Source: Candidatus Methanoperedens sp.
Lineage (GTDB): Archaea; Halobacteriota; Methanosarcinia; Methanosarcinales; Methanoperedenaceae
Assembly: GCA_027460535.1 (NCBI GenBank)
Contig: JAPZAR010000027.1
Coordinates: 270,001-302,000, forward strand
Length of the DNA stretch: 32,000 bases
Reading direction: 5' to 3'
Positions 1-32,000 of the stretch are shown here, one piece after another (positions within the stretch are counted from its first letter, which is position 1; the number at the start of each line of letters is the position of its first letter). The position numbers and the translations under genes are program-made. A model generated the notes under the pieces. That model had not been told where the DNA came from. It worked only from the letters and a program-made list of their open reading frames with translations, and searched no databases.

Positions 1-21
1 CCGATCTTGGCGTAAAGTTCA

Positions 22-254
22 TATGAAAAACTTTAGGAAAGTTTTATCAAATGAAGGGGATGTTTCACATCCCCTATACGTCATAAAGGGGCGTAACCCT
101 TTATGAAAAACTTTAGGAAAGTTTTATCAAAAACCTTTGAAAAAGGTTTATCAAACGACGGGTATGGCACGCCATACCCGGACACGCCCTCCCGAGGCGT
201 GACTCGGGAAGGGGATGTTTCACATCCCCTATACGTCATAAAGGGGCCTTTATG
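22..254. repeat. Array of concatenated short perfect hairpin modules (mosaic palindromic element)
   Basis: Hairpins at 27-45 and 107-125 (aaaacttt/agg/aaagtttt), 56-74 and 211-229 (ggggatg/tttca/catcccc), 82-105, 131-149 (aaaccttt/gaa/aaaggttt), 159-180 (cgggtatggc/ac/gccatacccg), interleaved 183-201 and 190-209, and 237-254. Exact direct repeats 22-51=102-131 and 53-92=208-247. Confidence 0.85.
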
Positions 255-851
255 ATAGATATATATAATAAATTACTTGACAAACTCGGTCCTAAGAACT
301 GGTGGCCGGCTGAAACTCCTTTTGAAGTGGTCTTAGGCGCCATACTTACACAGCAGACAAAGTGGGAGAACGTCGAGAGGGCGATTAAGAATTTAAAGGA
401 TAGAGGGCTTCTCGAAGCTGAATCCCTCTCCAGGATTGAATCAGGAGAACTGGAAGAACTTGTCAGGTGCACGGGATTTTACAGGCAGAAGGCAAGAAGG
501 TTGAAGGATATTTCAGCATTTTTTTCGGAGAATCCCGATATACTCCGAAAACCGAAAGATGAACTCAGGGATGTTCTCCTTGCATTGAACGGCATTGGAG
601 AAGAGACGGCGGACAGTATCATTTTGTATGCTGCAGACAAGCCGAAATTCGTTATCGATGCATACACAAAGAGGTTATGCAGGTGCGTGGGAGTTGAAGG
701 CGATTATATGAAATTGCAATCCATATTTGAAAATTCCATCCCGCAGGAAGTTCCCCTGTACAAGGAATTCCACGCCCTCATAGTCGAGTACGGAAAGCAG
801 TTCTGCGGGAAAAAACGATGTGATGAGTGCATATTTGATGAACCCGTCTAA
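252..851 (+). CDS. Endonuclease III-related HhH-GPD superfamily protein
   Basis: 199 aa ORF with helix-hairpin-helix/GPD-type motif LNGIGEETADSIILYA and a C-terminal Cys cluster (CGKKRCDEC). Resembles Nth-related proteins. Confidence 0.75.
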   Translation: MIDIYNKLLDKLGPKNWWPAETPFEVVLGAILTQQTKWENVERAIKNLKDRGLLEAESLSRIESGELEELVRCTGFYRQKARRLKDISAFFSENPDILRKPKDELRDVLLALNGIGEETADSIILYAADKPKFVIDAYTKRLCRCVGVEGDYMKLQSIFENSIPQEVPLYKEFHALIVEYGKQFCGKKRCDECIFDEPV

Positions 852-886
852 AAAGGATTGAAATATTATTGGGTAACCGGTAGAAA

Positions 887-1891
887 ATGGCAAAACGTAA
901 CAATATCCTCATAAGGAATATACCTCTTTTTGGCTGCATCGCGTTCGGTATCATCGACCGAGGTACGAATGTGCTCCAGGTCCGCCCAATAAGTGAGTGC
1001 CCTCTGTCATGCATTTTCTGTTCCACGGACGCCGGGCCACGCTCGGGACGGAGGATATCTGAGTATATGGTAGACCTCGAGCAATTGGTTTCCGCATTCG
1101 AATGGGCTGCAGCATACAAGGAAACAGATGAAATAGAAGCTCATATCGACACGGTTGGGGAACCTGTTATGTACCCTAAACTTTCGGAACTTGTGGAGAG
1201 GTTATCGGGGAATAAGCACGTGAGCACCGTTTCCATGCAGACCAATGGGACTCTGCTGAACAGAAAACTCATAGATGAACTGGATGCAGCAGGGCTTTCA
1301 CGCATCAATATATCCATCGAATCGCTTGACCCTGACCTCGCGAAAAGGATAGCGGGTACTGAAAGTTACAGCATAGAAAGGATCATCGAAAGCGCTGAAT
1401 ATATTGCCGGGAGCACGGACATCGACCTTCTCATTGCGCCCGTTTGGCTGCCAGGTATTAACGATGCCGAGATTCCCGGATTGATCGAGTTCGCTCTCAG
1501 GATAGGCGCAGGAAAAAAATGGCCTGCTCTCGGGATCCAGAAATTCCTGCCCCACAAGTATGGAAGGAAACCAGATATCACGGGAATGGGCTGGGAATTC
1601 TTCTATTCGCAGCTCAAAAAATGGGAGAGGATATATGAAACAAAGCTTATCCTGAAACCAGAGGATTTCGGGAGTTTTGAATGCAAGCCCCTGCCTCGTG
1701 TATTCAAGAGATATGAAAAAGTGAAAGTCAATGTGGTCGGCCCGGGCTGGATGAAGGGAGAGAAACTTGCAGTGGCGCATGACAGGGTTATCACGATCGT
1801 GAACGCTGAAAGAATCCCGGTCGGGGCCGAGGTATTTGTGAGGATGGAAAGGGTGGTGGATGGGATATATATGGCAAGACCCTGTACATGA
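887..1891 (+). CDS. Radical SAM domain protein
   Basis: 334 aa ORF with canonical CxxxCxxC (CPLSCIFC) near the N-terminus and a TIM-barrel-like pattern (GEPVMYP, SMQTNG). Confidence 0.8.
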   Translation: MAKRNNILIRNIPLFGCIAFGIIDRGTNVLQVRPISECPLSCIFCSTDAGPRSGRRISEYMVDLEQLVSAFEWAAAYKETDEIEAHIDTVGEPVMYPKLSELVERLSGNKHVSTVSMQTNGTLLNRKLIDELDAAGLSRINISIESLDPDLAKRIAGTESYSIERIIESAEYIAGSTDIDLLIAPVWLPGINDAEIPGLIEFALRIGAGKKWPALGIQKFLPHKYGRKPDITGMGWEFFYSQLKKWERIYETKLILKPEDFGSFECKPLPRVFKRYEKVKVNVVGPGWMKGEKLAVAHDRVITIVNAERIPVGAEVFVRMERVVDGIYMARPCT

Positions 1892-1903
1892 CTGAAATCT
1901 CTT

Positions 1904-2284
1904 ATGAAGCCATACTGCCCGAAGTGCGGTTACTCGAGCCGCGAAGCCTTCCGGCAGATGACACCTAAAGTTGGGGACTGCTGCATATTCTGTTCGTATG
2001 CTGATAAACAATGTCCTCCCATGCAATTTACAGGCAAAGAGAGCGGAAGTTTCATTAATATTCAGACCCTTTATCCTGTGATGAAAGTACTGGACGGATA
2101 CCGGACATTCCTTGAAAAATCCGATGACGAAAATCTCAAAGCATCGAAGGACAGGGACGGGGTATTCTTTATTTTCCGCTCTATAGAAGCATGGAAAGAG
2201 GAAAAATGCAAAGAGGAGGATATCCCGGCAAAAGAGCTGGTTCGCAATGAGTACACAAAAAATAGATTCCTTGCGCATCCCTGA
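1904..2284 (+). CDS. Small Cys-rich protein with GDCCxxC-like metal-binding N-terminus
   Basis: 126 aa ORF. The N-terminus has CPKCG ... GDCCIFCSYADKQCP, and the remainder is unrecognised. Confidence 0.4.
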   Translation: MKPYCPKCGYSSREAFRQMTPKVGDCCIFCSYADKQCPPMQFTGKESGSFINIQTLYPVMKVLDGYRTFLEKSDDENLKASKDRDGVFFIFRSIEAWKEEKCKEEDIPAKELVRNEYTKNRFLAHP

Positions 2285-2342
2285 TATTTTTTACAGTCAA
2301 TTATATATATTGATACTTTCATAATGTTCTCGTTAGAAACGA

Positions 2343-3110
2343 ATGGGTAAAGTAAAGACTGCGATTCCTGGACTAGATGAGCTAATCGAAGGTGGTTACA
2401 TCGAGAACGATGTAATCCTTATAACCGGAGGCCCGGGTGCAGGAAAAACAACGTTCGGGGTACAGTACCTTGTAGGGGGGGCGATGAATTTTAACGAACC
2501 CGGGGTTCTTGTGGTGATGGAAGAAACCCCTTCAAGGATAATCAGGGACTCGTGGAGATTCGGCTGGGACATAGAGAAACTGGTAGCCCAGAAAAAAATC
2601 AAAATAATATATGCGAATCCCTTCAAATACACAAAGTTCGTGAAAACAGAGGACAAAGGCCCCGTCAGTATTATCGCTGCAAATAAAAATGTCGGTGACA
2701 TCTTCAAGCAAATCCAGACGGATGTAGAGGCAATAAAAGCAAAAAGGGTATTTATCGATTCCATAACATCGCTTAAAATGTCCGCTGAGAAATCCGAAGA
2801 GGTCAGGCAGATAGTTTCCGAATTCATCAAAAACCTGGAATATCTTGATTGCACAACCCTTATGACAAGCGAGATATACGGGAAGGAAGCGTTCAGCGTG
2901 GAAGAATACCTTTCATCTGGTGTGGTCAGGCTCCATGTGTTCAGGGTGGGGGGGAGCCGCATCAGAGCAATAGAAATATTAAAGATGAGAGGCGTCAAGC
3001 ATGATGAAACTCTGCATCCGTATGAGATCCAGGAAAAGGGTATCATTGTCCATCCGACCGAAACCGTGATGAACGATGAGATAAGCCTTTTCAACACGAA
3101 CGCAAAATGA
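2343..3110 (+). CDS. KaiC/RadA-like RecA-superfamily ATPase (single domain)
   Basis: Walker A GGPGAGKTTF, Walker B-like VFIDSITS, and the typical archaeal KaiC-like N-terminus (IPGLDELIEGG). Confidence 0.75.
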   Translation: MGKVKTAIPGLDELIEGGYIENDVILITGGPGAGKTTFGVQYLVGGAMNFNEPGVLVVMEETPSRIIRDSWRFGWDIEKLVAQKKIKIIYANPFKYTKFVKTEDKGPVSIIAANKNVGDIFKQIQTDVEAIKAKRVFIDSITSLKMSAEKSEEVRQIVSEFIKNLEYLDCTTLMTSEIYGKEAFSVEEYLSSGVVRLHVFRVGGSRIRAIEILKMRGVKHDETLHPYEIQEKGIIVHPTETVMNDEISLFNTNAK

Positions 3111-4282
3111 TAATAGGGATTGAAATGGCTCTTAATTATGATGAGATAGTCGGGAAATTCGAGAAATATATATTCTCGACATACACACGCCAGCCCCTGG
3201 CAATAAAGAAAGCGAACGGGGCCGTGGTCACAGATGTGAACGGGAAAGAATACATAGACTGCGTGGCTGGGATCGCTGTTAATAACGTGGGGCACTGCCA
3301 TCCTGCTGTAGTTTCCGCGATCAAAAGGCAGGCTGAAGAGTTGATACACGTCTCAAACCTCTATTACACGGAGCAGCAGGCGCTCCTTGCAGAAGAACTC
3401 GTCAACCTCACCGGGATGGATCGCGTTTTTTTCTGCAACTCAGGAACTGAGGCGGTCGAAGGCGCTTTGAAACTTGCACGCAAAGCTTCCGGCAAAAAGG
3501 AGTTCATCGCAGCAGAACATGCCTTTCATGGAAGAACGCGGGGAGCGCTTTCCGTCACTCATAAGGAGAAATACCGAAAACCCTTTGAACCGCTTGCTCC
3601 GGCGATATTCGTGCCTTACAATGACGCAAATGCCATAAGAGAGGCGATCAATGAGGATACTGCGGGCGTGATACTGGAACCCATTCAGGGGGAAGGCGGC
3701 GTGATAATACCTTCAAAGGATTACCTGAAGGAAGTGCGTGAGGTCTGCGACGAAAATGAAACATTGCTGATACTTGATGAGGTCCAGACCGGCTTTGGCA
3801 GAACGGGAAAATGGTTCGCAAGAGAACACTCGGGCATCGTACCTGATATAATGACACTTGCCAAGGCCATGGGCGGGGGCTTCCCCATGGGAGCGATGCT
3901 GGCAAGGGAGGATGTTGCAGCGAGATTCGAGCGCGGCGACCATGCATCAACCTTTGGAGGTAATGCACTCTCATGCGCCGCGGCGCTTGCGAACATAGAT
4001 GTGATCAAAAAAGAAAAGCTGGTCAGGAGATCGGACGAACTTGGTAATTACCTCATGAAAAAACTCGCAGCACTCGATAAGGATTATATTATAGAGATAC
4101 GCGGCAAAGGATTGATGGTTGGAATGGAACTTTCCATAAAGTGCGATGATATCGTGAACGGGGCAAGGGAACGCGGGGTGCTGCTTAACTGCACATCCGA
4201 ATCCGTTCTGCGATTTGTTCCCCCCCTCACCATCACGAAAGAACAGCTGGACAGGGCGGTGTCGGTGCTGGATGAGATTTGA
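3107..4282 (+). CDS. argD: Acetylornithine/acetyl-lysine aminotransferase (class III PLP aminotransferase)
   Basis: Motifs FCNSGTEAVEGALKLAR, ILDEVQTGFGRTGK and LAKAMGGGFPMGA, with the PLP lysine in the KA context. An alternative start is 3125 (MALNYD). Confidence 0.85.
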   Translation: MIIGIEMALNYDEIVGKFEKYIFSTYTRQPLAIKKANGAVVTDVNGKEYIDCVAGIAVNNVGHCHPAVVSAIKRQAEELIHVSNLYYTEQQALLAEELVNLTGMDRVFFCNSGTEAVEGALKLARKASGKKEFIAAEHAFHGRTRGALSVTHKEKYRKPFEPLAPAIFVPYNDANAIREAINEDTAGVILEPIQGEGGVIIPSKDYLKEVREVCDENETLLILDEVQTGFGRTGKWFAREHSGIVPDIMTLAKAMGGGFPMGAMLAREDVAARFERGDHASTFGGNALSCAAALANIDVIKKEKLVRRSDELGNYLMKKLAALDKDYIIEIRGKGLMVGMELSIKCDDIVNGARERGVLLNCTSESVLRFVPPLTITKEQLDRAVSVLDEI

Positions 4283-5366
4283 AGAACTGCTCCGTCCTCG
4301 TATCAAAGATATCAAGGAGTATGTGCCGGGGAGATCCATCGAAGAGATCGCCAAAGAATACAGACTTGACCCGGACAAAATAATAAAACTCGGATCGAAC
4401 GAGAATCCGCTCGGCCCTTCTCCCCTTGCGGTAAAAGCGATCAAGGAAAAGGCAGGGAGGATCCACATATACCCCGATCCAGGTGCACGCGATTTGAGAA
4501 ATGCGATCTCCTCATACACGGGCTATCCTGTGAACAATATCGTAGTCTCAGGTAACGGCATGGACGGCATCCTTGATACTGTGATGAGGCTATTCATGTC
4601 GCAGGAGGCAGAGTCGGTGATACCGATACCCACATTCTCGTATTATGAAATCGCCACGCTCGCGAACGGCGGGAAACCCGTTTTTGTGGAAAGGGAGCCT
4701 GATTTCAGTATCGATACCGAGAAGATCCTCAAAAATGTTAATGGGAATACAAGAATGATCTTTCTGTGCTCGCCAAACAACCCATCGGGTAACAGTGTCA
4801 GCGAGGAAACCGCAAGAAACATCCTGGAATCGGCTGATGCGATTGTGTTCATAGACGAAGCGTATGTGGAATTCTCCGAAACAAGCCTGACCGGACTGGT
4901 CAGGGAATATGACAACATCATAGTCGGGCGAACCTTCTCAAAGGCGTTCGGATTAGCCGGGATGCGTATGGGTTATGCGCTCGCGCCCGAATGGATATGC
5001 AAGGAATACTTGAAGGTCATGACACCTTTCTCGATGGACGTGCTTTCATCCGCTGCCGGTTTCGCGGCTCTCAATGACAAAGAACATCTTCAGAAAAGCA
5101 TACAGACCGTGAGAAAAGGGAGAATGCAGCTTGCCGGGGGCCTTAAATCCCTGTGCAAAGTATATCCTTCGGATGCGAATTTTATCCTGATAGACGTATC
5201 ACCGCGTACGGCCAAAGAGATTTCTGAATTGCTCCTGGAGAAGGGAATAATAGTACGCGACTGCACATCCTTCAGGGGTGCCGGGAACTCGCTTATACGA
5301 ATAACCGTGGGCACTGAACTCCAGAACGAAAAAGTCATAGCCGCTATGGGTTCGATCCTACGATGA
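4272..5366 (+). CDS. hisC: Histidinol-phosphate aminotransferase
   Basis: The ORF-track frame 4215..5366 contains KLGSNENPLGPSP, NPNNPSG-like CSPNNPSGN, DEAYVEF and RTFSKAFGLAGMRMGY. The ATG at 4272 (MRFEELL) overlaps the argD stop, making it the likely true start. Confidence 0.85.
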   Translation: MRFEELLRPRIKDIKEYVPGRSIEEIAKEYRLDPDKIIKLGSNENPLGPSPLAVKAIKEKAGRIHIYPDPGARDLRNAISSYTGYPVNNIVVSGNGMDGILDTVMRLFMSQEAESVIPIPTFSYYEIATLANGGKPVFVEREPDFSIDTEKILKNVNGNTRMIFLCSPNNPSGNSVSEETARNILESADAIVFIDEAYVEFSETSLTGLVREYDNIIVGRTFSKAFGLAGMRMGYALAPEWICKEYLKVMTPFSMDVLSSAAGFAALNDKEHLQKSIQTVRKGRMQLAGGLKSLCKVYPSDANFILIDVSPRTAKEISELLLEKGIIVRDCTSFRGAGNSLIRITVGTELQNEKVIAAMGSILR

Positions 5367-5394
5367 AACACCATGAAGTACAGAGCGTGGGCTC

Positions 5395-5961
5395 ATGATA
5401 ATCGCCTTGACAGGAACACCGGGGACAGGGAAGACCACAGTCTGCGGCTTCATAAGTGAGCATTCAAGGTACAGGAAGCAGTACAGCATTATCAACCTTA
5501 ATAAACTCGTTATGGATGAGAAGCTCTACACCGGGAAGGATGAGAAACGGAATTCGTATGAGGCAGACCTTGAAAAACTGGAGGAGCGGGTTGAACAGAT
5601 AATCAGCCAGATGCCGGGATCAATGGATATCATAATGGAAGGGCATCTCTCGCATTTCCTTCCTGCAGATGCTGTTATTGTGCTGAGGGCTCATCCTGTG
5701 GCTTTGAGGAAACGCCTCGGTAAAAGAAGGGAATATTCTTTTGAAAAAGTAAAGGAGAATGCCAATGCCGAGGCCCTGGATGTTATACTTGTGGAATCTG
5801 TTGAGAGGAACACGAATGTCTTTGAGGTTGATACAACTGACAGGAATCTTCAGTCTGTTGTAAAATCCGTCATTTCAATAATAGAATCTCTAAAAGCCGG
5901 AAATACCCCGCAGGAATTCTTACCCGGGAAGATCAGCTGGATTGACCAGGTTGAACAATAG
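5395..5961 (+). CDS. Fap7/AK6-like nucleoside kinase (putative adenylate kinase)
   Basis: 188 aa with P-loop GTPGTGKTT at the extreme N-terminus. Size and layout are typical of archaeal Fap7 homologues. Confidence 0.65.
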   Translation: MIIALTGTPGTGKTTVCGFISEHSRYRKQYSIINLNKLVMDEKLYTGKDEKRNSYEADLEKLEERVEQIISQMPGSMDIIMEGHLSHFLPADAVIVLRAHPVALRKRLGKRREYSFEKVKENANAEALDVILVESVERNTNVFEVDTTDRNLQSVVKSVISIIESLKAGNTPQEFLPGKISWIDQVEQ

Positions 5962-6492
5962 TCACCAGGTTTCCCAGTGGGCGACTTTATCCATCCCCAT
6001 CCTGGGCGGTGCGACCGGTTCTTCGTCAGGGTATCCCACGGGAATAATGGCTATCGGCTTTGTATTGTAAGGAATCCCGAGAAGGTCGCTTACCGCATAT
6101 TCATCGAATGCACCCACCCAGCACGTGGCAAGCCCTTTTGAGTGTGCGGCAAGGAGAAGGTTCATCACGCCGGCCGTGGCGTCCTGGAGGGCATAGAGTT
6201 CCCCCCGTGACTTGTATATGCGGGACGAACGTTCGATGTTCGCCACCACAATGATAACAACAGGGGCCTGCTCTACGGAGGGCTGGTCAAGGGCGGCTTT
6301 TCTTAACTTTTGTTTTGTGGTCTTGTTCGAAACGATTATGAAATCCCGTGCCTGAAGGTTACCCGCAGATGGTGCCATCTGCGCTGCGTACAGCAATTCC
6401 TCGATTAGCTCTCTTCCAACGGCACTATCTTTAAATCTTCTGACAGACCGCCTCTCCTTGATAGCTTCCATGCACTCCATAAATACACCCAA
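5962..6492 (-). CDS. Nitroreductase family protein
   Basis: N-terminal AIKERRSVRRF and internal PSAGNLQ are hallmark nitroreductase motifs. Confidence 0.8.
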   Translation of the reverse strand: MGVFMECMEAIKERRSVRRFKDSAVGRELIEELLYAAQMAPSAGNLQARDFIIVSNKTTKQKLRKAALDQPSVEQAPVVIIVVANIERSSRIYKSRGELYALQDATAGVMNLLLAAHSKGLATCWVGAFDEYAVSDLLGIPYNTKPIAIIPVGYPDEEPVAPPRMGMDKVAHWETW

Positions 6493-6522
6493 TGAATTAT
6501 TGTTATTAATAGTATTTAAAAT

Positions 6523-7116
6523 TCAGGCAAGTTTGGTCTGCTGGAATTTTGCCTTCAACCCATCAAGGTCGATCAATTCATTAATAATATCAATCAGCAT
6601 CTCTGTTCCCCGACCCAGAATACTGCTCTCATCTCCGCTGATCTCATAAGCAGGGTCATCAGGTGGTATCTTAATGCGTGTTACTGCATTCCTGTGCTCT
6701 TTGAGCCTTGCGTCCTTTGATTCTTTAACAGTTTTTGTCTTTTGCGCCTCTATCCCCAGAAGTGCGAGTTCATATTTGAAGCATGGCCTGTGGAAAAGCG
6801 ATGACAGGATAAAAACAGCAAGTTCAAGCCTCTCAGAGATATCAACATCTTTAAGGTGCTCTTTCACGATACCGTATATATCGCGTTTCATTCCTGCCTT
6901 GAAGGTATATACTTTTGAAGGCGGTATATCGATCTCCTCAAGAAATCCCATATCGTGAAGCGCTCGCAGGTATCCCGTGAGGATCAACCTGTGGTGGTCA
7001 TAGCCGCTTTTCTTTAACTCCCGCGCTATGCTGCTGATGGACATCTGTTTCTGCGAAAGCAGTTCCGTGAGGATATTGTATAATTGGTCTGACATCCACA
7101 CTAGATTTGGTAACAA
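6523..7116 (-). CDS. Hypothetical protein with N-terminal winged-helix-like region
   Basis: 197 aa ORF with an HTH-like segment (MSISSIARELKKSG...LTGYLRAL). There is no competing ORF and no recognised function. Confidence 0.45.
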   Translation of the reverse strand: MLPNLVWMSDQLYNILTELLSQKQMSISSIARELKKSGYDHHRLILTGYLRALHDMGFLEEIDIPPSKVYTFKAGMKRDIYGIVKEHLKDVDISERLELAVFILSSLFHRPCFKYELALLGIEAQKTKTVKESKDARLKEHRNAVTRIKIPPDDPAYEISGDESSILGRGTEMLIDIINELIDLDGLKAKFQQTKLA

Positions 7117-7173
7117 ACCCGATAAATGCTTTGGTGGGCAGCCTGCTAACTTTTTAATATACAGACGCCAATA

Positions 7174-7671
7174 TTGACCACAATGGAAAAAGACTCACTC
7201 TGGGAATTCGAGAACATATTGATCCCGCTCGATGGATCAAAGATTTCAGAGAACGCACTAAAGTATGGGGTGAGCATTGCCGGTAAGTATGGTGCAGGTA
7301 TTGTGCTTGTATCGGTATTTTCATCAAAGGACAAAGACAGCCTGTTTAAGAAAAGAATTCAGGAAATGAACCCGAAACTGGCGGGGGACATATCAAAAAT
7401 GCCTTTGACATATCTGATGCAAACATATCATGAGATCCTGAAGAAAGCCATCGTGAAACAAAAAATAAGCGTGAAAAGTGTCCTGCGGGATGAGAGGATC
7501 TCCGCCAAGACAGTGGTGAATGTTCTGAAGGAGGCGGTCAATAAAGAAAAAATCGACCTGGTAATTATGTCCTCGCATGGAAAATCTGGATTTAAGAGAC
7601 CCAAAATGGGAAGCATAACAGAAGAGCTGCTTAAGAACCTGGAAATTCCTGTCCTTCTTGTTGAAAAATGA
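7174..7671 (+). CDS. Universal stress protein (UspA family)
   Basis: ILIPLDGS at the N-terminus and DLVIMSSHGKSG...GSITEELL at the C-terminus. Confidence 0.8.
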   Translation: MTTMEKDSLWEFENILIPLDGSKISENALKYGVSIAGKYGAGIVLVSVFSSKDKDSLFKKRIQEMNPKLAGDISKMPLTYLMQTYHEILKKAIVKQKISVKSVLRDERISAKTVVNVLKEAVNKEKIDLVIMSSHGKSGFKRPKMGSITEELLKNLEIPVLLVEK

Positions 7672-8126
7672 CCATGGATATTATCTTTGCAGAGCCGCTT
7701 GATTGTTATGTTGAAATTGAATATAATACCGGATTGAGCTCAATAAGATTTGTCAGGGGCAAAAAGGGCATACCTGTGAAGAAAACTTTGAAGGTCAGCT
7801 TTGAATTGGATGAGTATTTCAGGGGAGAGAGGACCGAGTTCTCGTGCGGTTTCGACATATCGGAGCTATCGACGTTTTCAAAGAGAGTGCTTTGCGAAAC
7901 AGCAAGAATCAGGTATGGAGAGACGATCACCTATTCAGAGCTCGCGAACAGGATAGGCAGCAGGGCTGCCCGCGCAGTGGGCAATGCGCTTGCAAATAAC
8001 CCCATACCGATCATTATTCCCTGTCACAGGGTGGTGGCGAAAAACGGAATCGGAGGCTATTCCGCAGGATTGGATATCAAGACCCGTTTGCTCGAACTTG
8101 AGGAAAGGAAGGCCAATAACCTTTAA
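7668..8126 (+). CDS. ogt: Methylated-DNA--protein-cysteine methyltransferase
   Basis: Active site IPCHRVV, preceded by TYSELA and NPIPIIIP. Confidence 0.85.
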   Translation: MTMDIIFAEPLDCYVEIEYNTGLSSIRFVRGKKGIPVKKTLKVSFELDEYFRGERTEFSCGFDISELSTFSKRVLCETARIRYGETITYSELANRIGSRAARAVGNALANNPIPIIIPCHRVVAKNGIGGYSAGLDIKTRLLELEERKANNL

Positions 8127-8152
8127 TAGCTTGGAAATGAATTTTGAGCCGG

Positions 8153-8224
8153 GCCCCGATGGGGTAGCGGATATCCTTTGAGATTGCGGATCTTAAGACC
8201 TGGGTTCAAGTCCCAGTCGGGGCG
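8153..8224 (+). tRNA. tRNA-Arg (anticodon GCG)
   Basis: Hand-folded cloverleaf. Acceptor stem gccccga/tcggggc, T arm ctggg-ttcaagt-cccag, anticodon arm tgaga-ttGCGga-tctta, discriminator G. No encoded CCA. Confidence 0.8.
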
Positions 8225-8357
8225 CTCATCACCCACAATGATCCGGCACCATTGCCCAATCCCCTTTTACTTTCGCCATTCTTGAACGTCGGATTCATGC
8301 GCAAAGCGGTTAAATACAAAGAGTCTAATGTAAGCACATTATTTTCGGAGGATTTAA

Positions 8358-9587
8358 TTGCAATCTGTTGTAAATATAGGCATCGTAGGACATGTTGATC
8401 ACGGAAAGACCACCCTTGTCAAGGCACTCTCGGGTGTCTGGACGGACAGGCACAGCGAAGAGATAAAAAGAGGAATTTCGATAAGGCTCGGCTATGCAGA
8501 TATCGTCCTCCGAAAATGTCCCAGCTGCCCCGAACCCGATGCATATACCACAAAAGAGATCTGTGAAAAATGCGGGGCGAAAACCGAAGTCCTTCGACCG
8601 ATCTCTTTCGTTGATTCGCCGGGTCACGAGACACTGATGGCCACCATGTTATCGGGGGCAGCGCTCATGGACGGCGCCCTTCTTGTCATTGCAGCGAATG
8701 AACAATGCCCGCAGCCCCAGACCAAAGAACATCTCATGGCATTGAATATCATTGGCATAAAAAATATCATAATCATCCAGAATAAGATAGACCTTGTTAC
8801 ACGCGAAAAAGTGCTTGAAAATTATGACCAGATAAAAACCTTCGTGAAAGGGACTGTGGCTGAAGATGCTCCCATAATCCCGGTTTCAGCCCAGCAGAAT
8901 GCGAACATAGATCTTGTCATAGAGGCTATCGAAAAATATATACCCACACCTGAACACGACCTGGAAAAACCGCCGCTGATGTTCGTGGCGCGTTCCTTTG
9001 ATGTCAACAAACCCGGTGCCACGCCGGACGAGTTGGTTGGCGGAGTTATCGGGGGTACATTAAACTGCGGCCGTCTCCATCCCGGTGATGCGATAGAGCT
9101 CCGCCCTGGCAGGAAAGTCGAAGCGGGTGGGGCAGTAAAATGGGTACCGATCAAAACCAAAGTCACAACGATACTCTCCGGCAGCGAGGAAGTGGATGAA
9201 GCAATACCGGGCGGGCTCATCGGTGTCGGAACCAATCTTGATCCGTTTTTAACTAAGAGCGATGCCCTTGTGGGGCAGGTCGCGGGTATCCCCGGCAAGA
9301 TCCCGCCCACTATAGAAGGCTTCGTCATGGAGACAAAACTCCTCCCCCGAGTTGTAGGGGTGAGCGATGAATACAAAGTCGATCCCATACGTTCGAATGA
9401 GCCATTGATGCTCAATATTGGCACGGCCACGACCATAGGGGTTGTCACAAGCGCCCGGCCCAATGACGCCGAGGTCAAACTCAAAAGACCCGTATGTGCC
9501 GACAAAGGTGCGAAGATAGCCATCAGCCGCCGTGTTGGGGCACGCTGGAGGCTTATCGGTTCAGGCACGTTGAAAGAATTTAAATGA
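8358..9587 (+). CDS. eif2g: Translation initiation factor aIF2 gamma subunit
   Basis: GTPase motifs [15 protein letters not shown] and NKIDL, plus a zinc-ribbon insert (CPSCPE...CEKCG). TTG start preceded by ggagga. Confidence 0.9.
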
Positions 9588-9952
9588 AGAGGAAAGTGAT
9601 ACTGGATACCAACGGACTGATGATCCCTGGCCAGTTCGGGGTGGACATTTTTTCGGAACTGGGAAGATTGGGTTTCGATTCGTATCTTGTCCCACGGGCT
9701 GCGGTCAGAGAGCTTGAAGGAATTCATGCACAGGCCAGAGGAAAGGATAGGGCCGCGGCCAAGATCGGCCTTTCCCTGCTGGACAGGTGTACGATTATTG
9801 AAAAAGAAGGATCTGCAGATGAAGTGATTCTTGAAATGGCCCTTGAAACAAAAGCCGCCTGTCTTACCAGTGATGCAGAATTAAAGAAAAGATTATGTAG
9901 TAAGGGAGTTACTATTGTACACCTTCGGGACAAGACGCATTTAAGTTTATAA
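9584..9952 (+). CDS. PIN-domain protein of the conserved aIF2gamma/Rpo7 cluster (Fcf1/Utp24-like)
   Basis: N-terminal ILDTNGLM and C-terminal [10 protein letters not shown]. Its position between aIF2gamma and rpoE' is conserved in archaea. Confidence 0.65.
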
Positions 9953-9975
9953 TATCTTTTATTAAGAGGATTCAA

Positions 9976-10617
9976 ATGTATAAAAAAATGAGATTGGCAG
10001 ACACGGTTAGGATTGCACCTGAATTACTTGGTGAACCTGTAGAGGAAGCAGTCAAGCTCGCGTTGCGCGACAAACTTGAAGGCCTCGTGGATAAAAAAAT
10101 CGGGGCAATAGTGGCAATAAAAGATGTCATAGAAGTGGGAGAAGGGCATATACTGGGCGGGGATGCCGGAGTTTATTATGATACGGTCTTCGATGCAGTG
10201 ACCTTCATGCCCGAACTTCAGGAAATCATAGAAGGAAGCGTTCTCGAGGTCGTTGAGTTCGGCATATTTGTGGGTTTGGGTCCGCTTGACGGTCTTGTCC
10301 ATGTCAGCCAGCTTACAGATGAGTTCGTGAGCTACGATGAGAAAAATTCCCGCCTGATAACCAAGGAATCCGGCCGCTCAATTACCGTTGGGGATCGCGT
10401 TCGAGCAAGGATAGTCGCAGTGAGCCTCAACGAGCGTGAGCCTAGGGACAGCAAGATCGGTCTCACCATGCGCCAGCATGCCCTTGGAAAATTGGACTGG
10501 CTTGAAGAAGCACGTAAACCAAAGGAAGGTCCTGAAGAAAAAGCAAAACCAAAGAAGAAAAAGAAAGAAGAAACAGAGATAAAGAAAGTGGAAGAGTCCA
10601 AAAAGGGTGAAGCATAA
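9976..10617 (+). CDS. rpoE: DNA-directed RNA polymerase subunit E' (Rpo7), with Lys/Glu-rich C-terminal tail
   Basis: N-terminal Rpo7 fold signature followed by an S1 domain (GSVLEVVEFGIFVGLGPLDGLVHVSQ). Confidence 0.85.
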   Translation: MYKKMRLADTVRIAPELLGEPVEEAVKLALRDKLEGLVDKKIGAIVAIKDVIEVGEGHILGGDAGVYYDTVFDAVTFMPELQEIIEGSVLEVVEFGIFVGLGPLDGLVHVSQLTDEFVSYDEKNSRLITKESGRSITVGDRVRARIVAVSLNEREPRDSKIGLTMRQHALGKLDWLEEARKPKEGPEEKAKPKKKKKEETEIKKVEESKKGEA

Positions 10618-10802
10618 TGGCCGAGAACGTCTGCAAAGAATGCCACAGGATAGTCACAGGGCAGGTATGCCAGGTCTGCAATTCAACATCCCTGACCTCA
10701 GACTGGAGCGGCTATGTAGTGATCATCGACCCTGCAAAATCCCAGATCGCAAAAAGACTGAGTGTTACGTTACCAGGGAAGTACGCATTAAAGGTGCGAT
10801 AG
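10617..10802 (+). CDS. spt4: Transcription elongation factor Spt4 (RpoE'')
   Basis: 61 aa with zinc ribbon CKEC...CQVC followed by WSGYVVIIDP. It lies immediately downstream of rpoE'. Confidence 0.85.
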   Translation: MAENVCKECHRIVTGQVCQVCNSTSLTSDWSGYVVIIDPAKSQIAKRLSVTLPGKYALKVR

Positions 10803-10803
10803 T

Positions 10804-11340
10804 TTGAAAAGATACTGCCTCCCGAGCGAATTAAGGACCGAACTCCGGAAACTCCATGGGGAACTTTACCGGGGGGATGGGATCGAAACCGCAAGACGGA
10901 TCATCGGAGATTTGATACACCCCACTAAAATAATCACTGTTGGAGATATCGTGACGTTCAATCTCCTGAACGCGGGGCTGGTTCCGAATATATCCTTCGT
11001 GGATGACAGGACAAAGCGAAGCCGCGCTTCCGATGAAGTAACGCATGGTACGAAGCATCCCCGTTTTCAAACCATTATGGTCGAAAACCCGCCGGGAACG
11101 ATAACGGAAGAACTATTGCAGGAAGTATCAAAAGCTATGGAATCCGAAAATCCCGTAAGAATATTTGTCAAGGGCGAGGAGGATCTGGCTGCTTTACCCG
11201 CGATTGCGATGGCACCCATTTCATCAGTAGTTATATATGGGTTGCCGGAGGAAGGGGCGGTATTGGTCAGAGTAACAGATCAAAAGAAAAAAGAAATCCA
11301 ATCATTACTTGATAGAATGAAATGCAAGGAGGAAAAATAA
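10804..11340 (+). CDS. DUF359 protein (archaeal GTP-dependent dephospho-CoA kinase family)
   Basis: 178 aa with TTG start. Motifs VGDIVT and DDRTKR and its position in the conserved cluster support the call. Confidence 0.6.
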   Translation: MKRYCLPSELRTELRKLHGELYRGDGIETARRIIGDLIHPTKIITVGDIVTFNLLNAGLVPNISFVDDRTKRSRASDEVTHGTKHPRFQTIMVENPPGTITEELLQEVSKAMESENPVRIFVKGEEDLAALPAIAMAPISSVVIYGLPEEGAVLVRVTDQKKKEIQSLLDRMKCKEEK

Positions 11341-11759
11341 TGGAACTTCAAATCATTAAAGACAAGACAAATCCCTTTTTGAACAGAAGAGAGATCTCTT
11401 TAAGAATTAAGAACAAGGGAACACCCTCGAGGATAGAAGTAAAGAATAAGCTTGCCGCATTAGCTAATTCCAAACCCGAATTGATTGTCATAGAGCATCT
11501 TGACACGGAATTCGGGGGACATGAAGTTCTTGGGGCGGCCAGCATTTATCAGAGTGAAGAGAGACTGAAGCAACTGGCACATCAGCATCTCGTTGTAAGA
11601 GGGATGCCCAAAGCTGCTGAGGGTGCCGCAGCAGAGGCCACACCTAAAGAGGCAGCAGCACCTGAAGCCAAGAAGGAAGCGAAGCCAGAAGCAAAGAAGG
11701 AACCTGAAGCCAAAAAGGAAACAAAGGCTGAAGCAAAGAAAGAACCTGAAAAGAAGTGA
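11340..11759 (+). CDS. rps24e: 30S ribosomal protein S24e with Ala/Lys/Glu-rich C-terminal extension
   Basis: MELQIIKDKTNPFLNRREI... is the typical S24e N-terminus. The last ~45 aa are a low-complexity PEAKKE-type tail. Confidence 0.85.
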   Translation: MELQIIKDKTNPFLNRREISLRIKNKGTPSRIEVKNKLAALANSKPELIVIEHLDTEFGGHEVLGAASIYQSEERLKQLAHQHLVVRGMPKAAEGAAAEATPKEAAAPEAKKEAKPEAKKEPEAKKETKAEAKKEPEKK

Positions 11760-11764
11760 TTTCA

Positions 11765-11914
11765 ATGGCAGTACATGAATTTTACGAAGTAAGTGGAAAT
11801 AAAGCAAAAAAGATCAGGCAGTCATGTCCGCGATGCGGTCCGGGCGTATTTCTCGGAGAGCACAATAACAGGTACGCATGCGGGAAGTGCGGTTATACTG
11901 AATTCAAGAAATAA
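11765..11914 (+). CDS. rps27ae: 30S ribosomal protein S27ae
   Basis: 49 aa ORF absent from the supplied track (too short). It carries zinc ribbon CPRCG...CGKCG and lies directly after S24e, as in other archaea. Confidence 0.75.
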   Translation: MAVHEFYEVSGNKAKKIRQSCPRCGPGVFLGEHNNRYACGKCGYTEFKK

Positions 11915-12109
11915 TTTATTATCCTCATTTTTCCCCAATTCCATGCATTGATTCTCGCTCAATGCACTACCCCCGTGGACATGAGAAATCGGCCTTCAGC
12001 GCCGGCAAAAGCCAGCCATTCAAGACGCGTGCTGGAAATTATGTTTCATACGGTCATCTCCCGCAAAGAATAAATACCATAATGCAATTGTGGACTGCAT
12101 CCATCACGA

Positions 12110-12140
12110 TTAATTATTAAAAAAATAAAATATATATTAA
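12110..12140 (+). promoter_or_regulatory. AT-rich TATA-like block upstream of the por operon
   Basis: The sequence ttaattattaaaaaaataaaatatatattaa lies 23-53 nt upstream of the porC ATG, and a GGAG sits at 12152-12155. No TSS data are available. Confidence 0.25.
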
Positions 12141-12162
12141 ACAGTTATTCCGGAGAAGATAA

Positions 12163-12708
12163 ATGAAGGAAATTCGAATACACGGCCGCGGCGGGCAGGG
12201 CTCTGTTACCGCAGCCGAGCTTTTGGCAGTGGCAGCATTTGAAGACGGGAAATACAGCCAGGCATTCCCTGCTTTCGGCGTTGAAAGAAGAGGCGCTCCT
12301 GTAACGGCCTTCGTGCGCCTGAGCGATAAACCGATACGCCTTCGAAGCCAGATATACGAACCTGATTATGTCATAGTGCAGGACGCGACACTCGTCGATG
12401 TTGTCAACGTTGCGGCGGGAGCCAAACCTGAAGGGATAATTCTCATTAATACTGAAAAAAGCCCTGAATCATTCAACCTTGAGACAAAGGCAGCCGTTAA
12501 GACACTTGATGCTACGAAACTGGCAATGGATTTCATCGGGAAACCAATTGTTAACACTACATTGATCGGAGCATTTGCCGGAGTCTCTGGTCTCATAAAT
12601 CCGGAGTCCATAAAAAACGCGGTGATGGAGAGGTTCCCGGGAAAAGTTGGAGAAAAGAACGCCGCGGCTATTCAGGTGGCTTACGATCTCATGGAGGCGC
12701 AGCGATGA
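12163..12708 (+). CDS. porC: Pyruvate:ferredoxin oxidoreductase gamma subunit
   Basis: [13 protein letters not shown]... is the typical gamma subunit N-terminus. It is the first gene of a four-gene overlapping operon. Confidence 0.85.
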
Positions 12709-12965
12709 AACTTATTATTAAGACTGTTGTCAAACCCGGGAGCACACGTGCGAACAAGACCGGAGCATGGCGTTCATTCATGCCTGTTTTTGATCATAAG
12801 CTCTGCAGTAAGTGCGGCATCTGCGCCATGTATTGCCCGGAGGGGATCGTGTACAAACTGGAGAACGGCTATTTTGAGCCTGATTATGAATACTGTAAAG
12901 GCTGCGGCATATGTGCGAACGAGTGCCCTAAGAAAGCAATAAAAATGGTGCTGGAGGGAAAATGA
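12705..12965 (+). CDS. porD: Pyruvate:ferredoxin oxidoreductase delta subunit (2x[4Fe-4S])
   Basis: Two ferredoxin motifs, [12 protein letters not shown] and [12 protein letters not shown]. Confidence 0.85.
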
Positions 12966-14149
12966 GGAACAGGATGAAAGTCGTGGAAGGCTCTTACGCA
13001 GTCGCGCACGCGGTCAAGGTGTGCAGGCCCAATGTGATATCAGCCTACCCTATAACCCCTCAGACACATATCGTGGAAGACCTGTCACAGTTCGCTGCAG
13101 ACGGTGAAATGAACTGCGAGTACATGAACGTGGAATCAGAGTTCTCAGCGATCTCTGCCCTGATAGGAGCCAGCGCCACAGGGGCAAGGACCTATTCCTC
13201 AACGACCTCGCAGGGACTTGCGCTGATGCATGAGGCGCTATTCAATGCCTCCGGCATGAGACTGCCTATTATTATGACCGTGGTGAACCGGGCGCTGAGT
13301 GCCCCCATCAATATATGGAACGATCAGCAGGACTCAATATCGCAGAGAGATGCCGGCTGGATCCAGCTCTATGCAGAGGATGTCCAGGAGTCTGCTGATA
13401 TGGTACCACAGATTTATAAGATCGCGGAAGACCCTGAGGTTCTGTTGCCTGCGATGTCATGCATGGACGGGTTCATCCTTTCCCATGTTTATGAGCCCGT
13501 GATCCTGCTTGAGCAGAGCCTGACGGATGAATTCCTGCCAGCTTATTCCCCGGAATTCGTGCTTGACCCCAAAAACCCAATGTCATTCGGGGCTTTCGCA
13601 GACCCGAGCACATACACGGAGTTCAGGTACAATCAGGAGAAAGCCATGGGTGTTGCACTTAAGAAAATAGAGGAAGTCGCCAGTGAATTCAAGGACGTGT
13701 ATGGGAGATATTACGGCGGGCTGATCGACGGTTATGCGCTTGATGACGCCGATATAGTTATAATGGCTATGGGTTCGGTCATCGGTACGATAAAGGACAC
13801 GATAGACGAGCTCAGAAGCAAGGGGGAATCGGTCGGCCTTCTCAAAGTAAGGGCATTTCGGCCTTTCCCCGCAGATGCTATTCGCGCGGCTTTGAAGAAC
13901 GCCAAAGTCGTTGTTACCCTTGATAAGAATATCTCCATAGGAAAGAACGAAGGCGCACTGTGCACCGAGGTCAAGGCATGCCTCCATAATACCGATCTTC
14001 GCACTCCTGTTATCGGTTTCATGCTCGGGCATGGAGGACGGGATATTTCCATGAATACCATCAAGAAGATCATAAATAAAGCCAAGCTGGTTGAAAAGGG
14101 GATATTCATTGAAAGCGAATTCGCAGACCTGAGGGAGGATTTCATATGA
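12962..14149 (+). CDS. porA: Pyruvate:ferredoxin oxidoreductase alpha subunit
   Basis: 395 aa with [26 protein letters not shown], typical of the alpha subunit. Start and stop overlap the neighbouring genes. Confidence 0.85.
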
Positions 14150-15018
14150 GCCTTCTTAAACCCGGTCACCGCGGGTGCGCTGGATGCTGCGATGCCCTCG
14201 CAGGGAAGTTCGTTCTTGATGCTATCGGCGAGGACTGTATTATTGTGAGTCCCACAGGCTGCCTGGAGGTCTTCACCACCCCCTATCCCGAATCTGCCTG
14301 GGGCGTGCCCTGGATACACTCTCTCTTTGAGAATGCTGCGGCCGTTGCATCTGGCGTTGAGGCGGCGCTCAAGGCAATGGGTAAAAAGAACAATACCAGG
14401 ATAATCGCGATCGGTGGTGACGGTGCAACACTGGATATTGGCCTGCAGGCCATCTCCGGAGCGTTTGAGCGCGGGCATGATTTCACTTATATTTGCGTGG
14501 ATAACGAAGCCTACATGAACACCGGTATCCAGAGAAGCAGTGCGACCCCGCTTTATGCCAGCACGACCACCAGCCCTTCTGGAAAGGTATCGTTCGGCAA
14601 TCCCCAGCATAAGAAAAATATGCCTGCTATCATAGCGGCTCATGGATCTCCCTATATTGCCACAGCGTCGGTGGCTTATGCCCCCGATATGATGAAAAAG
14701 GTGAAGAAAGCGGCAGAGACGAAGGGACCGACCTATGTGCATGTTCACGCGCCCTGCTGCACGGGCTGGAAGTTCGAGGGTTCAAAAACGATCGAGGTTG
14801 GAAAGCTGGCAGTGGAAACCGCAATGTGGCCATTATACGAGATGGAGAATGGCGAGATTACAGGTGTACGCAAGCTGCGGAACCGCAAGCCAGTCGAGGA
14901 ATACCTCAAAGTCCAGGGAAGGTTCAAGCATCTCTTCACAATGGAAGGCGGTGCCGAGGAGATTAAGAAGATACAGGCGATCGCGGACTGGAATGTGAAG
15001 CATTTCGAGCTGGAGTGA
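14146..15018 (+). CDS. porB: Pyruvate:ferredoxin oxidoreductase beta subunit (TPP-binding)
   Basis: GHRGCAGC cluster and TPP motif [12 protein letters not shown]...[11 protein letters not shown]. Confidence 0.85.
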
Positions 15019-15207
15019 GTGCTTTATCAACCGGAATCCGCCTCAAATCAAAATCAGCCAAGCTGCTCCATTTGTGAATTGCATGCAGTTAGTGAATCGT
15101 GAATTATACTATTTTTTAAGTATTTTGTTATAAAAGTCAAATGGGGCACTATTACTATCAATAATAATTTATATCTGTATCACTGTTAGATAATATGTGC
15201 AATTTGA

Positions 15208-15609
15208 ATGAACCCTGATGAAATAGACGAACTTTTAAAAAGTAGTGTGGAGAGGCTCAAAAATATCTATGGGTTTGAAAAAGTCAGATTTATCATATTG
15301 TACGGTTCCGCTGTCAAGGGTATGACACGTGAAAACTCGGATATCGACCTTTGTATCGATATTGAGGCGGAATCTGATTACGAACGTTCAAAGTTCAGGC
15401 TCAGTGTTTTATCGGAACTCCCTGATTATTTCGATGTCCAGATATTTGCACAGCTTCCCTTGTATGTGAAAAAAGAGGTGTTGAAAGGCAAAGTTATTTT
15501 TTGCAGAGATGAAGAATATCTGTATGAAATTGCGATTTCGACAATAAAAGAATTTGAGGATTTCAAGTATCGTTTCTATGATTATATCGGGGAGAGGGCC
15601 CTTGCATGA
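15208..15609 (+). CDS. Minimal nucleotidyltransferase (MNT) antitoxin-type protein
   Basis: Motif YGSAVKGMTRENSDIDL (GS-x10-DxD). It overlaps the downstream HEPN gene by 4 nt. Confidence 0.8.
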   Translation: MNPDEIDELLKSSVERLKNIYGFEKVRFIILYGSAVKGMTRENSDIDLCIDIEAESDYERSKFRLSVLSELPDYFDVQIFAQLPLYVKKEVLKGKVIFCRDEEYLYEIAISTIKEFEDFKYRFYDYIGERALA

Positions 15610-16028
15610 GGACAGAAATAATTAGGACAAAAATCGAAGAAATCCGGGAGAGCCTGGAGCTTATCAGGGAAAATTTACCTGATAGTTTTGAAACGTTCGC
15701 ATCGCTTGGGCTTGTAAAAGACGGCATGTACAAGAGGATTGAATTCTCCATCGAAAATGTTTTTGATATTTGTGCCATCATCAATACCGATCTCAGGCTT
15801 GGGATACCGCAATCGGATGGCGAAATCGTTGAAATTTTACTTAGAAATGGGGTTATCGATAGCGAAATGAAGGAAAAGCTAAAATCCATGAAGGGCTTCC
15901 GGAATATTATTGTTCACAGGTATGGCGGAATAGATGATAGACTTTCGTACGAGTTTTTCAACGAGAAACTTGGAGACTTCGATGAGTTTATTGAGAGAAT
16001 AACTGACTTTATGAAGATGCAAAAATAA
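15606..16028 (+). CDS. HEPN (DUF86) toxin-type protein
   Basis: R-x4-H motif in FRNIIVHRY. Paired with the upstream MNT gene. Confidence 0.8.
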   Translation: MRTEIIRTKIEEIRESLELIRENLPDSFETFASLGLVKDGMYKRIEFSIENVFDICAIINTDLRLGIPQSDGEIVEILLRNGVIDSEMKEKLKSMKGFRNIIVHRYGGIDDRLSYEFFNEKLGDFDEFIERITDFMKMQK

Positions 16029-16053
16029 CCTGTGAATAAATGCAAGGGGGTAG

Positions 16054-16428
<375 letters not shown>

Positions 16429-16517
16429 GCTTCAATGCCATAACTGATATCCAGTATTTATTCTTTTTATTCGGCATCCAACAAACTAATATGCATAAAC
16501 TGCTATTCTAACAGAAC

Positions 16518-17351
16518 ATGATCCGTCTTGGAAAGATCGCCTTTGCTAATTGTGATTTCCCATATTACGCATTGGAACACGGCAGGATAGAAGCGCAGGA
16601 TATCAAGATCACAGAAGGGCATCCAGTTGAACTCGCACGGCAGTTGTTCAATGGCGAACTGGATATCAGCCCAATTTCTTCCATCATGTACGCCAAACGA
16701 AAGGATCTCCTCATATTACCGCGTCTTTCCATCACATCCAATGACTTTACCAAAAGCGTGCTGATATGCTCAAACGGTAAAATGCATCTTTCTGAGCTCG
16801 AGGGAAAAACGCTCTGCATCCCTGAGACAACGGCAAGTTCTGCCACATTGATCAGGATAATATTACGACAAATGGGCGTGAATATAAAATTCAGGCAGTG
16901 CCAGGGGAATGATGTCGGTGGTATGCTCAAGGAAGGAGATGCAGCCCTCTTGATTGGCGACAGTGCCCTCCATGCGATAGGAAAACATCGCATTATTGCG
17001 GACCTGGGTAATGAATGGAAAAAGATGACCGGGAAGAAAATGGTCTATGCGATCTGGGTTGTAAGGGAGGATTTCGCCAGGGAGAATCCTGATAAAGTAA
17101 GGTATGCGCTGGACGCATTGCTTCGGTCAAAGGACTATGCTTATGAACACGTGAACGAGATAGCCAATTCCATAGGACGGGAGAAAAAAATCGACTGCGG
17201 GTTCATGCAGGAATACCTGCATACCTTGAATTATGATTTCGATACCGAGAGTGTGGAAAGCCTTCTCCTTTATTTTAAATATGCAAAAGAATGCGGCATT
17301 GAAGGGGATGTCGAACTTCGTTTCTTTGATACGGATGATGGCGATGCTTAA
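16518..17351 (+). CDS. mqnA: MqnA-like protein (chorismate dehydratase family, futalosine route)
   Basis: 277 aa. N-terminus IRLGKIAFANCDFPYY, periplasmic-binding-protein-like layout, and LLIGDSAL. The family assignment rests on recalled motif resemblance only. Confidence 0.55.
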   Translation: MIRLGKIAFANCDFPYYALEHGRIEAQDIKITEGHPVELARQLFNGELDISPISSIMYAKRKDLLILPRLSITSNDFTKSVLICSNGKMHLSELEGKTLCIPETTASSATLIRIILRQMGVNIKFRQCQGNDVGGMLKEGDAALLIGDSALHAIGKHRIIADLGNEWKKMTGKKMVYAIWVVREDFARENPDKVRYALDALLRSKDYAYEHVNEIANSIGREKKIDCGFMQEYLHTLNYDFDTESVESLLLYFKYAKECGIEGDVELRFFDTDDGDA

Positions 17352-17730
17352 AGCATGGATACTTTGTTCAATATTATTGATCGGGGCTCTTTCGGGCTGC
17401 CTTAATGAAAAACCCGCCGAGAATGTTACTGAAAATAAGACCGATGCGACAGCCACTCCTCCTCTTTATACAGTGCCGGAGCCCACAACCGTCTATGTTG
17501 AGATCCATGGTTCCAGGTTTAATCCAATCGAGATGAAGGTAGTTAACGGAACCACTGTGCGGTGGACGAATCTTGACAGCGCTCTGTACATAGTGAATGT
17601 GGATAATTCCAGTTCTCCGCCGCTCTATAAAAGAGACTCGTGGAGCTATACTTTTAATAAAACGGGGATCTTTGAATTCAATTGTTCCATTCATCCCTCA
17701 ATACCCAAAGGACGCATTATCGTGGAATGA
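17344..17730 (+). CDS. Cupredoxin-fold lipoprotein
   Basis: Signal peptide with lipobox LSGC, then VRWTNLD and CSIHP near the C-terminus (Cys/His copper ligand context). The start overlaps the end of mqnA. The upstream part of the track ORF is rejected. Confidence 0.6.
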   Translation: MLKAWILCSILLIGALSGCLNEKPAENVTENKTDATATPPLYTVPEPTTVYVEIHGSRFNPIEMKVVNGTTVRWTNLDSALYIVNVDNSSSPPLYKRDSWSYTFNKTGIFEFNCSIHPSIPKGRIIVE

Positions 17731-17755
17731 CGCCGGTCCTTCAATTTTGAACTCT

Positions 17756-18667
17756 ATGGAAATGAAAATAACCCCCTCGCCACCGTTTGATTTTGAATTG
17801 AGTTCCATCATATTTTCTGATGGTGATGCGCAGTATCGAAGGTACGAGAACGGGAAATTTTGGCAGGTCATAAGATTAGACGGTAAACTGATTCTTATCA
17901 CCGTGACATCTACGGGGAATGTTGATAAACCGCAATTATCCATTGAACTGAGTTCCAGCGAAGAAATTACCTATAACGACAGGAAATTAGTCGAAGAATT
18001 CATCGTTTCCATTTTCAATTTGGACTTTGACCTGGAACAGTTCTATGAAAGCATAAAAAATGATAAATTAATGTCAACTGTAGCTCGCCGGCTCAGGGGA
18101 CTGAGAAGTCCCACGACCCAGACCGTTTTTGAAAGCCTGGTAGATTCAATTGTCGAACAACAAATATCGCTGAAAGCGGCGCACACTATACAAATGAAAA
18201 TGATCAAAAATTTTGGCGACAATTTGAAGATAGGGAATAGGATTTATTATGCATTTCCAGAGCCGCAAAAATTGGCTTCCCTAAACCTTGAGATGCTGAA
18301 GAGATGTGGATTGAGCCTGAAAAAATCAGAATATATAGGAGATATTTCCAGATCCATCACAGAGGGCAACCTGGATCTGGAGAACTTCAAGAACCATGAA
18401 AATACAAAAGAAATTATCGAAGAACTCTGCAAAATCCGGGGAATCGGGATATGGACGGCAGAGCTTACGATGATAAGGGGCATGCATAAGTTGGAGTCTT
18501 TCCCTGCTGATGATATAGGACTGAGAAGGATTATTTCGCATTACTATTGTAACGATAAAGAGATAACGGCCATGGAGGGGCGAAGGATCGCTGAGAACTG
18601 GGGAAAATGGAAAGGACTGGCAGGATATTATCTGTTGATCGCTGAGAAACTGGGCATCAAAATATGA
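17756..18667 (+). CDS. AlkA-like DNA glycosylase (HhH-GPD)
   Basis: N-terminal AlkA-type domain, then IRGIGIWTAELTMIRG and FPADDIGLRR (catalytic Asp context). The start is chosen at MEMKITP. Confidence 0.65.
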   Translation: MEMKITPSPPFDFELSSIIFSDGDAQYRRYENGKFWQVIRLDGKLILITVTSTGNVDKPQLSIELSSSEEITYNDRKLVEEFIVSIFNLDFDLEQFYESIKNDKLMSTVARRLRGLRSPTTQTVFESLVDSIVEQQISLKAAHTIQMKMIKNFGDNLKIGNRIYYAFPEPQKLASLNLEMLKRCGLSLKKSEYIGDISRSITEGNLDLENFKNHENTKEIIEELCKIRGIGIWTAELTMIRGMHKLESFPADDIGLRRIISHYYCNDKEITAMEGRRIAENWGKWKGLAGYYLLIAEKLGIKI

Positions 18668-18741
18668 AAGAGCCTCATTTGGCAATGTTCACAGATTATA
18701 AATCATATGAATCGAAATAAAGTTAATATCTGGAGAAATGG

Positions 18742-19962
18742 ATGATCAAAATAAATTCTGTATTTGTTCTGTTGATCCTGGTAATCTCCGCCACCGGAGC
18801 ACAGGGACAGCCGAGCTCTTCTCCATTCGATGTTATATATGTATTATCCGTCCCGCACCTTTCGCCCGGTGACGGGAACGTCGGGCTGGATTTCACCATC
18901 CAGAATAATGAGGATGCTTCTTTCGATAATGTAAAAGTATATCTTTTCTTAAGATATCCTTTTTCCGCCTCGGTACCTCCCAACAATAAAATGGGAGAGC
19001 TGGCAAGTCCGGGCTATCTCATAGGCAGTGGTGGCTCGGGGGATGAATATACACCGTATTTCAATCTTGCTCCCAGGATGGCGCATAAGACTTTTTTCAA
19101 GATAGACGTGGACAGGACCGCAAAATACGGGCTCTATGACATACCTTACACGATTTTCTACGGTCAGAATAATGAATACAATGGCAAGATCACCGTTGCT
19201 GTCAAGGGCGATACCCTCATAGAGGTCAAAAACGTCTCCGTGGCATCAAACAACTCGCAAATCGAGCCTGGCGAGGTCTTCAAGATCGCAGTCACTTTTG
19301 AAAATGTCGGCGATAATGGCATCAAATGGCTGAAGCTCACCCTGAACCCGGAAGATAAATCTCTTGTGCCCCTTTCCTCTGCTTCCGAGCGCGTTTTCAA
19401 AGACATACCGCAGGGATCGAAAAATGATGCTGAATTCTGGTTCTCCCTGGAAAAAGATGCTGCGGCCAAAAATTATCCTATTGATCTCGTACTTGATTAT
19501 ATGGACGAAAGAGGAGTGGAATATAATGAGACAAAGCAGGTTGGGATCGTAGCGGCGGGAAGGGCGACACTCGATATCGCAAAAAAGACCACGGAACCTG
19601 CCAGGATAAAAGAAAACGAACCTTTCGCACTCACCCTGAAGATCGAAAACACAGGAACGGGGGACGCGAAAGGAGTTACCGCGCGCCTTGAATCCGGGTT
19701 TGAAGGGGACACACTTGCATACCTTGGTGAGATAAAAAAGGATGATTATTCAAACGCCATTTTTACACTGGATGGGACAAAGAGCGGGAAAAAGACTGGC
19801 ATACTTCGGATAAGTTACGAAGATGATTTCGGAAAGCAGGAGATACAGAGAGAGCTGATACTGATAGTCAACCCGGGCGACAGCCAGAACCCCGTTCCCT
19901 TCATAGCAGGGATAACAGTCGTAGCAGCCCTGATATTATACTGGAAGCGAAGGAAAACCTGA
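18742..19962 (+). CDS. Secreted surface protein with repeated beta-sandwich (CARDB-like) domains and C-terminal TM anchor
   Basis: N-terminal signal peptide. FENVGDNG and IENTGTGDA motifs are typical of CARDB/COG1361 domains. A C-terminal hydrophobic helix is followed by KRRK. Confidence 0.55.
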   Translation: MIKINSVFVLLILVISATGAQGQPSSSPFDVIYVLSVPHLSPGDGNVGLDFTIQNNEDASFDNVKVYLFLRYPFSASVPPNNKMGELASPGYLIGSGGSGDEYTPYFNLAPRMAHKTFFKIDVDRTAKYGLYDIPYTIFYGQNNEYNGKITVAVKGDTLIEVKNVSVASNNSQIEPGEVFKIAVTFENVGDNGIKWLKLTLNPEDKSLVPLSSASERVFKDIPQGSKNDAEFWFSLEKDAAAKNYPIDLVLDYMDERGVEYNETKQVGIVAAGRATLDIAKKTTEPARIKENEPFALTLKIENTGTGDAKGVTARLESGFEGDTLAYLGEIKKDDYSNAIFTLDGTKSGKKTGILRISYEDDFGKQEIQRELILIVNPGDSQNPVPFIAGITVVAALILYWKRRKT

Positions 19963-19966
19963 TATC

Positions 19967-21136
19967 ATGAAAGCCTGGCTTTTTCTTGCCATCAAGGACC
20001 TCTCAAAAAGGAGACGCGAGACCCTGATGGTCATCCTGGCCATAACAATAGGCGTGGTCGGTCCACTTTTCACCACGGCGCTGAATAACGGGATGCAGAA
20101 CGCATTTGTGGGGAATGCCGTGGATGTGTATATCGGGCATCTGCAGATACAGCCCAACACGGGTGAGACTGTTATTGCGAAATCTGAAAGCGTGCTGTCA
20201 AAAGTCCAGGGAATAAAAGGCATTGCAGGGGCTGCGCCGCGGATAAACGGTGGCGTGGATATAGAATCGAAAACAGAAAAGGTCGGTATAGCGATATTCG
20301 GTATCAAACCGTCGCTTGAGGAAAAAGCTTCCACGCTGGCTAAAACCATGGAGAGAGGTGAGTTCCTCGACGACAAGGACAAAAATGAACTGCTGATCGG
20401 CACGTCACTTTCAGAGGTCTTGAAAGTCGATGTGGGAGATACGGTCCTTGTCCAGTACCAGGACAGACAGCCGGTGGAGTTCAGGATAAAGGGCATTGTC
20501 AGCACGGGAACCTGGGAACTTGACAGGTACGGCATAATCTCCACATACGATACCGTCAAAGAGCTTATCGAAAAAGAGGATGCCACGAGCATACTGATAA
20601 GGCTTGAAAACCCCGAGGATTCGATGAAGTTCAAGACCATGATCCAGAAAGAGACAGCGCTTTCCAATGTAAAGACCTGGCAGGAGCTTTCTGCCGGCAT
20701 GGCGGGTATGATCGAGACGTTCGGGGCAATCTCCCTCCTGACCTCTGCTATCTCCATTTTTGTTGCAGCAATCGCGATAAGCCTGATAATATATACAACA
20801 GTGAAAAACAAGATACGCGAGATAGGGGTGCTAAAAGCGATAGGTGCAAGAGGCTCAGTGATACTTAGGATCTATCTTGCCGAGGCTCTCTTCATAGGGA
20901 TCATAGGGACAGCTCTGGGCACTATGATCGGAATGTTCCTCATAAACGGGATGCAGCAGCATCCCATCATAATGCGGCCTGAATACGGCATGAAACTCGT
21001 TATTACACCATGGATATCCTCAAGATCAATAATCGCGGCCGATCTCTCCATCCTCCTGACCTGTATCATTGGCGGGATATATCCTGCTATCATCGCTGCG
21101 AGGACAAATATTATAAAAGCAATATGGAGTGGATAG
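19967..21136 (+). CDS. ABC transporter permease, FtsX/MacB type
   Basis: An N-terminal TM helix and a large extracytoplasmic domain, then three C-terminal TM helices with REIGVLKAIGA. Confidence 0.8.
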   Translation: MKAWLFLAIKDLSKRRRETLMVILAITIGVVGPLFTTALNNGMQNAFVGNAVDVYIGHLQIQPNTGETVIAKSESVLSKVQGIKGIAGAAPRINGGVDIESKTEKVGIAIFGIKPSLEEKASTLAKTMERGEFLDDKDKNELLIGTSLSEVLKVDVGDTVLVQYQDRQPVEFRIKGIVSTGTWELDRYGIISTYDTVKELIEKEDATSILIRLENPEDSMKFKTMIQKETALSNVKTWQELSAGMAGMIETFGAISLLTSAISIFVAAIAISLIIYTTVKNKIREIGVLKAIGARGSVILRIYLAEALFIGIIGTALGTMIGMFLINGMQQHPIIMRPEYGMKLVITPWISSRSIIAADLSILLTCIIGGIYPAIIAARTNIIKAIWSG

Positions 21137-21788
21137 GTTGATCGAACTTTCAGATGTTAAGAAAATATACTACATGGGAAAGGTCGAGGTGCCTGCTCTT
21201 CGTGGCATTGATCTGAATATTGAAAAGGGGGAATTCGTTGCCCTCATGGGCTCCTCGGGGAGCGGGAAATCAACGCTGCTCAACATGATAGGGCTCCTGG
21301 ATACACCTACATCTGGGAAAATCGTCATCGAGGGCATTGACGTGTCCTCATTGAATGAGAATGAGAGGGCAGATTTCAGGTTGAAAAAACTTGGGTTTGT
21401 GTTCCAATTCTTCAGCCTGCTCATGGAACTGGATGCGCTTGAGAACGTCGCCCTTCCAATGATCATGGATGACCGAAGATATGACCGGGCTGCTTCGCTC
21501 CTTGAAGTCGTGGGAATCAGCGAAAGAGCGGCGCATTTCCCGAGTGAACTTTCGGGCGGGCAGCAGCAGAGGGTGGCCATTGCACGCGCCCTCGCCAACG
21601 AACCTGCGATTCTGCTGGCAGATGAACCCACTGCCAACCTGGATACCGAATCCTCGAACCAGATCGTGGGACTGTTCAGGGAATTGAATGACAATGGACA
21701 GACCATTATCATGGTGACGCATGAACCTGATCTTGGCGAAAAAGCGGACAGGATAATAAGGATCAAAGACGGGAAAGTTGTTCCATGA
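21129..21788 (+). CDS. ABC transporter ATP-binding protein (MacB/LolD type)
   Basis: Walker A GSSGSGKST, signature LSGGQQQR, Walker B ILLADEPT, H-loop VTHE. GTG start overlaps the permease stop. Confidence 0.9.
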   Translation: MDRLIELSDVKKIYYMGKVEVPALRGIDLNIEKGEFVALMGSSGSGKSTLLNMIGLLDTPTSGKIVIEGIDVSSLNENERADFRLKKLGFVFQFFSLLMELDALENVALPMIMDDRRYDRAASLLEVVGISERAAHFPSELSGGQQQRVAIARALANEPAILLADEPTANLDTESSNQIVGLFRELNDNGQTIIMVTHEPDLGEKADRIIRIKDGKVVP

Positions 21789-21949
21789 AAAAGATAAATT
21801 AAAGGTTTCCCCTTACTTTATTCGGCGTTCTGTGCATGTGCTTTCATGAAATACTATTACTATCCTTGAGCATCCTCCCTGATGCACCGAATTTCCAATC
21901 CTGCCTGGTTCGTGACTGTGGACTATAGGCATTGATCGGATCCTAAGGG

Positions 21950-22987
21950 CTAAGCTCCAGTGTCCCCTGAATTAAAGAGACGTATACTCGCACCTGGGTA
22001 CCACTCCTGCAGAAATGTCAGCAAATGATATTTCATGAATGTGGGCACAGGTACGGATACGATCAGCATCAATAATATCAATACCCCGGCAGCGATAATT
22101 CCATAAGGTATCATCACTGCCCAGAATACGATGCTACCGGTCCCATGCCCCAGCCCTGATAACATGAAGTACAGTATCAAAGCAGGTATGAGAAGGATTA
22201 GGATTAAAACCACGAGAAGTATCAGCGCCACTATGCCCACGGCGATCGACAAAATTATCCATGCGATGAACCTGACCGCCCAGTAGACCAGTATCTGCTT
22301 CCAGTCTTGCTTGAACCTTCCCAGAATTATTATTATTGCCTCTGCTATGCCAATTCCCTGATACATCGCCACCGGTACAGCAAGGCTTATGAACGACCTT
22401 ATGAGCCCGCTAACCAAGGCCAGCAACAGCATTACTATTATGAACCGTAGAATGCCGCCGAGGATCATCCCCGGGGTTACTGTAATCCGCGGCTCCAGGA
22501 ATTGTTGCACGATGGGTAACATTGCCAATATGAATAGCGACAGAAGACCTATACCCAGGACTGTCTGTATTATGAACAGGTCAAATCCGGGACGCAGGTA
22601 TTTTTTGAAGTGCGCCCGGATGGCAACTCTATTTGTTACCAGTGACTCTACGAAAACAAATTCCATAACACTTGATATCAGAATGAACAGCAATATTATG
22701 AAAACGATTACGGCGAAGGCCATAAGAATGTAGGTCTTGTACTGTTCCCAGAACTGATTTATCTGATTGAATATCTCCTCTATAGATGGCGCTCCTTCCA
22801 TTCTGTCCTTTGATGGCAAATTATAATTTGGCGGGAAGCTGAAATTCAAGAATCCAATGCCGCTCCCGCCTATGAAGAACAGAATTATCCCCAGTCGTAT
22901 CCATTTCCAGAAGTCGAACGGCTCCATGAGAGCTTTTTTAGTCTTTTTAAGTGCGGCATCAATCGCATCAGTGCCATACCATCCCAT
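21950..22987 (-). CDS. Polytopic membrane protein, function unknown
   Basis: 345 aa with about 7 long hydrophobic segments. It is the only long ORF with a sensible hydrophobicity pattern in this interval. Confidence 0.6.
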   Translation of the reverse strand: MGWYGTDAIDAALKKTKKALMEPFDFWKWIRLGIILFFIGGSGIGFLNFSFPPNYNLPSKDRMEGAPSIEEIFNQINQFWEQYKTYILMAFAVIVFIILLFILISSVMEFVFVESLVTNRVAIRAHFKKYLRPGFDLFIIQTVLGIGLLSLFILAMLPIVQQFLEPRITVTPGMILGGILRFIIVMLLLALVSGLIRSFISLAVPVAMYQGIGIAEAIIIILGRFKQDWKQILVYWAVRFIAWIILSIAVGIVALILLVVLILILLIPALILYFMLSGLGHGTGSIVFWAVMIPYGIIAAGVLILLMLIVSVPVPTFMKYHLLTFLQEWYPGASIRLFNSGDTGA

Positions 22988-23354
22988 AATAGCTGAATAT
23001 ACTCTAATTCGTAAATAGTTTGTTGATTATTAATCTTATAATTAATAATTGATTAATTGTTTTAAGTATATCGTTTTTTACACACTTTATTTATTCTACC
23101 CCTTTTTTGCATCGAATCAAATCCTTAATGCGGTACTATCGATGTGTCCATGAGGGTTATCATTCCCGACAACAAAAGGAATAGAAATTGGCATCAATAA
23201 TAAATATTGGTATTGCTATTGCATAACCTAATCCTTCATCAAGGCTTATCCATCCAGTATTAATTTTGTAGTCATTAGAGAATTGCAGTGTTGCCCCGGG
23301 CGCTTCCCTTAAATGCAACTACCTTCATGCTGATTGCCTCCATTTATTTCCATT

Positions 23355-24485
23355 TCAAATTATCTCTGCAATCGCATCAATCTCTATCTTTGCGTTTTTT
23401 GGAAGCTTTGCAACACATACAGTGGAACGGGCAGGCTTGCTCAAAGAAAAATAAGACGCATAAATCTCGTTCACTTTTGAAAAATCATTAATATCTGTTA
23501 GATAAATAGTTGTCTTGTCCACACTTTCAAGGCTACCCCCCGATGCTTCAATAACAGCTTTCAGGTTATCAAGAACTCTTTTTGTCTGGGTCTCTATATC
23601 ACCATCAATGAACTGCTGAGTCTTAGGGTCGATTGCGATTTGACCTGACAGATAGATCATTTTATTCACCTTGATAGCTTGTGAGTAAGGGCCGATAGCA
23701 TTTGGCGCTGCACTTGTATTCACGATTTCCTTCGAATCAGGTTCTTCCGCAGCAACGACACCATCCATTTTATTGTATCCCTTCGCGAGGTTGGTGTTGA
23801 CATTCAGCACACCTTCATTGAGATGCTTATAGACGTAATCCTCCGTAATCACGGGCAGAGCATCTGCCACGGACTGGTTTTCAACGATCATACCCAGATG
23901 CACATACCTTCCATCCGGGATATTCACTCCAACAATCCTTACGCCAGGCTCAAGCACGACATTGCTCCCTACTCTTGATTTGAATACGAATGCCTGCATG
24001 CCAACAAACGTATCATCGCCTACGCTTGCAGGTCCATGAACCTGTGCCTGATGCGCCATCGAGACATTGTTCCCGATGTACACAGCATATTTCTTGCCAT
24101 CTACCTCGACCAGGTTCTTTTCAACCGGCCTTCCTTCTTCATCCCGGGTCTCAAGAGCATGGATGGATACGCCATCCTGGATATTTGAATCATTGCCGAT
24201 GTATATGGGCATCCCCTCGTCACCCCTTAGCGATGCCTGGGGAGAGACCATTACGTTCCTGCCAATGTGTACGGCCCCGATCACGGATGCCTGCGGATGT
24301 ATATATGCCGAAGCATCGATTTCGGGGACTATTTTGGTATCGCTCCATGGCGTTATCGGGCTTGCGCCTATGTTCGTTCCGGAGTATATCTCATCAACTC
24401 GCTGCACGCATCCTGTTGTGGACACTGCCGCTATAACAAACAGTACAGCTAAAATTTTAACTAAGTTTGTCCTCATAACTTCCAC
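23355..24485 (-). CDS. Fusion protein: lipoprotein signal + Cam-type gamma carbonic anhydrase + RidA/YjgF domain
   Basis: The N-terminus has a hydrophobic segment and TTGC. Residues ~45-245 closely resemble Methanosarcina thermophila Cam as recalled (VMVSPQASLRGDEGMPIYIG, HALET, VHGPASVGDDTFVGMQAFVF). Residues ~255-376 are RidA-like (APNAIGPYSQAIKV ... ARSTVCVAKLPKNAKIEI). There is no stop codon between the domains. Confidence 0.8.
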   Translation of the reverse strand: MEVMRTNLVKILAVLFVIAAVSTTGCVQRVDEIYSGTNIGASPITPWSDTKIVPEIDASAYIHPQASVIGAVHIGRNVMVSPQASLRGDEGMPIYIGNDSNIQDGVSIHALETRDEEGRPVEKNLVEVDGKKYAVYIGNNVSMAHQAQVHGPASVGDDTFVGMQAFVFKSRVGSNVVLEPGVRIVGVNIPDGRYVHLGMIVENQSVADALPVITEDYVYKHLNEGVLNVNTNLAKGYNKMDGVVAAEEPDSKEIVNTSAAPNAIGPYSQAIKVNKMIYLSGQIAIDPKTQQFIDGDIETQTKRVLDNLKAVIEASGGSLESVDKTTIYLTDINDFSKVNEIYASYFSLSKPARSTVCVAKLPKNAKIEIDAIAEII

Positions 24486-24530
24486 CTGAAGGGTGTAAAA
24501 AAATTCTATCGTATTTAAACTTTTTTAAAT

Positions 24531-25220
24531 TTATTTCGAACCGGATTTCAGCCTTTCAAGAAGCGGGTCTTTTACCCCAACATTGCTAAAAGCCCTCTCC
24601 CGCCGCCTGCAGGACTCGCATACACCGCACGGTCTTTCTTTACCTTCGTAACACGACCAGGACCATTCAAGAGGTGCCCCATTCTCAAGCCCTCTTCTGA
24701 CTATCCCGGCCTTATCCAGGGAAACCAGGGGCGTATAGACCGCAGGTTGCGTGAGTGTTCCGAACTTCAACATCTCGTTGAACCTTTTCACGAACTCAGG
24801 GGTGTTGTCAGGAAACGTTACAGCCTCCTCGGCATCGAAACCCGTGACTATGAAATCGTATTCATAATTCTCGGCAAGTGATGCGGCGATAGAAAGAAAG
24901 ACCACGTTCCGTGCAGGCACCCAGACCTGTTTTGCAGCTTTTTGTGTGATCGCTTTGTTATCGAGTTCATCCGCTGATATTTCCGGGAGCTTCTCTTTGC
25001 CGGTGAGCGCGCCGCGAAATGTCCTGTACCAGGGAAGTTCGATGATGAGATGGTTTACCTTGAATTGCTTGCAAATGGCTTTTGCGAATCCTATTTCTTT
25101 TTCCCGAGCCCTCTGGCCGTAATCGAAGGTCACGCAATGGACTTCGTCGCACCTGTCGTATGCTTCTTTGAAGGCGACCGTGGAATCAAGACCGGATGAA
25201 AGTAGAACGATGGATTTCAT
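24531..25220 (-). CDS. queC: 7-cyano-7-deazaguanine synthase
   Basis: PP-loop VLLSSGLDSTV and a C-terminal zinc-binding cysteine cluster (CYEG...CGVCESC). Confidence 0.85.
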   Translation of the reverse strand: MKSIVLLSSGLDSTVAFKEAYDRCDEVHCVTFDYGQRAREKEIGFAKAICKQFKVNHLIIELPWYRTFRGALTGKEKLPEISADELDNKAITQKAAKQVWVPARNVVFLSIAASLAENYEYDFIVTGFDAEEAVTFPDNTPEFVKRFNEMLKFGTLTQPAVYTPLVSLDKAGIVRRGLENGAPLEWSWSCYEGKERPCGVCESCRRRERAFSNVGVKDPLLERLKSGSK

Positions 25221-25335
25221 ATGTGGAGATATGATTGATGGATATTTAAAATCTGGGCAGGTATTATATGGCAGGGTCGGGGAAGCTCCAGATTGCTGCC
25301 ATTCATTTTCGATATCAAACCTATTACATTCGTTC

Positions 25336-25719
25336 TTACCATTGTTTCCATTTAAGACCGTTTATGCGCTTGAAATGATCCACATTTCTTGTAAAAACTT
25401 CTTCATCGTTTGCCTTAACGATCCCGGCTATAAGAATATCCAGTATATTCACCGGATCTCCAGAATTCATTAACTCAGCCTGGATCTGGGCGGCTAATAG
25501 AGCAGCATGTTTTTCAAATTCGAGCACATCAATGGAATCAAGTAATGAAATGACCTCGGAAAGAGAAGCTTCAGGTTTTTTGGAGCGTTTTGCTCCATAA
25601 TAAAGCTCAAAGGCATTTATGATAGTGGTCTTTGGAAAATTAATCCTATCGGCAAGTTCTTTTGCATCGGTATTGCCTCTCAATAATGCCACTAAAAAAT
25701 CAGTGTCGAGCACAGTCAT
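25336..25719 (-). CDS. vapC: PIN-domain toxin
   Basis: MTVLDTDFLV at the N-terminus, acidic PIN residues (ILDILIAG, TRNVDHF), and a 4-nt overlap with the upstream small gene. Confidence 0.8.
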   Translation of the reverse strand: MTVLDTDFLVALLRGNTDAKELADRINFPKTTIINAFELYYGAKRSKKPEASLSEVISLLDSIDVLEFEKHAALLAAQIQAELMNSGDPVNILDILIAGIVKANDEEVFTRNVDHFKRINGLKWKQW

Positions 25720-25946
25720 AGCTTTGTTCTCTCTAATCTTGATACATCCAGTCCAGAACGCCTGATCTCAAGAGTTGCTTTTTCAAATTTTTCATCTTTC
25801 AATCTTCCGGCAAATTCTTTGAGAGGTCTTTTCCTTACAAAACCTGTGATCCTTTTTATGAGTTCAGTAAAGCTTTCCCCTTCTTTCTTGAGTTGAGCCA
25901 GTGCCTCATAGGCTTCTTCGGAGATCGTCAGTGTTTTATGTGCCAT
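25716..25946 (-). CDS. vapB: VapB-type antitoxin
   Basis: 76 aa. KTLTISEEAYEALAQLK is typical of archaeal PIN-associated antitoxins, and the gene is translationally coupled to vapC. Confidence 0.65.
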   Translation of the reverse strand: MAHKTLTISEEAYEALAQLKKEGESFTELIKRITGFVRKRPLKEFAGRLKDEKFEKATLEIRRSGLDVSRLERTKL

Positions 25947-26030
25947 GATTATAAGTGTATTTATACGTGTATTTATACTTAATCATATTTTTGAGTAATC
26001 ATTATACGGATATAGCTCCATTTTGAAAAC

Positions 26031-26213
26031 ATGACTGAATCGATAGCAATGGAAGATTTAGACGTTCTCGTTGATTCAATTGAAATTCTCAGTAATCCAA
26101 GAACGATGGAAGCGCTGCGAAGAAGCGACCTTGACATAAAATATGGGCGGGTTAAGAAAGTAACCTCCATTGAAGAGATGCTCCGTGAACTGCACGGTAA
26201 AATGAACCGATGA
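26031..26213 (+). CDS. Small antitoxin-like protein (resembles C-terminal part of Phd/YefM/RelB-type antitoxins)
   Basis: 60 aa. The segment EILSNPRTMEALRRSDLDIKYGRV resembles antitoxin tails. It overlaps the next gene by 4 nt. Confidence 0.4.
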   Translation: MTESIAMEDLDVLVDSIEILSNPRTMEALRRSDLDIKYGRVKKVTSIEEMLRELHGKMNR

Positions 26214-26476
26214 CACATACAAAACCATTCGATAAGTGCCCTATTTGCGGCGGTGAGCTTGTAGAGAAAGAGGTTGAGAAGCTCTTGAGAGGAGGCGTGA
26301 ATACCGCTATCATAAAAGTCAGGGCAGAGGTTTGCCAGCACTGCGGAGAGAGACTGTATTCGCAGGAAACGGTTAAACTCTTCGAGGAGATTAGGAGAAA
26401 ATTAGAACGCAAAGAAGTGGCAAACTTCCAACCGATCGGACAGTCATTTCAGGTAACAGTATCAGATTCAGCTTAA
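26210..26476 (+). CDS. YgiT/MqsA-type zinc-ribbon protein
   Basis: CPICGG...CQHCGE separated by about 30 aa, with a beta-rich interior. This is typical of the YgiT-type zinc finger. Confidence 0.6.
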   Translation: MTHTKPFDKCPICGGELVEKEVEKLLRGGVNTAIIKVRAEVCQHCGERLYSQETVKLFEEIRRKLERKEVANFQPIGQSFQVTVSDSA

Positions 26477-26499
26477 TAATCTACTACATTCCAGCCTGT

Positions 26500-26716
26500 G
26501 GAAGGCGCCGTCCATTAAAATAAAAAACCGCAGATAAAGGCGCCCAGAGTCGCGCCTCTGGAGGGCTCAAAGGGGGAGCCGTGAATGAAAATGACAAACC
26601 GCAGATGAAGGCGCCCAGAGTCACGCCTCTGGAGGGCGTGTACACGTATGCCCGCAGGCATACGTGGGCGCGGAGTCGAGAACCCGCAGGGTTTCGGCAT
26701 GATGAACGCAGATTTA
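26500..26716. repeat. Mosaic hairpin-module repeats (one partial copy and one complete 119-bp composite element at 26597-26715)
   Basis: aaccgcagat[a/g]aaggcgcccagagtc[g/a]cgcctctggagggc occurs at 26526-26565 and 26597-26636. Hairpins lie at 26544-26561, 26615-26632, 26643-26666 (10-bp stem) and 26680-26694. Both termini are identical to those of 28509-28668. Confidence 0.85.
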
Positions 26717-26794
26717 TAACACTGTCTCCAGAAATTATTAGCTTTCACCAATTTTTTGAAGTAAATGTTATTATTTCATTAGAAGCTCATGCAG

Positions 26795-26890
26795 CAACCC
26801 GCCCGAAGGGCGGCGCCGTATATGAAATAAAGAACCGCAAGATGAACGCCCCGAGTCGCGCCTCGGTGGTGGGGGCGAAAGCCCTCATCC
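26795..26890. repeat. Further hairpin modules of the same family
   Basis: Hairpins at 26799-26813 (ccgccc/gaa/gggcgg), 26851-26866 (ccgag/tcgcgc/ctcgg) and 26873-26884 (gggc/gaaa/gccc). The unit ggcgccgtatatgaaataaagaaccgcaagatgaacgcc parallels 26504-26543. Confidence 0.7.
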
Positions 26891-26994
26891 CTATTTTCAA
26901 GCTTTGATAAACCCAATAATATCAAGCATTATTAACATCATCAAAAAAAGGCGCCGCATATTGTTTCAAGCTATAGCGAAAACGTCTTTGCATT

Positions 26995-27349
26995 TTATCC
27001 GATCTCGTGACGTATTCGGACGGCTCCTGGAGTTATCACTGAAAATGATTGTTTAAGTTCTGTTCCATGCTTCTTTATGGCAGAAACCACTATCTCCGCT
27101 TTCCGGGTAGGAGAAAGCCCTGCCAATCGGATTAGCACAACTCCACTGGTTATGCGCCGCTGACGAAAAACAAGCTCACCAAAGTCTTTATCAGCCGTTA
27201 ACAGCAGCACAGTTTTCTCATTAGCCATTTCAAGCACTTCATCGTCAGAAATCCCTGCATTCGTTGGCAACGTACTGCACATTATGTCCCATCAACCGGA
27301 GACGCTCAACGATTTGTCTGTCTACGTTCTCATCGACCAGAAAATTCAC
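26995..27349 (-). pseudogene. DUF5615 (PIN-like) toxin gene, frameshifted
   Basis: The N-terminal piece runs from GTG 27349 (VNFLVDENVDRQIVERLRLMGHNVQYVA...) and stops at 27245. The C-terminal piece (AGISDDEVLEMA...LTADKDFGELVF...) is in another frame (track ORF 26995..27282). The join requires a 1-nt shift near 27255-27270. Confidence 0.65.
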
Positions 27350-27582
27350 GAGACCGCCTCAGCGACCGGGTACACCACATCAGCGCGTAAAGCTTGTGCA
27401 GCAAATGCAAGAGCCGCTCTTATCGCTTCGCGCGTCAGCCGTGGATGAGCCTCCAATATCTGTTCCACCGTTTCGCCTGCGGAAAGCTTTTCCAGGATCA
27501 GCTCCACAGTGATGCGGGTTCCTGCGATGACAGGTTTGCCCATCATTACTTTGGGGTCGGATACAATCAATTTTTTCTGCAT
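27346..27582 (-). CDS. DUF433 antitoxin-type protein
   Basis: IVSDPKVMMGKPVIAGTRITVELILEKLSAGETVEQIL is the DUF433 signature. The ATG at 27582 is preceded by gaggtg. Its stop overlaps the GTG of the DUF5615 gene. Confidence 0.75.
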   Translation of the reverse strand: MQKKLIVSDPKVMMGKPVIAGTRITVELILEKLSAGETVEQILEAHPRLTREAIRAALAFAAQALRADVVYPVAEAVS

Positions 27583-28127
27583 TTTGCACCTCTTTAGCTG
27601 AATGGTTTGAAGCACCGGGTGAGGGATGATATTATCGTGTTAGATATGGTGAATTCACATTTATATTATTATGGTTCTTTTGCAACTCTGCAACGTCACG
27701 TGCAGGGCGACTTTTAGTTTGCGTCAGATTTGAAAGCGGAAGAGAGTACGACAACGATGTCCCCGCTGTTTTTCGCCTACCACCACTTCATGCTCTCCCT
27801 GAACCTCGTCACCCTCTCATCCTTATCCGGTTTCCTGAAAACATAGAGATGCTCATGTCCGATGAGATAGAAGTCATACTTCTTCCCGAACCACTTCTCC
27901 CTCGTGCTCTTCATCTTCCACTGGAGCTTGATGATATCCTCGCGCAATATGAATCCCGCCTCAAGGAAGCTCATGAGCACCCTCGGCGTAATGGGCACGA
28001 AATGCTTGTTGCGCCGCGTATCGCCAATCAGGATGGCGCAGTGCTTGTTGGGCTTCAGGACGCGCATGCACTCACCGGCGACGAGGCGCATCTCCCGATC
28101 GAACTCGGCGATGCTGTGCACGCTCGA

Positions 28128-28204
28128 AAGCCGAAACTTCGGCTTGCGCAGTGTTGGGGTATGCTCTGCATACCCCTCGTTTGATAAACATTTCCTAAAG
28201 GTTT
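28128..28204. repeat. Three-hairpin module lying in frame inside methyltransferase copy A
   Basis: Hairpins at 28128-28145 (aagccgaa/ac/ttcggctt), 28156-28176 (ggggtatgc/tct/gcatacccc) and 28186-28204 (aaacattt/cct/aaaggttt, one mismatch). The module is colinear with 131-180 on the opposite strand. Confidence 0.8.
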
Positions 28205-28247
28205 TTGAGAGGTCGCCCTCGCGGTCATGGGAATAGGGGATGATGCT

Positions 28248-28348
28248 GGAGTACAGAGAAAGTAGCAAAGAATCAACCACAGAGGACACAGAGTTCACAG
28301 AGAGATGTTGTTTTATCTCTGTGTCCTCCGTGCTCTCTGTGGTTTTTT
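28248..28348. repeat. ~100-bp block with long nested inverted repeat, replacing the motif IV region of copy A
   Basis: The arm aaccacagaggacacagag (28275-28293) faces ctctgtgtcctc[cgtgctct]ctgtggtt (28317-28344). An inner stem is cacagagat/atctctgtg. There is no counterpart in copy B, which has 85 nt encoding ...DLIATHPPYA here. Confidence 0.8.
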
Positions 28349-28508
28349 ATCTCATGCGTCTGATACTCTGAATCGAGCGGCATGTAAACAAAATCCAGCA
28401 TGTTGCGCGCCACCATGACAGCATCAGGATTGATATCCACGCCCACGGGGCGCCAGGAGTTTGCATTCCATCAAAGCTTCCTGAAAAAATGCGGTATTTT
28501 GGAAAAAA

Positions 28509-28668
28509 AACCGCAGATGAAGGCGCCCAGAGTCACGAGCCTCCCGAGTCGCGCCTCGGGAGGGCGCGTCCACGTATGCCTTCAGGGCATACGTGTTGTT
28601 TGGGAGTCGAGAACCGTTAGGTTTCGGTCTGAGAACCCGCAGGGTTTCGGCATGATGAACGCAGATTT
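28509..28668. repeat. 160-bp composite hairpin element inside methyltransferase copy A
   Basis: The left 29 nt (28509-28537) are identical to 26597-26625, and the right 38 nt (28631-28668) are identical to 26678-26715. Internal hairpins lie at 28543-28560, 28571-28595, 28612-28625 and 28633-28647. Confidence 0.85.
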
Positions 28669-29010
28669 GCTGTTACATAGGAGGTAATCCCCCCATGCCG
28701 GCCATCTGGTCCAGCACAAGCTCGCCGGGCTGGGTATAGCGCAGGATGAGGTTGCGCGGGATGTAGGGGGACCAGTTGCCCCTGTAGTTCCCAACGTGCG
28801 TCGCCCAGTCGCAGCGGTCGGAGAAGCTCCAGACCTTGGTGGTTTCTGGGGTGAAGGTGGAGGGGGCGAAAAATCTACCCTTATCGGCATCTTCAAGCTT
28901 AGTGAATGGTAATCGTTATGCAGCAGGAAAAAGAATATACACAATACAGGATAAATAAAAATAATATAAGATCTTATAATAACAAATCGCAAAACCATAA
29001 GGAGTTCATA

Positions 29011-29205
29011 ATGACGGAAGCAGAGATAATTGATGCAATTTATGACAACGGGGTTCTTAAACCTTTAAAAAAGATCGAACCATATGAAGGCAAGATAATA
29101 GAGATACGCATACGGAAAGTGGAAAATATTTTGAGAGAAACTTCTGGAATATTCAAAGGAAAATACAATAAGAAAATGAGATATGAAATGTATGATACTC
29201 ATTGA
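29011..29205 (+). CDS. DUF104-type antitoxin
   Basis: MTEAEIIDAIYDNGVLKPLKKI... matches the archaeal DUF104 pattern (AxYENGVLKPL). It overlaps the downstream PIN gene. Confidence 0.65.
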   Translation: MTEAEIIDAIYDNGVLKPLKKIEPYEGKIIEIRIRKVENILRETSGIFKGKYNKKMRYEMYDTH

Positions 29206-29635
29206 TTCGTCTGTTTTCCTGAAACATTTTCTTGAAGGTGATGCAAAAGCGCATGATTTTTTGAAAAACGCTAAAGACAAAGCGGTTATTTGTGATATTA
29301 TTGTAAATGAAGTTATATATATTTTAATGAAACAATACGTTGTCAATAGATACGATTTAAAACACTACGATGCTATTGATCATCTCAAGAAACCAGATAT
29401 TTTCCAGGAAGCATTTGACAATGCGCTTGTTTTTATAAAATTGATAAAAGCCATTGATTGCGAAGTACTACCCGATGCGAGATACTTTGAAATGATGGAT
29501 ATTATGGGAAAATATAACCTTCTTCCGAATGATGCTTTGATCGCTGCGACATGCAGAGCCTATGGAATATCCAGGGTTGCATCTTTTGACAGCGATTTAA
29601 AAAATTTGGATTTCATAGAGCTTATTGAATTATAA
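29183..29635 (+). CDS. vapC: PIN-domain toxin
   Basis: ILIDSSVF, NEV, LLPNDALIAA and SFDSD supply the four acidic PIN positions. An alternative start is ATG 29192. Confidence 0.8.
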   Translation: MKCMILIDSSVFLKHFLEGDAKAHDFLKNAKDKAVICDIIVNEVIYILMKQYVVNRYDLKHYDAIDHLKKPDIFQEAFDNALVFIKLIKAIDCEVLPDARYFEMMDIMGKYNLLPNDALIAATCRAYGISRVASFDSDLKNLDFIELIEL

Positions 29636-30065
29636 TTAAAAGTCATTGTATGGATTGAGCAGACACTGGAGTCCGGGGGGTGTTAGGGGAAGGTGAGAAT
29701 AACATCTGAAACGCCTACCACCACTTCATGCTCTCCCTGAACCTCGTCACCCTCTCCCCCGCATCCGGCTTCCTGAACACATAGAGGTGCTCATGCCCTA
29801 TCAGATAGAAGTCATATTTTTTCCCGAACCACTTCTCCCTTGTGCTCTTCATCTTCCACTGCAGCTTGATTATATCCTCGCGCAGGATGAGCCCTGCCTC
29901 AAGAAAGCTCATCAGCACCCGCGGCGTGATGGGCACGAAATGCTTGTTGCGCCGCGTATCGCCTATCAGGATGGCGCAGTGCTTATTGGGCTTGAGCACG
30001 CGCATGCATTCAAGCGCGACTTTCCGCATCTCCTCGGCAAACTCAGCGATGTTGTGCACGCTTGA

Positions 30066-30128
30066 AAGCCGAAACTTCGGCTTGCGCAGTGTTGGGGTAT
30101 GCTTTGCATACCCCTCGTTTGATAAAAA
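30066..30128. repeat. Hairpin module inside methyltransferase copy B (two of the three hairpins of copy A)
   Basis: Hairpins at 30066-30083 (aagccgaa/ac/ttcggctt) and 30094-30114 (ggggtatgc/ttt/gcatacccc). The third hairpin is absent and an A5 run (30124-30128) remains. Confidence 0.8.
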
Positions 30129-30397
30129 GGTCGCCCTCGCGATCATGGGAATAGGGGATGATGCTGGCATAGGGAGGGTGGGTGGCGATGAGGTCAACGG
30201 ACTCGCTCTCTATCAGGTCAAGCGAGCGCGCGTCTCCCGTGTATGTCCTGATCTCAGGTACTTTATACTCGGCATCCAGCGGCTTGTAAACAAAATCCAG
30301 CCTGTTGCGCGCCACCATGACAGCATCCGGGTTGATATCCACACCCACGGGGCGCCAGGAGCTTGCATTCCACCAGAGTTGTGCCTGAGCCCATCAT

Positions 30398-30531
30398 CCC
30401 GAGTCGCGCCTCGGGAGGGCGCAGACACGTCAACCGTTGCGCCAGTTGACGTCGCACACACGTATGGCTCCGCCATACGTGGATATCGCTGCGCGATATG
30501 CCCGCAGGGCATACGTGGATTCCCGCTTACG
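30398..30531. repeat. 134-bp hairpin-module insertion splitting the SAM-binding motif of copy B
   Basis: It lies between codon D (30532-30534) and MMGSGTT (30397 downward). Hairpins are at 30398-30415, 30428-30451, 30459-30481, 30483-30499 and 30497-30513. Confidence 0.85.
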
Positions 30532-30926
30532 GTCAAGCACATGCTCGCCGGGCTGTGTATAGCGCAAAATGAGGTTGCGCGGGATGTATGGCGACCAGTT
30601 GCCCCTGTAATTCCCCACGTGCGTGGCCCAGTCGCCGCGGTCGGGGAAGGACCAGACTGTGGTGGTTTCGGGGGTGAAGGTGGAGGGGGCAAAATTTGAG
30701 ATCGTCCACTTCGGCTGGAGTTTTATTTTTGTTTCCCCGATTTCCACTTCCGTGTGGGATTGGAGGAAATGTTTGTAGTCAGTCCTTGTGATCTCGAACA
30801 AGGATCGATATTGATATGATTACTAATATATAAATTAATATGATCTAATTATGTGAATATAATTAAGTTGGAAGTAAGGTGTAAGTAAGTTATAATTAAA
30901 AAATCCGATTTAAGATCATTAATGCA

Positions 30927-31109
30927 TTATTTATTTTCAAAGATTCTCGTATATTTTAATATGGTTAATTTTCCTTCATTAGTAATTTCCAAAGAAAAAA
31001 CATCCCCCTCATTTATTTTATTTTCTTTGCAAACCTGTGTAGGTATTGTAATATCCAGAGAATCTGTACCGTGATGAGTGCGGGCTTTTACAGTGAATTT
31101 TTTACCCAT
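30927..31109 (-). CDS. AbrB/SpoVT-like small DNA-binding protein
   Basis: 60 aa. LDITIPTQVCKENKINEGDVFSLEI fits the swapped-hairpin AbrB pattern. It lies between the endonuclease and methyltransferase genes. Confidence 0.6.
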   Translation of the reverse strand: MGKKFTVKARTHHGTDSLDITIPTQVCKENKINEGDVFSLEITNEGKLTILKYTRIFENK

Positions 31110-31127
31110 GCTTTCTTAGTAATTTCA

Positions 31128-31155
31128 TGTACATAATTTATTTACTGTACATAAT
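31128..31155. promoter_or_regulatory. Two direct copies of tgtacataat upstream of the AbrB-like gene
   Basis: tgtacataat occurs at 31128-31137 and 31146-31155, which is 19-46 nt upstream of the ATG at 31109 on the minus strand. Confidence 0.35.
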
Positions 31156-31164
31156 GCACATCAT

Positions 31165-31668
31165 CTAATTTTCTGGAAGCAAACCTAACAAGAGTATTGG
31201 GACAGGAATTGGCAACAATTTAAAATATCGATATGCAAAGTCGAATTCAGCCATATTATTTACGCTAGCAGGGCGAGTTGGGAAAAACTCTTTTGGTGTT
31301 GTGGGAACAATCAAGACTGCCAAAGAAAGAAGATTTTTTGTCAATCCAAAATGAAATTTATAATAATCACGATAGATGGTTGCACTGTTTCCAAATTGAA
31401 TCTCTACAAAAACATCATTCTTTTGATAGTCTCCTATTAATTTTGGATTTTCATAAAGCACAGGTTGTGGCTGCCAATTATATTTGAAAAATTCAGCATC
31501 AAATGCTTTATTGTATGCTGTTTGATGTTTATACTCGGTGCCGTTTTGCTGAATTTCGAATTCAGGCTTCCATTTTACAGAATCTATGCATGAAAATATT
31601 TCTTGTACTTCATCGACATTACGAAGTAAGCGCGGACTGCAAAAAAAATACTCTTTCTTAAATTTCAT
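31165..31668 (-). CDS. BglII/BstYI-like type II restriction endonuclease
   Basis: 167 aa. IGDYQKNDVFVEIQFGN parallels the BglII catalytic segment (D...VEVQFSN) as recalled, and the C-terminal VPILLLGL parallels VPIRLVGL. The ORF is uninterrupted. Confidence 0.55.
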   Translation of the reverse strand: MKFKKEYFFCSPRLLRNVDEVQEIFSCIDSVKWKPEFEIQQNGTEYKHQTAYNKAFDAEFFKYNWQPQPVLYENPKLIGDYQKNDVFVEIQFGNSATIYRDYYKFHFGLTKNLLSLAVLIVPTTPKEFFPTRPASVNNMAEFDFAYRYFKLLPIPVPILLLGLLPEN

Positions 31669-31715
31669 GATTCAGTTATATATTTAAAAACGGATCAATC
31701 AAAAATATCAATTTC

Positions 31716-31730
31716 TGTACAATATGTACA
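31716..31730. promoter_or_regulatory. Near-palindromic tgtacaatatgtaca box upstream of the endonuclease gene
   Basis: Two TGTACA hexamers 3 nt apart lie 48-62 nt upstream of the ATG at 31668. A TATA-like tttaaatatata (31677-31688, minus strand) lies between the box and the gene. Confidence 0.35.
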
Positions 31731-31863
31731 TATGTTTGGTATCTTTTTTGAACTCCCTCGCCGGATTATAGGAAAATCTGGATATCGCAAAATACAGAAT
31801 ATAGTGACTAGATAATCTCATTACCACAATATGTATTAAGAAAATCAAAAATTTCGCTGCCCT

Positions 31864-32000
31864 TTACTCACCAAAGAATTCAATCTTTTGTAAATTATGC
31901 TCCTTCGCCAGAGTGTAGAGATTGATGAGCAGTTCATAAGTTCTTGCCCTGCAAATCCCTTTTATATCTCTGAAAAGACTGCGTCCGATCTCTTTATCAA
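31864..32000 (-). CDS. 3' end of an unidentified gene running off the window
   Basis: Open frame of 44 codons ending at TAA (31866-31864): ...DKEIGRSLFRDIKGICRARTYELLINLYTLAKEHNLQKIEFFGE. No function is recognised. Confidence 0.25.
   Translation of the reverse strand, partial: DKEIGRSLFRDIKGICRARTYELLINLYTLAKEHNLQKIEFFGE

Follow-up and report, generated by a model that had tools for sequence, protein, structure and literature searches.

Tandem perfect-hairpin units on an ATGA start codon in Candidatus Methanoperedens: a candidate translatable selfish repeat

The hairpin array upstream of the HhH-GPD gene

The window analysed here is a stretch of 32,000 nucleotides, C27:270001-302000, from a Candidatus Methanoperedens genome of 2.9 Mb in 37 contigs, and all plain positions below refer to it. 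Near its left end an F420/NADP oxidoreductase-like gene and an HhH-GPD superfamily DNA glycosylase-like gene are separated by a gap of about 230 bases that is filled with hairpins throughout. Positions 23-255 hold nine hairpins with perfect stems as well as the start codon of the HhH-GPD gene, and two stretches recur exactly in direct orientation (22-51 = 102-131 and 53-92 = 208-247). Two linkers recur in the array, TTTATCAAA three times and CTTTATGA twice. The features of the locus are listed here, with genes and units first and the stems after them.

1..26, plus strand: 3' end of the F420/NADP oxidoreductase-like gene, frame ...L S D L G V K F I and stop; the gene end is also present in 36 relatives
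23..106, plus strand: element copy 1, the basic 84-nt unit, with a 27-codon open frame, MKNFRKVLSNEGDVSHPLYVIKGRNPL and stop
103..255, plus strand: element copy 2, 153 nt, with an open frame of 50 codons; the TGA of this frame (253-255) shares bases with the HhH-GPD ATG
132..206, plus strand: nested module chain inside copy 2, 75 extra bases between linker and H2
236..255, plus strand: terminal hairpin TCATAAAGG-gg-CCTTTATGA, which pairs the start codon of the host gene; helix 3 is kept in 38 units
252..851, plus strand: HhH-GPD superfamily DNA glycosylase-like gene, the host gene (Pfam PF00730, E 9e-18)
27-34/38-45: perfect stem
55-63/67-75: perfect stem, identical to 210-218/222-230
81-90/97-106: perfect stem
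107-114/118-125: perfect stem
131-138/142-149: perfect stem
159-168/171-180: perfect stem
183-188/196-201 and 190-196/203-209: interleaved stem pair
236-244/247-255: perfect stem holding the ATG at 252-254

Folded as single-stranded RNA, positions 16-262 reach -104 kcal/mol against -58 ± 4.6 for shuffled sequences (z = -10.0), and as single-stranded DNA -66.4 kcal/mol against -25 ± 3.8 (z = -10.9); none of 200 shuffles folded as well. Under strict criteria for a hairpin cluster (perfect stems of at least 8 bp, loops of 2-8 nt, no more than 12 nt between neighbours) the array, with six members, is the only place in the 2.9-Mb genome where three or more hairpins cluster, and the block-shuffled genome gave no cluster of more than two under the same criteria. 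The hairpins, exact repeats, linkers and the ATG inside the last hairpin, to which an earlier note made from the sequence alone had drawn attention, are thus all in the sequence, and they fold with a z of about -10.

Copy 1 is laid out as ATGA, H1 (27-45), the linker TTTATCAAA, H2 (55-75) and H3 (81-106), with the terminus CTTTATGA. Its H1 is AAAACTTT-agg-AAAGTTTT, followed by the linker ATCAAA, its H2 is AGGGGATGT-ttc-ACATCCCCT, followed by TATACG, and its H3 is TCATAAAGGG-gcgtaa-CCCTTTATGA. It is one among 38 distinct 84-nt units and differs in a single base from the unit at the same site in two relatives (L021 and L094), the H1 loop being AGG in the window and AAG in those loci. Copy 2 has the same H1 (107-125), the same H2 (210-230), a shortened H3 (236-255) and the nested 75-nt chain, and the exact direct repeats 22-51 = 102-131 and 53-92 = 208-247 show it to be a local tandem copy of copy 1. 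The nested chain is composed of an AT-rich hairpin (131-149) with TTTATCAAA, a hairpin at 159-180 and the interleaved double hairpin at 183-209. It is missing from copy 1 and from L021 and L094, and chains occupy the same junction (TTATCAAA / GAAGGGG) in L015, L036 and L075.

The two units are joined by a common ATGA. In all, four frames (oxidoreductase, small frame 1, small frame 2, HhH-GPD) are chained by three ATGA overlaps of -4: the oxidoreductase stop TGA at 24-26 with the ATG at 23-25, the TGA at 104-106 with the ATG at 103-105, and the TGA at 253-255 with the ATG at 252-254.

Empty sites, dispersed copies and the start-codon position

The HhH-GPD gene has 36 orthologues of 69-79% identity, all from Candidatus Methanoperedens by title, and the orthologous loci of 36 relatives were compared with the window, giving 37 Methanoperedens loci. 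At least 14 of the 37 (13 and L009) have an empty site at which the oxidoreductase-like and HhH-GPD genes overlap directly by ATGA (...gtATGA...). Six relatives (L005, L015, L017, L018, L021 and L036), seven loci with the window, carry the element at exactly the ATGA point. The filled loci have ATGA at both ends and vary in composition, some being a single basic unit and others composites that contain different nested chains, and L027 has a different GC-rich chain at this site. Mapped onto a tree built from both flanking genes, the filled state requires 3-6 changes, and two well-supported sister pairs differ solely by the element, L005 being filled and L035 empty, L036 filled and L009 empty. 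These loci demonstrate gain or precise loss of the element at the HhH-GPD site. The H2 sequence common to the window, L021, L015 and L036 speaks for an old occupancy followed by repeated clean losses, or for an exchange of the locus among lineages. The repeated occupancy of this site in scattered lineages could reflect ancestral presence and repeated precise loss rather than repeated insertion.

Beyond this locus, a 29-nt pattern from the 5' end of the element (at most 3 mismatches) was found in 29 of 49 Methanoperedens genomes at 0-34 copies each, four of them in the source genome, and the reversed pattern gave no match in the same 49 genomes. A 25-nt pattern without the ATGA was found in 19 of 28 genomes of the genus, with up to about 50 copies per sister genome, and had no match in 273 genomes from 47 other genera of the class. 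A metagenome search returned 34 environmental contigs with the element, all ordinary copies; exact element matches on viral contigs were not found, and no copy with an internal gene was seen among these contigs, the 30-genome locus set or the G012 sample described below. In the source genome a second element site of the same anatomy lies between fpoB-like and fpoC-like genes (C11:204196-204307), one further copy is nested in a GC-rich repeat (C30) and one lies within a methyltransferase pseudogene of the window. Most modules were unique when searched for as exact strings in the source genome, and the families emerged only by fuzzy or blastn-short search. In the literature on Methanoperedens that deals with palindromic repeats, MITEs or hairpins no description of a start-codon hairpin family was found, and a 2024 review of prokaryotic MITEs makes no mention of start codons. 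The archaeal start-codon hairpin family, confined to Candidatus Methanoperedens, is apparently undescribed. The window array contributes to it a clean empty-site series, a tandem-plus-nested anatomy, covariation free of G-U pairs and negative enzyme associations.

The position of the copies relative to genes was followed in two samples. In the first, 30 loci from 30 genomes picked by the 5' pattern, the unit starts with ATG and has an open frame of 27 codons, or of 35-114 codons with nested chains. Its terminus ...TTTATGA has an ATG that opens a long frame in about 22 of the 30, and its first TGA closes a long upstream frame in about 18 of the 30. The second sample, chosen against the bias of the 5' pattern, took every site in G012 that matched the 3' hairpin only, and here the terminal NTGA opens a frame of at least 80 codons in 25 of 30 cases; some of these copies end in GTGA or TTGA, alternative start codons, instead of ATGA. 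As a baseline, 19.8% of all 34,866 ATGA sites in the source genome precede a frame of at least 80 codons and 5.2% resemble gene starts. About one sixth of the copies lie away from a gene start (L095, L102, L106, L110 and L111).

Among 43 distinct elements the length is divisible by 3 in 35 and the frame is open to the terminal TGA in 32, counts that are partly non-independent since the same modules recur across many copies; in the remaining two frames there are 0-8 stops, mostly 1-3. The frame is still open in composite elements of 264-345 nt (L072, L073 and L075), and in L073 it remains open over 114 codons with a separate inverted-end repeat and its 9-bp duplication in the H2 loop. Some copies persist with the relay frame lost, through premature stops in L054 and L056 and through a length not divisible by 3 in 8 of the 43. 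At the level of the sampled loci, the start-codon position and the open frame of the element are established. A second type of H3 (GCGAGGTGTCGC) has GAGGTG in its loop region, seven bases 5' of the ATG, which looks like a ribosome-binding site. Both copies in the window are of the other H3 type.

These distributions bear on two readings of the array. A dedicated cis-regulatory leader of the HhH-GPD gene, an attenuator or a sensor RNA, would agree with the very stable fold and with a start codon covered by a hairpin. Against it stand the relatives with an empty site, the occurrence of the same unit before dozens of unrelated genes, the lack of G-U covariation treated below and an Rfam search at the gathering threshold in which the only match was a tRNA and none fell on the element, and we consider such a leader extremely improbable. 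If the element were a classical MITE from a DDE transposon, it would have terminal inverted repeats and a target-site duplication, and its small size, many copies, 4-nt direct repeats on both sides and polymorphism between species would agree with this. Its ends AAAACTTTAGG... and ...CCCTTTATGA do not form an inverted pair, however, a parent insertion sequence with the element ends was not seen, and the true inverted-repeat element nested in L073 with its 9-bp duplication looks quite different, which leaves this derivation very unlikely.

Stem covariation, module chains and the search for a mobiliser

Covariation was assessed in the 38 distinct 84-nt units. H1 is invariant, and H3 falls into two types separated by a compensated pair. 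In H2 eight of nine pairs covary and 99.7% are paired, with 79 cells changed on both sides, none on one side only and no G-U intermediate. Since selection on an RNA fold would tolerate G-U, strict Watson-Crick pairing without it fits selection on DNA hairpins or the writing of one arm from the other, and points to the hairpins of the element being DNA-level palindromes.

The same data weigh on the possibility that the 27- and 50-codon frames are real paralogous genes for small proteins and the hairpins incidental. Two open frames with ATG starts and coupling by ATGA overlap are what such genes would show, and many copies share the N-terminal MKNFRKVLS and the C-terminal IKGRNPL/IKRGVAL. In its middle part, however, the peptide varies freely over a DNA stem that keeps its perfect pairing, one and the same module can be read in either of two frames depending on the copy (MKNFRKVLS and MKTLGKFYQ), a Pfam search of three element peptides gave no match, and unrelated genes lie downstream of the copies. 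As conservation tracks stems and not codons, functional small proteins were rejected, and we hold them to be highly improbable.

Modules of the array recur in the opposite orientation elsewhere in the window, where five matches were found: 127-166 with 28169-28208 (88%), 173-209 with 28542-28578 (89%), 173-208 with 26615-26650 (86%), 185-209 with 30397-30421 (96%) and 147-166 with 30107-30126 (95%). Module 183-209 has about 30 copies in the source genome, inside GC-rich repeats that carry the same chain types, and near-identical elements are separated by chains of 60-261 nt. Two chains of the same module types lie in broken copies of an N6/N4 DNA methyltransferase gene (27777-28900 and 29715-30801, minus strand):

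28125..28205, minus strand: 81-nt chain, in frame in DNA methyltransferase pseudogene copy 1, reading KTFRKCLSNEGYAEHTPTLRKPKFRLS
30062..30118, minus strand: 57-nt chain in methyltransferase pseudogene copy 2, flanked by TCAA...TCAA

In methyltransferase homologues from about 30 other genomes REGDLS/SVHN is uninterrupted, and the window copies have 81 and 57 additional bases at this point, with TCAA on both sides. Both chains are in frame, in genes that are otherwise broken. Each kind of insertion is bounded by a 4-nt direct repeat of its own, ATGA for the start-codon unit, GTGA...GTGA in L101, TCAA...TCAA for the methyltransferase chain and ACGA...ACGA in L102, L106 and L111. Some copies have unequal 4-nt flanks (TTGA/ATGA, GTGA/ATGA), the ATG belonging also to the terminal palindrome, and some nested insertions have a border repeat of 0-1 nt.

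Several expectations of the earlier note were borne out by these results. The modules do recur 26-30 kb away in the opposite orientation, at 86-96% identity. They are present in the rest of the genome, with the 5' module at four copies here and up to about 50 in sister genomes. The array is not one leader RNA conserved at this position in relatives, as the empty sites and the differing composition of the filled ones indicate. The dispersed modules and empty sites also bear out its description of a modular non-autonomous palindromic element that donates or can occlude the start codon.

The same note had looked to a Y1 transposase as a possible mobiliser. In this reading the array is a REP/BIME-type element moved by a Y1 enzyme (IS200/IS605 TnpA or RAYT-like) that recognises single-strand hairpins, pastes the element 3' of ATGA and excises it precisely. 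An element without terminal inverted repeats, with hairpins beside both ends and a tetranucleotide target would suit such an enzyme, clean empty sites are consistent with seamless excision, and strictly Watson-Crick stems are expected of DNA hairpins. The source genome has four PF01797 (Y1) matches, among them an intact solitary Y1 gene (C22:79324-79677). A module resembling 183-209 precedes the ATG of this gene by about 110 nt, no more than a hint. Over 49 genomes, however, Y1 matches showed no association with element copy number (Spearman rho -0.13). Three element-rich genomes are without a Y1 match, G030 (24 copies; 6 contigs, 99% complete), G043 (27) and G034 (16), and a fourth, G018 (26 copies), has a weak Y1 fragment only. 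A Y1 gene flanked by element ends was not seen, and the 4-nt flank changes jointly at both ends (GTGA/GTGA, ACGA/ACGA), which is more like a duplication than an element-encoded end. Mobilisation by Y1 is accordingly judged unlikely. A GIY-YIG parent was also sought in the genomes of the genus, where all matches were of the UvrC type apart from a few small GIY-YIG genes not flanked by element ends.

Alternatively, no dedicated transposase may be involved. Hairpin DNA would stall replication and the element would be copied or lost by template switching on 4-nt microhomology, ATGA-bounded donors entering ATGA sites only and selection retaining the translatable copies. Four kinds of insertion each with its own 4-nt direct repeat (ATGA, GTGA, TCAA, ACGA) would be in keeping with this, as would the finding that none of the tested enzyme families tracks the element, and perfect palindromes without G-U are the expected product of strand-switch copying. 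Slippage can precisely delete palindromes between short flanking repeats, and precise loss would be an instance of this known outcome. Four bases of microhomology are nevertheless very little for ectopic copying to dozens of sites, the border repeat of 0-1 nt at some nested insertions does not fit, and without heavy selection one would not predict so strong a preference for gene starts over ATGA between genes, so that template switching too appears improbable as the process.

A broader possibility is that layered DNA-level hairpin modules copy themselves into each other and into genes without a classical transposase, or through a kind of enzyme not yet linked to mobile DNA, and that one carrier form has settled on start codons as a translational relay. 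The perfect, hypervariable and G-U-free palindrome at the centre of each unit would then be a trace of the copying, by strand-switch synthesis or arm-to-arm correction. We offer this as speculation and regard it as doubtful.

A proposed ribosome relay and comparison with known systems

Taken together, positions 23-255 are best read, with a probability of about 0.78, as a selfish repeat with a putative ribosome relay, in which an 84-nt element that is specific to Methanoperedens and sits on NTGA start codons is present twice in tandem. Ancestrally, the stop of the oxidoreductase gene and the start of the HhH-GPD gene would have overlapped by four bases, ATGA. A unit of 80 nt would have entered at this ATGA, leaving ATGA on either side, and would then have doubled locally, the second copy later gaining the 75-nt chain of hairpin modules. 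Each copy has an ATG at the old start-codon position, followed by a stop-free frame and a terminus ...CTTTATGA whose ATG starts the host gene. Ribosomes ending the upstream frame would restart on the small frame of the element, melt the hairpins as they translate, even the final hairpin in which the host ATG is paired, stop at the TGA and begin anew at the host ATG that overlaps it. The hairpins themselves are probably handles for the copying or excision process of the element.

Termination-reinitiation at -4 overlaps is established in bacteria and archaea. On this ground, in archaea, and by the precedent of mycobacterial MIRU (PMC12548453), we infer a ribosome relay by termination-reinitiation through the small frames. 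With such a relay, insertion would cost the host little and the element would escape purifying selection. As neither a mobilising enzyme nor an autonomous parent was found, the term mobile rests on the distribution of the element and on its empty versus filled sites. The element would on this reading be both mobile DNA and, in effect, a translated leader.

If the relay works, the family would be an archaeal counterpart of the MIRU strategy, in which mobile DNA is hidden where it is translated through, here built from chains of perfect hairpins. For annotation, it would account for many odd spacers and small ORFs in Methanoperedens operons, at which gene callers otherwise mis-start genes or predict spurious small proteins. 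With units of 27 to 114 codons and -4 overlaps, the copies may serve as natural test pieces for archaeal termination-reinitiation. Their presence or absence and tandem copies could become strain markers for methane-oxidising consortia, comparable to MIRU-VNTR in mycobacteria. The family is also a tractable system for finding the mobilising process, to which Y1 and GIY-YIG enzymes do not fit.

What defines the element beyond the description in the earlier note is its position on ATGA start codons, the duplication of the ATGA and the retention of the relay ORF, and these three features make MIRU a closer analogue than REP, BIME or BOX. The MIRU of Supply et al. 1997 are units of 40-100 bp in 40-50 copies, situated between the genes of operons and inserted at start codons with an ORF coupled at -4 spacing, and they have tetranucleotide direct repeats at filled sites and relatives with empty sites (PMC12548453, PMC3184786). 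Compared by described features, they are the closest working analogue of the Methanoperedens element, which works like MIRU and is not proposed as a member. The 84-nt unit likewise occurs in tens of copies between or before co-oriented genes, the start of its ORF overlaps an upstream stop and its stop a downstream start at -4 spacing, and its filled sites have tetranucleotide repeats and at least 14 orthologous empty counterparts. Tandem copies are also shared, and so is the proposed effect, insertion at low expression cost. The element differs from MIRU in its archaeal host, a single genus, which makes membership by sequence implausible, in a unit made of three perfect hairpins of which one is hypervariable, in taking up nested hairpin chains to 345 nt with the frame kept, and in modules that also populate other repeat families and one coding sequence.

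The Rickettsia palindromic elements (RPEs) are about 100-150 bp long and fuse with the host protein (PMC10969869). They resemble the present element as palindromic repeats whose open frame allows a place within protein-coding sequence, a likeness that is limited to the 57- and 81-nt in-frame chains in the methyltransferase copies. Unlike RPEs, the element unit is a separate small frame ending in TGA and coupled by stop/start overlap, and the chain-bearing methyltransferase copies are otherwise broken. To PATEs derived from IS200/IS605 the element is similar in its subterminal hairpins, the absence of inverted ends and insertion 3' of a fixed tetranucleotide; the search for a matching TnpA with the element ends found none, and over the 49 genomes the element and Y1 genes vary independently in number.

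The REP and BIME sequences of enterobacteria and pseudomonads lie outside genes, most often at 3' ends or where two genes converge; they are not translated and are associated with RAYT genes. The comparison with REP, BIME and BOX that the earlier note had made holds for architecture, palindromic units and recurring linkers in mosaics (as in REPINs), in many copies and as DNA-level palindromes. It does not extend to position and translation, the copies lying at 5' start codons with an open frame co-oriented with the gene (25 of 30 in G012), nor to the RAYT link, as copy number is unrelated to Y1/RAYT genes. In REP sequences one end of the palindrome bears a conserved tag, GTAG or CGTC (PMC3733652). 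In the present element, CGTC is absent from the GCGAGGTGTCGC type, from H1 and from H2, and precedes H3 in units of the GGGGCGTAACCC type (window 78-81 and 233-236).

Variation in the element and its possible effects at host gene starts

The middle hairpin (H2) of the 84-nt start-codon element is hypervariable across the 38 distinct units of alignment A1 (columns 33-53), yet is perfectly Watson-Crick paired throughout, with 79 compensated cells and neither G-U pairs nor one-sided changes. In the terminal hairpin (H3), units with the loop GCGAGGTGTCGC carry GAGGTG in its apical part, 7 bases upstream of the host ATG, as exemplified by locus L062 and by the own-genome copy C11:204196-204307. This GAGGTG looks like a putative Shine-Dalgarno site contributed by the element.

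Decayed element copies that have lost the terminal stop were seen at L063 and L082 in other Methanoperedens genomes, giving read-through N-terminal extensions (MKNFRKVLSKEG...) of long ORFs. The extended ORFs span at least 182 codons (L063) and at least 509 codons (L082), both being lower bounds within the loci examined.

GC-rich hairpin chains and broken methyltransferase genes

The GC-rich hairpin-chain repeats of the window and the two methyltransferase copies are located as follows.

26504-26720, 26812-26885, 28487-28690 and 30385-30520: GC-rich hairpin-chain repeats
27777-28900, minus strand: N6/N4 DNA methyltransferase copy 1 (PF01555), broken
28125-28205, minus strand: 81-nt in-frame hairpin chain, insert in copy 1
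29715-30801, minus strand: N6/N4 DNA methyltransferase copy 2 (PF01555), broken
30062-30118, minus strand: 57-nt in-frame hairpin chain, insert in copy 2

The GC-rich repeats occur at about 30 sites genome-wide within the frame AAATCTGCGTTCATC ... TTCATCTGCGGTTT, 'empty' frames (AAACCGCAGATGAACGCAGATAAACGCAGATTT) are present elsewhere in the genome, and some modules are common to these repeats and the start-codon element. At L073 the H2 loop harbours a nested copy that has inverted ends (AAAAGTTTGGTGTT...) together with a 9-bp duplication.

The methyltransferase copies are paralogous, and both are disrupted by several hairpin-chain insertions and by frameshifts. The in-frame inserts, bounded by TCAA...TCAA, give the reading …LS[KTFRKCLS]NEGYAEHTPTLRKPKFRLS…, and about 30 homologues from other genomes read REGDLS|SVHN at that point without the chain. 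A separate, unlike long hairpin, CCACAGAGGACACAGAG ... CTCTGTGTCCTCCGTG, has been inserted within copy 1 (28278-28347), and its words are found again elsewhere in the genome, e.g. at C11:84344.

Y1 transposase and other genes

Outside the window, the same genome holds an intact Y1 transposase gene.

G000:C22:79324-79677, minus strand: solitary Y1 (IS200-type) transposase gene, intact

A module resembling that at window 183-209 (…GGCGCCAGAGGTCACGCCTCTGGAGGGCGG) precedes the ATG of this gene by about 110 nt. The Y1 copies on contigs C29 and C7 are degenerate.

Neighbouring DUF433 and DUF5615 genes (PF04255, PF18480; 26995-27615, minus strand) lie within the 26-31 kb region of the window, which is dense in repeats and pseudogenes. 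In another Methanoperedens genome (L113, G034:C148), a small GIY-YIG gene with an 89-residue open frame adjoins a tRNA gene and has a copy of a 50-nt repeat (CCACCCTTCGCTCTGCGTCCG...GGTGGCAGGCC) on either side, an arrangement that has no relation to the start-codon element.

Follow-up and report, generated by a model that had tools for sequence, protein, structure and literature searches.

The locus raises the question of what lies behind two short stretches of DNA with identical ends and dissimilar hairpin-rich interiors, and whether they represent, as proposed in the initial annotation, a mobile or recombining unit that has defined ends of its own and an interior assembled from interchangeable hairpin cassettes. 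The window (the whole stretch of DNA analysed, 32,000 nucleotides) corresponds to C27:270001-302000 in the 2.9 Mb, 37-contig genome of a Candidatus Methanoperedens species. The analysis favours, with moderate confidence, a nested composite of two selfish repeats, in which a mobile array of 10-bp units hosts a hairpin string of the Methanoperedenaceae that is copied between arrays.

The 29-nt left end is found with no mismatches at 26597 and 28509 and with two mismatches at 26526 (none expected; 100 shuffles), and the 38-nt right end is found with no mismatches at 26678 and 28631 (again with none expected in shuffled sequence). The identical ends and the lengths of 119 nt for copy 1 (26597-26715) and 160 nt for copy 2 (28509-28668) were therefore annotated correctly, as were the differing interiors: the module B hairpin reads CACGTATGCC/CGCA/GGCATACGTG in copy 1 and CACGTATGCC/TTCAG/GGCATACGTG in copy 2, and the GAGAACC..GGTTTC hairpin occurs once in copy 1 and twice in copy 2. 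Folded as single-stranded DNA, both copies are far more stable than shuffled sequence (z = -3.8 for copy 1 and -3.5 for copy 2), with the terminal units (the first and last ~12 nt) unpaired. Two partial copies annotated nearby also proved real, one consisting of unit 1 and the first hairpin and the other being a decayed third copy. The features of the window are as follows, with module letters as defined further below.

187-214, minus strand: module A, inverted, among clustered AT-rich hairpin repeats at the window start
26504-26525, plus strand: A-rich array leader (GGCGCCGTCCATTAAAATAAAA), repeated at 26575-26596
26526-26566, plus strand: truncated copy, unit 1 (AACCGCAGAT) and hairpin module A only, two mismatches to the left end
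26597-26606, plus strand: unit 1 of the 10-bp array, complete copy 1
26607-26703, plus strand: hairpin string of copy 1, in unit 2
26704-26715, plus strand: unit 3 (GAACGCAGAT) and TT, copy 1
~26833-26886, plus strand: decayed third copy
28259-28348, no strand assigned: gene-less foldback of a sister array (three CACAGAG units, loop, three inverted units) within methyltransferase copy 1
28477-28508, plus strand: left leader (TTCCTGAAAAAATGCGGTATTTTGGAAAAAA) of the array cassette in methyltransferase pseudogene copy 1, from alignment with L035 and methyltransferase copy 2
28509-28518, plus strand: unit 1, complete copy 2, from the left-end match
28519-28656, plus strand: hairpin string of copy 2
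28657-28668, plus strand: unit 3 (GAACGCAGAT) and TT, copy 2
30398-30531, plus strand: array-less string (A, D, B, G, B) in the coding sequence of methyltransferase pseudogene copy 2

Leader, unit 1 and first hairpin are tandemly duplicated over 71 nt (26504-26566 versus 26575-26637, 87% identity), and the truncated copy represents the first of the two halves. The string of copy 1 comprises the remnant GAAGGCG, modules A (~26610-26638), B (26643-26666) and C (~26675-26697) and the remnant CATGAT, and that of copy 2 comprises A' (a half module and tandem duplicate), A, B (28571-28595), C' (28609-28627), C (28631-28650) and the remnant CATGAT. The decayed third copy retains unit 1 with a 1-nt insertion, GAACGC, a variant of module A (CCCCGAGTCGCGCCTCGG) and a small extra hairpin, with no clear right unit between 26833 and 26886. 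The leader TTCCTGAAAAAATGCGGTATTTTGGAAAAAA of copy 2 recurs at C11:194908 and C14:73447.

The fixed termini turn out to be units 1 and 3 of an array of three 10-bp direct repeats (AACCGCAGAT-RAACGCAGAT-RAACGCAGAT), and GATGAACGCAGAT is a 10-bp tandem unit rather than an element end. The complete array spans ~50 bp and consists of an A-rich leader, three direct units (AACCGCAGAT, RAACGCAGAT, RAACGCAGAT) and TTG; the leader consensus tGAAAATAAAA lies directly 5' of unit 1, the tail reads TTG(T)TG, and the consensus upstream of 48 arrays is ..ttttgaAAAtAAaA. The motifs cgcagat and gatgaa, annotated in permuted order at both ends, are present in that order because the ends are successive 10-bp tandem units. 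Inspection for target-site duplications, which had been suggested as a check, revealed none, the repeated GATGAA being the junction of adjacent tandem units.

The motif AACCGC[AG]GAT occurs at 85 sites in the genome, compared with ~9 expected. Among these, 28 are empty arrays (the site being followed directly by one or two further units), 26 are filled, six are followed by another repeat and 25 by unrelated sequence. The array inserts into genes as well as into intergenic spacers. A large insertion sequence or group II intron was considered for the 'IS-like' sequence that follows unit 1 at four contig ends and was ruled out, as a full copy in genome G036 shows it to be a short non-coding repeat of ~140 nt. 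The termini thus belong to an array that also exists empty, and strings occur without them, as at 30398-30531, so that the notion of defined ends proper to the element is not supported in that form.

A filled array is composed of unit 1, a 5' remnant of unit 2 (GAAGGCG or GAACGC), the string, a 3' remnant (CATGAT or ACGCCGAT), unit 3 and TT, and the polarity of the string is identical in all 26 filled arrays found in the genome. The first base of the unit-2 remnant and that of unit 3 vary in filled arrays as they do in empty ones, indicating that the string lies within the local unit 2 and does not appear to replace the whole array. That the string might instead bring its own unit 3 was considered and found unsupported, the G:A ratio of unit 3 being equal in filled and empty arrays.

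The left end is present in 21 copies on 13 contigs of the genome (at most five mismatches), and the genome holds ~26 filled elements in all. An origin of the two copies by local duplication of the methyltransferase region, the circumstance named in the initial annotation as fatal to a mobile unit, has in its favour that this region is indeed duplicated (27774-28871 versus 29712-30694, 87-90% identity). However, copy 1 (26597) lies outside the duplication, comparison of the 300-nt flanks of copies 1 and 2 gave no similarity, the second copy of the methyltransferase has another string, without an array, at another codon, and copies number more than 20 in the genome and hundreds in the family. 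Local duplication can thus be set aside with near certainty, and the annotated view of a mobile or recombining dispersed family is upheld.

Using 28509-28668 as the query, a DNA search gave matches in 49 of 53 Methanoperedenaceae genomes, including a second genus. The hairpin interior alone matched all three family genomes searched and none of 147 Methanosarcinia genomes of other families. In metagenomes, an exact 25-nt piece of module C is present on 100 contigs and a unit follows 74 of 102 occurrences; no exact match to module C was obtained in a viral contig collection. The composite has the same architecture in five other species. On these searches the string appears to be confined to the Methanoperedenaceae, with empty arrays elsewhere in prokaryotes.

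Empty sites, another suggested check, were found in relatives as orthologous positions with an array and no hairpins. At C7:98585, a site whose two flanking genes keep their synteny throughout the 48 genomes of the genus, G037, G031 and G035 have a stop codon, 10 nt and an ATG with no array, G019 and G024 have an empty array and G000 has a filled one. At the methyltransferase site, L035 (JAHIFK010000161.1, an archaeal MAG) contains the same cassette in its homologous gene, with three intact units, and the cassette in methyltransferase copy 1 of the window is filled, carrying a 138-nt string in unit 2. At C10:176230, the whole composite is absent from G028 and G011, in which the genes are 6 nt apart or overlapping, and G000 shows a ~50-nt target duplication on both sides. 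In addition, four paralogous pairs with homologous flanks differ only in being empty or filled. The empty array is taken as the ancestral state because it is seen throughout bacteria, a polarity inferred from bacterial prevalence and not from a rooted tree.

A scan with the array pattern CGCAGATRAACGCAGAT yielded at least 120 loci, including loci in Cyanobacteria, Chloroflexota, Planctomycetota, Verrucomicrobiota, Acidobacteriota, Proteobacteria and archaea. Most of these are foldbacks of three units, a short loop and three inverted units, and solo copies of the array are also found; the ORFs between inverted arrays at the bacterial and archaeal loci listed (at least 120) looked incidental. 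The connection of the array to PDDEXK_3 (PF13366) was obtained by searching for this gene family directly. The genome encodes two PDDEXK_3 genes, one of which (C24:134246-134587) has a filled array (134036-134189) on one side and an inverted empty array (134681-134710) on the other, so that an intact nuclease cassette (C24:134036-134710) has a filled array as one of its ends. Inverted arrays likewise bracket 11 of 20 PDDEXK_3 genes sampled from relatives; seven of the 11 are 342-nt genes with CGCAGAT units and four are 348-nt genes with CACAGAG units, the latter being the array type of the foldback at 28259-28348 of the window. A strict pattern for gene-carrying cassettes with this exact unit retrieved only the C24 cassette in this genome. 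Taken together, the array is the terminal inverted repeat of cassettes for small PDDEXK_3 ('GxxExxY') PD-(D/E)xK nuclease genes; the window elements end in precisely these array units, and the hairpin cargo is specific to the Methanoperedenaceae. The literature searched contained no paper describing PDDEXK_3 cassettes bounded by arrays of 10-bp units. Conserved at the nucleotide level from cyanobacteria to archaea and without description in that literature, the array is probably the more important lead, and its composites with hairpin strings offer a natural empty/filled read-out for how arrays are recognised and cut.

The number of PDDEXK_3 genes shows no meaningful correlation with the number of strings across 53 genomes (rho 0.22). 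Genome G031, which is 99% complete, contains strings and no nuclease gene, and G008 contains five nuclease genes and no strings.

The hairpin strings themselves are built from a small set of modules, which were defined by eye.

Module A: CGCCCAGAG..CTCTGGAGGGCG, or the CCGAG variant
Module B: the CACGTATGCC..GGCATACGTG family
Module C: GAGAACCC-GCA-GGGTTTC
Module D: CACGTCAACCG..
Module E: GTCCTCAAGGGGCGCAACCCTTGA
Module F: GTCTATGCATTGCGGCGGGCATGACGCC
Module G: GATATCGC..GCGATAT

Alignment of 23 complete strings (interiors of 74-353 nt) to the longest string plus F showed that the best colinear chain equals the total match coverage in 22 of them and that the remaining one is colinear at the module level. 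The master order is A'-A-(B-C)-D-D'-B-E-B-G-B-(C'-C or F), with a length of ~350 nt, in which 15-22 nt are tandemly duplicated in A'A, C'C and DD'; A' is triplicated in one relative, and right ends differ by subfamily (C-type or F-type). The expectation that interiors are drawn from a finite set of modules is therefore borne out, and the idea of interchangeable cassettes is not, since all 23 strings are colinear subsets of one master order. Colinear subsets together with tandem duplications indicate that the variation would have arisen by deletion between similar hairpins and by slippage rather than by free cassette assembly.

The conservation of these modules also bears on whether the strings could arise on the spot, at each locus independently, through nuclease cutting of the array and fold-back (snap-back) repair. 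Such an origin would account for the position of the strings in the end repeat of the nuclease cassette, for palindromes with loops of 3-6 nt, which fold-back priming yields, and for the tandem half-module duplications (A'A and C'C), which show local slippage. The same modules, however, recur in unchanged order across dozens of loci and 49 of the 53 family genomes, which implies that they are copied and not reinvented, and genomes without a PDDEXK_3 gene hold many strings. A fold-back origin is largely refuted by module conservation and is very improbable. Direct signs of copying are provided by C7:146596 and C11:7007, which share a 208-nt composite at 96.6% identity extending exactly from unit 1 to unit 3 between unrelated flanks, suggesting that the copying was recent.

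Among stems of at least 8 bp, only three of 396 pairs are non-Watson-Crick and none is G:T. Hairpin B, with 38 copies in the 2.9 Mb genome, shows six different, fully complementary 10-bp stems, and further stem variants of it are seen in relatives and metagenomes. In 57 metagenomic elements, the counts of G:T versus A:C mismatches mostly reflect mismatches that are fixed in the consensus of the modules. Near-perfect palindromic stems with compensatory variants point to an action at the level of DNA. They could also be considered in terms of a small structured RNA gene, or a 3'-UTR or terminator, formed by array and string, with the AT-rich, TATA-like leader as promoter. Compensatory stem changes and very stable folding would be expected of such an RNA, the conserved tGAAAATAAAA just 5' of unit 1 and the downstream TT(G) would fit a transcription unit, and many copies start 5-30 nt past a stop codon. 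Yet the stems are Watson-Crick palindromes with no G:U-type pair among the 396, so that both strands fold equally, and the copies favour neither orientation with respect to neighbouring genes (upstream seven same and six opposite, downstream 11 and five). Moreover, the empty array shares the leader and lacks the hairpins, copies occur within pseudogenes, and module content varies fivefold in length. A search of Rfam 15 at permissive thresholds, covering the region and related contig ends, left the elements unmatched and gave only chance-level miRNA-like matches for the CACAGAG foldback. The palindromic stems, the lack of orientation bias, the pseudogene copies and the absence of an Rfam match favour a DNA-level repeat and make an RNA gene or terminator decidedly improbable; the strings are most likely junk-like passengers rather than RNA genes.

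In the nested composite proposed here, arrays are gained at orthologous sites and strings appear secondarily inside them; the strings would act and spread at the DNA level, by copying from filled to empty arrays. Copying could proceed by ectopic gene conversion or template switching, which is the most economical reading, or through a site-specific enzyme. Conversion could be guided by the string ends, which are similar to the unit (GAAGGCGCC to GAACGCAGA and GACGCCGAT to AACGCAGAT); together with units 1 and 3, this similarity provides 15-20 nt of homology per side. Later slippage and recombination between similar hairpins would reshape the interior.

A site-specific enzyme is possible as the copying agent, and array-less insertions hint at one. 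The genome contains ~33 string loci, mostly intergenic, of which ~7 lack one or both units. Arrays hold ~26 of the 33 within ~1.5 kb of the 2.9 Mb, a preference of ~1500-fold over their share of the genome; in other words, a 30-bp motif amounting to ~0.05% of the genome harbours about four in five strings. The exception in the window (30398-30531) has coding sequence immediately on either side, VLD before it and MMGSGTT after it in SAM-binding motif I, and hence unit homology cannot be the sole route of insertion. In the translations, the array cassette of methyltransferase copy 1 follows QMAGMGG, 7-10 codons beyond the insertion point in copy 2. As the two methyltransferase copies carry their inserts at different codons, the insertions are independent.

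One enzymatic alternative is trans-mobilisation of the strings, as non-autonomous elements, by a single-strand HUH Y1 transposase with the array unit as its target. PATEs are moved by IS200/IS605 transposases and REP/BIME by RAYTs; the IS200/IS605 PATEs have no terminal inverted repeats, carry hairpins near their ends, and insert in one orientation at a short target without duplicating it. The strings resemble PATEs in their polar, site-specific insertion without clear target duplication and in their subterminal hairpins, present at both string ends; four Y1_Tnp proteins are encoded in the genome, and some strings lie outside arrays, as real transposition would produce. On the other hand, the four Y1_Tnp (TnpA) loci of this genome, examined as 3.3-kb loci, show no similarity to the master string, its modules or the 10-bp units within ~1.5 kb, so that no cognate TnpA with the same ends is evident among them, and the left and right ends differ between subfamilies, as in the C-type and F-type right ends. 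The target would be a 10-bp tandem unit rather than a tetra- or pentanucleotide, and the interior consists of unrelated palindromes in a long string. The GTAG or CGTC tag that marks REP superfamilies (PMC3733652) is also lacking from the string ends on inspection. Movement by a Y1 transposase is thus unlikely, although it retains some plausibility.

In a second enzymatic alternative, the three-unit array would be a landing pad or attachment site at which a sequence-specific enzyme opens unit 2 and several unrelated palindromic families integrate in fixed polarity. The module families seen to date are the GC-rich strings, an AT-rich three-hairpin repeat and the AGCGTACTATTAAC repeat, and a candidate enzyme would be the array-flanked PDDEXK_3 nuclease or another partner. 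This alternative is rather doubtful; if it were true, it would represent a new, integron-like capture of non-coding hairpin DNA, and the pan-prokaryotic arrays would represent what is visible of a mobile-element superfamily not yet described.

Returning to the nested composite, its closest counterparts are bacterial. Like REP and BIME sequences, the strings are high-copy, mostly extragenic, GC-rich imperfect palindromes in variable mosaics (PMC2817692, PMC3116915, PMC3733652), with compensatory stem variation, restriction to a lineage and no coding capacity. In BIMEs, the palindromic units alternate in orientation and RAYT transposases are associated with them (PMC2817692, PMC3116915, PMC3733652), whereas the Methanoperedens strings are archaeal, have one polarity and one module order in all 26 filled arrays, are accompanied by no Y1/RAYT gene flanked by modules, and are located in the 10-bp array of another mobile element. 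The BOX element of Streptococcus pneumoniae (boxA-boxB(n)-boxC) likewise combines constant terminal modules with an internal number that varies by slippage, longer arrays varying more, but its terminal modules are part of the element itself and resemble the inverted repeats of IS elements (PMC3049150). In the Methanoperedens elements, the termini are direct repeat units of 10 bp from a separate array, which is found empty as well; strings exist without these termini, and the interior consists of at least seven palindromic modules in fixed order as opposed to one repeated boxB. The elements differ from MITEs in that their ends are direct repeats, unpaired in folds, and in that alignments of empty and filled sites show no consistent duplication. 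An integron array, with its integrase, attI site and attC-ended cassettes in arbitrary order, was considered as well; the fixed module order speaks against cassette-wise capture. The tandem repeats of Borgs have the host lineage and rapid evolution of repeat content in common with the strings; they are perfect head-to-tail direct repeats formed locally and are reported as virtually absent from the host (PMC9879509), in contrast to the dispersed chromosomal palindromes considered here.

The literature searched contained no publication on such repeats in Methanoperedens. What is new here is the three-state series at orthologous sites, the colinear grammar of the strings, the count of empty and filled arrays, the pairing of nuclease subfamily with unit type and the lack of co-occurrence between nuclease genes and strings. 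The string family is real and probably a selfish repeat, and the elements of the window, judged by these comparisons, may be regarded as the archaeal counterpart of bacterial REP/BIME and BOX sequences, neither gene nor switch. Archaea thus have mosaic palindromic repeats comparable to BIME and BOX, but lack the transposase by which the bacterial repeats are explained. The genomes of Methanoperedens are under intensive study for the biology of the methane cycle and for giant extrachromosomal elements, and in these genomes the repeats break assemblies, split genes and fill intergenic spacers, so that they need to be recognised and masked.

Unit 1 of the array (AACCGCAGAT), the first of its three direct 10-bp units, lies immediately 5' of a second non-coding repeat of ∼140 nt at six sites and thus the array hosts more than one type of cargo. 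This repeat starts with (G/A)AGCGTACTATTAACACTTTCGGTCAGC, and carries GC hairpins of its own. Among 49 genomes of the genus, 34 have it; four contigs end in it. Copies in the Candidatus Methanoperedens genome (G000) and at locus L189 are as follows.

G000 C28:41352, C16:16537, C11:270599 and C20:73507: ∼140-nt repeat, at contig ends
G000 C27:50320 and C4:36842: ∼140-nt repeat
L189 1500-1640: ∼140-nt repeat

Unit 2 of an array is also occupied by an AT-rich three-hairpin repeat (G000 C30:23016-23102, minus strand), which in the related genome G013 (locus L014) is nested within a GC-rich string of hairpin modules. AT-rich repeats in the window include the following.

28128-28204: the same AT-rich three-hairpin repeat
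1-250: cluster of AT-rich hairpin repeats

The cluster contains exact direct repeats (two of 30 nt and two of 40 nt) and, at ∼187-214, a copy of module A in inverted orientation.

Comparison with the relatives G028 and G011 revealed a target duplication of ∼50 nt on both sides of a composite insertion at G000 C10:176100-176600 (L154 600-1120), covering the gene junction together with the 3'-terminal part of the upstream gene; the downstream copy is degenerate. A GC-rich string lacking an array (C8:5100-5330) is flanked by a similar duplication, ATGAAATAC(T/G)CTGAACTGTC. Each of the two paralogous methyltransferase pseudogenes in the window carries one independent hairpin-element insertion (28477-28690 and 30398-30531); these lie ∼10 codons or less apart, both within SAM-binding motif I.

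Arrays also sit within a longer, tandemly iterated unit of ∼290 nt, which starts with CCCGGCGCCGAT and includes GTTCCCGAAGCAGCAATATTC.

G000 C16:16299-16674: arrays within the ∼290-nt unit
G000 C18:120-530: the same
G000 C31:107170-107530: the same

The 30-bp array of three 10-bp units is conserved at the nucleotide level between distant phyla (loci L026-L105, from many bacterial phyla), mainly as short foldbacks, and its first unit is frequently AACCGCAGAT or AGCCGCAGAT; no description of this array was found in the literature searched.

One foldback in the window is of a different unit type and stands in place of part of methyltransferase copy 1.

28259-28348: gene-less foldback, three CACAGAG-type 10-bp units opposing three inverted units

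CACAGAG-type units form the inverted ends of 348-nt PDDEXK_3 nuclease genes in four relatives, whereas 342-nt PDDEXK_3 genes carry CGCAGAT units and not CACAGAG, suggesting that each PDDEXK_3 nuclease subfamily has a separate unit sequence.

Follow-up and report, generated by a model that had tools for sequence, protein, structure and literature searches.

Arm Covariation in H3, a REP/BIME-like Palindromic Module of a Mosaic Repeat in Candidatus Methanoperedens

Introduction

The sequence analyzed here, called the window, is a 32-kb stretch (C27:270001-302000) of a Candidatus Methanoperedens genome of 2.9 Mb in 37 contigs. This genome is labeled G000. Loci in it and in related genomes are written as genome, contig and position, and numbers without a prefix are positions in the window. 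The window carries seven hairpins with a gtatg...catac core, a module that we label H3. The stems differ in sequence from copy to copy, with a change on one arm matched by a change on the other. How do the two arms stay complementary? The original prediction offered two answers, a hairpin that is selected or a palindrome that is copied back from one template.

Compensatory change is usually read as proof of a selected RNA structure. It is also common in the stems of the REP, BIME and REPIN sequences of proteobacteria, which are short, GC-rich palindromes, dispersed and mosaic (PMC3116915, PMC2817692). Polymerase template switching homogenizes the arms of inverted repeats and inverts their spacers, with TCC>GGA and GAA<>TTC changes at 10-11-bp arms in yeast (PMC8604942), and a single such event has been proposed to give rise to perfect stems and to restore pairing (PMC8794818).

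Sampling and Alignment

Copies of H3 were collected from 53 Methanoperedenaceae genomes, one per species, and from G000, by the upstream A-module anchor alone and thus blind to pairing. The anchor patterns were CCTCKGGAGGGCG plus about 46 nt, or GGAGGGCG...GAGTCGAGAAC; the final letter B of the fixed-gap pattern drops about one-fifth of sites, randomly. The anchors returned 279 sites. The next module is a B hairpin at 48 of them, something else at 22 and an H3-type sequence at 209, and 198 of these 209 could be placed in register. Two alternative anchors, AACCCTTG..GGATATC and TGACGCCGTG..GGACGCGTCC, yielded no more than 9 and 11 true copies, respectively, and were left out of separate analysis. 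For the formal covariation statistics, 134 distinct H3 sequences were aligned with MAFFT and pairs were counted against 500 shuffles. The repeat census of the genome used k=14; k=11 was uninformative.

The Hairpins of the Window

All seven hairpins lie where they had been predicted (Table 1). A search for GTATG-N4-14-CATAC found six matches in the window, where 0.13 would be expected; no shuffle out of 100 had as many. The whole of G000 has about 35 H3 hairpins of the form cacGTATG(gc/cc/ccc/ccag)-loop-...CATACgtg.

Some details of the prediction had to be revised. The hairpins at 28156-28176 and 30094-30114 are both present but are not independent members, because they go back to a single insertion in duplicated methylase genes. 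The hairpin at 159-180 is present and can be written with a 2-nt loop, but a 9-bp stem and a 4-nt loop describe it better. The gtatg...catac core is shared by the six window matches but is not invariant across the family. Only the central A:T and T:A pairs are without a compensated change, and the conserved part of what had been called a GTATG core comes down to the central AT. In the hairpin at 30497-30513, only the right arm, gggcatacgtg, is complete; an overlap with a gatatcgc/tgc/gcgatat hairpin (30482-30499) truncates the left arm to tatgccc.

Two of the variants have counterparts in other genomes. Positional homologs of the hairpin at 28156-28176 occur in G013 and G031, as GGGGTATGC..GCATACCCC followed by TCGTTTGATAAA. 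The CGGGTATGG haplotype of 159-180 comes after an A module also in G012, G013, G019 and G031.

Table 1. Hairpins, mosaic elements and neighboring repeat sites in the window.
Feature	Position	Strand	Remarks
Mosaic array (A, H3 variant, AT-rich tttgataaa-type hairpins)	100..208	-	reverse orientation
H3 variant cgggtatgg/cacg/ccatacccg	159..180	.	= G000:C27:270192-; adjoins inverted A module (185-208)
Partial element, T unit and A hairpin only	26520..26566	+	upstream of 26596..26715
Mosaic element around H3 26643	26596..26715	+	order T unit, A hairpin, H3, F hairpin, T unit
H3 cacgtatgcc/cgca/ggcatacgtg	26643..26666	.	folds in ssDNA; same hairpin in the same context in G022:C57
H3 variant ggggtatgc/tct/gcatacccc	28156..28176	.	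within the repeat inserted in methylase copy A
Mosaic element (T, A, A', H3, two F-type hairpins, T)	28503..28668	+	inserted in methylase copy A
H3 cacgtatgcc/ttcag/ggcatacgtg	28571..28595	.	
Duplicate of the 28156 hairpin, loop ttt	30094..30114	.	methylase copy B; gene duplication
Element (A, B cacgtcaac..gttgacg, H3, E, H3, start of X)	30398..30531	+	motif I, methylase copy B
H3 cacgtatggc/tcc/gccatacgtg	30459..30481	.	GGC subtype, TNC triloop
H3 tatgccc/gca/gggcata	30497..30513	.	with full right arm to 30517
T-unit sites	26520-26545, 26596-26610, 26700-26715, 28510-28521, 28652-28668		
Heptamer array (CACAGAG/ATCCGTG)	28275-28344		
B hairpin	30428-30457		

A Mosaic Repeat That Houses H3

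H3 is never free-standing. The hairpins, which had been taken as units, proved to be modules of mosaic elements. These are about 60-350 bp long and number about 33 in G000. A typical element opens with a 10-nt T unit, AAACCGCAGAT[GA]AA, followed by the A hairpin (CCMGAG/TCRCGC/CTCKGG) and AGGGCG. Downstream of the A hairpin is a variable chain of further hairpins, namely H3 and the modules B (CACGTCAAC...GTTGACGTG), D (TCAAGGGG/CGCAA/CCCTTGA), E (GATATCGC/TGC/GCGATATC), F (GAACCC/GCA/GGGTTT) and G (GCGTCA...TGACGC). The element closes with a second T unit, GATGAACGCAGATTT. In the element at 26596..26715, the T units are aaaccgcagatgaa at the start and gatgaacgcagattt at the end, the A hairpin is ccagag/tcacgc/ctctgg with agggcg, and the F hairpin is gaaccc/gca/gggttt.

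As ssDNA, the mosaic elements fold far better than shuffles, with z-scores of -3.76 (26596..26715) and -4.0. Copies of 26596-26715 in many related genomes are 90-97% identical between species, and the window's flanking genes are 74-88% identical. The region at 25.8-27.4 kb is syntenic in none of 48 genomes of the same genus, and none of these has the flanks of the hairpin at 26643 joined.

The pattern CCTCKGGAGGGCG-N4-CACGTATG was scanned in one genome per species across 185,579 prokaryote species. All 80 matches listed are in assemblies of Candidatus Methanoperedens, Methanoperedenaceae or ANME-2, or in more broadly labeled MAGs; one among these 80 is labeled Methanobacteriaceae. As far as the scanned sequences indicate, the mosaic repeat is archaeal and confined to Methanoperedenaceae. 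We did not find a published description of it in a literature search.

Several other repeats adjoin the elements. The T units, CGCAGAT[GA]AA, are 10-nt-periodic and bracket the arrays. "Empty" versions consist of tandem T units, some as a long inverted repeat. Further T-unit sites are found elsewhere in the genome (e.g., G000:C14:85423-85485, C25:22241-22288, C31:98053-98123). We considered whether GATGAA might be a 6-bp target duplication that flanks the arrays and rejected this, since the two T units that bracket an array are often unlike, e.g., GATAAA and GATGAA. Two heptamer families, CACAGAG and ATCCGTG, have a spacing of about 10-11 nt, often form inverted arrays next to T units and resemble protein-binding iterons (G000:C11:84344-84397, C21:12580-12629, C11:85850-85900, C27:11714-11843, and the window). 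A sequence of at least four copies, CGTACTATTAACACTTTCGGTCAGC...GGTTGCATATTTTCA, starts right after a T unit, contains hairpins and ends four contigs (G000:C11:270593-270731, C16:16526-16674, C20:73501-73639, C28:41348-41489). An internal copy at G000:C27:~50320-50445 (L042 520-645) is merely a fragment of about 130 nt. We did not find an Rfam match for this sequence at E<=0.01, and a group II intron or another known RNA was rejected as its identity. The B hairpins (CACGTCAAC.., CACGTCGAC.., CACGTAAACC..; at many sites including one in the window) share an outer CACGT...ACGTG frame with H3, and their palindromic interiors differ from that of H3. The common frame with unlike interiors suggests that new module types may arise by replacement of the inner part.

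Complementarity of the Arms

The structure-blind sample of 198 copies contains 2054 stem cells, 2029 of which (98.8%) are Watson-Crick pairs. The stem is perfect in 176 copies, has one mismatch in 19 and has two in 3. Thus, the claim that the stems are always perfectly matched is true of the window only: in the wider sample, about 11% of the copies carry an uncompensated mismatch.

At least two pair types occur at 8 of the 10 stem positions. The pairs are C:G (193 copies) and G:C (3) at p1; A:T (176) and G:C (19) at p2; C:G (178) and G:C (15) at p3; T:A (178) and C:G (19) at p5; G:C (170), T:A (19) and C:G (7) at p8; C:G (117) and G:C (79) at p9; and C:G (174) and T:A (5) at p10. All four pair types are present at p4 (G:C 177, C:G 9, A:T 5, T:A 2). 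The A:T of p6 and the T:A of p7 are without a compensated variant. Given these pair types per position, at least 11 independent double substitutions are needed.

In the alignment of distinct sequences, 98.1% of the cells are paired, compared to 86.5% in the shuffles, none of which (0/500) was as high. Both arms change at 8 of 10 pairs, with 120 double-change cells (28 in shuffles). The covariation score is 0.289, against 0.093 in the shuffles (0/500) and at most 0.084 in slid registers; the H3 copies of related genomes are not independent, so these shuffle figures overstate the significance somewhat, although the margin is still very large. The covariation test that had been proposed on an enlarged alignment thus gave a clear outcome, with the arms ahead of every shuffle and every slid register, and the either/or reading of the original prediction is supported, with the evidence leaning to the DNA side and bearing footprints of copy-back.

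Uncompensated steps do occur, in 25 of the 2054 cells. We found one-arm intermediates such as CACATATG...CATACGTG (A.C), CACCTATG...CATAAGTG (C.A) and CACCTATGC...GCATACGTG (C.C). They are rare and nearly all single copies, and the compensated variants are mostly multi-copy. The outer stem series CAC, CAG, CGG, GGG is compensated at every step. The original prediction would have been weakened by uncompensated mismatches at neutral frequency. Changes that break a pair have a frequency of 0.6% per stem site, compared to 4.8% per site for class-consensus deviations in the 12 nt after H3, and neutral decay of H3 is ruled out by this enlarged sample. The stem sequence itself is not especially conserved, with several positions varying in 8-40% of the copies. 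The constraint on H3 falls on complementarity, with the arms pairing as DNA, and not on sequence.

Locus L026 (G026:C19:12900-16335) has two tandemly duplicated ABC-ATPase-like genes with an insert of A and H3 at the same place in each. One of the two copies carries a one-arm G>C change (C.C mismatch), which is a dated uncompensated step.

Loops and Stem Tips

The loops are the most variable part of H3 and hypervariable relative to the stems, and a part of this variability proved to be orientation flipping. The stem CACGCATGGC bears seven different 3-nt loops, with a constant linker and flank. Within one stem haplotype, the loops form 12 reverse-complement pairs, compared to 1.1 expected from random loops (0/5000); the controls gave 0 reverse-only and 2 complement-only pairs. 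Eight loop inversions are between copies that are identical across the linker, both arms and 7 nt of the right flank. The inversions in identical contexts are GGA/TCC, GCA/TGC and GAA/TTC, and CGCA/TGCG in five contexts. The CGCA/TGCG flips can also be reached stepwise via TGCA or CGCG, both of which were observed. The three-base inversions cannot easily have arisen stepwise.

The 3-nt loops are biased to GNA/TNC (68/89 copies; 13/24 distinct types against 12.5% expected; p about 1e-6). With the closing C:G, such a loop gives GCGNAGC on one strand, which is an extraordinarily stable DNA mini-hairpin (PMC13037366). Stem length next to the loop varies in a balanced way. In 56 copies, the left GCC, GCCC, GCCCC, GCCCT or GCCAG is matched on the right. 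The C-run of the left arm (2-4) equals the G-run of the right arm, and an unmatched extra base is found in only a handful of copies. The half-sites are 3-7 nt apart, and the arms are 9-12 bp long.

Shared Insertion Sites

The insertion site of 30398-30531 (methylase motif I, VLDQ/MVGSGTT) is also filled in G019, G022, G017 and G030, and the same insertion is found within truncated genes in G003 and G029. The insertion splits this motif in at least five species (the window and loci L018, L021, L022 and L023); it is out of frame in four and reads through in frame in G017. Identity across the flanks of this site is 73-93% among five species and averages 87% on the left side and 82% on the right (about 15% diverged). 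We observed no change in the A module (24/24 bases identical) or in the H3 stem (20/20), and substitutions on the order of 16 would be expected in these 44 sites from the divergence of the flanks. The H3 loops at the site do differ between species (ccgca, tgct, tgcg, tgct). A third hairpin at the site, X (gattcccgctcccgaagggtaatcggg), has a different deletion in each species, and this species-specific decay argues that the insertion is old. Independent insertion in each species is still conceivable in the strict sense and, if it took place, would weaken the in situ argument.

In the G000 copy, three additional modules separate A from the terminal H3. The interior of this copy agrees with an array at G000:C11:5090 except for 2 differences, which indicates that a site can have its modules replaced by those of another copy. 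Identical stems, a tgcg or tgca loop and a strongly diverged downstream spacer are also seen at another shared site, which follows a stop codon in G035, G044 and G000:C10. The minimal complete element observed is 82 nt in length, consists of X, H3 and A, and is bounded by CCCGA...TCGGG.

Proposed Template Switching and Alternative Explanations

All three footprints of template switching, i.e., arm homogenization, stem extension and spacer inversion, recur in the H3 family. Arms have been made identical with matched changes, and spacers are exactly inverted with the arms unchanged. We think it somewhat probable that H3 is a palindrome maintained in its perfect form at the DNA level, through template switching from arm to arm together with a requirement for hairpin formation during spread. 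During replication or repair, the palindrome would extrude, or the nascent strand would switch template between the arms, and a change on one arm would then be erased or copied to the other. The same arm-to-arm process could flip the loop and extend the stem into it. Similar switching between dispersed copies may shuffle and homogenize modules via their common CACGT...ACGTG boundaries. Versions that fold well as ssDNA would spread, probably since a putative mobilizing or recombination machinery acts on hairpins. We infer the template-switch events, single-step conversion and the filter on propagation from the footprints in the sequences.

By itself, templating leaves three features unexplained: frozen stems where sites are shared, an invariant central AT and loops biased to GNA. 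Thus, hairpin formation in ssDNA probably also matters for spread. The frozen shared-site stems and the unchanging central AT mean that sequence-level constraint or homogenization from copy to copy must also act.

Selection by itself, on an ssDNA hairpin that serves as a transposase recognition structure of the REP/REPIN-RAYT or IS200/IS605 kind, is the next explanation to consider, and we regard it as possible but on the unlikely side. Compensation would come from ordinary, independent point mutations and would be filtered when copies are mobilized, with arm templating unneeded. The contrast between multi-copy compensated variants and single-copy mismatches is consistent with such a filter, as are GNA/TNC loops and perfect Watson-Crick stems with recognition of ssDNA, and compensatory changes are common in REPINs (PMC3116915). 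However, point mutation and selection do not predict exact loop inversions, nor indels matched on both arms beside the loop, a place where an additional base would carry no cost.

IS200/IS605-type elements insert without target duplication, and the 82-nt element sits between CAG and ATG of the methylase gene in the same manner. Four Y1 (IS200/IS605-type, PF01797) HUH transposase matches were found in G000. One of these genes, C22:79297-79752, is preceded by a T unit and an A module, which lie about 40 nt ahead of its start, and the same junction is present in G022. However, only this G000/G022 copy adjoins a repeat module, and the ends of the other copies are without modules. The ends of the IS200-like copies (TTTCGC..CTC on the left and a shared right end, GGGGTATA..GTGACTGAA) are unlike the repeat modules. 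Y1 homologs are present in 49 of 53 family genomes, including G027, G004 and G028, which are free of the repeat, and none was found at E<=1e-10 in the repeat-bearing G049 and G044. A RAYT-like mobilizer was therefore rejected: the Y1 homologs do not track the repeat over the 53 genomes, and a partnership is not supported. We did not find a transposase gene flanked by repeats in these genomes. At the tnpA locus (G000:C22:79297-79850, L001/L032; G022:C168, L033), the upstream A-type hairpin is ttgcagataaaggcgccagaggtcacgcctctggagggcg, and other copies of the gene are without it.

An RNA-level structure, in which the hairpins act in transcripts as a terminator, 3′-end protector, processing site or non-coding RNA, appears improbable to us. 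It would suit the position of many elements, directly after stop codons or between genes, and their folding much better than shuffles; bacterial REPs are known to stabilize mRNA (PMC3733652). Against it, a search of the whole window in Rfam gave no match except one tRNA. An RNA stem under selection would tolerate and accumulate G.U on the transcribed strand. Accumulation of G.U was seen on neither strand of H3. The 25 mismatches comprise 18 transitions, with 8 G.T/T.G and 10 A.C/C.A, and every wobble is a single copy. Because G.T is no commoner than A.C, there is no wobble tolerance of the RNA type, and the mismatches follow the raw mutation spectrum. The H3 module is found in both orientations within the element. 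The elements also show no orientation bias relative to ORFs, the upstream ORF being co-directional in 11 cases and opposite in 12 (crude ORF calls). The DNA-type GNA triloops are favored on either strand. The absence of a G.T excess and of an orientation bias, together with the GNA/TNC triloops, favors the DNA form over the RNA form.

A duplex palindromic site for a dimeric protein, with half-sites that change together and no hairpin formed, is highly improbable. The dyad symmetry is perfect, the central AT/AT pairs are invariant, the CACGT...ACGTG frame is mostly conserved and the 10-nt-periodic heptamer repeats nearby look like protein-binding arrays. However, at least 8 arm haplotypes coexist in G000 and would need as many protein specificities, the variable half-site spacing and arm length do not suit a duplex site, and loop inversion and GNA loops would be meaningless for one. 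Palindromes made anew by fold-back synthesis (repair of hairpin-capped breaks or snap-back priming), with arrays that grow at the site, might account for variation that peaks at the hairpin tip, loop first and then inner stem, for module families with a shared outer CACGT/ACGTG stem and different palindromic interiors, and for different array lengths at one shared site, but are very doubtful indeed, since hairpin haplotypes recur with the same linkers and neighbors at dozens of loci in many species and were thus copied as units, and for the longer array at the shared site there is a matching array at another place in G000.

Comparison with Known Systems

H3 is a REP/BIME-like palindromic module with quasipalindrome-type mutation footprints in an archaeal lineage. 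Like REP, BIME and REPIN sequences, which are dispersed palindromes of 20-40 bp found in both orientations and in mosaics, the H3 repeat is mainly intergenic, occurs in both orientations, is chained into mosaics and is predicted to fold as ssDNA. The differences are also clear. REP, BIME and REPIN sequences are mobilized by RAYT/TnpA-REP, a Y1 HUH transposase. For H3, a cognate Y1 gene flanked by the repeats and co-occurring with them was not found in the family genomes. REP palindromes have a conserved GTAG or CGTC tetranucleotide at one end (PMC3733652). H3 is without such a head: the 4-nt linkers ahead of the stem are TGTC (59), CATC (29), TGTA (19), CACA (17), CGTC (11) and others, so that CGTC is in a minority only and GTAG is absent. 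REPs number in the hundreds of copies per genome, compared to about 30-35 copies per genome for the H3 repeat (about 35 hairpins and about 33 mosaic elements in G000). The H3 repeat is restricted to the archaeal Methanoperedenaceae, has copies inside genes as well, and chains many hairpin families head to tail between 10-nt T units.

The likeness to quasipalindrome template switching (Ripley model; PMC8604942, PMC8794818) lies in the three footprints named above, in arms of about 10 bp with spacers of 3-5 nt, and in the TCC/GGA and GAA/TTC changes of yeast that are also seen in H3. Quasipalindrome studies deal with isolated events in unique sequence, whereas the H3 footprints recur over a repeat family, with exchange from copy to copy.

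Rickettsia palindromic elements and mycobacterial MIRUs are, like the H3 repeat, small palindromic or repeated inserts within or between genes. They sometimes keep an open frame, as does the methylase copy in G017; most methylase copies are out of frame, however, and covariation of the arms is not a defining trait of those elements. PATEs of archaea are non-autonomous, hairpin-ended derivatives of IS200/IS605 without the usual terminal inverted repeats. The H3 element resembles them at the one resolved junction (CAG/ATG), where a target duplication is lacking, and differs in that the ends of the IS200-like copies of G000 are not those of the repeat modules. In contrast to an Rfam-type RNA family, the hairpins of the window have no match to a curated model, and H3 shows no strand-specific constraint.

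Implications

H3 presents textbook covariation, with all four Watson-Crick pairs at p4, yet every strand-specific test favors DNA. The family thus calls for caution when RNA genes are sought by covariation in repeat-rich archaeal genomes. Because covariation, loop inversions and matched stem extensions are found in the same copies, the family also offers a natural, replicated data set in which the share of templated mutation, as opposed to selection, in keeping hairpins perfect can be measured.

A more speculative view, which we consider a long shot, is that a dedicated hairpin-handling activity (a putative nuclease/polymerase or recombinase) builds and keeps the mosaic arrays of Methanoperedens. 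Hairpin tips would be opened and re-synthesized from the opposite arm, and whole modules would be added or swapped at the CACGT/ACGTG boundaries between T units. If so, the repeat would represent a new kind of mobile DNA, with fold-back copying, and not classical transposition, as its means of propagation and diversification. In H3, we have characterized one module of what is apparently an undescribed mobile repeat in the methane-oxidizing Methanoperedens lineage.

Follow-up and report, generated by a model that had tools for sequence, protein, structure and literature searches.

Can a palindromic repeat that has entered an archaeal gene be read through as part of the protein? This question is raised by positions 28128-28204 of the window (the whole 32,000-nt stretch of Candidatus Methanoperedens DNA analysed here), where a run of hairpins lies in frame inside a methyltransferase reading frame. 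An earlier note had interpreted the run as a palindromic element of intergenic type that entered a coding sequence and is read through, which is the behaviour described for the Rickettsia palindromic elements (RPEs).

On the minus strand, 28204->28128 reads AAACCTTTAGGAAATGTTT-ATCAAACGA-GGGGTATGCAGAGCATACCCC-AACACTGCGC-AAGCCGAAGTTTCGGCTT, that is hp1-ATCAAACGA-hp2-AACACTGCGC-hp3 (Table 1). The DNA fold of these 77 nt (z = -5.6) consists of three independent hairpins of 18-21 nt, and three to four of the six frames of the unit are free of stops. The intergenic array at 131-179 repeats modules 1 and 2 and their linker (28156-28204) colinearly, with an ungapped identity of 36/49, and the stretch GTTTATCAAACGA-N-GGGTATG is identical at 20/21 positions; the third module differs between the two. 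The description given in the earlier note was accurate on these points: both strings were found exactly at 28156-28204 and 131-179, the third perfect hairpin is present at 28128-28145, and ORF 27777-28298(-) stays open and in frame across the segment (translation ...GDLSKTFRKCLSNEGYAEHTPTLRKPKFRLSSVHSIAEF...). Its count of 21/22 identical linker positions differs trivially from ours.

Table 1. Coordinates of the repeat unit, its target site, the two host copies and the hairpin arrays in the window.
Feature	Position	Strand	Basis or detail
77-nt three-hairpin repeat unit, copy A	28128..28204	-	sequence, dispersed copies, stem pairing, DNA fold
hp1	28186-28204	-	AAACCTTT/AGG/AAATGTTT; 8-bp stem, one C.T mismatch
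linker ATCAAACGA	28177-28185	-	between hp1 and hp2
hp2	28156-28176	-	GGGGTATGC/AGA/GCATACCCC; perfect 9-bp stem, 3-nt loop
linker AACACTGCGC	28146-28155	-	between hp2 and hp3
hp3	28128-28145	-	AAGCCGAAGTTTCGGCTT; AAGCCGAA/GT/TTCGGCTT, perfect 8-bp stem
left copy of duplicated target TCAA	28205..28208	-	empty vs filled site comparison
right copy of duplicated target, TCGA (mutated) in copy A	28124..28127	-	alignment
right target copy TCAA in copy B	30062-30065	-	alignment
DNA methyltransferase pseudogene A (PF01555 family)	27777..28870	-	blastn map vs intact L052 gene, 4-way alignment
ccacagagg...cctctgtgg hairpin block, 99 nt	28250..28348	-	replaces ref nt 474-556 incl. THPPYA motif IV
composite hairpin array, 226 nt	28471..28696	+	replaces motif I (GSGTT) of copy A
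DNA methyltransferase pseudogene B	29715..30800	-	full-length in outline, TTG start near 30800, three lesions
unit remnant in copy B, 62 nt	30066..30127	-	hp2 30094-30114, hp3 30066-30083; 20 nt of hp1 missing
array of four or five hairpin modules, 139 nt	30392..30530	-	in VLD/QMMGSGTT (motif I) of copy B, replaces 8 nt
intergenic mosaic array, eight hairpin modules	1..255	+	131-179 colinear with hp1-linker-hp2 of unit
intergenic arrays, same module families	26504..26885	+	26596-26715 = complete composite AAACCGCAGATGAA...ATGAACGCAGATTT

The signal stands clearly above chance. The linker plus hp2 pattern occurs four times in the window vs 0 in 100 shuffles, and perfect hairpins with a stem of at least 8 bp number 20 vs 2.6 in the shuffles. 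Of these hairpins, 16/20 fall in the arrays 1-255, 26643 and 28128-30481; the non-coding and pseudogene DNA of the window holds 16 perfect module hairpins and its intact genes none. The linkers ATCAAACGA, (A/G)ACAC and TATAC recur through the arrays 1-255, 26504-26885, 28471-28696 and 30392-30530. Composites of these arrays recur in other genomes as well, and 131-207 is itself a dispersed composite, with 97% identity in L076 and L079. Rfam scans (gathering thresholds for the whole window, E-values for 28100-28720) returned only a tRNA and, below threshold, matches of the ccacagag block to generic miRNA hairpins; the unit matches no known RNA family.

The unit behaves as a dispersed repeat of Candidatus Methanoperedens. 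A pattern scan using one genome per species found at least 120 loci, the great majority in Methanoperedens MAGs, and blastn against 8-kb slices recovered about 57 near-full-length units with sharp ends and 82-98% identity; as the slices were chosen for containing the pattern, this census is not a whole-genome count. In an alignment of 50 units the mean column identity was 90%, the stems and linkers being almost invariant and the loops free to vary. Stem cells were paired in 98.8% of cases, a value matched by 0/500 shuffles and approached by no slid register, and compensatory change was found in five stem pairs (e.g., A-T/C-G in hp1 and G-C/A-T in hp3). At the examined loci 55/57 units lie outside long ORFs, and they are usually nested within other repeated modules, as in AACCGCAGATGAACGC-unit-ATGAACGCAGATTT and GGCATACGT-unit-ACGTGGATAC. 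In our view each unit joins three short hairpin modules by conserved linkers into a composite of constant length (77 nt), and it belongs to a larger set of hairpin modules building mosaic, nested arrays in intergenic DNA.

Searching the literature for palindromic, hairpin, MITE or REP-type repeats of Methanoperedens, we found no description of these repeats. An IMG/VR viral contig with an exact 21-mer was discarded as a chance match, the hairpins being absent from it. A peptide search of a set of 5.8 billion proteins with four open frames of the unit gave 105 candidates and 42 matches; it is unusable as a census, since U32 proteins with an exact 26-aa match were missed.

The methyltransferase was rebuilt and then searched, which yielded thousands of homologues. 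The intact ones (about 299 aa, from Methanoperedens, Hadarchaeales, Thermoplasmatota and others) have both motifs I and IV. All of the 14 that were aligned read ...YSH.REGD/LSSVH.IAEF..., without the 27-aa segment, and no unit-derived peptide was present in the best 120 of the thousands of homologues. At the syntenic locus of a sister genome, Methanoperedens STD1_19 (L052), the orthologue of copy B is intact (315 aa) and that of copy A is degraded, and the site is empty in both (GAC CT(G/C) TCA AGC GTG). The filled site reads ...CTCTCAA-unit-TCGAGCGTG in copy A, with TCAAGCGTG after the unit in copy B. As the segment is missing from the homologues and from both L052 orthologues, these comparisons confirmed, at the level of sequence, that 28128-28204 is an insertion into a coding sequence: 77 nt plus the duplicated TCAA make 81 nt, or 27 codons. 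This copy of the unit integrated in a type II N6/N4 DNA methyltransferase paralogue, within the Leu-Ser codons that separate EGD from LSSVH, at a TCAA that became duplicated. That the 27-aa segment is instead an ancestral part of the methyltransferase family, palindromic by coincidence, has virtually no chance of being right, as the open frame is all that favours it, and the empty homologues and orthologues, together with copies 82-98% identical at dozens of unrelated intergenic sites, refute it.

The insertion being established, the state of the host gene decides what the open frame means. Of the intact L052 orthologue, copy A retains three stretches and nothing else (nt 157-330, 347-473 and 557-948). 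Its first 156 nt (the N-terminal 52 codons) are gone and it has a 5-nt deletion, and its C-terminal 116 codons keep 83-87% nt identity to L052. The remnant ORF A (27777-28298, 173 aa) starts within a hairpin block and matches Pfam profile positions 16-110 of 221 only; the NCBI call is an identical 170-aa "DNA methyltransferase" (P0264). The array that occupies its motif I region reads AAACCGCAGATGAAGGCGCCCAGAGTCACG...ATGATGAACGCAGATTT on the plus strand, the same composite as 26596-26715, and its plus-strand translation matches insert peptides of U32 peptidases (tblastn E down to 7.6e-14).

Copy B has three lesions: the 139-nt array splitting motif I, a 5-nt deletion, and the 62-nt remnant of the unit, which lengthens the site by 61 nt and throws the reading out of frame. 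The two distal hairpins, the loss of 20 nt of hp1 and the frameshift had been noticed before, and we found them as described. The translated motif I array matches the U32 insert of P0132/P0167. Under a test for a functional PF01555 protein (motif I D-x-M-x-GSGTT and motif IV HPPY in one ORF) both copies failed, and on the evidence of their sequences both are pseudogenes. The database proteins carrying the unit at this methyltransferase site are all truncated (143, 162 and 170 aa).

The order of events can also be approached. The ccacagag block is common to copy A, to the unit-free L052 copy 2 and to L127, a third strain in which the methyltransferase site is likewise filled by the unit and the 5-nt deletion is missing. 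Since the block is present in the unit-free L052 copy 2, the copy A lineage was broken before the unit arrived, and the paralogue hit by the unit was already a pseudogene. The remnant ORF is open by default, which is no mark of selection, because 81 nt make 27 codons and the frame of the unit is free of stops. The open ORF of copy A does not, then, indicate a working fusion protein, and a truncated product may be made from it.

The proposal that the unit is translated within a working methyltransferase, so that an active enzyme would carry a neutral or adaptive RPE-like insertion in one of its loops, draws on the ORF being open and in frame through the unit, on the well conserved C-terminal codons and on the tolerance of the same unit in frame within intact genes elsewhere (see below). 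We consider it very improbable. Neither motif I nor the HPPY motif IV is left in copy A, whose ORF starts within a hairpin block; three frameshifts break copy B; the unit-bearing proteins at the site are all truncated; the best 120 full-length homologues are without the unit; and the gene disruption is older than the unit itself. The read-through advanced in the earlier note is therefore not supported for this gene, given the missing motifs of copy A and the three frame-breaking lesions of copy B. Its interpretation of the segment as an intergenic-type palindromic element in a coding sequence is borne out by the homologues (through the very alignment that it had recommended), by the empty L052 sites and by the dispersion of the repeat. 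The peptide predicted for a translation of the unit within the methyltransferase is LSKTFRKCLSNEGYAEHTPTLRKPK.

We are thus confident that 28128-28204 belongs to a non-coding, palindromic interspersed repeat specific to this lineage, one copy of which was inserted here in a methyltransferase paralogue that was already dead.

The same unit is found at the same site in both copies of the window, and this sharing has two possible origins. In the four-way alignment the central block follows orthology, A pairing with copy 2 of L052 and B with its copy 1. On either side of this block the identity between A and B (85/96, 73/80, 83/100 and 93/100) is above that of each copy to its orthologue. A and B also have in common a 5-nt deletion, about 240 nt upstream of the unit, that is in neither L052 copy. 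In the hp2 loop, which is the variable part of the unit, A has AGA vs AAA in B. From these identity patterns over short blocks and the common deletion, we infer that gene conversion from pseudogene A into a formerly intact B is the simplest and most likely account. By conversion, copy B would have gained the unit and the frameshifting 5-nt deletion; afterwards it would have lost 20 nt of hp1, and A and B may later have acquired further hairpin arrays around motif I, not the same ones in each, in the way that neutral DNA of this genome does.

Independent site-specific insertions in A and B, at the same linker-like target TCAAGCGTG (cf. TCAAACGAG), are improbable, although the target agrees with the canonical linker TCAAACGAG at 7/9 positions and TCAA is a recurrent target. 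Further points in their favour come from the U32 genes described below, where one hot-spot has been filled repeatedly, in separate species, and orthologues with dS 0.5-1.1 agree in the unit at 78/78 positions. Two separate insertions, however, would leave the common upstream deletion, missing in the L052 copies, and the raised A/B identity on both flanks of the unit to be accounted for, and the variable hp2 loop differs between A and B at one base. Gene conversion is the account that we retain.

We also evaluated whether the repeat is read in frame in other genes. Among the 57 units, 2 have real coding sequence on both sides within an open frame: the pseudogene remnant A and the unit of L120, which sits in an intact 834-aa gene for a U32 peptidase/DUF3656 protein. 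The alignment of 118 Methanoperedens U32 orthologues (766-878 aa, all intact) revealed an insertion hot-spot in one loop. Some orthologues read GGETFGKTLEKEDY, with no insert; many read ...NKPQMNADERRF..., coded by AAACCGCAGATGAACGCAGATGAACGCAGATTT; and about 20/118 have differing in-frame arrays between KPQMNA and DERRF. The 77-nt unit is read there as KLYESFIKRGVCEAYPNTSQTEVSVY in three species, including L120/L121. Other inserts, such as PRVTPLEGVSTHGAAMRVRGVENPQGFGN, are coded by DNA colinear with the window composite 26596-26715 (e.g., in the U32 gene L122), and the insert arrays match the window arrays by tblastn. Two more U32 sites have module-derived inserts, YSPQRTQRSQS and NPVFKYGD, so that the inserts, up to 84 aa long and different between species, can occupy three sites in one protein. 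Peptides predicted to span in-frame inserts of this lineage include KLYESFIKRGVCEAYPNTSQTEVSVYER and INTPYLNTGNILENVNAELDLR.

Between U32 L120 and L121, dN/dS is 0.13 in the part of the gene upstream of the unit and 0.21 in the downstream part; since the value is low on both sides, the frame is read across the insert. In an AlphaFold2 model of the U32 protein (mean pLDDT 75.9) the three module-derived segments coincide exactly with the low-confidence loops (547-578, 625-637 and 685-688), which are predicted to stand between confident strands and helices. The identity of the U32 unit across these diverged orthologues, and its identity to the dispersed copies L054 and L022, points to recent gain or continuing homogenisation.

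Furthermore, the PIN protein P0253 (L005) contains a 27-aa in-frame unit with TCAA on its flanks, and an aspartokinase contains a perfect palindrome of 26 nt, AAACCCCGTATTTAAATACGGGGTTT, translated there as TPYLNTG and forming a 5-residue insertion vs PDB 3c1m; the same palindrome is in frame in three other genes. A "484-aa ORF" of L105 with hp1 and hp2 inside it was discarded as a likely antisense artefact. As judged from their reading frames, these genes, intact and constrained, tolerate the unit and its sister modules as in-frame insertions in loops. By the same kind of evidence, this archaeal lineage does tolerate palindromic repeats in frame, and the methyltransferase instance is no example of it. 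The search for other ORFs with in-frame copies, which the earlier note had suggested, was thus productive (the U32 peptidases L120/L121 and the PIN protein P0253, with sister palindromes in aspartokinase), and the RPE-like behaviour that it had proposed for an archaeon is not supported at the methyltransferase locus, whereas it holds in the U32, PIN and aspartokinase genes.

How the unit spreads was approached through its junctions. The TCAA duplication is seen at the unique-sequence insertions in the methyltransferase, in the PIN gene (L005) and in L103, and also in the linker context TATCAA-unit-TCAAACGA; overall, TCAA is at both junctions in at least five insertions. Other filled/empty pairs show a duplicated ACGT, a duplicated TCGCA, or a 2-nt replacement (AG, TA). 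These junctions rest on about eight clean pairs, most flanks being repeats themselves. A single fixed rule of target duplication was rejected, the junctions being heterogeneous. In four slices, fragments of Y1_Tnp (PF01797) are near units: L066 (75 nt from the unit), L100, L016 and L099. This TnpA lead came from an approximate query, and the match was then confirmed independently with Pfam. With low confidence, we name the transposition of single-stranded DNA hairpins and array-to-array copying as candidate modes of spread.

In the former mode the unit would be single-stranded hairpin DNA mobilised beside TCAA by an IS200/IS605-type (HUH, Y1) transposase or a RAYT-like enzyme. The modules, short stable hairpins without terminal inverted repeats, the recurrent TCAA and the Y1_Tnp fragments are all coherent with it. 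We nevertheless regard it as rather unlikely: the TnpA matches are all truncated, with no intact enzyme in the examined slices; part of the junctions have a different duplication or a replacement of 2 nt; the GTAG/CGTC tags of RAYT-bound REPs are absent; and the association was seen, in an uncontrolled comparison, at 4 of about 95 loci.

In the latter mode the unit would spread mainly by recombination between arrays, through gene conversion and microhomology-mediated template switching at hairpin-stalled forks, with no dedicated transposase. This is possible and somewhat less doubtful. The repeated modules between which units are usually nested supply flanking homology, junction duplications range from 2 to 8 nt, and gene conversion appears to have occurred between the two methyltransferase copies; the unit is also 100% identical in diverged U32 orthologues and to the dispersed copies L054 and L022. 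Yet the unique-sequence insertions (methyltransferase, PIN, L116 vs L105) have only 4-9 nt of flanking homology, and the recurrent TCAA suggests a sequence-specific cleavage.

For the locus itself, the consequences concern annotation, and taken alone it is of modest interest. The public 170-aa "DNA methyltransferase" is what remains of the 3' part of a dead gene broken up by repeats, the neighbouring BglII-like nuclease lacks a working partner methylase here, and several short ORFs called across the arrays are translations of repeats. The family-level phenomenon is more interesting than the given methyltransferase locus. The hairpin modules are abundant and conserved, fragment assemblies, create spurious genes and appear in frame in conserved enzymes; the last module of the 1-255 array (236-255) provides the ATG of ORF 252-851.

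We tentatively suggest, as a reading whose chances are nearly balanced and lean slightly against it, that Methanoperedens has an undescribed modular palindromic system, a counterpart of the RPEs, with modules near-identical across species whose genes are saturated at synonymous sites, nested into each other at preferred positions, and fixed time and again in frame in loops at the surface of housekeeping proteins. If so, modular palindromes could be a source of variation in protein loops and start codons, and a TCAA-specific enzyme of IS200/IS605 type may be what moves the units. The in-frame occurrence of the modules in conserved enzymes also makes an old question from Rickettsia, whether selfish palindromes can enter proteins without destroying them and add loops, testable in methane-oxidising archaea, for which many metagenomes, metaproteomes and enrichment cultures already exist.

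Among the known systems, the RPEs are short non-autonomous palindromic repeats located between genes and, in frame, within ORFs (Ogata et al. 2000, summarised in PMC10969869). The Methanoperedens repeats resemble them in making in-frame loop inserts that keep the host ORF, here in the U32 peptidase, the PIN protein and the aspartokinase; this likeness is one of behaviour. Conversely, an RPE is one long palindrome of about 100-150 bp, whereas the unit has 77 nt and three separate hairpins of 18-21 nt; the host is an archaeon, and the modules combine into nested mosaic arrays. The methyltransferase instance lies in a pseudogene, so the host function that is kept around RPEs is lost there and kept only in the other genes.

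REPs are imperfect palindromes of 20-40 nt with a high copy number, and BIMEs are bacterial interspersed mosaic elements. The unit shares with them short imperfect palindromes in many copies, mostly extragenic, and mosaics with conserved linkers, with stems kept by compensatory change. It differs in that the module sequences have no GTAG/CGTC tag at the hairpin bases and that the examined slices contain no RAYT. Moreover, the Methanoperedens modules are of many sequence types, their arrays are nested, and they are repeatedly in frame within genes, whereas REPs are seldom so (PMC12306157).

Archaeal MITEs are listed in PMC10969869. Unlike a classical MITE, the unit has no terminal inverted repeats, its ends AAACCTTT... 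and ...TTCGGCTT not being inverted copies. At its junctions TCAA is duplicated in at least five cases, and ACGT, TCGCA or 2-nt replacements are seen elsewhere. The PATEs of Haloquadratum are miniature elements derived from IS200/IS605. Like these, the unit is archaeal, with hairpin ends instead of terminal inverted repeats, a tetranucleotide-associated site and Y1 remnants alongside; unlike them, it has no parent IS with matching ends among those found, its TCAA on both sides looks like a duplication, and its junction rules are heterogeneous. ERIC and IRU are small mobile sequences carrying ORFs (Delihas 2007, cited in PMC10969869), and the unit is likewise a small repeat with open frames, now and then inside genes; ERIC, however, is a single bacterial imperfect palindrome of 127 bp, with neither modular arrays nor multi-filling hot-spots. 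Within this comparison, the unit is an element of the REP/BIME/MITE-like class, and its family behaves in an RPE-like manner that seems not to have been described before in archaea.

In the U32 peptidase/DUF3656 orthologues of Methanoperedens, we found three sites at which hairpin modules are inserted in frame, and all of the ORFs are intact. A single loop is the hot-spot, its content varying by species from 0 to 84 extra amino acids, and in the structure model of the protein the inserts lie in low-pLDDT loops. Furthermore, the 78-nt unit (the three-hairpin palindromic repeat) is 100% identical between the orthologues of L120 (6218-6294) and L121, two contig slices, where it occupies the same site, whereas at the third codon positions around it the two genes agree to only 60-74% (dS 0.5-1.1). 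This identity within diverged orthologues is consistent with repeats evolving in concert, with a recent gain in parallel, or with the repeat being strongly constrained.

As regards gene starts, the end of hairpin modules of the TCATAAAG...CTTTATGA type coincides exactly with the ATG at which the downstream gene starts. Among these genes, the window has that of an HhH-GPD glycosylase and L074 that of ribosomal protein L19e; translation starts may be supplied or overlapped by this type of repeat.

With the sole exception of the array at 1-255, all hairpin arrays of the window lie inside a defence/toxin-antitoxin island, which comprises DUF5615 and DUF433, methylase pseudogene A, an AF2212-like gene with PIN, methylase pseudogene B, a MazE-like gene and a BglII-like nuclease. 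Next to pseudogene B lie the small MazE/AbrB-like ORF and the ORF of the BglII-family nuclease, an enzyme that seems to have no functional cognate methylase at this locus. The two ORFs crossing arrays are translations of the repeat and, as genes, likely spurious; ORFs of this kind are annotated as genes in the public record (L126). Elsewhere in the window, direct repeats at 11636-11755, at the 3' end of ORF 11322-11759, encode a Lys/Glu/Ala/Pro-rich tract (ACCTGAAGCCAAGAAGGAAGC...).

The IS200-type Y1 transposase was detected in four slices, only as truncated C-terminal fragments (E 1.5e-13 for L066); in L066, 75 nt separate the fragment from a unit. The DNA just 3' of the Y1 fragment, CCCTGTACCTTAAGTACGGGG, is similar to a perfect palindrome of 20-26 nt, (AAA)CCCCGTATTTAAATACGGGG(TTT), whose in-frame reading is TPYLNTG or NPVFKYGD. 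Its hosts are an aspartokinase, a Zn-ribbon ORF, a radical-SAM-like ORF, a TauE-like membrane protein and the U32 peptidase. When compared with PDB 3c1m and with most U32 orthologues, the palindrome is an insertion.

Coordinates of the features in the window and in the contig slices (L) or database proteins (P)
Feature	Location	Strand	Match or example
U32 peptidase/DUF3656 orthologues, Methanoperedens	L120 4560-7064; L121-L124; P0121-P0240		
(AAA)CCCCGTATTTAAATACGGGG(TTT) palindrome	L019 752-771; L022 1996-2015 and 3000-3019; L031 2947-2966; L066 1134-1159; L120 6608-6627		
Y1 transposase C-terminal fragments	L066 1746-1964; L100 5992-6171; L016 4430-4519; L099 3517-3609		PF01797
TCATAAAG...CTTTATGA-type module ending on ATG	window 236-255 (ORF 252-851); L111 7205-7228; L074 1896-1921; L104; L067		
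Defence/toxin-antitoxin island	window 26900-31700		
BglII-family restriction endonuclease ORF, intact, 167 aa	window 31165-31668	-	Pfam E 4e-10
ORFs crossing hairpin arrays, 95 and 108 aa	window 28400-28687; 26581-26907	+	e.g. KPQMKAPRVTSLPSRASGGRVHVCLQGIRVVWESRTVRFRSENPQGFGMM
tRNA gene (one)	window 8153-8224	+	Rfam RF00005, 55 bits

Follow-up and report, generated by a model that had tools for sequence, protein, structure and literature searches.

The window, a stretch of 32,000 nt, comes from the 2.9 Mb genome of Candidatus Methanoperedens (ANME-2d), a methane-oxidising archaeon, and the related loci bear the same name. It contains two tandem copies of a gene for a type II N6/N4 DNA methyltransferase (Pfam PF01555, N6_N4_Mtase). 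Copy A (27777-28870, minus strand, as for every feature of the two copies located below) is a 5'-truncated pseudogene lacking a start codon and carrying four lesions, as delimited by tblastn and blastn against an intact homologue and by three-frame translation; its homology to the intact genes starts at FAPSTF. Copy B is found at 29715-30801. The PF01555 threshold (curated cut-off 26.7) is reached in both copies by the C-terminal ORF only, at 31.4 bits in copy A and 27.9 bits in copy B. The methylase copies sit in a restriction-modification and toxin-antitoxin island, which comprises, upstream of copy B, an ORF for a BglII-family endonuclease along with an AbrB/MazE-like gene; between B and A, an AF2212-like/PIN pair; and, downstream of copy A, a DUF433/DUF5615 pair.

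Uninterrupted homologues of about 300 aa, up to 91% identical, were identified in many Methanoperedens species, including intact 305-aa homologues with VLDQMAGSGTTLVECKLLGRRAVGVDINP. In the intact homologues of other species of the genus the motif I region is VLDQMAGSGTTLVECKLLGRR, and all the uninterrupted genes contain ...NLILRYTAPGE(L/I)VLDQM(A/M)GSGTTLVECKLLGRRAVGVDINPDAVMV... and ...ATHPPYASIIPYSHDREGDLSSVHNIAEF..., motif I (DxMxGSGTT) and motif IV (HPPY) both being present; motif I shows no interruption in about 80 other copies of the genus. By sequence, the closest relative with a solved structure is 2zie, a 'putative modification methylase'. The locus resembles type II restriction-modification N6/N4 methyltransferases in motifs I and IV of the intact relatives and in the BglII-family endonuclease ORF alongside, but differs in that both window copies are broken. 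On alignment with the intact relatives neither copy A nor copy B has motif I and motif IV in one reading frame, and in copy B motif I is split by an insert and the frame is shifted. No intact methylase copy was identified in this assembly; the window ends 553 nt short of the end of contig C27, so that an intact copy may be unassembled.

Boundaries of the copy A insert

The minus strand of copy A reads ...GELVLDQMAGMGGLPPM (upstream of the stop also given as ...RYTQPGELVLDQMAGMGGLPPM), then TAA at 28675-28673, then 67 stop-free codons (QQICVHHAETLRVLRPKPNGSRLPNNTYALKAYVDAPSRGATREARDSGRLHLRFFFQNTAFFQEAL), after which ATG GAA TGC AAA CTC CTG (MECKLL) resumes in the frame of the TAA. The initial annotation had described this stretch as a hairpin-element insertion at 28472-28675, and its TAA, its length of 204 nt, its 67 open codons and the in-frame MECKLL can all be read directly on the sequence. 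The interval also contains the repeated composite element that had been placed at about 28509-28668. Its hairpin content is confirmed by folding of the complete 222-nt insert defined below, at -45.6 kcal/mol versus -29.6 +/- 3.5 in 200 shuffles, none of which was as stable (z = -4.56), and the insert sequence is repeated, with 46 partial matches in its own genome.

The boundaries and the setting of the insert are different once intact homologues are aligned. Gene homology ends after ATGGCCGGC (QMAG, 28697) and restarts at TTG ATG GAA TGC (28474; L-V-E-C), which gives an insert of 222 nt at 28475-28696 in place of 204 nt; it replaces the 12 nt coding for SGTT of motif I. The gene codons immediately preceding it are GAC CAG ATG GCC GGC (DQMAG, 28697-28711), aligned to the intact gene and to the copy of species G020, which has the same type of insert (A-type hereafter). 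The interval 28472-28675 lies nearly all inside the insert, only its last three bases (28472-28474) being gene. An insertion after a glycine-rich loop had been proposed, but the glycines of GMGGLPPM or MGGLPPM, along with the TAA, belong to the insert and form no glycine loop; likewise, the offset of ten codons between the sites in copies A and B reduces to 9 nt, or 3 codons. Stop-free sequences in the same frame were obtained in 21% of dinucleotide-preserving shuffles of the 201 nt, so that the open frame is not beyond chance, and neither this frame nor the multiple-of-three length has functional meaning in copy A. Rfam 15 covariance models, run over 26300-31000 with E <= 1, matched nothing in 28472-28696 and produced only sub-threshold, chance miRNA-like matches on the palindrome at 28272-28347.

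Layers of the copy A insert and other lesions of the gene

The junctions and flanks of the insert are taken from a three-way alignment of the intact gene, G020 and copy A of the window. The gene of G020 (contig JAHIFK010000161, another species) carries an insert with junctions identical to those of copy A, after ATGGCYGGC on one side and at ...AGGAAGCT|TTGGTGGAATGC on the other. This insert is 96 nt long, with the order TGGGTGGTCACTTCAGATGTTACAA-CAAATCTGCGTTCATCTGCGTTTATCTGCGGTTTGATTT-CCAAAATACTGCATTTTATTTTTAAGGAAGCT, has internal flanks homologous to those of copy A and lies in frame inside an open frame of 333 aa.

The first layer of the copy A insert is an old 10-bp-repeat element. Its degenerate left flank (28670-28696), which includes the TAA at 28675-28673, shares homology with TGGGTGGTCACTTCAGATGTTACAA of the insert in G020 and, in other copies, with the left regions ...ATAATCCCTRT CAACAAATCTGCG. 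The first 10-bp repeat, CAAATCTGCGTTCATC (28654-28669), ends in the first TTCATC hexamer (28654-28659), and the last repeat, TGCGGTTTTTTTT, is found with the right flank CCAAAATACCGCATTTTTTCAGGAAGCT at 28475-28515, both aligning with the G020 insert and with a solo element at G000:C11:194878. A likeness to the methylase earlier suspected in the flank of this solo element is the stop region of an unrelated gene.

The second layer is a GC-rich hairpin cargo of about 132 nt (28522-28653), located between the two TTCATC, of which the second (28516-28521) is a direct duplicate bordering the cargo. Its modules are ATGCCGAAACCCTGCGGGTTCTC, a second GAAACC hairpin, the hairpin CACGTATGCC...GGCATACGTG, the hairpin CCTCCCGAG...CTCGGGAGG and CTCGTGACTCTGGGCGCC. 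The orthologous insert of G020 lacks the cargo, and a two-repeat 'empty' form of the element, AAATCTGCGTTCATCTGCGGTTTT, was identified at C25:22263.

The same insert with the same junctions in another species indicates that layer 1 is old. The ends of layer 2 are 100% identical to other copies (38 nt with window positions 26678-26715 and 42 nt with C32:8487), whereas the layer 1 flanks are visibly less similar to their G020 counterparts; layer 2 is thus younger than layer 1. The three-way alignment establishes layer 1 as an old, gene-less, truncated copy of the 10-bp-repeat element, and the anatomy of layer 2 is equally plain, its arrival route being inferred.

Three further lesions were identified in copy A. 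A net deletion of 5 nt in the LLGRRA codons (CTCCTG GCGCCCC, 28447-28459) shifts the frame 20 nt past the insert and is common to copy A, copy B and the copy of G042. A second repeat, with three CACAGAG facing three CTCTGTG units (28248-28348), replaces the motif IV (HPPY) region, a replacement by the CACAGAG repeat also present in the copies of G055 and G057. The third repeat module (AAACCTTT.. / GGGGTATGC..GCATACCCC, 28128-28204) lies between the REGDL and SSVH codons, and it is also present in copy B at the same site. The TAA, the 5-nt deletion, the replaced motif IV and the lack of a start codon and N-terminus make copy A irreversibly dead, and by these sequence features it is classed as a long-dead, 5'-truncated pseudogene.

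The copy B insert

The insert of copy B (30398-30530) is located between the codon after VLD (a Q codon) and the ATG of MMGSGTT, 9 nt upstream of the copy A site. An old unit of two hairpins, it carries a nested cargo of three hairpins in 67 nt (30430-30496), which splits the GTATG hairpin and is lodged in the 3' arm of the first hairpin. This cargo is absent from the simple B-type forms, and a block 93% identical to it is present at G000:C11:5117-5236.

Simple B-type inserts (about 61-80 nt) were identified at the same site in nine other species: G005, G010, G015, G042, G049, G051, G053, G055 and G057. The simple form is (CCCGATTACCCTTCGGGAGC)GGGAATCCACGTATGCC-loop-GGCATACGTGTCTGCGCCCTCCCGAGGCGCGACTCGGG, the inserts of G010 and G055 carrying other nested cargo, and the lengths vary (about 80, 69, 67 and 61 nt). 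In G049 the insert is in frame; in G015, G053 and G051 the two halves of the gene are in different frames. In every copy, VLD(Q/P)M(V/A/M)GSGTT is restored once the insert is precisely removed. Most B-type copies have no start codon or N-terminus. The B-type copy of other species is a 5'-truncated secondary copy, and in G000 and G042 it has the full N-terminus and stands beside the endonuclease, which is the pattern that unequal crossover would give.

Folding six B-type inserts together with their flanks gave a consensus of two internal hairpins plus an exon-exon stem, and the junctions showed no bulge-helix-bulge, the arrangement of two 3-nt bulges around a 4-bp helix. An archaeal bulge-helix-bulge intron was rejected, this fold giving it no support.

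Distribution of the repeats in the genome and the genus

The core of the layer 1 element is ATCTGCGTTY, repeated two to three times with AT-rich flanks. About 31 copies of the triple 10-bp repeat ATCTGCGTTYATCTGCGTTYATCTGCGGTT were identified in the genome, mostly intergenic and often close to gene ends. The genome has two GxxExxY genes (TIGR04256, E = 9e-42), each with ATCTGCGTTY repeats alongside: with the strict pattern, the repeats flank both sides of the gene at C24:134234-134626 and are just downstream of the one at C6:26703-27047. ATCTGCGTTY is the end repeat of small GxxExxY (PD-(D/E)XK) nuclease cassettes. Composite copies with the same two ends and a variable hairpin content are present at 8 or more other sites of the genome, and the 10-bp-repeat element is also found inside a U32 peptidase ORF.

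Hairpin modules were detected in 49 of 49 genomes of the genus. Of the 81 module clusters in the genome studied here, nearly all lie outside real genes, plausible ones containing only one or two of them. The GC hairpin modules could be tied to no transposase and no other mobilising enzyme, and none of the four Y1 genes of the genome (IS200/RAYT type, PF01797) has a repeat module within 4 kb. The cargo is bordered by the duplicated TTCATC and no terminal inverted repeats were found in it, while the primary A-type and B-type inserts have no target-site duplication. A search of the literature on palindromic, repeat or MITE elements of Methanoperedens, or on GxxExxY, found no paper describing these elements.

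Likeness to known repeat systems

The closest comparisons are with four systems of short repeats. REP/BIME sequences, known from Enterobacteria and Pseudomonas together with RAYT transposases, are likewise short GC-rich imperfect palindromes with many, mostly extragenic copies (PMC3733652). Further points in common are the frequent location near gene 3' ends, the mosaic clusters of several hairpin types and the conservation across a genus. REP palindromes have a conserved GTAG (or CGTC) tetranucleotide at one foot (PMC3733652). By inspection of the Methanoperedens copies no such fixed tag was identified, the feet being variable (GTGGACG, GTGTCTG, GTGTACA, GCGGATA). Other differences are that the Methanoperedens modules flank no RAYT gene, that the host is an archaeon and that the hairpin strings are typically inside the 10-bp-repeat element tied to the GxxExxY cassettes.

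The BOX elements of Streptococcus pneumoniae have the structure boxA-boxB(n)-boxC and are modular, non-coding and dispersed, with fixed terminal modules and variable internal ones. The Methanoperedens composites are alike in their fixed ends and in the variable number and kind of internal modules; the sequences, however, are unrelated, and here the termini are direct 10-bp repeats with the duplicated TTCATC, enclosing near-perfect GC hairpins.

Rickettsia palindromic elements (RPE) are in-frame inserts in ORFs (PMC3733652). The Methanoperedens repeats are similar in that they are palindromic and occur inside coding sequence, the frame being sometimes open (the A-type insert of G020, the B-type insert of G049 and the U32 peptidase ORF), but in most cases the gene that contains them is a pseudogene and its frame is broken. 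For an RPE the insert is in frame and the gene still functional, whereas the window copy opens with a stop in a gene that has other lethal lesions; the G020 and G049 relatives are open by sequence. With MITEs the shared features are the small size, the non-autonomous state, the many copies, the nested insertion and, at the cargo borders, a short direct duplication (TTCATC). The cargo differs from a MITE in having no terminal inverted repeats and no matching full-length IS, and the primary methylase inserts differ in having no target-site duplication, the A-type insert having deleted 12 nt.

Relationship between the two inserts

According to the initial annotation the two paralogues had been hit separately, owing either to a preferred target in the motif-coding DNA or to gene conversion between the copies. 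Realignment with intact homologues does separate the two insertion points, by 9 nt. The inserts are related neither in junction sequence nor in architecture, A being a 10-bp-repeat element with hairpin cargo and B a two-hairpin unit with nested cargo, and they share a single common hairpin module. G020 has the A-type insert with matching junctions, and nine other species have the B-type one at the same site; hence both predate this genome. The A-type and B-type inserts are distinct events that both antedate the species, and separate, recent hits on the paralogues of this particular genome find no support.

The spread of one insert by gene conversion between copies A and B has next to no probability, even though the two share a 34-nt CCTCCCGAG hairpin module at 91% identity as well as further lesions, namely the net 5-nt deletion and the module at REGDL|SSVH. 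The shared hairpin module has 27 matches in the genome, which puts it among the most frequent ones, and orthologues of either insert type are found separately in other species. In addition to the unrelated junctions and architectures, the M(A/M)G codons precede the insert in A and follow it in B, and this opposite position together with the different contents excludes conversion of the insert between the copies; the alignment with intact homologues thus refutes this route.

That the motif I DNA is a hotspot, with a native inverted repeat exposing the 8-nt loop AGATGNNN as single-stranded DNA, is unlikely, albeit less so than conversion. In its favour, two unrelated elements are found 9 nt apart, and a native inverted repeat, GAGCTTGTGCTTGACC / GGTTCAGGCACAACGCTT, exposed by the consensus fold, brackets the site in such a way that the B site falls in the predicted loop and the A site at its 3' foot. 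The native stem has 12-16 of 16 pairs in Methanoperedens copies as opposed to 5-7 with slid partners, and a third, different, truncating element is located about 12 nt upstream in G004, L067 and L082. Synonymous-codon resampling, however, gives 11.3 +/- 1.6 stem pairs, so that the observed 12.0 is no better; in the L051 gene, an intact one, the two sites are outside predicted loops; not every copy shows the stem; and the gene family has hairpin inserts at four or more other sites, among them TTV|WSF, DWATH|VGNY, motif IV and REGDL|SSVH. By a rough estimate, with about six events on a 900-nt gene, some pair would fall within 9 nt with p of about 0.3, and one close pair among events spread over the gene is therefore unremarkable. 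The approximately 80 genus copies that are uninterrupted at motif I likewise speak against a hotspot. With the other insert sites and the synonymous control, a preferred target is not demonstrated, and a hairpin-loop target is kept as a weak lead.

Recombination in the array and signal of constraint

The lesions of the two copies form a mosaic: the 5-nt deletion and the module at REGDL|SSVH are common to A and B, which differ at motifs I and IV. Recombination within the tandem methylase array is evident. A phylogeny, which had been suggested as a way to order the events, was built on the 600 nt downstream of the inserts, and it groups the copies by genome and not by insert type.

About 600 nt downstream of the insert are stop-free in four B-type copies (G015, G053, G049 and G051) and in the A-type copy of G020. 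For G015, G053, G049 and G020, with G051 left out, dN/dS was computed from pairwise and three-taxon distance estimates. Pairwise values are 0.09-0.13 for the interrupted copies versus 0.075 in intact pairs, and the three-taxon estimates give an omega of 0.08-0.18 on the own branches of the interrupted copies, at bS 0.13-0.23. Between copies A and B dN is 0.048 and dS 0.66 over the last 117 codons. The interrupted copies look less decayed than would be expected of long-dead pseudogenes. Among seven species the core of the B-type insert is 94.5% identical, with changes almost only in the hairpin loop, and the silent sites of the flanks, with dS of 0.3-0.55, diverge far more than this core, which means that the B-type inserts are constrained, homogenised or recently transferred. 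The signal may come from gene conversion by functional neighbours, from the transfer of an old insert into fresh copies, from homogenisation of the repeat family or from a genuine role, for instance excision or a split enzyme.

A reading in which the inserts are tolerated or reversible and the genes still matter, through an excision switch, removal or bypass at the RNA level, translation in frame or a split enzyme with a restart at the ATG of motif I, is improbable. The low omega on the branches of the interrupted copies and their stop-free halves would fit it, as would the fully open insert-bearing frame of G020 (333 aa) and the in-frame one of G049, the restoration of motif I in every copy by precise removal of the B-type insert, and the conserved insert core with changes confined to the loop. 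However, the B-type lengths vary and the frames differ in G015, G053 and G051; the differing lengths shift the frame and exclude read-through translation for the B-type insert. In-frame translation as a general rule was rejected, the frame being shifted in 3 of 4 otherwise intact B-type copies. The A-type insert deleted SGTT and its removal cannot restore motif I, the junctions have no bulge-helix-bulge geometry, the window copies bear irreversible lesions, most B-type copies are without a start codon or N-terminus, and the clustering by genome fits conversion from functional neighbours. Just as doubtful is the more specific proposal that the motif I inserts are a conserved, transferable or excising switch that silences and revives a BglII-type restriction-modification methylase, with the native stem-loop as preferred landing site. 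If true, it would account for the low dN/dS, the conservation of the insert and the restoration of motif I on B-type removal.

Discussion

The interval described by the initial annotation probably covers the greater part of a two-layer, 222-nt repeat insertion into a dead copy of the methylase gene. Long ago, a copy of the 10-bp-repeat element replaced the SGTT codons of the SAM-binding motif I, and the string of GC hairpins would later have lodged between the duplicated TTCATC inside the layer 1 repeat. TTCATC may have been the insertion target of the second layer, or this layer may have come in through homologous exchange with any of at least 8 composites with identical ends. In copy B an unrelated and equally old two-hairpin insert would have received its nested cargo later. 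These elements would act as non-autonomous selfish repeats of the REP, BOX or MITE kind that accumulate in dispensable DNA. Unequal crossover and gene conversion may shuffle the lesions within the tandem array, as a result of which A and B would share some of them and differ in others.

Taken alone, a selfish repeat in a dead gene is an ordinary case of repeat-driven decay and matters little, and the 'in-frame' and 'ten codons apart' features vanish after alignment with intact homologues. The locus nevertheless records the growth of a repeat family, with an old landing of the cassette-end repeat, a later nesting of cargo, and empty and filled states across species, and the tandem methylase array illustrates how lesions are shuffled between paralogues.

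Methylase arrays and their neighbourhood

The tandem arrangement of the methylase seen in copies A and B (positions 27777-28870 and 29715-30801, minus strand) recurs across the genus, as identified at four loci of other Methanoperedens species (L041 on G015:C16, L017 on G014:C38, L016 on G004:C11 and L011 on G008:C36, where L, G and C denote methylase locus, genome and contig). These arrays comprise one full-length copy followed by 5'-truncated copies that start at the FAPSTF landmark and lack a start codon, with small toxin-antitoxin-like cassettes standing between them. Methylase copies of the same genome are more alike than positional counterparts from different genomes.

Immediately upstream of the broken copy B are an AbrB/MazE-like gene (30927-31109, minus strand) and an uninterrupted ORF for a BglII-family restriction endonuclease (31165-31668, minus strand; PF09195, E = 4e-10). 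The assembly has no intact methylase of the copy A/B family; the contig ends 553 nt past the window.

Repeat elements and hairpin inserts

In intact homologues (e.g. L041 and L097) the coding DNA that surrounds the SAM-binding motif I (codons GELVLD...GSGTTL) is an inverted repeat in its own right, 16 bp long, imperfect and closed by a loop of 8 nt. This repeat is stronger in Methanoperedens, with 12-16 pairs versus 7-11 in distant homologues.

Both GxxExxY (PD-(D/E)XK) nuclease genes of the own genome (G000) adjoin ATCTGCGTTY/CGCAGAT repeat arrays (G000:C24:133839-134710 and G000:C6:26519-27047). With the strict repeat pattern, repeats flank the C24 gene on both sides and are found just downstream of the C6 gene; the C24 cassette also presents a string of hairpin modules after the gene. 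Outside the window, one copy of the triple 10-bp repeat (G000:C11:132323-132352) falls in an open frame of 782 codons, apparently for a double U32 peptidase, and is read in frame as ...SENNEPQMNADERRFVERG...; open stretches of 558 and 224 codons lie to either side of it.

A further hairpin insert, also recurrent, separates DWATH from VGNY in secondary methylase copies of several species: L008 (G010), L048 (G055) and L001/L019 (second copy of G009). The G010 insert is open and in frame, reading DWAT-QINRYARLPYVDATSTGATV-VGNYRGNW.

Lesions shared among methylase copies

Copy A (28447-28459), copy B (30341-30353) and one G042 copy (L046) have lost the same net 5 nt from the codons for LLGRRA (CTCCTGGCG(C/T)(C/G)CCGTGGG). 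In a G042 copy (L046/L107; G042:C50, near locus position 969 on the minus strand), a deletion extends from RYTAP into the middle of the B-type two-hairpin insert; it is bounded by two TGCGCC(C) microhomologies and puts the CCTCCCGAG hairpin directly next to gene sequence. In copy A the catalytic motif IV is replaced by a palindromic element of CACAGAG x3 / CTCTGTG x3 (28248-28348), whose design (3 + 3 heptamers at a spacing of about 10 nt) parallels the one found in the ATCTGCG repeat element. The CACAGAG/CTCTGTG element replaces motif IV in two further species as well, in the B-type copies L048 (G055) and L044 (G057), and therefore the lesions have recombined among copies.

Follow-up and report, generated by a model that had tools for sequence, protein, structure and literature searches.

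The window, by which we mean the whole 32,000-nucleotide stretch of Candidatus Methanoperedens DNA that was analyzed, contains a broken DNA methyltransferase gene on its minus strand, referred to here as copy B. When copy B is read through its interruptions, the product matches PF01555 with 91.8 bits (curated cut-off, 26.7; E = 8e-26), and both motif I (GSGTT) and motif IV are present, the latter as HPPY, where (D/H)PPY is the expected form. The host gene is a PF01555 N6/N4 DNA methyltransferase. Its joined coding pieces give a 299-residue protein, and many unbroken Candidatus Methanoperedens homologues of 299 amino acids, with 90-92% identity to copy B, run uninterrupted through both sites at which copy B carries inserts, reading VLDQM(A/M)GSGTTLVECKLLGRRAVG (i.e., VLDQM(A/M)GSGTT) and REGDLSSVHNI. 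The neighbors of copy B are a BglII-like endonuclease open reading frame (ORF), an AbrB/MazE-like gene, and toxin-antitoxin pairs (AF2212-like/PIN, DUF433/DUF5615, and MqsA-like). Aligned at the DNA level with an intact gene (L031:6001-6900, positions of which are given as q), copy B shows three lesions, namely, a gain of 131 nt at q271, a loss of 5 nt at q315, and a gain of 61 nt at q546. The features are as follows:

29715-30801, minus strand: DNA methyltransferase copy B, a pseudogene spanning q1-900 of the intact gene, with three lesions
30531-30801, minus strand: N-terminal coding segment, with codons 1-90 (...YTQPGEHVLD) and base 1 of the Gln91 codon
30398-30530, no strand assigned: insert of hairpin repeat DNA, 133 nt, which takes the place of the AG of codon 91
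30356-30397, minus strand: coding resumes at Met92 (MMGSGTTLVECKLL), motif I glycine loop
30355-30356, minus strand: site of a 5-nt deletion (GACGG of ...KLLGRRAVG...), frame shifted
30067-30127, minus strand: second hairpin-repeat insert, 61 nt, between REGDL and SSVH

The original prediction had placed a 134-nt insertion within motif I. The insertion lies where it was claimed, but its length has to be corrected to 133 nt (30398-30530), since, in the alignment with the intact gene, base 30531 already belongs to the Gln91 codon, as its first position. The insert replaces 2 nt, which gives the net gain of 131 nt, and it sits between D90/Q91 and M92, immediately ahead of the GSGTT glycine loop (VLD/MMGSGTT). 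The reading frame was found, as had been described, to end with ...YTQPGEHVLD at 30532 and to begin again with MMGSGTT at 30397 in a different frame, and the PF01555 match together with the unbroken homologues bears out the claim that the insert splits the motif I region of a SAM-dependent methyltransferase and shifts its frame. The exact insertion point, which had been left to a comparison with an uninterrupted homologue, is the AG of codon 91, with no target duplication. Translation continued from the N-terminal frame into the insert meets a TGA after 33 codons.

Because the 133-nt insert, the 5-nt deletion, and the 61-nt second insert all break the frame, copy B is a dead pseudogene. A tblastn search of the organism's own genome found, apart from a copy in worse condition (copy A), no other copy of the methylase gene; the genome is left without a working copy of this methylase, and the 133-nt insert has no function for the methylase gene. 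Copy A carries the identical 5-nt deletion (at 28453/28454) and an 81-nt version of the second hairpin insert. The second inserts of the two copies differ at one position in about 60 nt, compared with about 88% identity between the surrounding gene copies. The BglII-like endonuclease ORF that adjoins the dead methylase is itself open (window 31165-31668, minus strand; 167 amino acids; PF09195, E = 4e-10). As the genome yielded no functional copy of this methylase, either the endonuclease is inactive or another methylase provides protection.

The original prediction had further described the insert as consisting almost entirely of five hairpins. An inverted-repeat search recovers all five, between 30398 and 30513:

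30398-30415: CCCGAG/CTCGGG
30427-30452: ACGTCAAC/GTTGACGT
30459-30481: CACGTATGGC/GCCATACGTG
30483-30499: ATATCGC/GCGATAT
30497-30513: TATGCCC/GGGCATA

On the gene strand, the RNA fold of the insert stretch reaches -64.7 kcal/mol (z = -2.96 against dinucleotide shuffles), and the DNA fold reaches -36 kcal/mol (z = -3.5), a value that none of 200 shuffles attained. It had also been noted that the first 25 nt are shared with an insert in copy A and that the remainder differs. Both points hold: the 25 nt recur at 28543-28567, and the part shared by the two inserts is the first hairpin only. The copy A insert is the following feature:

28508-28666, plus strand: hairpin array within a CGCAGAT 10-mer element, about 10 nt deeper in motif I of copy A

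A full-length methylase in another genome of the sample (L035:682-1656; G020:C208) carries an 84-nt in-frame insertion with an empty CGCAGAT 3 x 10-mer element, which replaces the GSGTT loop (VLDQMAG-WVVTSDVTTNLRSSAFICGLISKILHFIFK-EALVECKLL). The copy A insert is homologous to this empty in-frame element and has since been filled with hairpins.

Secondary structure of this density, and the fact that loss of 132 nt would restore the frame locally, could be taken to mean that the insert is removed at the level of RNA or translation, as a bulge-helix-bulge intron, another kind of intron, or a bypassed segment, so that copy B would still yield methylase. We regard this as highly improbable. Neither the minimum free energy fold nor the centroid fold pairs the ends of the insert, and no bulge-helix-bulge motif was found. 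Exact excision of 133 or 134 nt would not restore the frame, and two more frame-breaking lesions lie downstream. A search with Rfam returned only a tRNA over the window at gathering thresholds and no match over 30300-30650 at E up to 1. In addition, the same modules are ordinary intergenic repeats elsewhere, for example, directly past a thermosome stop codon. The insert should not be annotated as an RNA gene, an intron, or a switch. Instead, the insert probably descends from a small non-coding hairpin repeat of the REP/BIME/MITE kind that is confined to Methanoperedenaceae, as a copy that has both decayed and grown and that is lodged in a dead methyltransferase gene.

As a query, the 133-nt insert has 55 partial matches in its own 2.9-Mb genome, and a harvest that used several arrays as queries gathered about 45 arrays with a total length of 5.8 kb. 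The family is present in all 15 sampled genomes of the genus, in both sampled genomes of the sister genus, and in 1 of 62 genomes from other families of the order; it is specific to Methanoperedenaceae. At this window, five arrays fall within 4 kb when the inserts of copies A and B are included, against a Poisson expectation of 0.06 (P about 7e-9). The three further arrays, all within 26525-26876 on the plus strand, are as follows:

26525-26569, plus strand: array of the family
26596-26713, plus strand: array of the family
26835-26876, plus strand: array of the family

Most arrays of the family are intergenic. The tetranucleotide ACGT is enriched 5.1-fold in them (104 observed, 20 expected) and makes up the outer pairs of most stems; an ACGT stem base is found in 58 of the 242 perfect hairpins whose stems measure 9 bp or more. 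A frame of CCGCAGAT... and ...AACGCAGAT encloses most arrays; these sequences are the terminal parts of a 3 x 10-nt unit (AACCGCAGAT RAACGCAGAT RAACGCAGAT), and this unit also occurs empty at no fewer than 26 places. Examples of the unit are C16:16369-16398, C27:185609-185638 (outside the window), and window 26525-26713. The 10-mer unit is the preferred landing place of the hairpin modules. About 14 arrays, that of copy B among them, have no 10-mer frame. The unit itself often has GAAAATAAAA in front of it and TTTGTTG behind it, and in some cases a second copy lies in inverted orientation within a few bases. No description of the family was found in the literature on palindromic repeats, MITEs, or repetitive extragenic elements of Methanoperedens.

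Comparison with other genomes resolves the copy B insert into a core and a block nested in it. The first and the last hairpin belong to one unit, which in other genomes includes a third hairpin. This core is about 80 nt long, with the consensus (T/C)CCGAGTCGCGCCTCGG(A/G) AGGGCGCAGAC ACGTATGCC..GGCATACGT GGATTCCCGCT CCCGAAGGGTAATCGGG, and full-length copies of it occur in many species at 93-100% identity. Across 22 copies the stems are 98% paired and most stem positions are invariant; compensatory changes are found at three stem pairs (13 cells), with a covariation score that 0 of 500 shuffles matched. In copy B, the parts lie as follows:

30398-30430, plus strand: left part of the core, with hairpin 1 (CCCGAG TCGCGC CTCGGG, 30398-30415), the linker AGGGCGCAGAC, and the ACGT that opens the stem of hairpin 2
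30431-30497, plus strand: nested block of three hairpins (stems 30427-30452, 30459-30481, and 30483-30499), inside the 5' arm of the hairpin 2 stem at CACGT^ATGCC
30498-30530, plus strand: right part of the core, with the rest of hairpin 2 (ATGCCCGCAGGGCATACGTG), then GGATTCCCGCT and TAC

The left part (hairpin 1 and linker) is identical to methylase-site copies of other genomes and matches a free-standing copy at C8:5192-5224 with 97% identity, whereas its identity with an array on contig C11 is about 79% (26 of 33 nt). The TAC at the right end is the remnant of a deleted third hairpin, which is found complete (CCCGAAGGGTAATCGGG) at the methylase site in G043, G010, G007, G101, L118, L122, and L125. 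A free two-hairpin copy of the core (62 nt, C10:139085-139146) starts one base past the thermosome stop codon and is soon followed by a T-run; it occupies the place of a 3' UTR hairpin or terminator.

The core occurs in two contexts. In the first, it lies inside 10-mer arrays (...CGCAGAT-element-ACGCAGAT...) at many unrelated loci of many genomes; in the second, it lies in the methylase gene (...CTTGACCAG-element-ATGG...). No clear target motif is common to the two contexts (CGCAGAT^ versus CCAT^), and a fixed target of 4-5 nt on one side cannot be derived from them. At the methylase site the element adjoins an internal ATG(A/G), which is true neither of the free copy at C10:139085 nor of the copies in 10-mer arrays.

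In the methylase context, the element sits at the exact CAG^ATG bond, just 5' of Met92, in methylase copies from at least nine species genomes (G043, G007, G101 with two copies, G010, G110, G105, G015, G020, and the organism's own genome) and from 10 metagenome contigs. The gene bases are complete on both flanks (CAG-element-ATG) in the best-preserved cases, which are G043, G010, L118, L122, and L125, and none of these shows a target-site duplication (TSD). Since the flanks are complete and nothing is duplicated, the insertion was precise and proceeded without a TSD. These comparisons also bear on whether the copy B insert might be an assembly artefact, that is, a mis-joining induced by repeats. 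Its modules do recur across the genome, and hairpins pose difficulties for sequencing; however, unique gene sequence lies on both sides within one contig, and related forms, the direct precursor allele included, occupy the same base in about 19 independent assemblies, which makes such an artefact extremely unlikely.

The GACC-proximal side of the element is unstable, and several distinct deletions of the third hairpin were observed. The junction GTAAGC is found in copy B, L117, and L123; the junction GGGATCGTGAATCC or AGGATCGTGAATCC in G110, L116, L119, and L120; CATC in G015; and AACTCTCG in L121. In the lineage of copy B, the third hairpin was deleted together with the AG of codon 91, and the resulting GTAAGC junction recurs in samples other than our own. 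Specifically, L117 and L123 combine this junction with ATGATGGG after the element and carry 65 nt in place of 133, a net gain of 63 nt that stays in frame; both are silent truncated copies. The allele of L117 and L123 is the form directly preceding that of copy B. The junction GGATTCCCGCTTACGGTCAAGCAC, which is specific to copy B, had no exact match in metagenome or genome collections, and the precursor allele was recovered only by searching with the junction on the other side.

The 67-nt nested block is missing from L117 and L123, which otherwise match, and the three-hairpin block entered the second hairpin stem at CACGT^ATGCC after the third hairpin had been lost. It is 98.5% identical (65 of 66 nt) to C11:5138-5203. 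There, an array of 182 nt (C11:5071-5252) equals the 115-nt array at window 26599-26713 with this 67-nt block added at the corresponding position. Consequently, two different host arrays have received the block at one and the same short sequence, and the empty form of each is known. The block may have arrived by nested transposition; alternatively, it may have passed between arrays with ACGT-based stems in common, through template switching or gene conversion. Hairpin 2 of copy B has a loop that resembles the C11 loop, which favors a copied tract reaching beyond the block.

The setting in which these alleles occur is that of tandem methylase arrays. In many Methanoperedens genomes, such arrays consist of one full copy followed by one to four copies; the downstream copies all start at ...(A/T)TTCG/CCCCCTCCACC (at about position 108, or about codon 36) and end 3 nt past the stop codon, and toxin-antitoxin or Abi cassettes sit between the tandem copies. 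No integrase was seen in these methylase cassette arrays. Examples are window 27774-30801, L045 (G014:C38:7000-18000), L046, L047, L050, L085, and L123. A tandem array is also present in one genome of a neighboring family (G025), and many truncated copies have an open frame, with dN/dS of about 0.1 against the head copy. The arrays look like the outcome of successive displacement of the gene's 3' 800 nt by incoming cassettes or of unequal recombination. Methylase copies of one genome tend to cluster together. In other genomes whose array was resolved, the element carrier is a truncated copy; in this genome, it is a full-length copy.

Copies A and B differ from each other with dS of 0.4-0.7 and dN/dS of 0.07-0.26, values on which neutral decay of both from a common dead ancestor was rejected. 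The lesions that they nevertheless have in common must therefore have passed between copies. The carriers of the Met92 element are scattered on a tree of the adjoining 309 nt, where their distribution takes seven label changes and 149 of 500 shuffles do as well. A single carrier clade on the flanking sequence was sought and not found, and carriers that share a complex junction are not neighbors either. Downstream of the element, dN/dS among carriers picked for their open frames is 0.05-0.13; upstream of it, dN/dS is 0.21 for carriers versus 0.07 for non-carriers.

We propose the following history, which draws on these comparisons. The insertion at the methylase site would be old and would have arisen once or a few times, and homologous recombination or gene conversion would then have moved the insert from one methylase copy to another within tandem arrays, in which methylase copies may have been repeatedly overwritten from working ones. 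The full-length appearance of copy B would be most simply explained by recombination of a live head copy with a silent, interrupted downstream copy, and the nested block was probably copied in by template switching or gene conversion between arrays or brought in by nested transposition. Three findings weigh against our account as a whole: no mobilizing enzyme was identified; carriers form no clade on the 309 nt, a result equally expected from repeated site-specific insertion; and their divergence is strongly of the purifying type, which calls for gene conversion or recent displacement as an explanation.

The same scatter of carriers fits repeated homing, in which an enzyme would insert an active, TSD-less 80-nt mobile element independently at CAG^ATG and CGCAGAT^, so that copy B would carry an insertion of its own. 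Sequence-specific insertion certainly occurs, given that the element is found at one exact position of CGCAGAT 10-mer arrays at many unrelated loci and in many genomes. In addition, the carriers' dS of 0.4-1.3 and dN/dS of about 0.1 look as if functional alleles had been hit recently and separately, and the absence of a TSD together with the hairpin ends recalls single-strand transposition of the IS200/IS605 type. Despite this, we judge repeated homing to be unlikely as the source of the copy B insert. The first stem pair is C..G in 7 of 7 methylase-site copies (retrieved with an unbiased query) and T..A in all 13 copies from the 10-mer context, so that the methylase-site copies look like one lineage; the GTAAGC and GGGATCGTGAATCC junctions are common to carriers that are not sisters, which points to recombination of an existing insert; the two target contexts have no clear motif in common; and no associated transposase was found. 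We hold it equally doubtful that the element and the nested block are active site-specific mobile DNAs of a new archaeal kind, with neither TSD nor terminal inverted repeat (TIR), with ACGT-bounded stems, and homing to CGCAGAT^, CAG^ATG, and CACGT^ATGCC. If this were true, the occupied site in at least nine species would reflect repeated homing into, or upkeep of, silent methylase/toxin-antitoxin cassette copies. The preference for recombinational spread over homing is based on sequences that are short and recombine.

Occupation of the site in so many species also raises the question of whether selection keeps the interrupted, 5'-truncated copies together with the Met92 element, whose role would then be that of a leader or promoter for a protein spanning Met92-299, of a recombination barrier or hotspot in the cassette array, or of an element that silences displaced copies. 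About half of the carriers have an intact frame of 208 codons from Met92, and the low dN/dS downstream of the element in the intact-frame carriers would agree with such a role. However, about half of the carriers, copy B included, are broken soon after the element, and a protein starting at Met92 would be without the conserved N-terminal 91 residues that the PF01555 profile covers. In addition, the stretch ahead of the insert lacks its own start codon and is conserved as well (the dN/dS of 0.21 given above, with many perfect-protein copies), which fits gene conversion and weakens the case for a selected Met92-299 protein. We consider maintenance by selection improbable.

Among the closest known systems are the REP/BIME/REPIN repeats of Gammaproteobacteria, which include GTAG- and CGTC-tagged repeats (PMC3733652). 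Both these and the Methanoperedens family consist of short GC-rich palindromes, perfect or imperfect, in tens of copies per genome, mostly after genes, and both form mosaics of variable modules with a conserved tetranucleotide at the stem base, occasional intragenic copies, and compensatory stem changes. The features by which REP/BIME are recognized (short palindromic units, many copies, a mostly extragenic location, and mosaic clusters) are all found in the Methanoperedens family. The latter differs in that it is archaeal, confined to one family, and tagged with ACGT rather than GTAG or CGTC; no GTAG or CGTC end recurs family-wide in its arrays, and CGTC occurs inside one module type, ACGTCAAC. 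Also unlike REP/BIME, its modules nest in the stems of other modules, and one subfamily occupies two precise contexts.

Stricter class assignments were rejected. The family is not REP in the strict sense, as it has neither a GTAG/CGTC tag nor a Y1 transposase flanked by repeats. A link to Y1/IS200-type transposases was discarded as well: the organism's own genome has four PF01797 Y1 (IS200/IS605-type) transposase loci, and no ACGT hairpins were found within 900 nt of them. A single module, made up of a 10-mer head and hairpin 1, lies upstream of one Y1 gene (C22:79801-79838), at a distance of about 125 nt from the 5' end of its PF01797 match, and no such module accompanies the other three. A strict MITE is likewise rejected, since the copy B insert has no TSD and its terminal symmetry extends over only 5 nt (CCCGA...TCGGG), with no longer TIR.

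Other comparisons are partial. Pneumococcal BOX elements (boxA-boxB(n)-boxC) resemble the arrays in having fixed end modules around a variable number and kind of internal hairpin modules; there is no sequence relation, however, and the ends of the Methanoperedens arrays are a separate 10-mer (CGCAGAT) element that hairpins have invaded, ends which copy B does not have. IS200/IS605 elements and PATEs share with the Methanoperedens element the absence of target duplication and of long TIRs, hairpins at or near both ends, and precise, sequence-specific sites, but no similarity to resident IS ends or to the flanks of Y1 genes was found. Rickettsia palindromic elements (RPEs; PMC10969869) are, likewise, palindromic repeats within protein-coding genes. 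Whereas RPEs are in frame and tolerated in working proteins, the copy B insert destroys the frame, and an in-frame element of the RPE kind is ruled out for copy B by the net 131 nt, the TGA after 33 codons, and the two further lesions. The GC clusters of yeast mitochondria (PMC4478555) are also small GC-rich hairpins; they are embedded in DNA richer in AT and insert both into each other and into genes. This is an analogy only, as the organisms and sequences are unrelated.

Three things are new here: the methylase site is fixed, intermediate forms of the insert are on record, and the carrier copies do not group together by their flanks. The series of states is unusually clear, leading from the empty site to the 80-nt element, then to loss of the third hairpin, and then to nesting of the 67-nt block, each state having an observed empty or earlier form. 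It shows the growth of mosaic hairpin arrays in an archaeal lineage for which the searchable literature describes no such repeats. A fixed site with shuffled flanks also provides a handle on the mobilizing enzyme, if there is one, and on sequence exchange among the cassette arrays of Methanoperedens. The Met92 bond is not the only position at which methylase copies carry such DNA. A second recurrent insertion site lies at gene position 182-196, approximately, in the truncated copies L052 (G010 c2), L053 (G009 c2), L054 (G018), and L085 (G043 c2), whose arrays are 57, 165, 127, and 49 nt long and differ in module content, and G043 has a further insert at gene position 146-148.
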